Source of the DNA: Paraspadella gotoi
Taxonomy: Eukaryota > Animalia > Chaetognatha
Direction of reading: 5' to 3'
Assembly: GCA_051294375.1 (NCBI GenBank)
Contig: CM119265.1
Location: forward strand, 17,488,018 to 17,552,017
Length of the DNA: 64,000 bases
The position numbers were made by a program, and so were the translations under genes. Positions 1 to 64,000 of the stretch are shown here, piece after piece. A model generated the notes under the pieces. It was not told the origin of the DNA, searched no databases, and saw nothing but the letters and a program-made list of their open reading frames with translations. Positions within the stretch are counted from its first letter, which is position 1. Every line of letters starts with the position of its first letter.

Positions 1-27
1 TTTTTATTCCGCGCTTGGCTCGCGTAG

Positions 28-8970
<8,943 letters not shown>

Positions 8971-10115
8971 CAACTATCCTCTGCTCTCCTCCTCTCCTCC
9001 TCTCCCCTATTACTTTGATATTGAAGAATCAAACCGAGGGCGTTTCGTTGGATGACGAACGCGTGCGCGTCGGCGCGACCACGTAAAAGTTGTTGCACCG
9101 TAGCACCTGCTGCTTAGTTGTACACGCATGGCATTACAGAAGACGCGCCGTCAATACTTTTTTTTTCGCGCTACGTTTTTGAGCTTCTTTGGGAAAGTTT
9201 TCGTGTTTCTGTATAGTTTGGAGTTAGTTTGGTGTCGAAATTTTTTTTTTCCTCTCTTTCTCCTATAGAATCGTCATTAATGAAACTGTGCCACACTTAT
9301 ATTTCTAAGGATATGGGTATTTTAATTCATTATCTTACAAGAAACGCCTTGTCATGAAAAAAGGTTTAGAAAGGGTACCGGTTTATTAATTCAAAGTTTC
9401 TTCGGTGAGAAAAGTTTAACGACCATGATGTTTTATTTCGATCGATCTAACTTATTCGACTTCATTGGGTAGGAAAATGTGATCGTAACTTCTCGAACTT
9501 TGTAGTCAACTTGTCAGATGTAGTCGAAAGTTATACAGACGTAGGTCACATTTTGTTACTTTTCGTCAATTTGTCAATCATTAATATGATTTAAATAGAT
9601 CATGAGTGATAAATTTTCACTCCTATATATCATTACTTTATTTTTTTCACGAGAAAGCCGTTTAAAGCATAGATAAAGCAAAGTCGATTGACACAACGCT
9701 AGATTTAACAATAATTCGTCATACCATAATCCCTGATTTTGGTCTCTTCTCTTTCTCTTCTCTTCTCTTCCTCTTTCTCTCTTTTTGTTCTAACGTTTAA
9801 CCTACTCATTTGGCCCCAATGGATCGGAATATTGGTCATTAATAAAAAAATATTGTACCTGTACTCCCATGTGTAATCTTTAACTAATTCTTAATCTGGT
9901 CACAAGCGATGACTCTCAAAGAATATCGTCATACCAAGTCGAAGTAAGTTATCGCTTTCTTCAGTTTGCCTAATGGATAAGAGCCTGATTAAATCAAATT
10001 GATTGTTTTGAACCTTGAATCAGTTACGTTTGGAGAATTACTAAGGGGTGGTGAGAGATAAAATATTGAAATTTTTGTTTTGTTCATAAATGTGCGTTCC
10101 GCATTTTTCGTCATC

Positions 10116-12099
10116 ATGTCTAAGCCTTTTGAAACAAGTCTTGAAATGCGGGCTCGTAGGTAAGTCAAATATTAATGTCATCAGAAGTTTAATGAGATTA
10201 AGAAAAATTCCCATTTTTCATATTCGTAGGTTGCAAGAGCTCGAGGTAGACACCGAGGAGAAATCGGGTAAGAATTAAAATGTAATACTATCAAGTGTGA
10301 TAACATAGTCTAACGTCTCATAATTGTTATGTTTTGAAGAACCTGCGTCCCAGTACGACAAGCGATCCTCTCTGCCTTTTAATCGAAATTCTCTTACCCC
10401 ACGTATTCCGTCCACCCCTACTCCTGCCCCCCCTACCAACTCTGCCAATACTCTTCCGTCGAAACTTGGGTAATCCGCTCAATTATTTTATAATGTATAA
10501 TTTTATTAAAATTATAAGTATAATTAATAGGGACTTATTATATGAGTAAAACCTGTCATTCTACGTATGAAGCAATTTCTAAAAACTGAATTTCGGCAGC
10601 GCCGATAGTCCTCAGACGACTCCGATTTTGAAGAAGCGGTTGGCCCCTCAGCCGCCCCAGATTGAGAAGGAGAGTCTATCGAAGCAACGCACAGCTGAGG
10701 ATCCTTCCATTGATATCGAGGAGAGACCGCAAACAGGGATCCCGCAGCCATCAGTCAGAAATTATCGCCCGGAGGATGTAAGCATCTGAAGGGCGTAACG
10801 AAAGCTTTGAAGGATATATATGTAAATATCGATATTATAAATCGTCATACCTTAATCTTCATACTCATAGCGTGACACGGACTTTCAATTCGACTCTCTC
10901 TCCCGCGCCGGGTCAGAATGGTCGGATGAAACCTGGCGATACACTGATGGCGGTGCCCTTCAGTTTCGTAAAGTCACGTTTAAAGGTATAATCGTCAAGA
11001 GAAAGAAACAGCAATTAGACCTCAAAAGAGAAATTATCATACTTTCACTCGGCAGATTTCCTAAAGAGAGGCTTCCTTGTGCCGACTTGGTACATTGGCA
11101 TTGTGCAAATGACCGTCGGTATTTCTACCGCCATTATCGCAATCGCCGAGATCCTTCTGCCGCAAGGGTCTGACGTTTATGGTAGGTCGGTTATTGTGCC
11201 CATTGTGGCCAAAACAGGTTTCCTCGATTTGTTAGTATTTATTTCTTTCACGTTTCTTTTTCCCCTCATTTTTCGCTTTAATATCCCCTCCTCAGGCAAC
11301 GCAAAGTGGTTCACCCTAAAAACCTACAATATCTTCGGTTTAAACGTCATTTCTTCTTTGACTCTCTTCGTTGCTGGCTGCTATTTGGTTCGAGCGCAGA
11401 TCAAGAACGACCTTCGTGTCGTCAAGTTGTCCGCAGGTGTTGATCCAGGCGCTGGATTAATATAAGGGATGTGATTAGATTTTGGGATTTTAAGAATTTG
11501 ACCGTTCTGACAATCGACTTTAATGAATTCTTCTCTGATGGCCATTTGCCAGGATACGCGGGGCTCAGCATCATTTTGCATCTGTTTGCGCTCATCATGC
11601 GTCTGGTCTTATTGTGGTTGGGTGATATCGCGCCAATAAAAATTGGTGGGTTGCTCCGGTTCAGACCCGAAAATTTGTCGTAAGATTGTTTGAATTGTTT
11701 ACATTATTGATTGATTGATTGGTTTGGTTTGTTCTGATATGTTGATTTGTTCAAAATGATTGGTTTGTTAATCAGTGGACCCGTCTCAGGTATTCCGATG
11801 TTCGTGGCCGGACTTTGCGTGATGATTCTAACCCTGTTTGGATTTTGGTTCTCGTCTCTCGGTTTCGGCGTCTACCTTCTCTTCGTTTTTAATCACGCTC
11901 AGGTCTGGGGAAAAAAAGGAAACAAGATCGCGAAGTCGCGCAAAAATTTATTCGGTGTTAACACGTTAACATTTTAATTTCAAATGATTTTGGTTTTGTT
12001 TCGTTTGCTAAGGAGGTGGAGAGTCTGAACGATTTGGGGAAGGACTTCGGACCTGCGGCGATCGACTTGTTGGATAGATATATGGGCGTCACCAACTGA
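10116..12099 (+). CDS. Uncharacterised four-transmembrane protein, possibly MS4A/CD20-like
   Basis: About 10 phase-compatible exons from MSKPFETSLEMRARR through a Pro/Ser-rich N-terminus, then four hydrophobic segments (WYIGIVQMTVGISTAIIAIAEILL; IFGLNVISSLTLFVAGCYLV; GYAGLSIILHLFALIMRLVLLWL; IPMFVAGLCVMILTLFGFWFSSLGFGVYLLFVF), ending DLLDRYMGVTN-TGA. Confidence 0.6.
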
Positions 12100-12209
12100 T
12101 CCAACTGGTTTTGATTTACATTTCGCAGAATTAACTTTTCGGTTTTCACTTCCGTGCTCCAGAATGAAAAAAAATTAGTATACGTTGCTTCTACTAAATT
12201 TGATTCGCC

Positions 12210-13169
12210 TAGGCGTGAAAAAAACGGTTAATTTTAAAAATTATCGGTTAAAATGCTAAAATTTAACCGGTTAACTGTTAAAATCGGTTAATTTTCCAAC
12301 TATCATTATAATGATAAAACTAAGTAACAAAAAATATTTTTTATTTTCAATAAAAATGAATTAAAAAAAAAATCATCAAAGAAAAAATTATAATAACAAA
12401 AAAAAATTATAAAAAAATCAACTAATGTTGGAAATAGAAAAGTGAGTTAAGTGGAATTAACTTTTTATAATTAAAATTGTCTGTTCCAAGTCATTTTAAA
12501 GAGGGACATTTATTAGCTCTTTTTATGTTAGCCTTCTTTAATGAGACAATGAGAGAGAAAGAGAGAAAAAGAGAGGGTGAGAGAGAGAAAAAAAAGAGAG
12601 AATGTTTGATAACATGTTAAGTTCAGATATTAAAAAGAAATTGAAATTCAGTTAGTACAGTAAAATATATTTAGGCAATGTAAATAAGTAAGCAGTAACG
12701 TGATTAAAATTTTAAATACGAAAGTAATAAATAACTAACATTGTTAAATAATAAACATTGAAATAAAATGAAAGTGAAGGTGAAAATAAAATAAAAAGTG
12801 ATTTTTTTTTTAATATGGTAAAATTATAAGAAGAAGAAAGAGCTCTCTTTCTCTTTATCATATATTGTGAAATTTTACAAACCAAATTTGTACTGAAGAA
12901 GGCTAACAACCTTGCCGAAACGTATTTCTTTTAATTAAAATAAATTCATAGTTTGAAATTACAAATTATTTTTTACTTTTAATACTTACATATATAATCT
13001 AAAATAGGGGAGAAAAGTTTTGAGAAATAGTTGAAAGCCTTGAAAAGGAAAACCATAGTACTTGAAATAAATAAAAGTTTAAATTAGTAAATTTTAAAAT
13101 TAACCGGTTAATTTTAACCAAATTAACCGATCGGTTAAAATTATTTTTAATCGGTGATTAAAACGTCTA
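12210..13169. mobile_element. Putative non-autonomous hAT-like element
   Basis: Ends TAGGCGT..ACGTCTA with clusters of CGGTT/AACCG motifs in both subterminal regions (12223-12295, 13100-13155), AT-rich non-coding interior, and degenerate 8-bp flanks GATTCGCC / GATGGGTC. Confidence 0.45.
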
Positions 13170-13737
13170 GATGGGTCTGATTTAGCTTTTCATCCGAGTT
13201 TAGTCTCATTGATACATTTACACTATTACATACAAATTTAAAAATAGAATGTAAGAAAATGAAAAAGGGTAAAATCACCAAATGTAAAAAATATCCGATA
13301 ATATTATTAAAGAATAAAGATTGTTCAATTTCTTTTGAAGAATAAATCGTAATTTTGTGCTCAAAAGTGATAACTTGGAGGATTTCAGGCTAATTATTTG
13401 AACATTTTTTTAAACGTCAATAGCTAGCTGTTGGATGTTCATTATTCAGGGTCTTCCAAATGCGCTGCATAAAGTTATTGTCATTTCCGCGCTCATTTTA
13501 CGTAGTATTAGTGCTTAAGTCGATTACTCTACAAAAGAAACTAACAAAAAAGGGAAAAATAAGGAAAATTCAAAGAAAACCGATTGGTTTTTTTCCTCTC
13601 ATTTAATGATAATGATTCTTTTCGGCTCGGAGATCTTCTTTTCGCTCCAAACGGTTAGAACTAGTCGATGAGCCTTTTCGTTTTCAACTCTTCCCCCTTT
13701 GCCATTCTTTTGATGATCACTGCCATGAAAGCAAAGA

Positions 13738-15916
13738 ATGATTTTTCTCCTTACGACGTTATTTATTGCTCACTTAATTTTCTGGCTATTTTATGGGTAA
13801 GTTTCGAAGTGAAATGATATTGAATTGCTTCAGATTATCTCGCCTGGAGTTTTAATCATGATAATTTGAGATTATAATTGATTCATGTTAATTAAGAAGA
13901 CCAATTGTGCTCCGTTGAGACGTTTTGAATATTTTATACTTTAACCCACTAAATAACCCTGCTAGAGGGTCAACTGCTAATTTTAAATTTGTTAAAATTA
14001 TTTTTATTTTTTTTATTTATTTATTTTTTTAATATTTCATGGATGATGACTCTTCTTTTCCTGGGAGCTCCTTCCTAAGCTCCACCTTCGGCCGGTCCTT
14101 TTTTCGTTTCTCCAACAGTTCGTCCGGGAACATCGATGTCTTTCACCCTGAAACGCCAGTCACGAACTTCATCGTCGACCACATGCCCAGACTGCGCCAG
14201 CCCTTCAAGCCGCCCTTATGGGTCCGTAACGGCCATTTGCAGACCTTCGGATTCTGGACGACAAAGTTCAGCAAGGCTGAAGTGGACAGTAGGCGCTACC
14301 GGGTCACGGCTCCGGACGGCGCAACAGTCACCTTTGATGTCTTCGAGCCGTCGCCGGACGAACAATGGGGGATTGGCGTCGACGTTACAGTTTGCCTGGT
14401 GCCGGGTCTCGGCAACTCTGCGGAATCTGGCTACGTCCGATCCTGCGCCAAGTTTCTTCGCAGTTGCGGCTTCCGGGTGGCGGTCCTGAATCACTTGGGT
14501 ACCGTCGCCGAGGTTCCGCTTACCTCGCCCCGGATATTCTGGTTTAATATATTTTATGATTTAACTTTGAATGTATTCACGAAAAACGCATTGTTAGCAC
14601 TCGAGAAAAAATATTCATTAATATATTGATATTTAAAATCCCGTTATCTGCTCATAAGGTCCATTATTATTAGTACTATTTAACACAAAGAATTCTTGCC
14701 TCAGCTATGGAAACACGGAAGAGTACGACTTAATGGTTCGCTGGGTTATCGAGCGCTACTCTGAATCTCTCTTCTTCTCCGTTGGATTTTCGATGGGCGC
14801 TAACATCGTCACCAAGCATTTGGGCGAGCATCACACCGCCAAGCCTTTCCTTGGAGCTCTGAGCGTCGGACAATGGTATGTTCAATTCGATTAGTAGTTT
14901 AAATTCAATTCGATAAAATGTACTGCTCTGCAGAAAGAAAAAATATTAAAAAATAAATATAATTTAAAAAAGGTAAAAAGAACAAAACAATTAACATTCC
15001 GCTGCCCCTACGCTAGTTGGTGAGACACCCCGCGCTCCATTGAAATAAGTTATCCATTTTCTATTCTCTTTTCTCTCTTTTCTTTCTTTATCCCACAGCT
15101 ACGACGCAATCGAGGCATACCGCAACCTCACCCTCCGTCACAAGCCCTACATGTGGGCCATGACGCGAGGAATGAAGAAGTTCCTCAGGGCTCACGAGAT
15201 TCCACTCTTCCTCAGCCCGCGCGCAAGAGACGTCGTCAACGCGAAGAACATCGACGTGGACCAACTCTTCAATGCTAACGATCTTCAGGCTATTGACGAA
15301 AACTACTATCGACGTTTCTGGGGGTTCGCCACGCTAGAGGTTTTCCTTATTCCGAGGAAGAAGAGGAAAAAATTGGCAATAATTGAAGTGAAAACACTTT
15401 TCCATCGCCTCTGAATCAATCCTTCGTTCCACCCGCCGAATTTTTTTTTACGCAGGAGTTTTACACGTCGCAATCGTGTTTCAACTATTTGGCCAACATC
15501 GAGATTCCCATCATGTTTCTCAACGCCCGCGACGATCCGCTAGTGCCGGATCAGCTCATCGATCTCCCTCGCCCGTTCGTCTCCGATTCGGGCTCCGCCA
15601 TCCTCGTCACCACAAAGGTTTTTGTGACTATTTCCGGAGAGAACCCGATTAATTTTTAAGAATTTTACTAGTTTAAATTTCTCATTCCTTTTCGCCGTAA
15701 CAGTACGGGGGTCATCTCGGATACTTCGAAGGAGGTTCCCACACGTGGCTAGAGAAATTCATCGTCGAGTATTGTGATTCGCTGCTTCTTCTGCGACAAG
15801 CGGAGATCGAGGGTGCCGTCGTCACTACGCATGCGCATCGGGACGCTAGCGAAGACGGGAAGGAGAGCGGTTGTGAAGGCCAATCGATCCAAGAAACGAG
15901 CGTATCTTTTGTCTAA
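13738..15916 (+). CDS. ABHD2: Alpha/beta hydrolase, monoacylglycerol lipase ABHD2-like
   Basis: Exons 13738-13796 (TM anchor MIFLLTTLFIAHLIFWLFYG), 14119-14541, 14705-14875, 15099-15339, 15456-15617, 15704-15916. Motifs GHLQT, PGLGNSAESGYVR, VAVLNHLG..LTSPRIFCYG, nucleophile GFSMG, NARDDPLVP and GGHLGYFEG. Confidence 0.9.
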
Positions 15917-16469
15917 ATAGTTAAAAATGTTTAAATAAAAAAATGTTTCCACTTGTTGGTTTCTTGGCCGGGGCGTCTCTTTTCTGTCTGTAGATTTCCC
16001 TTTGTCCGTCCAACCGTTCGCTTTATCATAAATGTTGATGTACTAGTTTGCTTTGACTACGCCGTGGTATGATAAGTAATTTCTGGAGAATGTTTTGAAT
16101 TTTTAATTACGGAGGAATTCAGTTGGGTTAGAAGGGGAAAAATACTAGCTAAGAATTTAAATAAAAAATTAATAAAAAGTATGTGATTGTCAAATGCTTA
16201 AAAAAAACATTCTTAGTAAGAACTAAGTATTATTTTTTGTTTTGGCAGCCAAAGCTACAAAACTGTTTTATTACGAAAAAAGCCGATTAAAAACGAAAGA
16301 ATTGACTGGCGGTATTATGACGCCAGCCATACTTCCGTCAAGCAACAAATGGAAAGGCGCAAAAATACTGTAAAAAATATAATATAAAAATGATGACGAT
16401 AAATACAAACTACTTCTTTCACGTCGACGGCGGGCGATTGTATGGAGCGCTATTCGTTTGGTCGAACTT

Positions 16470-17455
16470 TCACCAATCGTCTTCGTCGGAACTGTCGTCG
16501 GCGCCGACGCCGCCGCCCCTGATCGTCTTCTTGCCAACATCTCGACCGAACATCGTGAGTGCCGATTTTCCCCTGGGGCGTTCGGCGTTTTCGTCGGCCG
16601 GAGGCGTCGTCAAGTCGCCCGAGTAATCGATGACGCGTTGGGTGGCGATTCGCCACTCCATCATTGATGTTGAGAAGTCGTCGCGGTTTCCGAGGTCCGT
16701 AAATCCCACGATATAGTCGACAGTCTTCGAGTCTCTGCATGAAGGAAAGAAAAAAAGATAATTTGAATGAGAGTGTATGTCAAGTAAAGAACATCCAAAC
16801 TCGTTAAATATAGTAAAAAATTTTTGGTTAGTTAGTTTTTTAGTCTAATTTTCAAAAATCACGGACCTGACAAGACAAACAGTGGGCATGACCTTGATTT
16901 TCAACCTCTCCGTTAAAAAAGGCGCTTTCTCTGCATTGATTTTTATGAATTTCGTTTCCAAGTGTTTTCCCGCCAAAATTGCCAAGTGCTTGTCAACTAT
17001 TTTGCACCTGAAATATTATAAAATACTGATTTAAATAAGAAAATTCCCTAGGAAAGAGATGATTAATTTATTCGTTGTTGACCTAAAAGACGAGTCGATG
17101 TAGAAATGCGCAACGACGTTTTTCGACTTTTTCGTGACTTCGAAAAAATCTTTTTCAGTCGGGACTTCTTCGTATCTTCCATGACCGTTAGCGCGCCAGG
17201 TCTTAGGTAAGGTAAGATAAGATCGGGTATTGGTGAGTAAAGGGTCGATGAAGTTCACCCTTTCTATGCCCCACTCAACCTCACCTCCTTCTGCTCGGCG
17301 GCCTTCTTCATGGCGGTCATTCTCTTTCTCCGCAGCGCTTCCAACTCTTCATCGCCCATGGTTTCCAAAGAGTGGATCTCGGCGTCTACTCGCTCCATTT
17401 CTTGGTCCACGCGTTTTTCTATCATCTTCGTCACTCCCGTCAAGGCTTGCTCCAT
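16470..17455 (-). CDS. TXNDC9: Thioredoxin domain-containing protein 9 (phosducin-like 3)
   Basis: Four exons giving [126 protein letters not shown]. Confidence 0.93.
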
Positions 17456-18744
17456 GATTGGACTCGGAATCGGCACAGAAACGAGAAAATAGTGGTTACG
17501 ATTCTTCCGCAATATTACTTCCAGTCGAGGGACAATGAAAATTTTTTCTCGGGGCTAAAGGCGTCGCGTGCCGCGTGTCCTTTCTGATCTGAAGACTCGT
17601 CCGCCTATATTTCTCTAGTTCTTTCGCTCGTCGCCAACGACAAATGACGTCATGTGCTGCGTCGCGGAGCAGACTAAACGCAGTGGGAGCAGCGCTCGAC
17701 GCCGCTGAGGAAAACATGAGCAAAAGTTCTTGGACTTAACTTAATAAACGAATTATAATTAATTATAATTAATTATAAAACTTACTCAATTTACTAATGT
17801 GAGGGATGGCTTTAACTGGACAGAACTTTGAATAATCTTAGATGATCGAGCTGGTCTGAATTATACCTAACATCCTGATGAAAAACTGTATGTATCATTA
17901 GTTGTTTAGGTTACGTTTCATGCCTTACAACAGATCATACCCACATGTTGAAGGTGTAATTAGACTGTCGTGGAGGGTGAAGTAGTTGTTACGTTAGTCA
18001 GATACATTCTAGATAGCTGCTCGAGTCATGAAATGAATGATCATTTGTTTTAATTGGAGTACCATTCATAAAGGCATTCATATGATTTGTAAAGCGAAAT
18101 ACTTTTATTCTAAATAAATTCATCTGGCCTTCTTTTAGGTTTTGAACAAAGAACAGCCGAATTAAGAAATCTTAAAATAATTATTATTAATAATCTCCTC
18201 TCCCTATTAATAGAGAAAGCTGAAAAGAAAGGTAATGAATAATAGATATCGAGCAATGAATTATAAATGCAGGAAAATTTTTTATTTGTCAAAAATAAAA
18301 GTCCGATGATGAATCTTCGTGAAGGTCTCTAAAACAAAACCAATGTCCATTTTTCATGTCGTTTATGCCCATATAATGGTTCGATGTATTCATTTTATGT
18401 TGTTAAATCTAGTTTTAAATGTATCTTCGGTGGTTAACCCCTCGGTCCCCCCTCAGTCCTCACTGAGCAAGTGGAACACCTATTAAAATATCCGAAATCC
18501 TCACGCCGGTGCGGAACCCGCCAATATCTTTCAATTTCGTCATTTCATTGCTTCTTTTGATTCTAAATTGGAATCGATTTTCCCGAGTAAATATTGACAA
18601 TCCGTTCTTTGCATTCGTTTACTAACTCGTTTCCTCCCGATTTCCTTGTTTTCCCTCTGGCTTTTCGCTTTCATCTCATTCCTTTTAATTTTTTTGCCAT
18701 GAATAAGGCCATATAAGTCAAAAGCACAGTGTCACCAGATTGAG

Positions 18745-21073
18745 ATGTTTCTAAATGTCTTTGTCGTTCTCTTTCTGTTGTCGTCACCGTCATTCTCCTT
18801 AACGACCGACTATCGACCGCCTTTTAACGACCTGCGACCGACAGATAATTCTTTCTTGGATGCGGCGGTCGGCGCGACAACGCGAACGTCGCCTCAACCC
18901 CGTATACACGCCAGCGAGCGATTACGGCGCCCTGGCGACGCCACGGAGAAGTTACGTCGCTTTTTGAAGCGAAACGAGGAAGACGTTTTTCTTACTGGCG
19001 GTGTGGAGGTTGCGTTGACCTTCACTCTGTATCATGTGATAGAATTAAACGAAAAAAGTCAATTTCTCGACACCAACTTTTACGTGTTCCTTGATTGGGT
19101 CGACGAGACTTTGTCATGGCGGCCCGAGGATTTTGACGGCGTCAAATCGGTCATCATGCCGGCCAAATGGACGAGGAAGCCCGACTTGACCATCGTCAAT
19201 CAGTTGGACAAAGGTTTGGATCGTTGTGAAAAGGCTTGATCTTTTATTTGAAATATTTATTATTGGGTTCATAATGAACTTCATATTTAAACTTTGATTA
19301 AAGGTTTTATACTTTATTTTACCGAAAGATTAAAAAAAATCTCTCGGTTTACCATTTACCATTTACCATTACCATTTACCAGTCCACGGCTTTTGGTCCG
19401 ACGACGACGCTCCCACCATGTTATCGAGCGAGGGCCGTGTCTCGTGGGCGCCCACCTTCAAGGGAAGAACCGCCTGCAAGCTCGACGTCGTCTTTTTCCC
19501 CTTCGAAGATCAACAGTGCGAAATCATTTTTTCAACTTGGTTCAGCACCGTCGAGGAAATTCGTTTCAGGCCGTCCAAGGGTCAGTGTGACATAATTTTA
19601 AATAATTTGGACTGGGAGTCAAATATATTGAGAGAGATTAGTCTTTAACAACAACAAAATCACTAATACTTTGAAGGGAGCATAACTATGTACGGGGAGA
19701 AATTCACCGACAATACAAAATGGGAATTGAGCGCCAGTTGCGTCAAGGAGCGAAATCATACCTACCAGACGACGGGAGATTCTTATTCGGAAATTCACGT
19801 TCATCTGTTCATTCGCAGGCGAGAAGGATGATGATCTGACACTATTTTTTTTAAAAACATATTAAAAGTTATTAATGTTTTTGTTCGCTTTCCCCTTTAT
19901 TTCTTATATATACCTCAGAAAGGCGACGTTAGAGGTGTTCAACATTATGCTGCCGGCCTTCCTTATTCTCCTTCAGATCATCGGCGCTTTTTGGCTTCCG
20001 TTGGATTCTCCGGGGAAACCCTCGCTAGGAATGACGGTTTTTCTGGCGGCGACGGTGCAGAGCGCTTCCTTGAACGATCTCACCCCCGCCACCACGCCTT
20101 TTCCCATCGTCGGCGTCTTCCACGCCCTCAACATGGTCGTCGCTACGGCGCAAGTCCTCGCCACCGTTGTGGTTCTCGCCGTCAGGTCCGTTATACCAAT
20201 TTCATTAGTACATCACGGAGGCATTTTTATCAATATTCAAATAACCAAATAACTACATATAGTAATACTGGCGTTCTGTTTCGTTTGTTCTGTTTCGTTT
20301 CATTTCACCTTTTTTGCGCAGATACCAAGGGCATCTAAACACGAAAATGCCGTGGATTTTTGAAAGGTTTCTTAGTCTCTGCTCCGATTCGCTTCTCACT
20401 ACTAAGAAGGCGAGAAACGAAGTGGCTCAGAAGAGGATGAGATTCGATCAGGTGGTCTCTCGTCACTGGCAAACTGATTTGATGGCAGTCTGTCAGTCTG
20501 TTTCATCTTTTATAACTATGGTAAAAATATTAACGATTGATTTTGTGATTATTAAACAGGAAGAAAGAAAGGCAAAGGTGAAAGCGAAAGGCTTTGGATA
20601 TTTGGATCCAGGTAGTTACGAAAAATATTTTTTTGTATTATTACTTAATCATAATTTCTTGCTCTTTTTTCTTATCCTCCCGATCAACTCTTCAGGTGAA
20701 AATGAAATTCGATGGAGGTCACAGGATTTTGGGTGGACTTGGTCCGATAGCGGGGACGGCTTTTCCAGCTTAACCGCTGCCGTTTACGAACAGGTTTTTA
20801 AGCGATAAAACATTTTTTGAAAAACCAAAAACAAAAACAAAAGCGACTTTTCCATCTCCGCAGACGCGATTCAGTCGTCGACGCTGGGAAAAGTCGGATG
20901 AAGCGACGTCTCTCCGGCGCAAGTGGGAGACGTTGGCGATTCGACTCGATCGCCTCTTCTTTTCGGTCATCGTCGTTGTTTATTGCCTCGTCGTCCTCAT
21001 CGTCGTCGTCGAATCTTGTTTCAAGTCTCCCAATCGCAAGAACGTGTGCGGAAAAGAGATCACTAAGTATTGA
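18745..21073 (+). CDS. Cys-loop ligand-gated ion channel, nAChR-like non-alpha subunit
   Basis: Exons 18745-19213, 19383-19580, 19677-19818, 19919-20185, 20322-20451, 20560-20611, 20697-20793, 20864-21073. Signal peptide; WVDETLSWRP; KPDLTIVN; Cys loop CKLDVVFFPFEDQQC; M1-M3; M4 WETLAIRLDRLFF. No vicinal CC in loop C. Confidence 0.9.
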
Positions 21074-21150
21074 TTAGTGATTGCGATTGGGAGACTTGAA
21101 ACAAGATCCGACGACGACGATGAGGACGACGAGGAAATAAACAACGATGA
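20973..21150. repeat. Long inverted repeat: M4-coding sequence copied in inverted orientation just after the stop codon
   Basis: ~20973-21039 is the reverse complement of ~21081-21147 with two mismatches; TGATTAGTGATTG is a direct repeat at 21071-21083 and 21148-21160. Confidence 0.92.
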
Positions 21151-21603
21151 TTAGTGATTGTAAGAAACATTTTGTCAATGATTTATTAATTAAGTATTTA
21201 TTATATAACATACGAAGGCCGGTGTTGGTAAATAGCAGAGTAAATAAACTAAATATCTTGTCACCGATTAGACAGTGTACCAATAATTTTAATTATATCA
21301 AATAAGTATCTACGTTTGGAAAAGCGAAATTAGGATTCGAATTTCGAGGTTGTAGGTTTTTTTTCTGTCCATCCTTAGCTACTCCAAGTCGTCTTTCGGG
21401 CCAAAAAGCGCCATCGTTAAAAGGGGCGGTATTTGTCTTATTATACGAAAATGCCCGGTGTCATTCGCTTCGACAACTGTTTCACGTCAATGAGGTCCGT
21501 CCATTTCGTTTCGACGACTAAACATTGACAAACCTTTTTATTAAACAAAATGTAAACCGTTTTTGTCAATGACTTTTTGAGCTTTCACAAATATAAGTAA
21601 ATC

Positions 21604-22275
21604 CAGGGTGGGACCCTATATCGAGACAAAACTTAACGCCCTGCTCTGTCTGAACGATTTGATACACAATAATAAAATTAGAGGCAACAGTTTTTTTGGG
21701 CTTTTTACTTTTATATACATTATAAAATGAAAAAAAAAATTCAAGCAACTACAAGCGTCGTGGATGTTTTCAAAACATTTAGTCGTAAGTAAAACAAAAT
21801 TTCATAAAGATTATAACGAATATGCTTAAATTGTCAAATACTTGATGTATTTCTTACCTTTTTAACGCTTTTATTATGCATTAAGAAATCTTACATAATA
21901 AATTTAATTATCTGACAATATCGTTAATAAATTTCCTGATAAAAGTAAGTTTTAATAAAAATTAAACCATAACAATAATTTACCCAAATCTTACCTGCTT
22001 ACTTTAAAATTTTTTTAACCAAAATACCATGTATACCTTGCCAGAAGCATTATTATACTACAAATAAGTACTTCCAAAAATATTTTAAACTTTTATGTAT
22101 TAGAATGAGATTTAACATTAAGTATTCAAACATTTTTCTTCAAAACCGCGCTGTGAAAACCGAGCAGCTGCATCAAAAAAGCATAATATCAAAGAATTTC
22201 AAAACAATTAATATTTCTAATAGCATTAGAATAACGATTTTTTAAATTTGGTCTCGATATAGGGTCCCACCCCTG
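21604..22275. mobile_element. MITE with Tc1/mariner-type ends
   Basis: TIR CAGGGTGGGACCCTATATCGAGAC at 21604 and GTCTCGATATAGGGTCCCACCCCTG ending 22275 followed by TA; AT-rich non-coding interior. Confidence 0.8.
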
Positions 22276-22462
22276 TATTATTACTAGCTCAAATATATTA
22301 TATTTTATAAACATATACATAAGGTGATAACTAAATTAATTTGAGAGGTTTCGTCTATAGCTAGTACAAAAACACATTTTTTTTACATCTGACTTGCTTA
22401 GAAAATTTTGACAGAGAACTAAAAGTAACAAAGAAGGCCCCAAAAATCACGGGGCAAATTTG

Positions 22463-25400
22463 TCAACACAACTTAAAATTTCTCAGTTGAACGTAACGTC
22501 CGCCGATTCCTTGATAACTCCACCCTGTCTGATTAACATAAAGCCGAAACTTCTTGAAGGGGAAATGGTTCTCTTCGGGAACGCTCAACTCTTCCACGTG
22601 ATGAATCGACAAAAAGGTAGAATCGAGGCGCTTTGCCAAAAGGTCCAACCACGTTGTCCCGTCGTCAGAACCCTGGGAAAGAAGAGGAATCACATTTGAG
22701 GCAGTTGTTGTGTCTAAGAAACGAAAAATGCAGTCAATGTCAATGGGATTCACATAAAATGTCCCTTTTAAGATAAATAAATAGATACATATTTATTATT
22801 TGAATACTGTATAATGTATAATATATAATGTATACTAAATAATGTATACTATATTGTATTCTATAATGTATAGCCATCATTATTTTCTAGACAACGGACA
22901 CGACCGTTTTGATTCATTTATTGATATTTTGATTGAAATGTTTTAATGTCTGGCGAGGGAGAGACTAACTGATCGAAAACTCGTGCTGGATTTGACCTGC
23001 AAGACGAAAGTCATCGGGTGGTCAAGTTTGTAGTAGGACTGCCAAGTCGTCATGAACGAAATGCGACGGGCGATTCTCTTCTCAATGAATTCGACCCCTA
23101 TATGTTGAGGCTCATTCAACCATCCTAAGAAGATATATTTAAATATTTTATCGTTTTTCATTAACGACGTATTAATCAATTGATTAATCTAGAGGCTCAC
23201 CATTAGTCGCTTCCACCCATCGGCTGGACCACGAATAGCTCTGCCCGCGGAAAGCAAACTTTTCTACCCAGCTTCGTCCCCAGCTGAAACAGATAATGAT
23301 AAAATTAAAATACGATGATCAATTAATTATTTAGTTTTTATGTCGATTAAATACAAATCAATAAATGAATGAAGCAATAAACCAACCGGTGCGTAACCAA
23401 TCTACCTAATAATCAAGGTATCTATGAATCAGTTAATCAACCAATCAATCAATCAAATTCTTTATTAATTCGTTCGTACTTTCTATGTAAATATAAATAA
23501 TTACATAAATCGACTCAGTAAACATTCACTAATACATTTATTTTTTTTTTACTCAATTTATGTGTTAATTTTTTACTTAATTAAACTCACCTCGACGAGG
23601 CGAAGGTCTGGTGCTTCAAAAATGGGGGACTCATCACGTAGTTATCGTCGTCGCGACTTTCTTGATCGTCGTAGAGACACAGACCAAAATCGCCAATCTC
23701 TACGCTACCAGTGACGTTGCTCAAATCGCCGCCCCAAACGGCCCCGGTAACGAGGAGGCGGTAGTGCCGGTAGGCGCCCCGGTCTTTTACTTTGAAGTGG
23801 CGCCGCGACGGCGCTTCAGAGGGCGCTGAAGTCTAGGGGCGGGGAAAGAGGTGCGAAGTGACGGATTGTCAAAAATTGGAAAAAATATGGGCAATTGGTA
23901 TTTCTTTAAAAAAGATTTTTTTACTCCACTAGAACAATTCAGAGGAGAATATAGTTTTTAAGTAGTTAAGATCATATTCGTGTAAACTAAACAAAAGTTG
24001 GATTGTTCCCAAGACATTCATTGATAAAGTTAAAGAAAGAGATAAATTTATTGAATAGAGAGTGAGAGAGATACCTGCATGTTCTCTTCGACAACGTCCA
24101 ATCGGACCCAAGAGTCACCATCTTGTGAAGCTTCAAACTCGAACCGAGTAACGTCTCTGGACTGGAAATGAAAGGCTCCAACGGTTCTGACGCCACCCGG
24201 GTAAGTAACGCTCACCCAAACTTGGCCGGTTGAAATATCGGAGCTATTAAGGGTCACCGAGCGCCACTGTCGAGACTTCTGAACCAAGGATTTTGAAATT
24301 GAACAATTTTTTGGGGGGTAAATTTAATATAATAACAAAACCTACAAAATTAAATAGCAATCTGAACAAACAAAAAAAAAAACTGTATTTCAAAATTATA
24401 TTCAACAATCGATTCCTCCCGGCCCTCCCCCGAAAAAAAAATAAATTAACCCGAAAGATTTCGGCGGCTTTTTCGATGTTGGAACTGACACTCGCTACTC
24501 CGTCGGTATTGGGACATGGGCGAATCGACTCGCACCATATTTGCGTTTTGAGCCGCCAAAGTTTGTTTTTGTTCCCTCTGTCGCCGGTTCTGCGGAGAGA
24601 GGGAGAAAGAGAGAAAGTAGTATGAGAGAGATAAAGAGAGAGCGCCTCAGACACTGATTTAACAACAATAGTATAAAATTGAAAAATTGAACTCTTATGT
24701 AGTTTCTGGTACTACAATGGGAATTCCCCTCTCTTTTCAAATCCACTGACTGATTTTGATTGATGTTTGACCATTTCAATAGCGGGAAAATTTTTTTTTT
24801 TTTTTAAGATCCAATATTTTTTAATAAAAATTTCTCTTTTTAACATTAAGGAACTCTTCAAATAATAGAATTTTCCTTTTCCAAAATTCTATTATGACAT
24901 TTATAGTCATATATTATTGGGAATTAAAAGAAAATAACGTCAGTGATTTTTGTACCAGGATACAAAACCTGAAGTCACTATTTTATCTGAAATATAGCTA
25001 CAGTATTTAATCTTTTCATTTCAGTCGCCAATGTTTGTGTATAGTGTGTCTACTGTGTACACGTAGAATCTTCAATTATGTAAGTATGCATTTATCCGTG
25101 AAGCTTATGCCTTTTGGCCGTGAAAAAAATATTTATGAGGCCGACTAACCGAGGAAGTCGTCCGTCATCGTCGGTGACGTCTTTGATGTCGATTTCCCAG
25201 TCGTTGAATTTGAATTGACTGCAAGATCGTCCCCGGTCGTGCCCTTGATCGTCGCACTGGTCACCTGGAGAATCGAAACAAGAAAAGGGGAGAAACAGAA
25301 TCACAACCCGGAAAATTGGAGAATCAGAACAAAAAAATGGGAGAATGAGAACAGGGTAAAGGGGGAATAAGTACAAGAAAATCATAATAAGGAAATTGGA

Positions 25401-25729
25401 GTGACAAAACAGAAAACTGACGAATAAAAAATATGAAAAAAAAAACACGAAAATCAAAACAAGAAAACTGAAAAATAATAATTAAAATAAGAAAATAAGA
25501 GATTGGAAAAAAAAAAACCCGGCGACTTTGAATATGGAAACGGTAGGAAATGTTAAAGAAAACGGGAGATTCAGAACTGGGAAATGGGAGAATTGGTTTA
25601 TTGGAGAGTAAATTCACTGTGACAATCTGCACACAACAAATTCTTTCACATTATGTACTTACCGCGAATACATTTAAAAAACATAAGAAATAAAGTAGTA
25701 AAAAATATTCCGTATCTGACGAACGCCAT
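22463..25729 (-). CDS. Secreted protein with two F5/8 type C (discoidin/galactose-binding-like) domains
   Basis: Eight phase-compatible exons starting with signal-like MAFVRYGIFFTTLFLMFFKCIRG (25729-25663). Motifs FEFEASQDGDSWVRL..GAYRHYRLLVTG and PQHIGVEF..PMTFVLQGSDDGTTWLDL..FKKFRLYV..YVQLRNFKLC-TGA. Confidence 0.72.
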
Positions 25730-26625
25730 GACTGACGTAGATGTCTAAAGTCCAACTATGACGTCGGATCTCAAAAATAAGTTACTGAGTGACTTTCAAG
25801 TACCGCAAAAGTTATATTTTACACGTAAACTCTGAAATATAAAAAAAGTATTTTAATGTGATTATCATATTAATTAATTGAACTATGCCAATTTATTAAA
25901 CAATGCAATTTTTTGTTAAAATTCATAAATATCTATAATTTATAGGTTCTTTATTAGCAGTTAAATTCTAACAGACATACGGTAAGTTTTAATTTAGAAA
26001 AAAAAATGACAGTCGGTATATCTGCGCTCAAGATTATCGCCGAAAGTTCCATTTCTTAAGATGTTTAATCAAGACAAACATTAATCGAGTTTCCAATTAA
26101 AATTCGGCTCGATTTTCTTCATTATACTTATTTGTAGACTTCAGCCTTGAACGCGGCTAATAGAATTAATTATACGATTTGCTTCGATAAAAAAATGTTC
26201 ATCACAAAAGGATGACTTATTCTAAACTCAGATTGTATTGAGAAGAATATCCCCTTTTATACATTCTCTCTATGATCGATCCTCAAAGATTTAAATGATA
26301 ACACCTTTGTTTTTTTTTTTCATTTCTCTTCACGCATGTAATGGAGAAAACCTAATTTTCTCATATTTACTCATCCTGTCTCCAATAAAGGAATTTCTAA
26401 ATATAGAACATCGACGTGATCAAGAGTATGACTCAGAAAAAGATAAGATCACCTTTGCTTTATAAACGTATAGTTATCGGGAAATACTTCCGTCTTTCGC
26501 AGACTGAATAAAATCTTAAACAATAAAAATAATTTCATAAAAAAAAAAAAACAATAAAAAACAATTTCACGGACAAAAAGAAAAAAAAATCGCGTGCTCT
26601 TCTTGACAAATTCAAGACGGAAAAG

Positions 26626-29600
26626 ATGATGTTAAACGTGTTAAGTTTTTTACTTTTTCTGATGTAAGTAACATTAAGTAACATTATGCTTTTCCCCCGT
26701 GGAAAATACTTCGCATAATTTAAATCATGAATCTCTATCTTACACGAAAAGGTTCTTCTCGTCGTCATTGGCGTCCGACGTCTTTCACGAAATTTTCCGT
26801 AACAAAAACAACGCTTGGCAATTCACTGACTGCAGTTTAGTGGATTACGAGGGAAAAGCCAATAGAACGAAAGATGGGGTTCCGTGTTTGAAGTGGAGCG
26901 AAGCTTACAGTGCCAACGCCAGGTTAAAGAAAATGGATCTTCGTTTAGAAACAATCACTGATGATTACCAAGTGTTTTCTATTGTTATTCTATCATTGCC
27001 AAAGATCGTCAAAAACTTGTCATTATTTTTCGTTTCCATCATCATTTATTTATTTTATTCTATATTTCCACCTTTTTAACTCATTTTCCATTTCTTTCGT
27101 CAATTCATTTTTTTAAATGAAAAATGGCGTGTTAAGACTTAATCCCTATTACAAGATAATAACATAGAAGGAACTTACAAGCTTTCAATCTCTTGATTGA
27201 AATCGAGTTTATTCACTCCCAGAGGACCTGGCTTCCTTATTATATTAATTTACCTTTTTTAGATTAACCAATTAACCAATAACCATACTACTTAGTACTT
27301 ATAGTAGTAGTATACTTATATTATATTATATCATTTAAGAATAAACCAGAATCGTTCATGCTTGACCAATCAGGATTCGGCGATTCCATTTCCTGCGGAG
27401 ATCGCCCGAGCCTCCGATCCGATTTGATTCTGGTGGCTTGATACTCCTGCGATGATATTTTTAAATTCCTCTTTCCGGTTCCAGTTTATCGCTAGGACGG
27501 AAATCTCCTTTGAAATTACATTTAGCTTATTTCTCACAACTCTTGTCATTTATGAAATTGGTACAACCAATATAAAAATTATCCATTCATTAATAAATAA
27601 GCATCTTGCCCCTGACTTTGGACAGGCTTTGGTGGTTTAAGGCCTCCATCACTCTTACAAGATAATGACATAGCAGGTCCCTGCAAGCTTTCAATCAAGA
27701 CTCTCTCACAGTCTCGTTTATTCACTCCCAGAGTACCTGGCTTCCCTATCAATGAAGTGGTATAATATTTCAAAGAATGTTTCAATTGTATGAAAAGACC
27801 ACTCCCTTAAGTATTAGATCGGGGAATACTTATTGTACTCCGCACTAGCATCAAAATACAAGGAGCTGAATTTTATGAAATTGGTAAAAATTATCCATTC
27901 ATTTAATAAATAAGCTATCTTGCCCCTGACTTTATGTTATAACCACCAAAAAGAGAGAGAAAAAAAGAAAAATAAGCAGCCTACTGATGGCTCTTGCTTT
28001 CAGGATCCGAAATCTAACTCGCCTTCTGACTCCGCACGACTTGAAGACTTCCTTCTGCCGCAACCGCGATCACGACCCTCTCGGCCCCTGGTGTTTCTCC
28101 GCCGACTCCCCCTCCTCCTCCTCCTCGTCCGTGTCCTATTGCGACCTCGGTGCCGATTGCCACCCCCACCGTCTGAAATGCAAGCGGAGTCGACTCGGCC
28201 TCGAATATCGCGGCGACAAAAACGTCACGCTGTCAGGTCGGCCATGCGCTGCATGGAAGGGACGCATGGCGGGCCTGGACGCGTCCATCGCCTTCGCCGA
28301 CAATCGATGCCGGAATCCGGATGGGGATCTCGGCGGTCCCTGGTGCTACGTGGACGAAGAGGGCGTGACCGGCGCCGATTGGGAGTCTTGCGGCGTCGAG
28401 TGGTGTCCCGGGTTTCGAATCGTGATCGATGCCCACGGGTCCACCGTCCCTGGGGCCGCTTGGGAGATGACGACCTTTGACGCGCCCAAGAGGATCGTCC
28501 GTTTCGAATTGAAGGCTGGAATCGGGCGAGGATCCGATCCGCTCCTCAGGCCTCGCAACATCGCAATCGCTGGGAGCAACAGTCCGAACTGCGATCGAGA
28601 TTTCATCGTGGTGCAGACTGTCGCCGGGAACGCGTTCAAGTCACAAATGGAGAAGCAGTTCGTCCACATTTCAGAACCCGGCCACTTCGTTTGCTACAAC
28701 GTCAGCGTGGAAGGCGTCCACAATCCCGAGGCCGCGGACCCGCACACCAGGCTCTTCAGAGATTTGGTTCTGTGGGAAAACTTGGCGGAAATGGACGAGA
28801 CGCACCTGATAGACGAGGCGCTGCTGAGAAAGGCCGATTCCATTCTGACTACGCGGAGACAACTTCCCCAAAGCGTCGTCATCGATTTTGGAAATCCCAC
28901 TTATGTTACACATTATTCCTTCAAACCCAATCGAAATGTCAGCTACAGATTAGAAGGTACTATTTCAAGTTTTTTAATGGCAATCCAAATAATTTAATTG
29001 ATTATCATTCTCGCATGATTATCACCCGATGCAAATTGTACCAGGATCCTTACGCAAAGATTGCAATAACGCAAGCAACGACTGGATGCTTCTCGACCGT
29101 CGACAAAAATCAACCACTTTCACTCCCTTCGAGACTCGATCGCACAGCATCTCCCACAATCCTCGATCCTTCAACTGCTTCCGCCTCACGTTTGAGAGCG
29201 ACCCCGCCGTCCCACGGTATCAAGACTTTCTCACCATCAAAGACCTCCGCCTCAACCAGTCCGTCGGCGAAGTGTTGGCCAACGAAATTTGCGGTCGTCG
29301 CGTCGTCCAGCAGGATGTTTTCAACGACCCCGCTTCGGGTAGGATCCTGGGCGGCGTCTCCTGTCAGCGCGGCGCTTGCCCATGGCAGGCGTCCCTGATG
29401 TCTCCCGATGCAGTCTCCTTTTGCGGCGGGAGCGTCATCGACGATCGACACGTCCTCACGGCTGCCCATTGTTTCTATCGTAATGGAGTGAAGATGAGCG
29501 ATGATAAAGTCCGTCAGACGATGGTGGTTTTAGGCAAGACGGATCTGACGGCGGCGCAAGATTCCGCGCAGACCCACGTCATCGAAGACTTCGCGTTGCA

Positions 29601-32600
29601 TCCACATTTTGATGTCGACAAATTCGTCAACGACGTCGCCGTCCTTCGCCTGAGAGACAAGATCCTTTTCAACGCTCACGTGATCCCCATCTGTCTACCC
29701 GCGTCCGACGGTGCCGATTCCAATATCACCGACGCTTGGGTCTCGGGGTGGGGGATCAGAGACGTCGTAGACGACCACTTCGTGATGCCCAACGAATTGC
29801 AAGTGGCGGTTATCGAAACCACGTCCACCGCGGAGTGCGCGGAACGGTGGAAGAAGTTTTACCAGAAGGACGACGACGACAGATGGCAATGTGCCGACGA
29901 TACCGATGACGACGACGATGATCTGACGAAGGGCTTCTTGTTTGACGGTATTTTCGACGAAGGTGAGTTAAAAATAAAGCGATAATAATGTGTGGAGATT
30001 AGATAAGATTTTAAAACTAGAAAGTAAAAGATAATCAGAGAGAGAAAATCCGTCTCAAAAAATATTCATTTTATCTATGGTTCTATTTCCTAACAGAGAA
30101 GCGTATCTGCAAGAAGATCGATGAAAACGTTATTTGCGCGGGTGGTCATCTCATCGATACCTGCAATGGTGACTCTGGTGGCCCATTAGCTGCGTTTGAT
30201 AATGGTCAGCGTTTTGTTCAGGTCGGAATAGTCAGTTGGGGTGTTGCTTGGAGCCACTGCGGAAAAGTAGGAATGCCCCCAGGAGTGTATACCAGAGTGT
30301 CTTCGCACCTTCATTGGATTCGCGAATTCATTGAAACTAAAAAAAGAGATCCTCAATTAAACGTTTGCAAAAAGTTCGAGTTCCAATGCTCAAATGGATG
30401 GTGTCTCTCGAGTGAACGAGTCTGCAATGGCATCGAGGATTGCAAGGACGGCCTTGACGAAGCCGGTTGTCACGATCCATTACACATCTGCGGAGAACCC
30501 GCTTGGAGGTTGCCTCCATCCAAGGCAAAGTTTGACCCCATCCTCGACGATCCGTGGATGGCGGTCGTTTTTGAGAAGGGTTGGGAACCTAGGTGCCCGG
30601 GGATTATCATCGACGAGCTCTTCGTTCTCACGAGTGGCAGATGCTTCTATCCATCGGAAAAACCGTCGAATTTTTTTGTTCAAACCGGAAATAGTTCGCG
30701 GATGGACGAGCCATCTCGTAGATTGGGAAGCGTCCTGGGTATAGAACGAATCTCGCATTTTAACGGATTCTCTCTTTTACGCTTGAAGTCCGCGATCAAG
30801 TTTTCCGGACGACGACGACCAATTTGTCTTTCATCCTTTGAATCGAGCGACAGGTATGATCGAAGGGCCGTCGGTTGGATTCGCGTGAAGAGACGACCTT
30901 TGAGTTTAGTGCTAATGAATGACACTGTCTGTTCAGAACGGAATCGAAGATTTGTGGGGAACATTTGCGGTGAGCCAATAGGTATTTCGCGACACCCGGG
31001 AGCATACGGAAGGGGAAATGCCATCGTAGCTTATAAGAATAGTCGCGCCTATCTCTATGGAATCGTTAACAGCGAAGAACACAAAACCGGCAGAGTTTTC
31101 AGTTATACCAAACTGACGGCAGAGGTCACAGACATGATCGCTTCTAAAATGATCAACATCACACCGACCAGATGTCCCGAAGGACTTTTCCAGTGCCCCA
31201 GCGGCGTCTGTCTCGATATGGCGAGGCTTTGCGACGGCTTCGATGACTGTAAAGGAGGCGCCGACGAGCTCGAATGCACGCCGTGGCCAAATGCCTGCCT
31301 GTCAGTAATGTGTTTCAATGGCGGAAAATGCCAAATGTCTCCCGATGGATTGCCTACTTGCATCTGTCCGCTCGGCTACGCTGGCGACCGTTGCCAGGTG
31401 GACATCGATGACTGCGTCAACGTTACCTGCCATTACCGTGCCAAATGTCGCGATGGCGTCAACGGCTCCACTTGCATCTGTCCTCCCGGAACCGAAGGTC
31501 GCTTCTGTGAGCGCGACCGCAATGAATGCGCTTCCAATCCTTGCCGCAACGGAAGATGCATAGACGGGTTCGATTCTTTCCACTGTGATTGCACCAATTC
31601 TACGTTCAAGGGAAAGTTCTGCGAAATCGAACTCACAACCTGTGAGTTTTTGAGTCCCTGCAAGAACTGGGGGGTGTGTCGCGACCTGCCGACCCGAAAC
31701 TACACCTGCGCCTGTCGCGACGGCTACGTCGGTGAAAACTGCGAGATTGATGTCGACGAATGTGCGTCCAATCCGTGTCTAAACGGCGCCACCTGTCGAA
31801 ACGAGATTGGCAAGTTTTTGTGCGATTGCCGTCTTGGGTTTAATGGCACCAAATGTGAAACGGAAATCAACGAGTGCGAAACGGAAAAAGTGATTTGTCA
31901 CAAAGGTCATTGTGTGGATGAGGTCGGAAAGTTCAGCTGCAACTGCTCCAAAGGATTCACCGGAAAATAGTAAGTAATTTATTACCTGGACCTGACGTTA
32001 CTATGGCAAAGATTTATCTTTATTATTTATTTACGTATTATTATTTTTCTGCTTTACGTATGTATTAATTTTTTTAATCTTGCTTTATTTTTAATACGTC
32101 ACTTATTACGGTACACTTTAAAAATACGACCAAATAATTTTTTTTCAAAATTTAGTTTTTATGACAAATAATGACGATTTAAAGAAATAGAAAAAGACTC
32201 GATACTAACATTACGTAATGACAACTAATTCCTGTTCGATCCTTTAACTTCATTCACCTTCTCACCCCTCGGCTCCTGTGTGTTCGCAGCTGCGCCAAAG
32301 AGATTGAATACTGCGAATTCGTATCTTGCTACCATGGATATTGCCAGGATCGACCAATCCTCCGGCCCTCTGACAAGGGCTACTCTTGCAGCTGCGACCG
32401 CGCTGCCAGAGAAAAGTATGACCAGTCCACCGACTGCAAAGTGCACCCGATGACCGGGAAGCAGGACCTCGAAGGCCCCGCTGGGGGCGTTCTGTTCGCT
32501 ATTACCGAGACGGGTCTCGACAATATCGTGGAATATTTTCGACGAAAATTTGTCAAGGAGATGGAAACCTTTAAGTTCGACAAGATGGACAACATTCGGG

Positions 32601-35600
32601 GCAGAGAATCCATCTTTGACGTGAATGAAGAATACGAGATCAGGTTAGATGTGAAGGGATGACGAGTAGAGTGGAGTCTCGAGAATTAAAAAAAAATTAT
32701 TTGACGCGAGATAGTATGACGAACCTTTAAAAAAAATATTTAGTTTATATTGTTTGGGGGAAAAGAACCGTAAAATACAAATTATTTATATAGAATGGAA
32801 AAATTTAAAAGTAATTTTTTGGAAAATTTTCATTGAAGATTCAGATTTTTCAGAAAAAGTTAAACCAAAAATATAAAACATATTATCAAAAATTCTGTCA
32901 TCTTCAACATTAAAAAGGGGAAAAAGGCGAAAATTCATCATTTTTTTTCTTGAAGTTTCGTAGTATTAACTCGTCATAAGTTTTTGGATTTACTATTATA
33001 CATGCTGAAACATTTTAATTATTTTTTATTGTCTATATAACACATTTTATAAAAAAATTTTTATTTATGATTTTATAAATAAAAAATCGAATTTGCTATA
33101 CTTCTAACAGAGGGTATACAAATGAGATTGAGGAACTCAATCTCATTTTAGATAATTCACAAATTAATCTGCTATATACTGTTATGCTAAAAATTTTTTT
33201 TAAAGGATTTAAATTTCATTAATTACATGTACAAAGGCAGCAAAAAATAACGTTCAATCGCTTTTCATCATTTAACCCTAATGACCAGGACCTTTGCGAA
33301 TAAATTTTGGTGCAAAGTAAGAAGAGAAACTTAAACAGAAAAACGAAAAGAAGGAAGAGAAGAGAAGGAAGAGAGCAACGAGAACGATCACAAAAACAAA
33401 AACAGCGACAAAAAAAAACAAACAAAAACGATAGCTATTAACAACATTAATCATACTTATATTTGTAATTCATTTTGAAATCTGCCCAATCTTCACAAAG
33501 CTTCGACGACATAGCTATCGTTCCGTCGAGTTTTGATGTCGATCCACCGAGAGTTCGCCTCACGAATCGAGAGGGTTTGGCGGTGGAGGTCGTTGCCTCT
33601 TGCACCATCATCGGAAAATGGTAAGTCCTTGGGTGTTTATCGCGGGTTAGAATGCAGCATCCGCAGAGATAGCCAACAATGTGATAAAAATACGTAATGT
33701 AATTACGTAGAAAAGTCTGTTCAAGTTTGTCCGTTTATAAAGGCAATTGATTCTTCGTTCCGACGGGCTTGAAGATTTTCGAGACGACGGTCGCATTGAA
33801 CTTCGCCTCGAACGCTTCACCGTCAAACTTAACTTCCGCATCGGCGAGGACGAGACCACCGAGTGCGATATCATCGTCGGAAGCCTCGACGCCGAGATAA
33901 AAGATTCCATGTTCGACTTTGTCTATCAATTCTTCATCGACATTTTTAAGAAGAAGATAAAGGAAGAGATACCAAGTAAGTAAAGCCTAAAGGGTCAATA
34001 TATTTTCTACATTTATCGATCTGCGATTCTTTCGATTTCTCAGAGGCCTCGTGCGGCACCATCAGCAAACGATTTGACAAACTGTCGAACATCTTCTCCC
34101 AACTTCCGAGTGGGTTTAACTTCAGCATGAAGAACGAAAATGGTCAAATCTCCAACTTTTCCGTCGACCTCACGCCGTCCAAAAGATACATTACTAGAGA
34201 CGCGATTGTTCACAACCTCGTTGGCGAAGTGAGGAATGGAGATTCCAGTTTTTTTTAATAGAAAAACAATTGAATAGTTTTTACGTTTGTAACACAGCTT
34301 CGTTCTGTGAGGGATTCCCTCAAGACATACGCGGGCGTGCCTCCGTCGCCCTTTCCGCGGATTCGTCAAGACTTTGACGTCGTCGTCGTCATCAACGAAT
34401 ATTGCATCAACCGAGTTCTTCACGTTCTGCAGCAAGAGGGTTTCGCAGATGGACGGCTGCACCTCGACGATGATAGCGGCCCGCTGCAAGCCATCTCCGT
34501 GGTCTGCGAACAGCTGGACATCTGCAGCGGGGAGGAAGATTGCTGTAAAAGTCTGTCAAACCCCAGCATTAGGTGGACTCTGCTCTCGCCGCCAGAAATC
34601 ATCATAAAAAGGGGTGGAATCAAACTGAAGATTCCGAAAGTCTCGTTGGTTGTCACTGTCTTCGTCGGCAACGAAGGAAGGAACGTGACGGTTCTTGACA
34701 ATGATTTGCTCGTTGCCGCCGACGGTACGGAAGCGGGGCCCAGGTTCCTTTAAACATTTAATATATACAGAAGGCTTCATATTAAAAAAAAATATTTTTT
34801 TCCTTTTTTTCTTTTTCCCCCCCTATTTTTTCTTATTTTCTTATTTCTTTTTTTTTTTTTGAAAAGAAAACAGAGCAACCAAATTATAATAATTTCTTAT
34901 TATAAAATAAGATGGTGTGGCGAATCCTAAATTCGCCTCCCGTATAGCTTCGTGAAACTCAGCTTGTCCCATTAGCTTGGATAGCTAAGTACTCGTTCAC
35001 CAACCGTGAGTTCCGGATTTAATCCCCTCAGTGTGATGATGCCGGCATAAACACGCCAGTAAGGTGGTCAGTGGTCACTGTAGGTGAACACCTCATACTA
35101 CTGGACCAAATTCATTGAAATTTGGTGTGAACGATCCCATTGTGAATACAAATAGAACTATCGATGCGAATTTCAATGTTTGACCCCTGAGCCGAGATAT
35201 GGTCAATTTTTTTTGGTTTTGAACAGTTGTGAAGACGTTTACTTTTCCACAAAAATATTAGTTTACCTTAATTTTCATGAACATCAGCGTTTTAAGTCAG
35301 ATTAGAAATAATTTGGGAAAATAAGAAATAAAACGATGAACCATGCATCTTCAAACAATGCTTAATTATTATAAAATTATTAATTTTAGTTCTAAAATGA
35401 TTTTTTTTTCCAATGCTCCTGATGCTACTAAATTTTTTTAGCCTTTTTTTGCCCCCCAGGGATCCAGCCCTAAGGATTGAATATCCAAATTCGCCTCGAT
35501 AGTTCAATTGATGTCGTCATATGTAAAATTTCATTAAATTCGATCGGGTAGTTTGGTGGGAACAGATACTGGTCACAAAAAACCACCTCATTTTATAATA

Positions 35601-36128
35601 TGAAGTCTTGTTGAAAAAAAAAAAAAAATCAATTGGTTACAATTTTCTTACCATATCTTTTCAAATCTATTGCCTACTGATTAATCGCGAGACGCTTGCT
35701 TCTTCCAAAAAAAAAAAAAAAAAAAATTTCATCAAAACCTTTCTTATCCTTCAGTGCGCATTCAAGTAAATCGCGAACGAGCCCACTCCGGAAACGCCCT
35801 CACCAACATCTGGGCGTCCATCGATATCCAACGACCTCGCGTTCTCACCCTAGCGACTCGTTTGGCCACTCCCACGGGCTCTGACGAAGAAATCTGGACA
35901 AGTTTCATCTCCGTTCTCATAACGGATTGGTTGCGACCAAGTCTGACGAAATTCGCCGAGAATCAACTCGATATCCTGAACAATATGAAGGAAAACTTTC
36001 ACCTAGATCAAATCGCGATGGACATGAGGATCGCCAACGACGTGGACGGGGTCACCCTGAAGGACATGGAGATTCGCGCCGTTGAAGGATCGCTCTACGT
36101 TGGGGTCGATGTGGAGCGAAAGAGTTAA
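26626..36128 (+). CDS. Mosaic secreted serine protease fused to a BPI/LBP module (SP-2xKringle-2xF5/8C-like-Trypsin-LDLa-pseudo-trypsin-LDLa-7xEGF-BPI1-BPI2), ~1881 aa
   Basis: Exons 26626-26663, 26752-26922, 28004-28956, 29045-29962, 30097-31969, 32290-32643, 33501-33620, 33743-33975, 34044-34228, 34298-34724, 35755-36128; all junctions GT-AG and phase-compatible, total 5646 nt. Kringles FCRNRD..PWCF and CRNPDG..PWCY; activation R-ILGG; triad TAAHC / NDVAVL / GDSGGP; LDLa FQCSNGWC..DCKDGLDE; BPI-like GGVLFAITETGLD, INEYCINRVL..QEG, GSLYVGVDV. Confidence 0.85.
27152..27932. repeat. Fragments of a dispersed repeat family in intron 2 of the mosaic protease
   Basis: CAAGATAAT..CAAGCTTTCAATC..TTATTCACTCCCAGAG.ACCTGGCTTCC occurs at ~27152-27236 and ~27658-27745. 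TTATGAAATTGGTA..AAATTATCCATTC..TCTTGCCCCTGACTTT occurs at ~27550 and ~27873, and TTATGAAATTGGTACAACCAATATAA recurs at ~63968. Confidence 0.65.
34898..35600. mobile_element. MITE-like element carrying a tRNA-derived SINE-like head (~34965-35040)
   Basis: Imperfect 18-bp inverted ends TATTATAAAATAAGATGG / CCACCTCATTTTATAATA. Internal A-box-like TAGCTTGGATAGCTAAG and degenerate B-box-like GGATTTAATCCC. Confidence 0.5.
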
Positions 36129-37329
36129 GAAAAAGTTGAACATTGAACAAGCGGAGGATTTTAGAGAATTTTTTAACTGACTGAGATACTGGTAGGAGAC
36201 TTTTCGCAAAAAAAATATTTATTAATAATTAATATTTAAATATAAAGTGAATTCAAAAATTAGGTAGGGAAACATTTTTCCATAATAAATATAATATATA
36301 TGTTTATTGTTTAATGAATGTCTTACCTACATTTTTTCTTAAAAACGAATTAAATATGTATAATAATTATGAGATATTGATGTTTTTCGAAGCTATTTAT
36401 ACAAGAAGTTATCTGGATTTATTTTATAATTATATTTCCGTGTTTTGCTATGCCTATTACATATTGCTTTTCTCGGGCAAAAGATGACCAAAAGAGGGCT
36501 TTCTAAGTCTCGCACGAATATCTGTTCAAAAATATTTAAACAAAAGATTCTGTGATTCGTTTGTAAACCGTGTGATTATTTATAATTATAACCACTGCGG
36601 TACATGGCCTCATCTCTTGGACTGGTCTCATGAATAGGTTTGTTTATAAATAAACTGACTTTTTGTCTGATCCGTTCGAATCTTAAAAGAATGAATGAAT
36701 AATGAATGGTTTACGTTTAGCTTAATATTCTTTAATACAGACTTGAATGTAACGTTACTATTTAGAGATACTTGTTTTCAATTTTAGCTTTTAAACCTAA
36801 ACGTATCAATTAAATGAAAAAAAAGAAGGTAAATTGCACATAATTTATTACTATTTTCATAAATTTCAAGTCATTGCCATTATGTTACAGAAGAAAATCA
36901 AAACTGTACTCAAATGTGAGATCAAATGAAAATGATTAACTTCTTTCAAGAGAAAAACATATGAAAAGACTTAAATATTAATTACTAATTTAACTTAAAT
37001 CGCTTATTCGTTGATAATGGTAGGCTATTGTGCAGATTATGATTAAGTGCTCAAAAAGAAAGTGGCATAGTTTGTGGAATCCGTGCTCGAAAACGCATTG
37101 AATTTGTTACAAATTTATTAAAGTTTAAATTCCATTAAGGTAAATTTAATCTTTTGCTAGAATTGATTAACTTTGAACGGAAAACTTCATCAAAGATTAT
37201 TATTTTGGTTTAATTTTTTAGAATTACTCAACTGTCTTTCAGCCAACTGAATCTGCATTCACAATTTTTAAAGAATTATACATTCGCAAACAAGACAAGA
37301 AAAAAGGATAAGGCTTTTTTTAACGTTGG

Positions 37330-37470
37330 GCATTGGAAATGATTATCAGTGCTTCGGAATTTGTAATGATATGACTGGTATCAAGTTAAGCAAAATCAAG
37401 GGAAAGATATGGATTTCGAAAATTATTTCCTCCACGAGCTAGCGACTTGTAGCCTCATTGAAAATAGTGA
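37330..37470 (+). mobile_element. Highly decayed Tc1/mariner transposase relic
   Basis: Translation FPPRASDL*..IEN near 37425-37468 resembles the WPPxSPDLxPIEN motif; no clear TIRs found. Confidence 0.35.
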
Positions 37471-38532
37471 CACAAATACATCATGATAGAGCCAACAACA
37501 TGTCGAATTTTGTCGATCATATAAATAAAAAGACCAGTGATATAATTTTACGCTAAATTTTATGATTTAAAGTGGGAAAGAAAAAAGTAAAATCATATTT
37601 TTTTAAAGTAAATTTTCAGACTAATCAGTTTTAAAAAAAAGGGTAAATTATAAAGTTTAGTAAACGTAAAGTTAAAACATTTTTTTAATCCTGGAGCGCA
37701 ATTGGCTCAAAGCCAAAGGTCAACAATAATTTAATTTGTTAAAATCAGACTTTCCGTACTTAGAAATCAATCGTTTTTAAAACATAAAAAAATTGTTTTT
37801 TCACAAAATATGGAAGGCAATAAAGAGGAGAAGATTATAAACAAGCTCACTTTTATTCCGTACATCGAGGTGAGTAATTAAGGTTGTGACAGTCAACGTT
37901 CACAAAAAAAAGACTAATTATCATAATAATTATAATAATTAAAAATCGTGGTATAATTTACAAAATAATAAATTACTGGAAAACCTTTGCCGCAGGTTTT
38001 CACAGAGAATGCACTCAAATCGATCTGACTTTTCTTCCTCTCTCTTTTTCTCTCGTCATCATCGCCCAAAGTTTTTGACTAATTTCAAATATTTAAGGCG
38101 GTTTTTTCCTTGTTTAAAAAAGAAGATAAGAAGAAGAAGAAAAAAAAACAAACTACAACTGCAGCTAAGGTAAGGGACGAAACGGTAAGGCCATCGTAGG
38201 TGAATGGGATATCTTTTTTTTCCAATTTTGACTGAAGATTCTCTATTAGAATTTTTAACCGAAGGCTTGGGCGAGCGCGAGCAAGGTGAACGACCTGATA
38301 CGAGGTCGATTGAGATCGACAGCGCCGTAGTTTCGACGAGGATGCGCACGACGGCGCCGCGTGCGCCACGTTGCTGTACGCACGCAGCTTCCTCGTGGCC
38401 GGGCGACAGTGATGCTAACCACTTTACCAGTTCTAGTGAAACGGCGCCTCTTCTAAGAAATTTTTTTTTTCTTTCTCTCTTTTCTCGCTTATCGATTTTC
38501 GATACAGTCGTCGCTAAGGAAAAAAAAAAGGG

Positions 38533-38573
<41 letters not shown>

Positions 38574-38920
38574 AGAGAGACGAAAGAGAGAAGAGGGGCA
38601 AACGAAAGAGCGAGAGGCGAGAAAAAAAAATGGAAAGAGTAGAAAAAAAATTGGAAAGGAAAAGAGGGAATATTGTAACAGAAGAGGAAAGCGATCGGAA
38701 ATATTGCAAATAAAAAGAAAAGAAAAAGAAGAGTAAGATATTTCTTAATAAATATTTAAAAAACAATAGAAGAGAAATAGAAGAAGAAAATAGAAAAAAA
38801 AATGCGATGGACTAGAAAATTATAACGAAAAATGTGTTAATTGAAGAGAAACGAGAGAAAGATTGATCTCAAACTTTGGTCGCCCAACGAAAACGGAAAC
38901 TCGGCCACGCCCATTTCCGG

Positions 38921-40199
38921 TCAGCGAATCTCGCCGTCTCCAACGAGACGCCCCTCGACGCCGCCGCCGCCGACGACGCTCAAGTGCAGCCCCGGGTCGC
39001 CTGATTCCAAAGTCAACGCCTCCACGTCTTCCGGCAGATGGCGATCGCCATAATTGATTCCGGTCACGTGACCGACGACATCGCCAAGATTTTGATGATG
39101 ATGATGATGAAGTTGCGAAGGATGATGATGATGATGATGATTAAGAGGATTGTGATGAGGCACGGAGGGCGAGAAGGAAAAGTTGGGCGGCGTGGCGGCG
39201 AGGGAAGCCATTCCAAGAGACAAATCCCACGAAACGGAGACACCGGCGACGCCGTCCACACCTTCTTCGGCGCCGCCGACGCCGCCTTCGCAACTTCCGT
39301 TCATGTCGCCGTCGTCGTCGCGCGACGCGACGCCGTTTCGCGACGTCGTCGTTTCCGTCGTCGCGATCGTCATTTCTGTCGTTTCTTCCGTCGTCTCGTC
39401 GTTGCGCGCGTCGTGGCCGCGAAGCGCAAAACGATGCTGCTGCTGCTGCTCCTCCTCCTCCGCTGCGCTGCCGGCCGACAGCTGCCCGTCCAGCGACCCA
39501 GGTGGGCTGTCCATCAAGGGGTCCAGGTCCGAGGGCGACAGCGCCCCCAGAGACGCCTCGTCCAGCGAAGTCACGTTGCCGAAGTGCGCGTGGAAAGACG
39601 TCGGCGTCGTCGCCAGGGTAACGGGCGGCGCGGGCGGAGCCGGAAGTCCCAGCAGCGAGGCCTGCTGCTCTGCCGCGGCGGCGGCTGCGCGGGCGGCCGC
39701 CTGTCGCTGCTCCTCCTCCTTCCACTTGTCGATGCTTCGCCGACGCGCGTTCATGAAGAAGTTGGAAACGGTGGAGAGTTCGAGTCCGAGTTGTTGGCTG
39801 ATCGTCATCTGCATCTCTTTCGAAGGCCGCTTCGTCTCGCGGAAGATGGCCAAGAGGGTTCGGCGCTGCGGGACGGGGGAGGGGAGAGAGGAGAAAGGAA
39901 GAGGGGGAGGAAAAGGGGAGGACGTGGAAGGTAAGGTAAGGTAAGGGTTAGGGAAAGGGGCGGAGATGAGAGAAGGCAATTTTTTTAAACGACAATAGAA
40001 AATAGCGAATATATTACTAAAGTATGGATTAACTAGCAAATATTCTTTAATGAGGCGATTTTAACAACACCTTTAATGCACTCTAATACCTGAATGTCGG
40101 TGAAAACGAGTCTGGGTTTTTTGGGTCCATTTTGAGGTTTCGACGGGGGATCGGGGACGTGTTGCGTTGACGGCTCCGTTTCGTCCTTTCGTTTGCAGG
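38921..40199 (-). CDS. onecut: Onecut/HNF6 homeobox transcription factor, last two exons (CUT-domain exon not in window)
   Basis: Exon 40199-40090 ACKRKDE..PKKPRLVFTDIQ spliced in phase 0 to exon 39865-38921 RRTLLAIFRETKRPSKEMQMTISQQLGLELSTVSNFFMNARRRS, the diagnostic F48/M50 onecut homeodomain. Confidence 0.93.
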
Positions 40200-42034
40200 C
40201 TGAAGGAAGAAATAGGAAAGTTCAATTACAATCGGTATTATAAACGTGACACATACATATTTATTACTAGATTGGTGAGAAATACAGTGAGTGACAAATC
40301 TCAGTGAAACAGTTTTTTTGTTTGTTTTTGTTTGTTTGTTTGTTTTTTGATCGTAGAACATCGCAGGACATACAACTTTCCAAGAAGTAGAATCAAACGG
40401 AACAGAGACACGGGCAAATCCCGTAGAAATGGAATCGGTCCCTGTGGAATCAACAGGGGCAAATCAGTGAGCAAACTCGACGGAAATGTCAAAATCGCCC
40501 TTGCTTCTGATCCTCTCCTCTCGTAATAGATAGACCCAGCTTGTTTTAGTTTCAATAGCATTGACCAAATGAGAGTATAAACTCATAAATTGTGGTTACG
40601 TAATTAAATTATTCAATTCACAATTCCTCTGTCCAGTTTGACATCGACGATCGTTACAACTGGTAAACGTTTTAATCTCGGCGCCTTTTTATTTCTTTCG
40701 CTTCTCCGCCGTCTTTCGCCGCCACCGGCGCGCGCGCCAAGCAATTTCGATAAAATCGGCGCTGGAGATTCGCCCGGCCGCCGCCAGAGTCGCTGGGATT
40801 TTTTTCCCCCTCTCTCTCTCTTTCTCTCTCTGCCTTTCTCTCTCTTCTCCCGTAACGGACCTCGATATCTACGCAGCTGCTTCTGTTTCATCCGAAACCG
40901 ATCGATTTTCCCCATGTGGCCCACATTCAGTGTTGCGCTCGTCTGAGTCAAAGAGGTCATCGACGGAGAAGACGCAGATAATTTTCGTCTTCCCCGATTT
41001 TTCTTCTTTTTTTTTTTTCTTGTAAAGATGCATCTGGTTGTGTTTAATCTTGTATTTAATGTTCATCGTTTATATTTTGAATGCTTGCTGTAGTGGCAAT
41101 CGTGAAAGCCGAGACGATGGCAAATTCCAATAGCGTTTCGACTCCATGAAGGGTCTGAGTATTCAGATTTATACTTTATAAAAAACTATACTTTTTGCAC
41201 AGTTAAAAAAATATTCGTGTTTGTCAGGAGGAAGAATTGACAAACTTAAAAATTGTTACCGAACTTTGAGCGTTCACGAGTGTTATTTTTTATTTTTTTG
41301 TCAGTATTTTACATAGTTGTTTCGCGTCGGTTTGTGGTGTTTCTTTTCCTATCATTCCGTTGGCCTCCGCAGTCAGAGCTTTGCCAATTTCGCAGCGAAA
41401 AATATCGGAAAGTTGAGAGAGAGAGAGAGAGAGAGAGGATTGAGAGAGAGAGAGAGAGGACTGCGTGAGAAGAAATGGTGTAAACCGAGCCTCGATTTTC
41501 CAATGGGCGGTTTACACTTTTAAAGAGAAGAGCTTTTGACGGTCGAAAGACCCGACGTTCAGTTCCAGAGCGTTTGCTTTATAGATTTTTCATTTCTCTC
41601 TTATTTACTCCCGTATTTTGCAAAAATTAAAATTTAAATAAGAGAAACATTTACGGTTTAGACCTTAGGTTTCTCTTTTTCAGTCTCTCCTTCTCCCTCC
41701 CATTCCCTATTCCCTTTTCTCTATCTCTCTCCCTTTCCCCGAACGCCCTCCGTCTCGATCTCTCTCGAGCGCTTTACTTTTTCTCGCTCTTTCAAAAAAA
41801 AAAAGGCGAAAAGTTGACATAAAAGTCAATAGTCGATCAACGAGCGAAACTAGCGGACGAAAGAGGCGCTGCTTACTCTCTCCCGTTACCCTTTTTTTTA
41901 TCAATTTTTTTTTTTCGTCGCCCCCCATTTTTTTTTACTTTTTCTAGTTTGTGATTTTTTTAAAAAAACTTTTTCCGTATAAGCAGATTCGTTTTTTTTT
42001 TTCCTTATTTGTTTTCTCGCCTGGAAAGCGGGTT

Positions 42035-42506
42035 ATGGCCGACGACGAACCCTGGAAGAAATTAAAATGTCCGACGGACAGGATCAGGGGTCGATCCATT
42101 TTTATTGATTGCGAAGTAAGAAGNNNNNNNNNNNNNNNNNNNNNNNNNNNNNNNNNNNNNNNNNNNNNNNNNNNNNNNNNNNNNNNNNNNNNNNNNNNNN
42201 NNNNNNNNNNNNNNNNNNNNNNNNNNNNNNNNNNNNNNNNNNNNNNNNNNNNNNNNNNNNNNNNNNNNNNNNNNNNNNNNNNNNTATATATATGTATATA
42301 TTGTATATATTGTATATATATATATAGAGAGAGCGGGAGAAAGAGACAAACCTAAACCTCAATTCCCCCACCAGGAGCGCTACCTCCGCTGGCACAAACT
42401 CAGCGAGACCCATACGCTCGCTTCCGCTCGTCAACGCGTGGATTATTTCGATCCTTTGGCGCCTAAAGATTATCTTGACTTCCGGTTGAAAGCGGAATAC
42501 GATCAG
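42035..42506 (+). CDS. CFAP276: CFAP276/C1orf194 ciliary microtubule inner protein, exons 1-2 (accurate copy, cut by gap)
   Basis: Exon 42035-42115 and exon 42375-42506 encoding RWHKLSETHTLASARQRVDYFDPLAPKDYLDFRLKAEYDQ, matching the C1orf194 motif YFDPxxPKDxLDFRL. Confidence 0.78.
42124..42284. other. Assembly gap (161 N)
   Basis: N run; the equivalent position in copies 2 and 3 holds a GA microsatellite. Confidence 0.99.
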
Positions 42507-42744
42507 GTCGTCAAGTTTGGAGGGATGAAAGAGTTAATCAATGAATAAGGTTAAGATTAAAAATTAAATAGACAGTAGACAGTGATTAGAGTGATTAGTG
42601 TTGCGTGTTCTGTGTTTCGTGAATACTGAACATCGTAAGGCAAGGTGAGATAGAAAGGGAACAATTTGTCTTAAAAACAGAAAAATGTATTGATGAGTAA
42701 AAGAGGAAAGATATATTTTATATATTTGTTAACTTTCTAGGCCA

Positions 42745-42769
42745 NNNNNNNNNNNNNNNNNNNNNNNNN
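42745..42769. other. Assembly gap (25 N)
   Basis: N run of 25. Confidence 0.99.
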
Positions 42770-45700
42770 AAAGAGAGAGATTATTGCCATTATGTTACAG
42801 AAGAAAATCACTGTACTCAAATGTGAGATCCAAATGAAAAATGAATTAATTCTTTCAAGAGAAAAACATATGAAAAGACTTAAATATTAATTACTAATTT
42901 AACTTAAGTCGCTTATCGTTTGATATGTACTATTGGTGGCAGATTATGATTAAGTGCTCAAAAAGGAAAGTGGCATTAGTTGTTGTGGAATCCGGTGCTC
43001 GAAAACGCATTGAAATTGTTTACAAATTTATTAAAGTTTAAAATTCCATTAAGGTAAATTAAATCTTTGCTAGAATTGATTAACATTTGAACGGAAAACT
43101 TCATTCAAAATATTATTTATTTGGTTTAATTTTTAGAATTACTCAAACTGTCTTCAGCCAACTGAATCTGCAATTCACATTTTTTTAAAGAATTAATTAC
43201 AGTCGCAAACCAAGACAAAGAAAAAAGGATAGCTTTTTTTTAACGGTGGGCATTGAAATGATTACAGTGCTTTCGGAATTTTGAATGATATGAACTGTAT
43301 CAGTTAAGCAAAATCAAGGGAAAAAGATATGGGATTTCGAAAATTATTTCCTCCACGAGTAGCGGACTTTTAGCCTCATTGAAAATAGTTGACACAATAC
43401 ATCATGATAGAGCCAAAACATGTCGAATTTTGTCATCATATAAATAAAAAAGACCAGTGAATAATTTTCGCGCTAAATTTTATGATTAAAGTGGGAAGAA
43501 AAAAAGTAAAATCATAATTTTTTAAAGCTAAATTTCAGACAATTCAGTTTTTAAAAGAAAAGGTAAATTATAAACGTTTTAGTAAAACGTAAATTAAAAT
43601 CATTTTTTTTAATCCTGGAAGCGCAATTGCTCAAAAGCCAAAGTGTTCAACAATAATTTAATTTGTTAAATCAGACTTTCGTACTTAGACAATAATCTTT
43701 TTTAAAACATTAAAAAAATTGTTTTTTCACAAAAAATATTGGAAGGCAATAAAGAGGAGAAGATTATAAACAAGCTCCACTTTATTCCCGTACATCGAGG
43801 TGAAGAATTAAGTTGTGACAGTCAACGTCACAAAAAAAGACTTAATTATCATAAATAATTATAATAATTAAAAATCGTGGTATAATTTACAAAAAATAAT
43901 AAATTACTGGAAAACTTTGCCGGCAGGTTTCACCAGAGAAATGCACTCAAATCGATCTGAGCTTTTCTTCCTTCTCTTTTTCTCTCTGTCATCATCGCCC
44001 AAAGGTTTTGAGCTAATTTCAAATATTTAAGGCGGTTTTTCCTTTTTAAAAAGAAGATAAGAAGAAAGAAGAAAAAAAAACAAACTACAATTCAGCTAAA
44101 TGGTGAAGGACGAAACCGTAAGGCCATCGTAGGTGAATGGGATATATTTTTTTTGCCAATTTTGACTGAGAGATTCTCTATGTAGATTGTTTAACGAAGG
44201 CTGGGCGAGCGCGAGCAAGGTGAACGACCTGATACCGAGGTCGATTGAGATGCGGACAGCGCCGGTAGTTTCGACGAGTGATTGCGCACGACGCGCCGCG
44301 TGCCGCCAACGTTTGCTTACGCACGCAGCTTGCCTCGTGGCCGGGCGGACAGTATGCTAACCACTTTACCAGTTCTTAGTGAAACGCGCCTCTTTAAGAA
44401 ATTTTTTTTTTCTTCTCTCTTTCTCGCTATCGATTTATCGATACAGTCGTTCCTAAGGAAGAAAAAAGGGGAGAGAAGCAGAGAGAGAGAGAGAGAGAGA
44501 GACGGAGAAGAGAGAGAGACGAGAGAGAGAGAGAGGGCAACGAAAGAGCAGAGGCGAGAAAAAAAAATGGAAAGAGTAGAAAAAAAATTGGGAAGGAAAA
44601 GAGGAATATTGTAACAGAAAGAGGAAAGCGAATCGAAATATTGGCTAAATTGAAAAAGAAAGAAAAGAAGAAGAAAGTATTCTTAATAATAATTTAAAAC
44701 AGATAGAAGAAAATAGAAAGAAAAAATAGAAAAAAAAAATGCGATGGACTAGAAAATTATAACGAAAAATGTGTTAATTGAAAGAGAAACGAGAGAAAGA
44801 TTGATCTCAAACTTTGGTCGCCCAACGAAAACCGAAACTGCGGCCCACGCCGATTTCCGGTCACGCGAAATCTCGCCGTCTCCAACGAGACGCCCTCGAC
44901 GCACGCCGCCGCGACGACGCCTCAAGATGGCAGCCCCCGGGTCGCCTGATTCCAAGAGTCAACGCCTCCACCGTCCTTTCGGCAGATGGCGATCCCATAA
45001 ATTGATTCTCCGGTTCACGGACCGACCGACATCGCCCAAAATTTTGAATGATATGATGATTGAAGTTGCGCAAGGATGAATGATGATGATGATGATTAAG
45101 AGGATTCTTGATGAGCACGGAGGGCGAGAAGGAAAAAGTTGGGCGCGTGGCGGCGAGGAGGCCCATTCCAAGAGACAAAATCCCACGAAACGGAGACACG
45201 CGGCGACCGCCGTCCACACCTTCTTCGGCGCCGCCGACGCCCGCCTTCGCAACTTCCGTTATTCGCCGTCGTCGTCGCGCGAACGCACGCCGTTCGCGAC
45301 GTCGTCGTTTCCGTCGTCGCGATCGTCATTTCTTCGTTTCTTCGTCGTCTCCGTCGTTTCGCGCGTCGTGGCGCGCGAAGCGCAAAACGAATGCTGCCTG
45401 TTGCTGCTCCTCCTCCTCCGCTTGCGCCTGCGGCCGACAGCGCCCGTCCAGCGATCCCCGGTGGGCTGTCCATCAATGGGTGTCCAGTCCTGGAGGCGAC
45501 AGCGCCCGCCAGAGACGCCTCGTCCAGCGAATCACGTTATGCGCAAGTGCGGTGGAAAAGACGTCCGGCGTCTTCGCCAGGGTAACGGGCGCGCGGCGGG
45601 AGCCGGAAAGTCCCAGCAGCGAGGGCCTGCTGCTCTGCCGCGGCGGCGGCTTGCGCGGCTGCCGCCTGTCGCTGCTTCCTGCCTCCTTCACTTGTCGATG

Positions 45701-48280
45701 CTTCGCCGACGCGCGTTTCATGAAGAAGTTTGGAAACGGTGGAGAGTTCCGAGTCCAGTTGGCTTGATCGTCATCTGCATCTCTTTCGGAGGCGCTCGTC
45801 TCGCGGAAGAGGCCAAGAGGTCGGCGCTGCGGACGGGTGGAGGAGAGAGAAGGAGAAGGAGGAAGAGGGAGGAAAAGGGTGAGGACATGGAAGTAAGTAA
45901 GGGTAAGGGTTAGGGAAAGGGCTGGAATGAGAAGCAGGCAATTTTTTTTTAAACGACAATAGAAAAGCGATATATTACTACAATAATTGATTAAACTTCC
46001 AAATATCCTTTAAAGTTAATGAGGCGATTTTAAAGCAACACCTGTTAATGCACCTCTAATACCTGAATGTTCGGTGAAAAACGAGTCTGGTTTTTTGGTC
46101 CATTTTGAGGTTTCCGAACGGGGGAAATCGGGGACGTGGTTGCGTTGACGGCTCCCGTTTCGTCCTTTCGTTGCAGCTGAAGTAGAGAAAAGAAAAGTTT
46201 CAATTACAATCGGTAATATGAAACCTTACACATACATAATATTACTTAGATTGGTGGGTAAATACAGTGAGTTGACAAATCTTCAGTGAGAACAGTTTCT
46301 TTGTTGTTTGTTTGTTTGTTTGTTTTTTTTGTAGATTGCATCGCAGGAATACAACTTTCAAGAAGTAAGAATCAAACGAAGAAGAGAGACACGGGCAATT
46401 CCCGTAGAAATGGAATCGTCCCTGTGAGGGATCAAACAGGGGGCAAATCGTTAGCAAACTCGACTGAAATTTCAATCGCCCTTGCTTCTGATTCCTCTCC
46501 TTCTCGTTATAGATAGACCCAGCTTGTTCAGTTTCAAAATAGCATTACCAAATGAGAGTATAAACTTCCGTAAATTGTGTTAACGTAATTAAATTATTCA
46601 AATCACAAATTCCTCTGTCCAGTATGAACTTCGACGATCTTACAACTGTAAACGTTTAATCTCGGCTCCCTTTTTTCTTTCGCTTTCGTCCTTGTCTTCG
46701 GCCCCACCGGCGCGCGCGCCAAGCAATTTCGATAAAAATCGGCGCTGGAGATTCGCCCCGGCCGCCGCCAATCGCCTGGGATTTTTTTTCCCTCTCTCTC
46801 TCTCTCTTCTCTCTCTTTCTCGTCTCTGCCTTTCTCCTCTCTTCTCCCGTAACGCGACGCTGCGATATCTACGCAGTCTGCTTCTGTTCATCCGAAAACC
46901 GTATACTATTTTCCCATGTGCCCACATTCAGGTGGTTGCGCTCGTCTGAGCAAAGATGTCATCGACGGAGAAGCCGCAGATAATTTTCGTCTTCCCCGAT
47001 TTTCCTTTTTTTTTTTCTTTGTAAAGATGCATCTGGTTGTGTTTAATCTTGTATTTTAAGTTCATCGTTTATATTTTGAATGCTGCTTGTAGTTGGCAAT
47101 ACGTGAAAGCCGAGAACGATGGCAATTCAATAGCCGTTGACTCATGAAGAGTACGGATGTATTCAGATTATCTTTAAAAAATTACGATTAACTTTTTTGC
47201 AAGTTAAAAAAATATTCGTGTTTTTGTCAGGAAGAAGAATTGACAAACTTAAAAATTGTACCGAACATTGACGTTAACTGGAATGTTAGATTTTTTTTTT
47301 TTGTCAGTATTTTACATAGTTGTTCGCGACGGTTTTGTGGTGTTTCTTTTCCTATCGATTCCTGGCCTCCCGCAGTCAGATGCTTTGCCAATTTCGCAGC
47401 AAAATATCGAAAGTTGAGAGAGAAGAGAGAGAAGAGAGAGAGAGAGAGAGAAGAGAGAGTGAGAGAGAAGAGAGGAAGAGGAGGGAGAGAGGAAAAGAAA
47501 GAAAAAAGGAAAAGAGAAGAGAAGAGAGACTGCGTGATGAAGAAAATGGTGTAAACCGAGCCTCCGGATTTCCAATGGCGGTTTACACTTTTAAAGAGAA
47601 GAGCTTTTGACGGCGAAAGACCCTGAACTTTCAGTTCCAGAGCGTTTGCTTTATACGATTTTTCATTTTTCTTGCTCTTATTTTACTTTTTCCGTTTATT
47701 TTTTGCCAAAAAAATTAAATTTTTAAAAATTAAAGGGGAAAGAAAACATTTTTTACGTTTAAAGACCTTAGGTTCTCTCTTTTTCAGTCTCTCCTTCTCC
47801 CTCCCTTCCCTATTCCCTTTCCTTCTATCTCTCTCACTTTCCCGAACGCCCTCCGGTCTCGATCTCTCTCTAGCGCTTTCTTTTCTCGCTCTTTCAAAAA
47901 AAAAAAAAAAAAGGCGAAAAGTGACATAAAAGTCAATAGTTCCGATGCAACGAGCAAAACTAGCGACGAAAAGACGCTGCTACTCTCTCCGTTCCCTTTT
48001 TTTTATATCAATTTTTTTTTTCGTCGCCCCCCATTTTTTTTAACTTTTTTCTAGTTTTGGTGATTTTTTTTAAAAAAACTTTTCTCCGTATAAGCAGATT
48101 CGGTGTTTTTTTTTTTTTTCCCTTATTTTGTTTTTCTCGCCTGGAAAGCGGTTTATGGCGACGACGAACCTGGAAGAAATTAAAATGTCCCCGACGGAAC
48201 AGATCAGGTTCGATCCCATTTTAACGATTGCGAGAAGTAAGAAGAAGAGAGAGAGAGAGATGAGAGAAGAGAAGAAGAGA

Positions 48281-48327
<47 letters not shown>

Positions 48328-49783
48328 TGAAGAGAGAGAGAAGAGAGAGAAAGATATAATGTGCATGCTTATAGGCGGGGTAAACCTAGGCAATGCCCAC
48401 TTACAAATATATATATGATGTTATATATTATAATTGTATATATAATATAGAGAGAGAGCGGAGAAAAGAGACAAACCTAAACCTCAATTCCCCACCAGGA
48501 GCGCTACCTCCGCTGGCACAAAACTCAGCGAGACCCATACGCTCGCTTCCGCTCGTCAACGCGGTGGATTATTTCGAATTCCTTTGGCGCCGAAAGATTA
48601 TCTTGACTTCCGGTTGAAAGCGGAATACGATCAGGTCCGTTCAAAAGTTGGAGGAAATGAAAAGAGTTTAATCAATGAATAAGTTAAGCATTTAAAATAA
48701 ATAGACAACTAGGTGATAGTGTTGCGTGTTCCCTGTTTTTCGTGAATAATGACATCGTAAGGCAAGTGTAAAGTTAGAAAGGAACAATTTGCTCTTAAAA
48801 CACGAAAAATGTATTGATGATTAAAAGAGGAAAGATATATTTTATATAATTGTTTAACTTTCTAGCCCACGAGTTTTCGAACTCGGAAACTCCGGCGTGT
48901 GCAAAGCAGCCCCAAGACGCATGGGACAACGAACTTACCCTACGGGACCGCGCCAACTCAGGAACCGCACTCATTCTTCCTGAAAGTTCGACAATGCCGC
49001 TGGAAAACTCAAGCATCCACTCAAGTAAGTCACCGCGCGTTTTGGATTTTTAATGGTTAAAAAAAAAGTTTTGGAATGAGTCATATCATATATATTTGCG
49101 ATATGATTGATTACGATAAGCACAAAATTATTACCCGCACGCCCCCTTCGCCCGGCAGAGTCTACACCCTAAACCAGTGTGCGGGCGGCGGCAACTCCAA
49201 GTGCTACCAAGACCGTTGCTGGCCGGAGAAGACCTCCCGTCCCTATGCGGAGAAAATCATGGGCTTCATCCCAGCGCCTCACATTTCTCTCACCAAGAAC
49301 GGATACGGAAGGAAGCCCGACGGAACCTTCTACGCCGTTTGAGGGAGAAAGGGGGTTTGGTGTGGGGGAAAGAGTCGCTAGAGATGGGGTCGTTGCGTTG
49401 TGGATTTGTTTTTTTTTTGGGGGGGGGAAGGTGGCGTTGCGCAGAAAGACGATTGTCATGTCTACTTCGAGTATTGTATCTACGGAATTATTAATAAAAA
49501 ACCAAAAAAAATTAGACGTAAAACGAATACGGTGAAAGATTATACACGAAAGCCATTTTCGTTCACTCTTGATTTGCTCTTGACTCGGATCATTATATCT
49601 CGCTTGTGTAATTTATAAATTTGAAATTGAATTTCATAACTAAAATTAAGAAAAGAAAGAAGGAATTAACAGAAAAGTAATGAAGGAAGAAAAACAGAGA
49701 ACAAGATGGACGGTTTGATGCATGTAGGAGGAAAGAAGGAGCCGAGTCTGAAATATCGATTTTTCTCCGCTCTCTCTCTCTCC
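42770..49783. repeat. Copy 2 of the block, probable assembly artefact
   Basis: Follows a 25-N spacer, starts with AAAGAGAGAGAT, and carries dense 1-bp indels that frameshift the onecut exons. Confidence 0.9.
48155..49342 (+). CDS. CFAP276: CFAP276/C1orf194, complete four-exon copy with indel noise
   Basis: Same exons 1-2 plus exon 3 (~48865-49024) and last exon ~49159-49342 ending PHISLTKNGYGRKPDGTFYAV-TGA, like the C1orf194 C-terminal PH..T..GYSRK.DGGFF motif. Frameshifts are probably sequencing errors. Confidence 0.68.
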
Positions 49784-49808
49784 NNNNNNNNNNNNNNNNN
49801 NNNNNNNN
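49784..49808. other. Assembly gap (25 N)
   Basis: N run of 25. Confidence 0.99.
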
Positions 49809-52800
49809 AAAGAGAGAGATTATTGCCATTATGTTTAGCAGAAGAAAATCACTGTACTCAAATGTGAAGATCAAATGAAAAATGAATTACTTCTTTCAAG
49901 AGAAAAACATATGAAAAGACTTAAATATTAATTACTAATTTAACTTAAAGTCGCTTATTCGTTGATATGTAGGCTATTGGTGGCAGATTATGATTGAAGT
50001 GCTCAAAATGAAAGTGGCATTAGTTGTTGTGGAATCCGTGCTCGAAAACGCATTGAATTTTGTTTACAAATTTATTAAAGTTTAAAATTCCATTAAGGTA
50101 AATTAAATCTTTTGCTAGAATTGGATTAAACACTTTTGAACGGAAAACTTCATTCAAAGATTATTATTTTTTGGTTTAATTTTTTAGAATTACTCAACTG
50201 TCTTTCAGCCAACTGAATCTGCCAATTCCAATTTTTTTAAAGAATTAATTACATTCGCAAACAAGACAAAGAAAAAAGGATAGGCTTTTTTTAACGTTGG
50301 GCATTGGAAATGATTACCAAGTTGCTTTCCGGAATTTTGTAATGAATATGAACTGGTATCAGTTAAGCAAAAATCAAGGGAAAAAGATATGGGATTTCGA
50401 AAATTATTTCCTCCACGAGCTAGCGGACTTGTAGCTCATTGAAAATAGTTGACACAAATACATCAATGATAGAGCAACAACATGTCGAATTTTGTCGATC
50501 ATATAAATAAAAAGACCAGTGATATAATTTTCGGCTAAATTTTATGATTTAAAGTGGGAAAGAAAAAAAGTTAAAATCATAATTTTTTTAAAGTAAATTT
50601 TCAGACTAATCAGTTGTTTAAAAGAAAAGGGTAAATTATAAACGTTTTAGTAAAACGTAAAGTTAAAACATTTTTTTTAATCACTGGAAGCGCAATTGGC
50701 TCAAAGCCAAGGTTCAACAATAATTTAAATTTGTTAAATCAGACTTTCGTACTTAGCAATCAATCGTTTTTTAAAACATAAAAAAATTGTTTTTTCACCA
50801 AAAAATATTGGAAGGCAAAATAAAGAGGAGAAGATTATAACAAGCTCACTTTTTTATTCCCGTACATCGAGGGTGAAGTAATTAAGGTTGTGACAGTCAA
50901 CGTTCACAAAAAAAGACTTAATTATCATAAATAATTATAATAATTAAAAATCGTGGTATAATTTACAAAAATAATAAATTACTGGAAAACTTTGCCGGCA
51001 GGTTTCACAGAGAAAATGCACTCAAATCGATCTGCTTTTCTTCCTTCTCCTTTTTTCTCTCGTCATCATCGCCCAAAGTTTTTGACTAATTTCAAATATT
51101 TAAGGCGGTTTTTCCTTTTTAAAAAGAAGAATAAGAAGAAAGAATAGAAAAAAAACAAACTACAACTGCAGCTTTAAATGGTGAAGGGACGAAACCGGTA
51201 AGGCCATCGTAGTGAATTGGGATATATTTTTTTTCCAATTTTGACTGAAGATTCTCTATTAGAGTTTTTTTAACCGAAGGCTTTGGGCGAGCGCGAGCAA
51301 GGGTGAACGGACTGATACCGAGGTCGATTGAAGATGCGGACAAGCGCCGGTAGTTTCGACGAGGATTTGCGCACGACGGCGCCGCGTGCGCCACGTTTGC
51401 TGTACGCACGCAGCTTGTCCTCGTGGCCGGGCGGGACAGTGATGCTAACCACTTTTAACAGTTTTAGTGAAACGGCGCCTCTTCTCTAAGAAATTTTTTT
51501 TTTTTCTTTCTCTCTTTTCTCGCTTATCGATTTTTCGATACAGTCGTCGCTAAGGAAAAAAAGGGGGAGAGGAAGCGAGAGAGAGAGAGAGAGAGAGGGA
51601 GGAGAGAGAGAGAGAGAGAGAGATGAGAGAGGGCAACGAAGAGCGGAGAGGCGAGAAAAAAAAATGGAAAGAGTAGAAAAAAAATTGGGAAGGAAAGAAG
51701 GGAATATTGTAACAGAAGAGGAAAGCGAATCGAAATATTGGCTAAAATGAAAAAGAAAAGAAAAAGAAGAAGTAAAAGATATTGTTCTTAATAATATTTA
51801 AACAATAGAAGAGAAATAGAAGAAGAAATAAGAAAAAAAAATGCGATGGACTAGAAAATTATAACGAAAAATGTGGTTAATTTGAAGAGAAACGAGAGAA
51901 AGATTGATTCCTCAAAACTTTGGTCGCCCAACGAAAACGGAAACTCGGCCCACGCCGATTTCCGGTCCGCGAAATCTTCGCCGTCTCCAACGAGACGCCC
52001 TCGAACGGACGCCGCCGCGACGACGCCTCAAGTGGCAGCCCCGGGTCGCCTGATTCCAAAGTCACGCCTCCACCGTCCTTTTCGGCAGATGGGATCGCCA
52101 TAAATTGATTTCCGGTTCACGTGACGCGACGACATCGCCAAAGATTTTGAATGATGATGATGATTGAAGTTGCGAAGGATGAATGATGATGATGATGATT
52201 AAGAAGGATTGTTGAATGAGGCACGGAGGGCGAGAAGGAAAAAGTTGGGCGGCGTGGCGGCGAGGAGGCCCATTCCAAGAGAACAAATCCCAACGAAACG
52301 GAGACACGCGGCGACGGCCGTCCACACCTTTCGGCCGCCGCCGACGCCCGCCTTCGCAACTTCCGCGTTATTCGCCGTCGTCGTCGCGCGAACGCGACGC
52401 CGTTTCGCGACGTCGTTCGTTTCCGTCGTCGCGATCGTCATTTCTTCGTTTCCTTCCGTCGTCTCCGTCGTTTCGCGCGTCGTGGCGGCCGCGAAGCGCA
52501 AACGAATGCTGCCTGTTGGCTGCTGCGCTCCTCCTCCGCTGCGCCTGCGGCCGACAGCGCCCGTCCAGCGATCGCCGGTGGGCTGTCCATCAAGGGGTCC
52601 AGGTCCTGAGGGCGACAGCGCCGGCCAGAGACGCCCTCGTCCAGCGAAGTCAACGTTTGGCGAAGTGCGCGTGGAAAGACGTCCGGCGTCGTTCGCCAGG
52701 GTACGGGCGGCGCGGGCGGAGCCGGAAAGTCCCAGCAGCGAGGGCCTGCTGGCTCTGCCGCGGCGGCGGCCTTTGCGCGGCCCGGCCGCCCTGTCGCTGC

Positions 52801-54681
52801 TTCCTGCCTCCTCCCACTTTGTCGATGCTTCGGCCGACGCGCGTTTCATGAAGAAGTTTGGAAACGGTGGAGAGTTTCCGAGTCCGAGTTGTTGCTTGAT
52901 CCGTCATCTGCATCTCTTTCGGAGGCCGCTTCCGTCCTCGCGGAAGATGGCCAAGAGGGTCGCGCTGCGGGACGGGGGAGGGAGAGAAGGAGAAGGGGGG
53001 AGGAAGAGGGGAGGAAAAGGGGAGGACATTGGAAGGTAAGGTAAGGGTAAGGGTTAGGGAAAGGGGGCGGAGATGAAGAAGCAGGCAATTTTTTTTTAAA
53101 CGCAATAGATAAGCGATATATTACTAAAGTAATTTGATTAAACTTCCAAATATCTTAAAGTTTAATGAGGCGATTTTTTAAACAACACCTTTTAATGCAC
53201 TCTAATACCTGAATGTTCGGTGAAAACGAGTCTGGGTTTTTTGGGTTCCCATTTTTGAGGTTTCAACGGGGGAAATCGGGGACGTTGGGTTTGCGTTTGA
53301 CGGCTCCCGTTTCGTCCTTTCGTTTGCAAGGCTGAAGGAGAAAGAGAAAAGTTTCAATTACAATCGGTAATATGAAACCGTTACACATACAATATATATA
53401 CTAGATTGGTGGAGTAAAATACAAGTGAGTGACAAATCTCAGTGAAACAGTTTTCTTTGTTTGGTTTTTGTTTGTTTGTTTTGTTTTTTTTTGTGAGGCA
53501 TCGGCAGGAATACAACTTTTCCAAGAAAAGTAAGAATCAAACGGAAGAGAGACACGGGCAATTTCCCGTAGAAATGGGAATCGGTCCCTGTGGGGATCAA
53601 ACAGGGGGCAAATCATTAGCAACTCGACTGAAATTTCAAAATCGCCCCTTGCTTCTGATTCCTCTCCTCTCGTTATAGATAGACCCCAGCTTGTTAAGTT
53701 TCAAAATAGCATTGACAATGAGAGTATAAACTCCGTAAATTGTGGTTAACGTAATTAAATTATTCAAATCACAAAATTCCTCTGTTCCAGTATGAAACTT
53801 CGACGATCGTTAACAACTGGTAAACGTTTTTAATCTCGGCTCCCTTTTTAATTTCTTTCGCCTTCTCCGTTGATCTTTCGGCCGCCACCGGCGCGCGCGC
53901 CAAAGCAAATTTCGATAAAAATCGGCGCTGGAGATTCCCGCCCGGCCCGCCGCCAAGTCGCCTGGGAATTTTTTTTCCCTCTCTCTCTCTCTCTTCTCTT
54001 CTCTTTCTCGTCTCTGGCCTTTCCTCCTCTCTTCTCTCCGTAACGGACGGCTCGATATCTACGGCAGTCTGCTTCTGTTTCATCCGAAAACCGATCGATT
54101 TTCCCATGTGGCCCACATTCCAAGTGGTTGCGGCTCGTCCTGAGTTCAAAGAGGTCAATCGACGGAGAAAGCCGCAGATAATTTTCGTCCTTCCCCGATT
54201 TTCCCTTTTTTTTTTTTTTTCTTGTAGATGCATCTGGTTGTTGTTTAATCTTTGTATTTTAATGTTCAATCGTTTATATTTGAAATGCTGCTGTAGTGGG
54301 CAATCGTGAAAGCCGAGAACGATGGGGCAATTCAATAGCGTTGACTCCGCATGAAGAGTCGGAAGTATTCAGATTTATGCTTTAATAAAATTAATAACTT
54401 TTTTTGCAAGTTAAAAAAAATATTCGTGTTTTTTGTCCAAGGAAGGAAGTAATTGACAAACTTAAAAATTGGTTTACCGACATTGAAGCGTTCAAACGGA
54501 AAGTGTTAATTTTTTTTTTTTTTTTGTCAGTATTTTACATAGTTGTTTCGCGACGGTTTTTTGTGGTGTTTTCTTTTCCTATCGATTCGCGTTGGCCTCC
54601 CGCAGTCAGAGCTTTTGCCAATTTCGCAGCGAAAAATATCGGAAAAGTTGAGAGAGAAGAGAGAGAAGAGAGAGAGAGAGA

Positions 54682-54719
<38 letters not shown>

Positions 54720-55516
54720 GAGGGAAGAGGAGGAAAAAAGGAAAAAAAGGAAAAAAAAAGGAAAAAAGAGAAGAGAAGAGAGGAAACTTGCGTGAGAAGG
54801 AAAATGGTGTAAACCGAGCCTCGGATTTTCCAATGGGCGGTTTACACTTTTTAAAGAGAAGAGCTTTTGACGGTCGAAAGACCCGAACGTTTCAGTTCCA
54901 GAGCGGTTTGCTTTATACGATTTTTCAATTTCTTGCTCTTATTTTACTCGCGTATTTTGCAAAAATTAAAATTTAAATAAAAGAGAAACATTTACGGTTT
55001 TAAAGACCTTAGGTTTCTCTTTTTCAGTCTCTCCCTTCTCCCTCCCATTCCTATTCCCTTTCCTTCTATCTCTCTCAGCTTTCCCCGAACGCCTGCTCGG
55101 TCTCGATCTCTCTCTAGCGGCTTTCTTTTTCTCGCTCTTTTCAAAAAAAAAAAAAAAAAGGCGAAAAGTTGACATAAAAGTCAAAATAGTCCCGATGCAA
55201 CGAGCGGAAACTAGCGGACGAAAAGAGGCGCTGCTTACTCTCTCCGTTCCTTTTTTTTATAATCATTTTTTTTTTTCGTCGCCCCCCCATTTTTTTTTAA
55301 CTTTTTTCTAGTTTTTGGTGATTTTTTTTTTTAAAAAAACCTTTTCCCCGTATAGCAGATTCGGTGTTTTTTTTTTTTTTTTCCCTTATTTTGTTTTTCC
55401 TCGCCTGAAAGCGGGTTTAATGGCCGACGACGAACCTGGGAAGAAATTAAAATGTCCCCGACGGAACAGGATCAGGGGGTTCCGATCCCAATTTTAAACG
55501 ATTGCGAAAGTAAGAA

Positions 55517-55604
<88 letters not shown>

Positions 55605-57145
55605 AGAGAGAAGAGAGAGAAAAGATATAATAAGTGTCATGCTTATAGGCGCCGGGTGAACCTAGGCCAATGCCCACTTACAAATATAATATATATGTTA
55701 TATAATTATATATTGTAATATATATATAGAGAGAGAGCGGGAGAAAAGAGACAAACCTAAACGCTGCAATTTCCCCCAACCAGGAGCGCTACCTCCGCTG
55801 GCACAAAACTCAGCGAGACCCATATACGCTCGCTTCCGCCTCGTCAACGCGGTGGATTATTTCGAATTTCCTTTGGCGGCCTAAAGATTATCTTGACTTT
55901 CGGTTGAAAGCGGAAATAACGATCAGGTCCGTTCAAGTTTTGGAGGAAAATGAAAGAGGTTTAATCAATGAATAAGGTTAAGCATTTAAAAAATTAAAAT
56001 AGACAACTAGAGTGATTAGTGTTTGCGTGTTCCCTGTGGGTTTTCGTGAATAATGGAACATCGTAAGGCAAGGTAAAGATTAGAAAGGGAACATTTGGTC
56101 TTAAAACAGAAAAATGTATTGATGAGTAAAAGAGGAAAGATATATTTTTTATATAATTAGTTTAACTTTCTAGCCACCGAGTTTTTCGAACGTCGGAAAC
56201 GCCGGCGTGGTGGCAAAAGCAGCCCCAAGACGCATGGGACAACGGAAAACTTACCCTACGGGACCGCGGCGCAACTCAGGAACCGCACTATCTTCCTGGA
56301 AAGTCGACAAGCCGCTGGAAAACTCAAGCATCCACTCAGTAATGTTACCCGCGCGTTTTGGATTTTGATGGTTAAAAAAAAAGTTTTGGAATGAGTGCAA
56401 TATCATAATCATATATTGATATGATTGAATTACGATAAGCACAAAATTATTACCCCCCGCCCGCCCCCCCTTCGCCGACAGAGTCTAACAACCCTAAACC
56501 AGTGGTGCGGGCAGGCGGCAACTCCCAAAGTGCTACCCAAGACCGTTGCTTGGCCGGAGAAGACTTCCCGTTCCCCTAATGCGGAGAAAATCATGGGCCT
56601 TCAATCCAAGCGCCTTCAAACATTCTCTCTCACGCAAGACGGATATGGAAGGAAGCCCGACCGGAACCTTTACGGGCCGTTTAGGGAAGAAAGGGGGGTT
56701 TGGTGTGGGAAAGAGTGGCAAGAGATGGGGGTCGTTGCGGGTTGTGGAGTTGTTTTTTTTTTTTTTGGGGGGGGAAGGTGGCGTTTGCGCAGAAAGAACG
56801 AATTGTCATGTTCTACTTCGAGTATGTGTAATCTACGGAATTATTAATAAAAAACAAAAAAAAATTTAAGACGTAAAACGAATACGGTGAAAGATTATAC
56901 ACGAAAGCCATTTTCGTTCAACTCTTGATTTGCTCTTGACTCTGAATCATTCATATCTCGCTTGTGTAATTTTATAAAATTTGAAATTGAATTTTCATAA
57001 CTAAAATTAAGAAAATGAAAAGAAGGGAATTAACAGAAAGTAATGAAGGAAGAAAAACAGAGAACAAAGATGGACGGTTTGATGCATGTAGGAGGAAAGA
57101 AAGGAGCCGAGTCTGAAAATATAGAATTTTTTCTCCGCTCTCTCT
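49809..57145. repeat. Copy 3 of the block, probable assembly artefact
   Basis: Follows a second 25-N spacer, has the identical start AAAGAGAGAGATTATTGCC, and shows insertion-biased indel noise. Confidence 0.9.
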
Positions 57146-58254
57146 CCTCTCCGAACTCTTCTCTCTCTTCTCTCTCTCTCTCTCCTGCTCTCTCTCTCCT
57201 CTCTCTCTCTCTTCTTCTCTCTGCCTCTCTCTCCTTCTCTCCTCTCCGACTCTCTCTGTCCTCTCTCCTTTCTGTTTCTCCCTCTCCTGTTTCTCTCTCT
57301 TCGTTTCTGGAAAGGCCAAAGGCTCCTCTGCTACAAAAACATGCATGTAAATTGGAATTGTCACAGATTCAATTTGTCCCTTAGGAAGTCTCTCTTGGTT
57401 TTAAAAGCCAACAGTTTCGAACGGAAGAAGGGACTCATCACGAGCTAACTAGTAGAGCGGATGATATAATGATCGTAAATTTAGTTTGTTCAAACAATCG
57501 TCGGTGATTCGATGCAAAAAAACTACATTTTAGTCTTATTTTATTATAAGTTTGCATTCGTCGTATTTTCGTCGAATCTCGTTCGTCCTCATTCTTCGTC
57601 GTTTATCCGGCAGGAGTTCGCCGCATTTTCCAGTTTTCTGAGGTTTTCTTTTTTTTTTCTTCTCTTCCTTTTGTCTTTTGTTTGGCCTTCGATGGAACCT
57701 TTTGTTTTTCTTAATTTCCCGGCGCTGTTTTCCGTGACCGCGGGGCTAATCAGGTAATGGGCGCCTCCGTCGCCGAAACATACGCCGTCATTACGCCGAC
57801 TAAGCTCCGCCGTTCTCTGTCTTACTCCGACTACCTTACTCCGACGCTCGACTCACCCTGCCTCACCCATCGATGCCGAAGACAATGAAAACAACAAGAG
57901 GATCGAGGTCGGGGAAAAGGCGGAAAGAAATCCCGTTCGAAATTGCGTCTTTGGATCATCTAATGAGATCACTGGATACTAAACTAACTATAATTATGTT
58001 ATAGAATGGTTCTAAAAAAAAGTGTTCTTATTCTCTTACTTTCTCATTCTTATAACTTCTTCTTATTTCTTCTCTTTTTCTGTTTGATTTATTTCAGTTT
58101 GATTTTTCTTTTATCTTCTTTTTCCCTTACCTCGTTTCTTTTTTTCTCTCTTATCTCCATCACATCTCCCGGGCGTTCTTCTTCTTTCCTCCCTTTCCTT
58201 CCCCCCCGTCCCGGAGTCCTAATCGAAGCGAATGATTTTTAATGCGACCGCGCG

Positions 58255-58267
58255 TCTCTCTCTCTCT

Positions 58268-58344
<77 letters not shown>
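58255..58344. repeat. (CT)n microsatellite
   Basis: Near-perfect CT run. Confidence 0.95.
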
Positions 58345-58346
<2 letters not shown>

Positions 58347-61300
58347 CGACTCTCCCCCGCCCCCTCAAATCGCTTCATTGATTTATGGCACCAATTTGTG
58401 CCACGGGGGAAAATTTTCAAAGTCGCTTCTGGATCAAAGTTCGGGGCTGATTCCGTCTGCCTCGGCTAGGGCCTATCGCCCTATCGGGTGTAGTCGCTTA
58501 ACAACCGGCGTTTTACGGCAAAACCGACAAACGAAAAAGAAAAAGTTTGAGTACCGCGTATTTCGGTTAAACTTAAAGTTAAAGCAATTCCAAATATGGA
58601 ATGGAAAGTAAACCCTTCCTCGTTAAAGTTTTGTTTCGCTTTGTTCTTAGACACGACGAAGGGAAAAGAAAACAGGAAATAAAAAAAAATCATTTCTGTT
58701 TTTTGGGAAAAGTAGAAAACGATTATCCAGAAAATCTTTAACAATATCTTTTGGCTGTTGTAAATTAATTTTCTTATTAATCAACTTATATTTTTTTTTT
58801 ACATTTCTTTGATATTAACTTAATTTCAGGTTAATCTATATTCTAATTTTCCCAAAAAAAATTCGAACGTCAGGATTTCTTTTCAGTTTCTCTCTTAGAG
58901 CTTCCTGATTTCTCCCATCTCCAACTAAAAGTCTCTCCCTTTTCGGTTTTCCTCTCCCTCGCCATCATTCCCTCTATAAAAACTCCCCTTAATACTCATT
59001 CGTTTCGCTTCCGGTCGATCGCCACGCCCCCTAAGCCCGTCGGGTCATCTTACGCCGCTCGGTCTTTCCCAGGGGTCGCATTCCCGCCAAATCCCCCTCT
59101 CACAGCGGACGGGCCACCCGGCCACCCCGCACTCAAATCTCACCCTATCGACAATTCTCTTCCATTCCCCATCACTCTTTCAGATCCAGCTCCCTCTGCT
59201 GCACTCCAGCTCGCGTCACCCCTGGCATTCTCGACCTCGCTTCCAGGGTCTTGCTTCCCGCTCACCCGTCACCCCACGGCCCTGCCTTTTTCGGGGTCGC
59301 GCCCGCTGTGGCCCGCCTTTCGCTTTCAGTCCCTCGTCTTATCGCGGCGACGCACGAACGTCGACCGCGCCCTCGTGTCACAGCCTCCTCCTCCTCCTCC
59401 TCATCCTCTTATCTCCTCATCCTCCGCCTCCACGACCTCCTTTGCCTTTTTTTATCTTTTATCTCGTCCGCCGACTTTCGCGCGCTTACTTACTTTACTT
59501 ACCTTCTAACCTATTTTTCTTTTTTTACTTTTAGCACTTGAGTTTAATTACAAATTACAAAGAAATTGCATTGTAACGAAAATTAGCATTGAGAAAGTAG
59601 CAAGAAATATAAAAATTTGAGAGTAAAAAAGGTAAAGAAACCGAATAAATTACATTGTGCAATTTGTACGTCCTTTTTCTTCTCGCCTCCTTCCTCCCCT
59701 TTTTCCCCCTTTTCCCCTTCCTCCCCCTTTACCCTCTTTTTTCCTTCCTTCCCTTTTTTCCCCTTTTCTCCATCCTCCCTTTCTTTTCCCTTCGATATTT
59801 CTCCCTCCGCCGATGTTTCCTTTTCGGGTGAGTACCTCGAACCTCACCTTTTCTCCATGACTCCTCATTCGCTTTCCTTCCTTAAATCCTTTGATTCAGT
59901 CTACAGACTGGTTCCTCACCTTTTAATTTTCATCGTTTCCGCTTTGATCTCCGGGTTTTCAAATTACATTTACAACGTTAATATTTCAGTTTATCTATGT
60001 ATAGTATAAAATATATATAAATACAATATATATACATCTATGTATTGTATACAAACAATATCACCGCCCAAACTCATGGCTCATCTCCCTCTCCGAAGAC
60101 CAATTCCAATCCTTTCCGAAAGTGGGCGTGGTCGTGATCTTTTTGGCCGCCAAAAGTGTTGATCCTTCTGAGGAAAATAAAAAAAAAAATCCTCGTTTAT
60201 TGCTGCTATGGGTCGCGATAATGTGGAAGGGAAGAGAGAGGTTCTGGACCGAAGATGGTGGGTTATGTGGAGAATCGTGTGGTGTGTCCACGGCGAGAGT
60301 CTCATTCCTCGATCTCGGTAGCGTGACCCTCTACCTCGTGGCGAGACCCCATTCGCGACCTAGGCGACCTGGGACTAAAAACAGTTTTTTTTTCTTTTTT
60401 TTTCATTATTATCTGTCTTTTTTATTTCTTTTTTCTTCTATCCTACAAGTAAAAAGGAAAAAAAGGATAGATAGATTCATAGAAAGAAATTCAGAGACGT
60501 AAGAGAGTAAAGCGAAAAATAAAAGAAAAACAAACAAGAAAGAAAGAAAGCAAAAAAGAAAGGAGGAGAGAATCGATGAAGAAAGAAAGAAAGAAAGAAA
60601 GAAAGAACAGAAGAAAAAAAAAGAGAGACGTACAGAGAGACAGGGACTACAGCGCGAAAGGTTGTGTCCAGACAAGATATCGTTCGCATTAGCGAAGATC
60701 AATCTTCCACGGTTATTTCCCTCCTCTTCCTCTTTCCTATCGAATAACACGTGTCTCCTCCTCCGCGAGTTCCTCCTCCCCCCCCTGCGATTTCCTCTCT
60801 TCATGTTTGCGAGGTGACTGCAGGTTAAAAGCCAACGTCTTCTGCGATCCGAAAGGTTTGACCAGAAAAGGACTGAGAAGTAAGGAAGAAGGGAGAAGGA
60901 GAAGGAGAAGGAAGAGTAGCAGGGAAGAGGAAAAAGGGGAGGAACTCGGAAAGGAAGGGCCGAGCTAAAATAAGTTTCTTCGTTTCGTTTAATGGAAACT
61001 AACGGAAATGCGGTAAGTGAAGTGACAACGACAAGTCAAGTATTTACAGGAACGGAAATTGTTTTGCAATTTATATGTAGCAGACTTTTTATAAAAAAAA
61101 AAAATTCACCCATGCTCTTAACGGAGACAAACACTGAAATGAGAGAAACCTAAAAGCCAAGAACCCCCCCCCCCCTCCGCGAATGAGAGCATCGACCCTC
61201 TTTTCTTGGGTTCGACGGGCGGTGACCTCGCGACCCGCCGGCGACCGGGCCATCGCCCATCTTTGACCGATATCACTTTTCGAGGTCGAAGATAATTTGC

Positions 61301-61954
61301 GAAACAAAGCGCGAAGCACCAAAATCTCGACGAAACGAAAATAAAAGGGGGGCTTGGATTCGATGTCGAGTCCAACGTGCCAGGCGTCGACTCGAGCGGG
61401 ACGTCCGCCCGAATGCGGGCTTTCGAGCTCGCGCCCATCTCACGTTTCGCTCAAGACTATTTCTTGAGCTGCTCGTATTTACCGTATTTTCGCGGCGTCG
61501 TTTCTGATTTCGATCTTTCAATCGACGGACGATCACGATTGACTATCGACCTATTCGCAAATCGCAAATTCGCAAATCGCAAAATTCGCAAATCGCACGT
61601 CGCCGTCCGTCAAAGGCGTTCGTCGACTTTTTTTCAGCGTCTTTTTCTCTTTTTTACGTTTGCTTATTAAAAAGATGAAGAATGAGGAGGAGGAGGAGGA
61701 GGAGGAGGATTTCTCGATTGGTCAGGATTGAAATTGAAATCACGTCGAATGTCGGCCAGAGACGCTCTCTAAGGCGGCGTGGGGAAGGGGGTGGAAGGAG
61801 GGATGCGAGTGCAAAGGGAGGTCGAGGGGAAGAGGGGGCAAAAGAATTTAGAAAAGTGAAAAGATTTCGTGGTTTAGTCTCGAATTCAAAGTTCAAATGT
61901 TCGAGTTCAAATGTTTTTTATCTTTCTCTCTAACACACTCTGTTCCCTCCTTTC

Positions 61955-61971
61955 TTTTCTCTCTCTCTCTC

Positions 61972-62010
<39 letters not shown>

Positions 62011-62018
62011 CTCGTCTC

Positions 62019-62085
<67 letters not shown>

Positions 62086-62466
62086 CTCTCTCTCTCTCTC
62101 TTCTCTCTTTCACGCGCGTAGAATGTGACACTTTACGTCACGGCGTCCGTCTTGTCATCTGTTAGCTCCATCAAACGTCGTCGTCGCCGTCGTCGTTCGT
62201 CGTCGTCAGTCGTCGTCGTCGCCGCCGCCACCAAGTCACGGTAGGCGTAGGTGGAGAGAGTAAAAGGGGCTCAGTTCGGAGAGGGTGGAGAGGCGTGAAG
62301 TAAGGCGGGCGCGACGTTGGGCGGATGAGAGGAAAGGGAAAAGTGTCAAAAATTGACCTCGGGAAAGAAGTGCGCACACGGCCGGCGCGTGACCCGACAT
62401 CTGACCTTTAGGAAGATGCGCACCTGACTTCATCTTTCTCTTTTGCCAATATATAAAGATGCTTCG

Positions 62467-62542
<76 letters not shown>

Positions 62543-62751
62543 GAATCATTAAATCATATCGACGGGCTCAATGAGGTGACGATTCTGTTATCGGAGAAAT
62601 GATGAAAAATCCGCAAACTGGAAAAGTTTTTTTTTTTTTTTTGCAGGAAAATCATTTTTTTCTCGACTCAACCGCACGAAGAGGCTTAACCACCCGATTC
62701 ATCCTTTTAATCAACGTCTAGGAAATTCTCTCTTCTCTTTCTCTCTCTCTC

Positions 62752-62793
<42 letters not shown>

Positions 62794-62794
62794 T

Positions 62795-62845
<51 letters not shown>
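61955..62845. repeat. Cluster of CT/GA microsatellites (~61955-62108, 62470-62542, 62727-62842)
   Basis: Three long dinucleotide tracts of alternating orientation in non-coding sequence. Confidence 0.93.
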
Positions 62846-64000
62846 CACTTTTTTCTACCTCTTTCCACCTTGTGTCACAACCGCTTATTTCCCTCTCTAT
62901 CTTCACGTTTCATTTTTCTAGAAGTGCAAATCGTATTCTACCAACTGCTCCCTCTTTTTCTCTCCCCCTTTTCTCCTCTTCCCCATCTTCCCATTCCCAA
63001 TCCACCCTTTTTTTTTCCTTCCTTGCCCTATTCTTGACCCTTGGGGCCTTTGCCAGCCTCGAGTCAGAAGGCCCCTCATATGAAGGGCATATGAGAATGA
63101 AATTGCCTTTTGGCTTGAAAAAAAAATTGGAAAGGGCGGGGGAGGGGGAGAGAGATGAAGGCGGAGGGGAACGAAGGGTGAGGTAGTGAGAAGGCGGAGT
63201 GGGGCGAGGTGAGTGACTCGGCCAAAGATTAAATCCTAAGGACGTTTTGATGGATCCGAAGATCGGGGAGAGAGTAAGGGAGAGGAAGCGTCGAAGAGAG
63301 TCAAGTAAAAAAGGTTGGGCGAGATGGAGTGTGGAGAACAGGAAAAATAGAAAAGTCTTGGAGAAGGGGGGGGAAATGAGAAAAATACTTTTTCTTGCGG
63401 AACAAAGGAGATAATTTCACTTCCTGTAGAAAGAAAAAAATAAGATGAAAGGCTTTCACGAACTGAGGAAGGGAAAATGAGAGCGTTTCGCGAGTCAGCG
63501 AGTCGGCGTCTCGCTCGCGGCGTGAAAGAGGTACGGGCGGGCGAGCGATCCTCTCCTCTGACCGAAGGGGCGTGCCTTCGCGTCGGGGTCACCGAATCTC
63601 GGGCACGGGTCCCCCGTCGTGGGCGACCGGCGGGGCGGGACTGTGCGGGGCGGAGTCGAGGGCGGGTCGCCCTCGTGGCCCTAGGGGCCGCGTGAGTTTC
63701 TTTCCCCCGGAGATTTTAGTGGATGGAGTTCCCACGCGCGGGTTCCTTGATGGCGTCGTTGGTTTTGTAAATATTGGCCCCTTTGCGTCGGCGACGAACT
63801 ATAACTACTTATTTTAAGTCCAGGTAGTTTTTTGGGGGGGAGAAAGTCTAAGAAGTAACAAACCTTGTAGTATGTAAGCCTTTCAATCTGTGCAGAATAA
63901 TAGTAACGTGAATGAAACGAGTTAAATCTCTTTCTAAAGGGAGACTTCTAAAAAAAATTGACGTAATTTATGAAATTGGTACAACCAATATAAGCTTCTA

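What the first reader, a model, noticed from the sequence alone, without database searches (positions are those of the whole stretch)
26626..36128. Giant mosaic serine protease fused to a full BPI/LBP module: candidate single-chain microbial-lipid-sensing protease
Seen in sequence: an 11-exon open model (~1881 aa) joining signal peptide, 2 kringles, 2 F5/8C-like domains, a trypsin with intact H/D/S, LDLa, a dead trypsin homolog, LDLa, 7 EGF repeats and a two-lobed BPI/LBP-like region. The 7th EGF and the BPI start (GGVLFAITETGLD) lie in one exon (32290-32643) with no signal peptide between them, so the join is not a gene-model artefact. A Cys pair (TTEC / KASC) sits where the BPI N-lobe disulfide is expected. 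Established: BPI/LBP/CETP/PLTP proteins bind LPS or lipids and are normally stand-alone; horseshoe crab Factor C and insect ModSP are modular proteases that trigger immune cascades using other recognition modules. Inference: this could couple LPS or lipid recognition directly to zymogen activation. I know of no described protein with this architecture.
Basis: partly seen in the sequence, partly recalled or inferred. Interest (0 to 1): 0.92.

Follow-up and report, generated by a model that had tools for sequence, protein, structure and literature searches.

The report
Protease fused to BPI-like lipid binder
An animal gene, found spliced across the key join in a public sequencing contig, encodes one 1,881-residue chain that links a trypsin-type protein cutter to a likely BPI-type lipid-binding module, a pairing not found in the searches made, and it likely works as a protease switched on at lipid surfaces, though probably not through the classic bacterial-LPS grip.

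Summary
The gene is real. Eleven exons (26626-36128), ten GT..AG introns, one open frame of 1881 aa. One 6175-nt contig of run X1, from another haplotype, carries all 9 junctions in the stretch laid, including 31969/32290, so protease, EGF stalk and BPI-like region share one spliced chain. Kringles, live trypsin (H529, D584, S720, S1 Asp, R487-ILGG), two LDLa, a dead trypsin and EGFs are confirmed. The first F5/8C-like domain is supported. The BPI call is likely (about 0.9) but not proven: Atlas 0.94 for the C-lobe piece, Pfam E 0.17 for the N-lobe piece, cysteines 40 apart as in human BPI; both folds failed. No trypsin-plus-BPI protein turned up in 84 long proteases, a published list of 77 trypsin-gene domains, or 10 paper searches; InterPro could not be searched. 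Best reading: a zymogen docked on lipid surfaces and activated by clustering. The dead protease is the strongly basic part.

The parts
26626..36128 (+). whole gene: exons 26626-26663, 26752-26922, 28004-28956, 29045-29962, 30097-31969, 32290-32643, 33501-33620, 33743-33975, 34044-34228, 34298-34724, 35755-36128; 1881 aa
   Evidence: open frame, 10 of 10 introns GT..AG; 9 of 9 laid junctions in run X1
26626..26773 (+). likely signal peptide, aa 1-20 (exons 1-2); no other membrane-length hydrophobic stretch
   Evidence: hydropathy maximum at aa 1-19; cleavage site is inference, no SignalP available
26831..28406 (+). two kringles, aa 40-122 and 129-204, six Cys each; both keep a D-x-D pair, neither keeps the arginine of the lysine-binding site (site recalled from plasminogen)
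   Evidence: Pfam Kringle E 4.6e-19 on exon 3, E 0.002 on exon 2; sequence
28407..29262 (+). two F5/8C (NedA/CBM32-like) beta-sandwich domains, aa about 205-330 and 335-460, each with one Cys pair
   Evidence: first: Atlas 0.93-0.95 to F5/8C clusters, recognition 2796; no Pfam match; second: pattern only, BLAST to the first E 0.16
29341..30341 (+). trypsin-family protease, aa 488-775: activation site R487-I488, H529, D584, S720, S1 D714 with G742 and G756; C470 placed to link the chains; about 40 extra acidic residues with an extra Cys pair (C670, C698) in the 170-loop
   Evidence: Pfam Trypsin E 4.5e-32 and 7.8e-23; best solved relatives factor XI, X, kallikrein, MASP-1; loop length 97 against 48-80 in 90 other domains
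30366..30470 (+). LDLa repeat 1, aa 784-818
   Evidence: Pfam Ldl_recept_a E 5.7e-14, 2 stretches
30489..31151 (+). catalytically dead trypsin homologue, aa 825-1045; His, Asp and Ser motifs all replaced, no activation motif; strongly basic (net +13, pI 9.8)
   Evidence: Pfam Trypsin E 3.5e-8; sequence; most basic of 76 trypsin domains compared
31173..31277 (+). LDLa repeat 2, aa 1053-1087
31296..32437 (+). seven EGF repeats, aa 1094-1367, four with calcium-binding-type starts; the sixth Cys of EGF6 is supplied by exon 6 across the 31969/32290 splice
   Evidence: Pfam EGF 6 stretches E 1.5e-25; EGF7 by six-Cys pattern only
32480..34108 (+). likely BPI/TULIP N-lobe, aa about 1382-1575; C1517 and C1557 40 apart; acidic, no cationic tip
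   Evidence: Pfam LBP_BPI_CETP E 0.17 on exon 8 at profile positions 117-152; spacing and charge; weak collinear match to a bacterial BPI-like profile
34355..36125 (+). likely BPI/TULIP C-lobe, aa about 1635-1881; ends without membrane anchor

Best explanation
The gene makes one spliced 1881-aa chain with an intact trypsin-type catalytic triad, which is likely secreted as an inactive precursor, likely docks on lipid-rich surfaces through a C-terminal BPI-like module on a seven-EGF stalk, and would switch on when docked copies cluster and cut one another at R487. Shown: single chain up to exon 10, domain order, triad, S1 Asp matching the Arg at its own activation site, dead basic second protease, acidic BPI lobes. 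Inferred: secretion; lipid binding in the two BPI pockets by hydrophobic fit (phospholipid, sterol or lipoprotein lipid rather than lipid A caught by charge); help from kringles and F5/8C domains in binding proteins and glycans; activation in trans as in other initiator zymogens; the cut N-terminal chain staying attached by C470-C604; the basic dead protease acting as a cofactor or as a clamp on the acidic 170-loop insert. The likeliest job is starting an extracellular defence or wound cascade; tissue and substrate are unknown.
For: Contig across 31969/32290 and no cover of intron 5. Triad, R-ILGG and S1 D714. Closest solved relatives of the protease are cascade enzymes, factor XI E 3e-23, factor X, kallikrein, MASP-1, though any trypsin scores near these. 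BPI-like tail. No membrane anchor. Opposite charges of live (-19) and dead (+13) protease. Ligand-driven self-activation is shown for Factor C (PMC10672452, passages) and Manduca HP14b (PMC10643904, passages).
Against: No activity, binding, tissue or induction data. The BPI fold was not shown by structure: two single-sequence models had pLDDT 35. The Atlas recognition value for exon 10 (1965) is below the tool's 2300 mark, so that hit is weak by its own rule, and the family covers only 17-52% of the members of the top three clusters. The bacterial-profile alignment was beaten by 1 of 44 shuffles. Trypsins gain and lose partner domains freely, also in gland-cell enzymes of a sea anemone (PMC6767649, passages), so the mosaic does not prove a cascade role. 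No orthologue with the same layout was found, so conservation gives no support.
Confidence: 0.45

Rival explanations
1. A true single-chain LPS sensor-protease, a functional counterpart of horseshoe crab Factor C: lipid A enters the BPI pocket, with the positive charge supplied not by the BPI tip but by the basic dead protease or the basic C-lobe strand, and binding triggers activation.
For: BPI-like module and self-matching activation site in one chain. The dead protease is the most basic of 76 trypsin domains compared (+14) with two +6 windows; a +5 window lies in the C-lobe at aa 1716-1736. Dead, basic trypsin homologues that bind LPS (azurocidin, crayfish masquerade-like protein) are recalled, not from a call; the search for azurocidin passages listed 0 papers.
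Against: The N-lobe tip, whose overall positive charge is kept in mammalian and squid LPS binders (PMC4620459), is net +1 to -1 here, the neighbouring loop -6, and no 17-residue window of the N-lobe exceeds +3.
Confidence: 0.15
2. A Nudel-like developmental, reproductive or digestive protease: the BPI module targets it to egg coat, yolk lipoprotein or food lipid, with no role in defence.
For: Live protease, LDLa, dead protease recalls Nudel (layout partly recalled); Nudel domains gave the best single-sequence scores for both proteases among the 84 hits (E 2e-24 and 6e-11). An LBP/BPI protein is passed to snail eggs (PMC3868517, listing and start of abstract). Acidic lobes suit neutral lipid carriage.
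Against: The query held an LDLa repeat, which enriches Nudel among the hits. The tree leaves both domains unplaced on long branches. Only 2 LDLa, no membrane segment, against 4 or 8-10 LDLa in insect Nudel (PMC4085338, passages).
Confidence: 0.2
3. A co-delivery precursor: the chain is cut after secretion and the protease and the BPI-like part then act apart, with no coupling of lipid binding to activation.
For: Long stalk between the two; a K-K-R site at aa 775-777 right after the protease and two R-x-K/R-R sites (aa 956, 975) in the dead protease.
Against: No R-x-K/R-R or dibasic site in the linker between EGF7 and the BPI start; the furin-like sites fall inside a folded domain.
Confidence: 0.13
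4. The fusion or the BPI label is wrong: two genes merged by the model, or a C-terminal region of another fold.
For: No BPI exon passes a Pfam cut-off or matches a solved BPI by sequence; X1 is only guessed to be RNA and is a single run; an in-frame TAG follows exon 5 if unspliced.
Against: One contig skips nine introns at GT..AG ends; exon 6 starts inside EGF6; the only Met before the BPI start (M1372) has no signal-like stretch; N-lobe and C-lobe signals come in the right order, over the right length (500 aa), with the Cys pair 40 apart.
Confidence: 0.07

Closest known systems
BPI / LBP / CETP / PLTP family (double TULIP; Pfam PF01273 + PF02886)
   Same: About 500 aa, N-lobe then C-lobe signals, Cys pair 40 apart as C135-C175 of human BPI.
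   Different: Family members are mostly stand-alone secreted proteins of 350-500 aa; the only fusion named in the passages read is to PqiA in protists (PMC5507252, passages). Here the module ends a 1881-aa protease, has no signal peptide of its own, and is acidic with no cationic tip.
Horseshoe crab Factor C
   Same: Mosaic trypsin-family zymogen that carries its own recognition part (PMC10672452).
   Different: Factor C has a Cys-rich region, EGF, five CCP, LCCL and C-lectin before a C-terminal protease and binds LPS by an R-W-R motif or CCP modules. None of CCP, LCCL or lectin was found here; the protease is internal.
Insect ModSP / MSP / HP14
   Same: LDLa-bearing initiator zymogen that activates itself when microbial ligand is present (PMC10643904).
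   Different: Four LDLa, CCP, Cys-rich domain, C-terminal protease; needs separate recognition proteins. Here two LDLa follow the protease and candidate recognition domains are built in.
Nudel
   Same: Giant protein with LDLa repeats around a live protease and (recalled) a second dead protease-like domain; best single-sequence scores among the hits.
   Different: No kringle, F5/8C, EGF stalk or BPI; more LDLa and often a membrane segment (PMC4085338); orthology not supported by the tree.
Kringle proteases (plasminogen, HGF-like, SVH-1/Tequila-like)
   Same: Kringles N-terminal to a trypsin domain; SVH-1-like proteins are among the hits (3 of 84 carry PF00051).
   Different: Those end at the protease; here 1100 aa follow it.

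Membership tests
S1A trypsin-like protease (active) | His-Asp-Ser triad in standard motifs | tested here: met
   H529, D584, S720; Pfam Trypsin far above cut-off
S1A trypsin-like protease (active) | Activation site and Arg/Lys-specific S1 pocket | tested here: met
   R487-ILGG; D714, G742, G756 (chymotrypsin-number assignment from established knowledge)
S1A trypsin-like protease (active) | Measured proteolytic activity | not testable with these tools
   needs protein
BPI/LBP/CETP family | Two tandem TULIP lobes by sequence profile | tested here: inconclusive
   N-lobe Pfam E 0.17, 12 bits against cut-off 28.8, on a 77-aa exon; C-lobe Atlas 0.92-0.94 but recognition under the mark; only single exons could be scanned; bacterial profile weak
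BPI/LBP/CETP family | Conserved N-lobe disulfide (C135-C175 in human BPI) | tested here: met
   C1517 and C1557, 40 apart, C1517 inside the Pfam match; bond itself inferred
BPI/LBP/CETP family | Boomerang fold with lipid pockets | tested here: inconclusive
   single-sequence model of exon 10 pLDDT 35, not searched further
BPI/LBP/CETP family | Stand-alone secreted protein of 350-500 aa | tested here: not met
   module is the end of a 1881-aa chain; so it is a BPI-like domain, not a typical member
LPS-binding LBP/BPI proteins | Cationic tip of the N-lobe (residues 86-102) | tested here: not met
   net +1 for aa 1468-1484 (mapped by the disulfide), -1 for 1471-1494, -6 for 1415-1440; lobe -10
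LPS-binding LBP/BPI proteins | Binding of LPS or lipid A | not testable with these tools
   needs protein
Factor C | Cys-rich region, CCP x5, LCCL, C-lectin, C-terminal protease | tested here: not met
   none of these Pfam families on any of 10 exons scanned
ModSP/HP14 | Four N-terminal LDLa, CCP, C-terminal protease | tested here: not met
   two LDLa, both after the protease; no CCP
Nudel | Protease domain groups with Nudel | tested here: inconclusive
   quick tree, both domains unplaced on long branches
F5/8 type C (discoidin/CBM32-like) domain | Profile or feature match | tested here: inconclusive
   first domain Atlas 0.93-0.95, recognition 2796, shared features 141-164 (under 170); no Pfam match; model failed; second domain untested by Atlas

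The most novel reading that the evidence does not exclude
A one-chain microbial-surface sensor-protease invented by an under-sampled animal lineage: F5/8C domains read glycans, a BPI double TULIP takes up microbial lipid, a basic dead protease supplies the polyanion grip that the BPI tip has lost and clamps the acidic loop of the live protease until ligand frees it. It would be a third solution to pattern-triggered proteolysis beside Factor C and ModSP, and the first protease built on a TULIP lipid pocket.
Probability: 0.22. Interest if true: 0.88.

Novelty: new variant of a known kind. Interest (0 to 1): 0.63.

Why it matters
BPI/LBP proteins are known almost only as free lipid binders and trypsin-family cascade starters use other recognition modules. 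A spliced gene that puts both in one chain makes a direct question testable with one recombinant protein: can a TULIP pocket aim or trigger a protease, and with which lipid? If microbial lipid triggers it, it is a new initiator design and a possible Factor C-like detection reagent; if host lipid does, it is a new kind of lipoprotein- or membrane-targeted protease. The BPI module here escapes Pfam on the exon pieces scanned, so like fusions may be hidden in other genomes. The weight is limited by its being, so far, one gene in one species in a family known for free domain shuffling.

Tried and rejected
No genome assembly is held for the window, so paralogues were sought only in the window: none by tblastn. 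No run on record as RNA was listed; X1 is a guessed RNA run. X2 and X3 gave only short low-complexity matches. Exon 10 against longer proteins: 0 of 351 candidates scored. Solved-structure sequence searches with BPI exons 6, 8, 10, 11: no BPI relative, only chance hits. NCBIfam: nothing relevant. AlphaFold on single sequences of exon 10 and the first F5/8C domain: pLDDT 35 both, so no fold search was run. Metagenome scans with exon 10 and the protease, and a prokaryote scan with the EGFs: no relative. Profile from 30 Myxococcota-group loci matching PF01273 (the best 30 offered of the matches in 84 of 401 genomes): the BPI region scored 3.9 bits against a best of 1.5 among 500 shuffles and 0.8 among 116 stored proteins; by hhalign E 0.033, probability 1.5%, 207 collinear columns over both lobes, beaten in score by 1 of 44 shuffles and 0 of 44 real decoys, longest control alignment 123 columns: weak, kept as minor support. 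Trypsin tree (74 domains from 36 of the 84 proteins, picked by hand for variety, plus the two query domains; quick search only): unresolved, so origin of the dead protease by internal duplication is neither shown nor excluded. The sensitive whole-library protein search and the complex predictor were not available, so distant animal relatives of the BPI part and docking of the dead on the live protease stay untested. A bacterial promoter scan of intron 5 is not meaningful for an animal gene. Host lineage: the ABHD2-like neighbour is 34-48% identical to 32 hits, the named ones all animals, and groups only with one unnamed protein; lineage left open. Paper searches for such a fusion (on azurocidin) listed none describing it; most listed papers were seen as title and start of abstract only, and subscription papers are not covered.
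Full report
Observation. The region 26626-36128 holds eleven GC-richer exons (0.47-0.59 apart from the short first) between AT-rich introns. With ends 26626-26663, 26752-26922, 28004-28956, 29045-29962, 30097-31969, 32290-32643, 33501-33620, 33743-33975, 34044-34228, 34298-34724 and 35755-36128, all 10 introns are GT..AG and the frame is open for 1881 aa.

Is it one transcript? Three coded runs were offered, none on record as RNA; X1 holds 0.58 of the sampled words. Laid on 26000-34800, X1 has one 6175-nt contig at depth 19.3 that follows exons 2-10 in order and skips the introns at GT..AG ends. Eight joints are listed, among them 31969 to 32290, and the ninth follows from adjoining record positions; the exon 1 and exon 7 pieces are read from joints of the same depth and from gaps in the record numbering that fit them. 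A contig that skips nine introns can only come from spliced RNA, whatever the run's label. It differs from the window at four bases (two silent, I713V, D1073N), so it is another haplotype. Unspliced, exon 5 would stop at TAG 31968-31970 and leave EGF6 one cysteine short; intron 5 has no contig cover (observed 5.89 and 11.7, expected from exon bases alone 5.91 and 11.69).

Domains. Only single exons could be scanned. Pfam gives Kringle (E 4.6e-19), Trypsin (4.5e-32, 7.8e-23), Ldl_recept_a (two stretches) and EGF (six stretches), and Trypsin for the second protease (3.5e-8). EGF7 rests on its six cysteines. The first domain after the kringles resembles F5/8C or NedA-like galactose-binding domains in the Atlas (0.93-0.95, recognition 2796); the second is similar by pattern only (E 0.16). 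The live protease has H529, D584, S720, an S1 aspartate (D714) and an R-ILGG activation site, so its pocket fits its own activation bond (numbering from established knowledge). Its nearest solved relatives are factor XI, factor X, kallikrein and MASP-1. It carries about 40 extra, very acidic residues with an extra cysteine pair in the 170-loop: the GWG-to-GDSGG distance is 97 against 48-80 in 90 other domains, and the contig confirms the splice inside this insert. The second protease has lost all three catalytic motifs and the activation motif and is the most basic of 76 domains compared (+14).

The BPI call. Exon 8 matches Pfam LBP_BPI_CETP at profile positions 117-152 with E 0.17, below cut-off. 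Exon 10 draws LBP_BPI_CETP_C clusters at 0.92-0.94 with 176-184 shared features, and 10 of the 10 best named hits share the family or clan; but recognition (1965) is under the tool's mark and the family covers 17-52% of the members of the top three clusters. C1517 and C1557 are 40 apart, as C135 and C175 in human BPI (PMC4620459, passages). The region is 500 aa long with N-lobe before C-lobe signal. A profile of 30 bacterial BPI-like proteins aligned collinearly over 207 columns through both lobes, but weakly. The motifs at the start of the module and at the very C-terminus resemble BPI from recall only. Folding failed and no solved BPI was matched by sequence. I put the double-TULIP reading at about 0.9.

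LPS sensing. In mammalian LBP and BPI and in squid LBP1 the most cationic patch lies at the N-lobe tip, residues 86-102, and its overall charge is held to matter for LPS binding (PMC4620459). Mapped by the disulfide, that stretch is net +1 here; the whole hairpin 1471-1494 is -1, the other likely tip loop 1415-1440 is -6, the N-lobe -10 and the C-lobe -9. The defining feature of LPS-binding members is thus not met. This lowers 'it is an LBP/BPI-type LPS sensor'; it does not lower 'it binds lipid'. The basic surfaces of the chain are on the dead protease and on one C-lobe strand.

Mechanism. Shown: one chain, domain order, triad, matching S1 and P1, charges. Inferred: a secreted zymogen (hydrophobic N-terminus, no anchor) with binding modules at both ends. 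Seven EGFs keep the BPI module far from the catalytic domain, so direct allostery is unlikely; docking and crowding on a lipid surface, followed by cutting of neighbours at R487, fits the anatomy and has precedent in ligand-driven activation of Factor C (PMC10672452, passages) and HP14b (PMC10643904, passages). The opposite charges of the two proteases suggest that the dead one restrains or assists the live one; this could not be modelled. I give this reading 0.45, a true LPS sensor 0.15, a Nudel-like reproductive or digestive role 0.2, a precursor cut into independent parts 0.13, and a wrong fusion or fold 0.07.

Known or new. None of 84 trypsin-like proteins of 1092-3115 aa (from 1042 candidates) carries PF01273 or PF02886, and none matches the BPI region directly; the tool warns that such a blank is weak. 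The list of 77 Pfam families in the trypsin genes of a cross-animal survey has kringle, F5/8C, LDLa and EGF but no LBP/BPI family (PMC6767649, passages and supplement 1 part 1 of 2); the same paper finds that trypsin partners are gained and lost continuously. A TULIP review describes CETP/BPI proteins as mostly secreted proteins of 350-500 aa, names a PqiA fusion, and never uses the words protease or peptidase (PMC5507252, passages). Nine paper searches aimed at the pairing or its parts listed no description; most hits were seen as listings only. Earlier notes of this scan hold nothing on this genome or sequence. The host is an animal with no close relative among named proteins.

Verdict. Observation confirmed and strengthened by a spliced contig; interpretation partly supported. 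A new variant of the mosaic trypsin-family zymogen, with a domain pairing not found in these searches, in one species so far. Interest 0.63.

Noticed in passing
window 36873-57152: A 6-7 kb block with a Onecut-type homeodomain exon occurs three times in tandem at 87-89% identity with 400-600 gap letters per pair, the copies separated by 25-N gaps; copies 2 and 3 are frameshifted. Likely noisy long reads left in the assembly, not real paralogues. The protease gene lies outside it.
   Followed up: partly
window about 22400-25450, minus strand: Head-to-head neighbour, about 1.2 kb from the protease start, encodes at least two F5/8C-like domains (Pfam F5_F8_type_C E 0.0086 at 24051-24323; similar motifs at 23590-23832 and 22466-22792). 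Possible co-regulated lectin-like partner; no gene model built, little similarity to the protease's own F5/8C domains.
   Followed up: partly
window 27129-27930 (intron 2): Repeat element: a direct repeat about 506 nt apart and very high contig depth in run X1 (up to 56067).
   Followed up: no
window 14135-15799, plus strand: ABHD2-like lipase gene, 34-48% identical to 32 database hits; groups only with unnamed protein P0086 (support 99, quick tree).
   Followed up: yes
window 18703-20805, plus strand: Cys-loop ligand-gated ion channel gene (Neur_chan_LBD E 1.3e-13, Neur_chan_memb E 2.4e-8).
   Followed up: no
window 3538-4356 and 4624-5745, plus strand: Two long serine-rich open frames (273 and 374 aa) with no Pfam match.
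   Followed up: no
L040-L069: PF01273 matches in 84 of 401 genomes of a Myxococcota-centred sample, mostly in open frames of about 1000 aa or more: bacterial BPI-like proteins are common and usually part of longer chains.
   Followed up: partly
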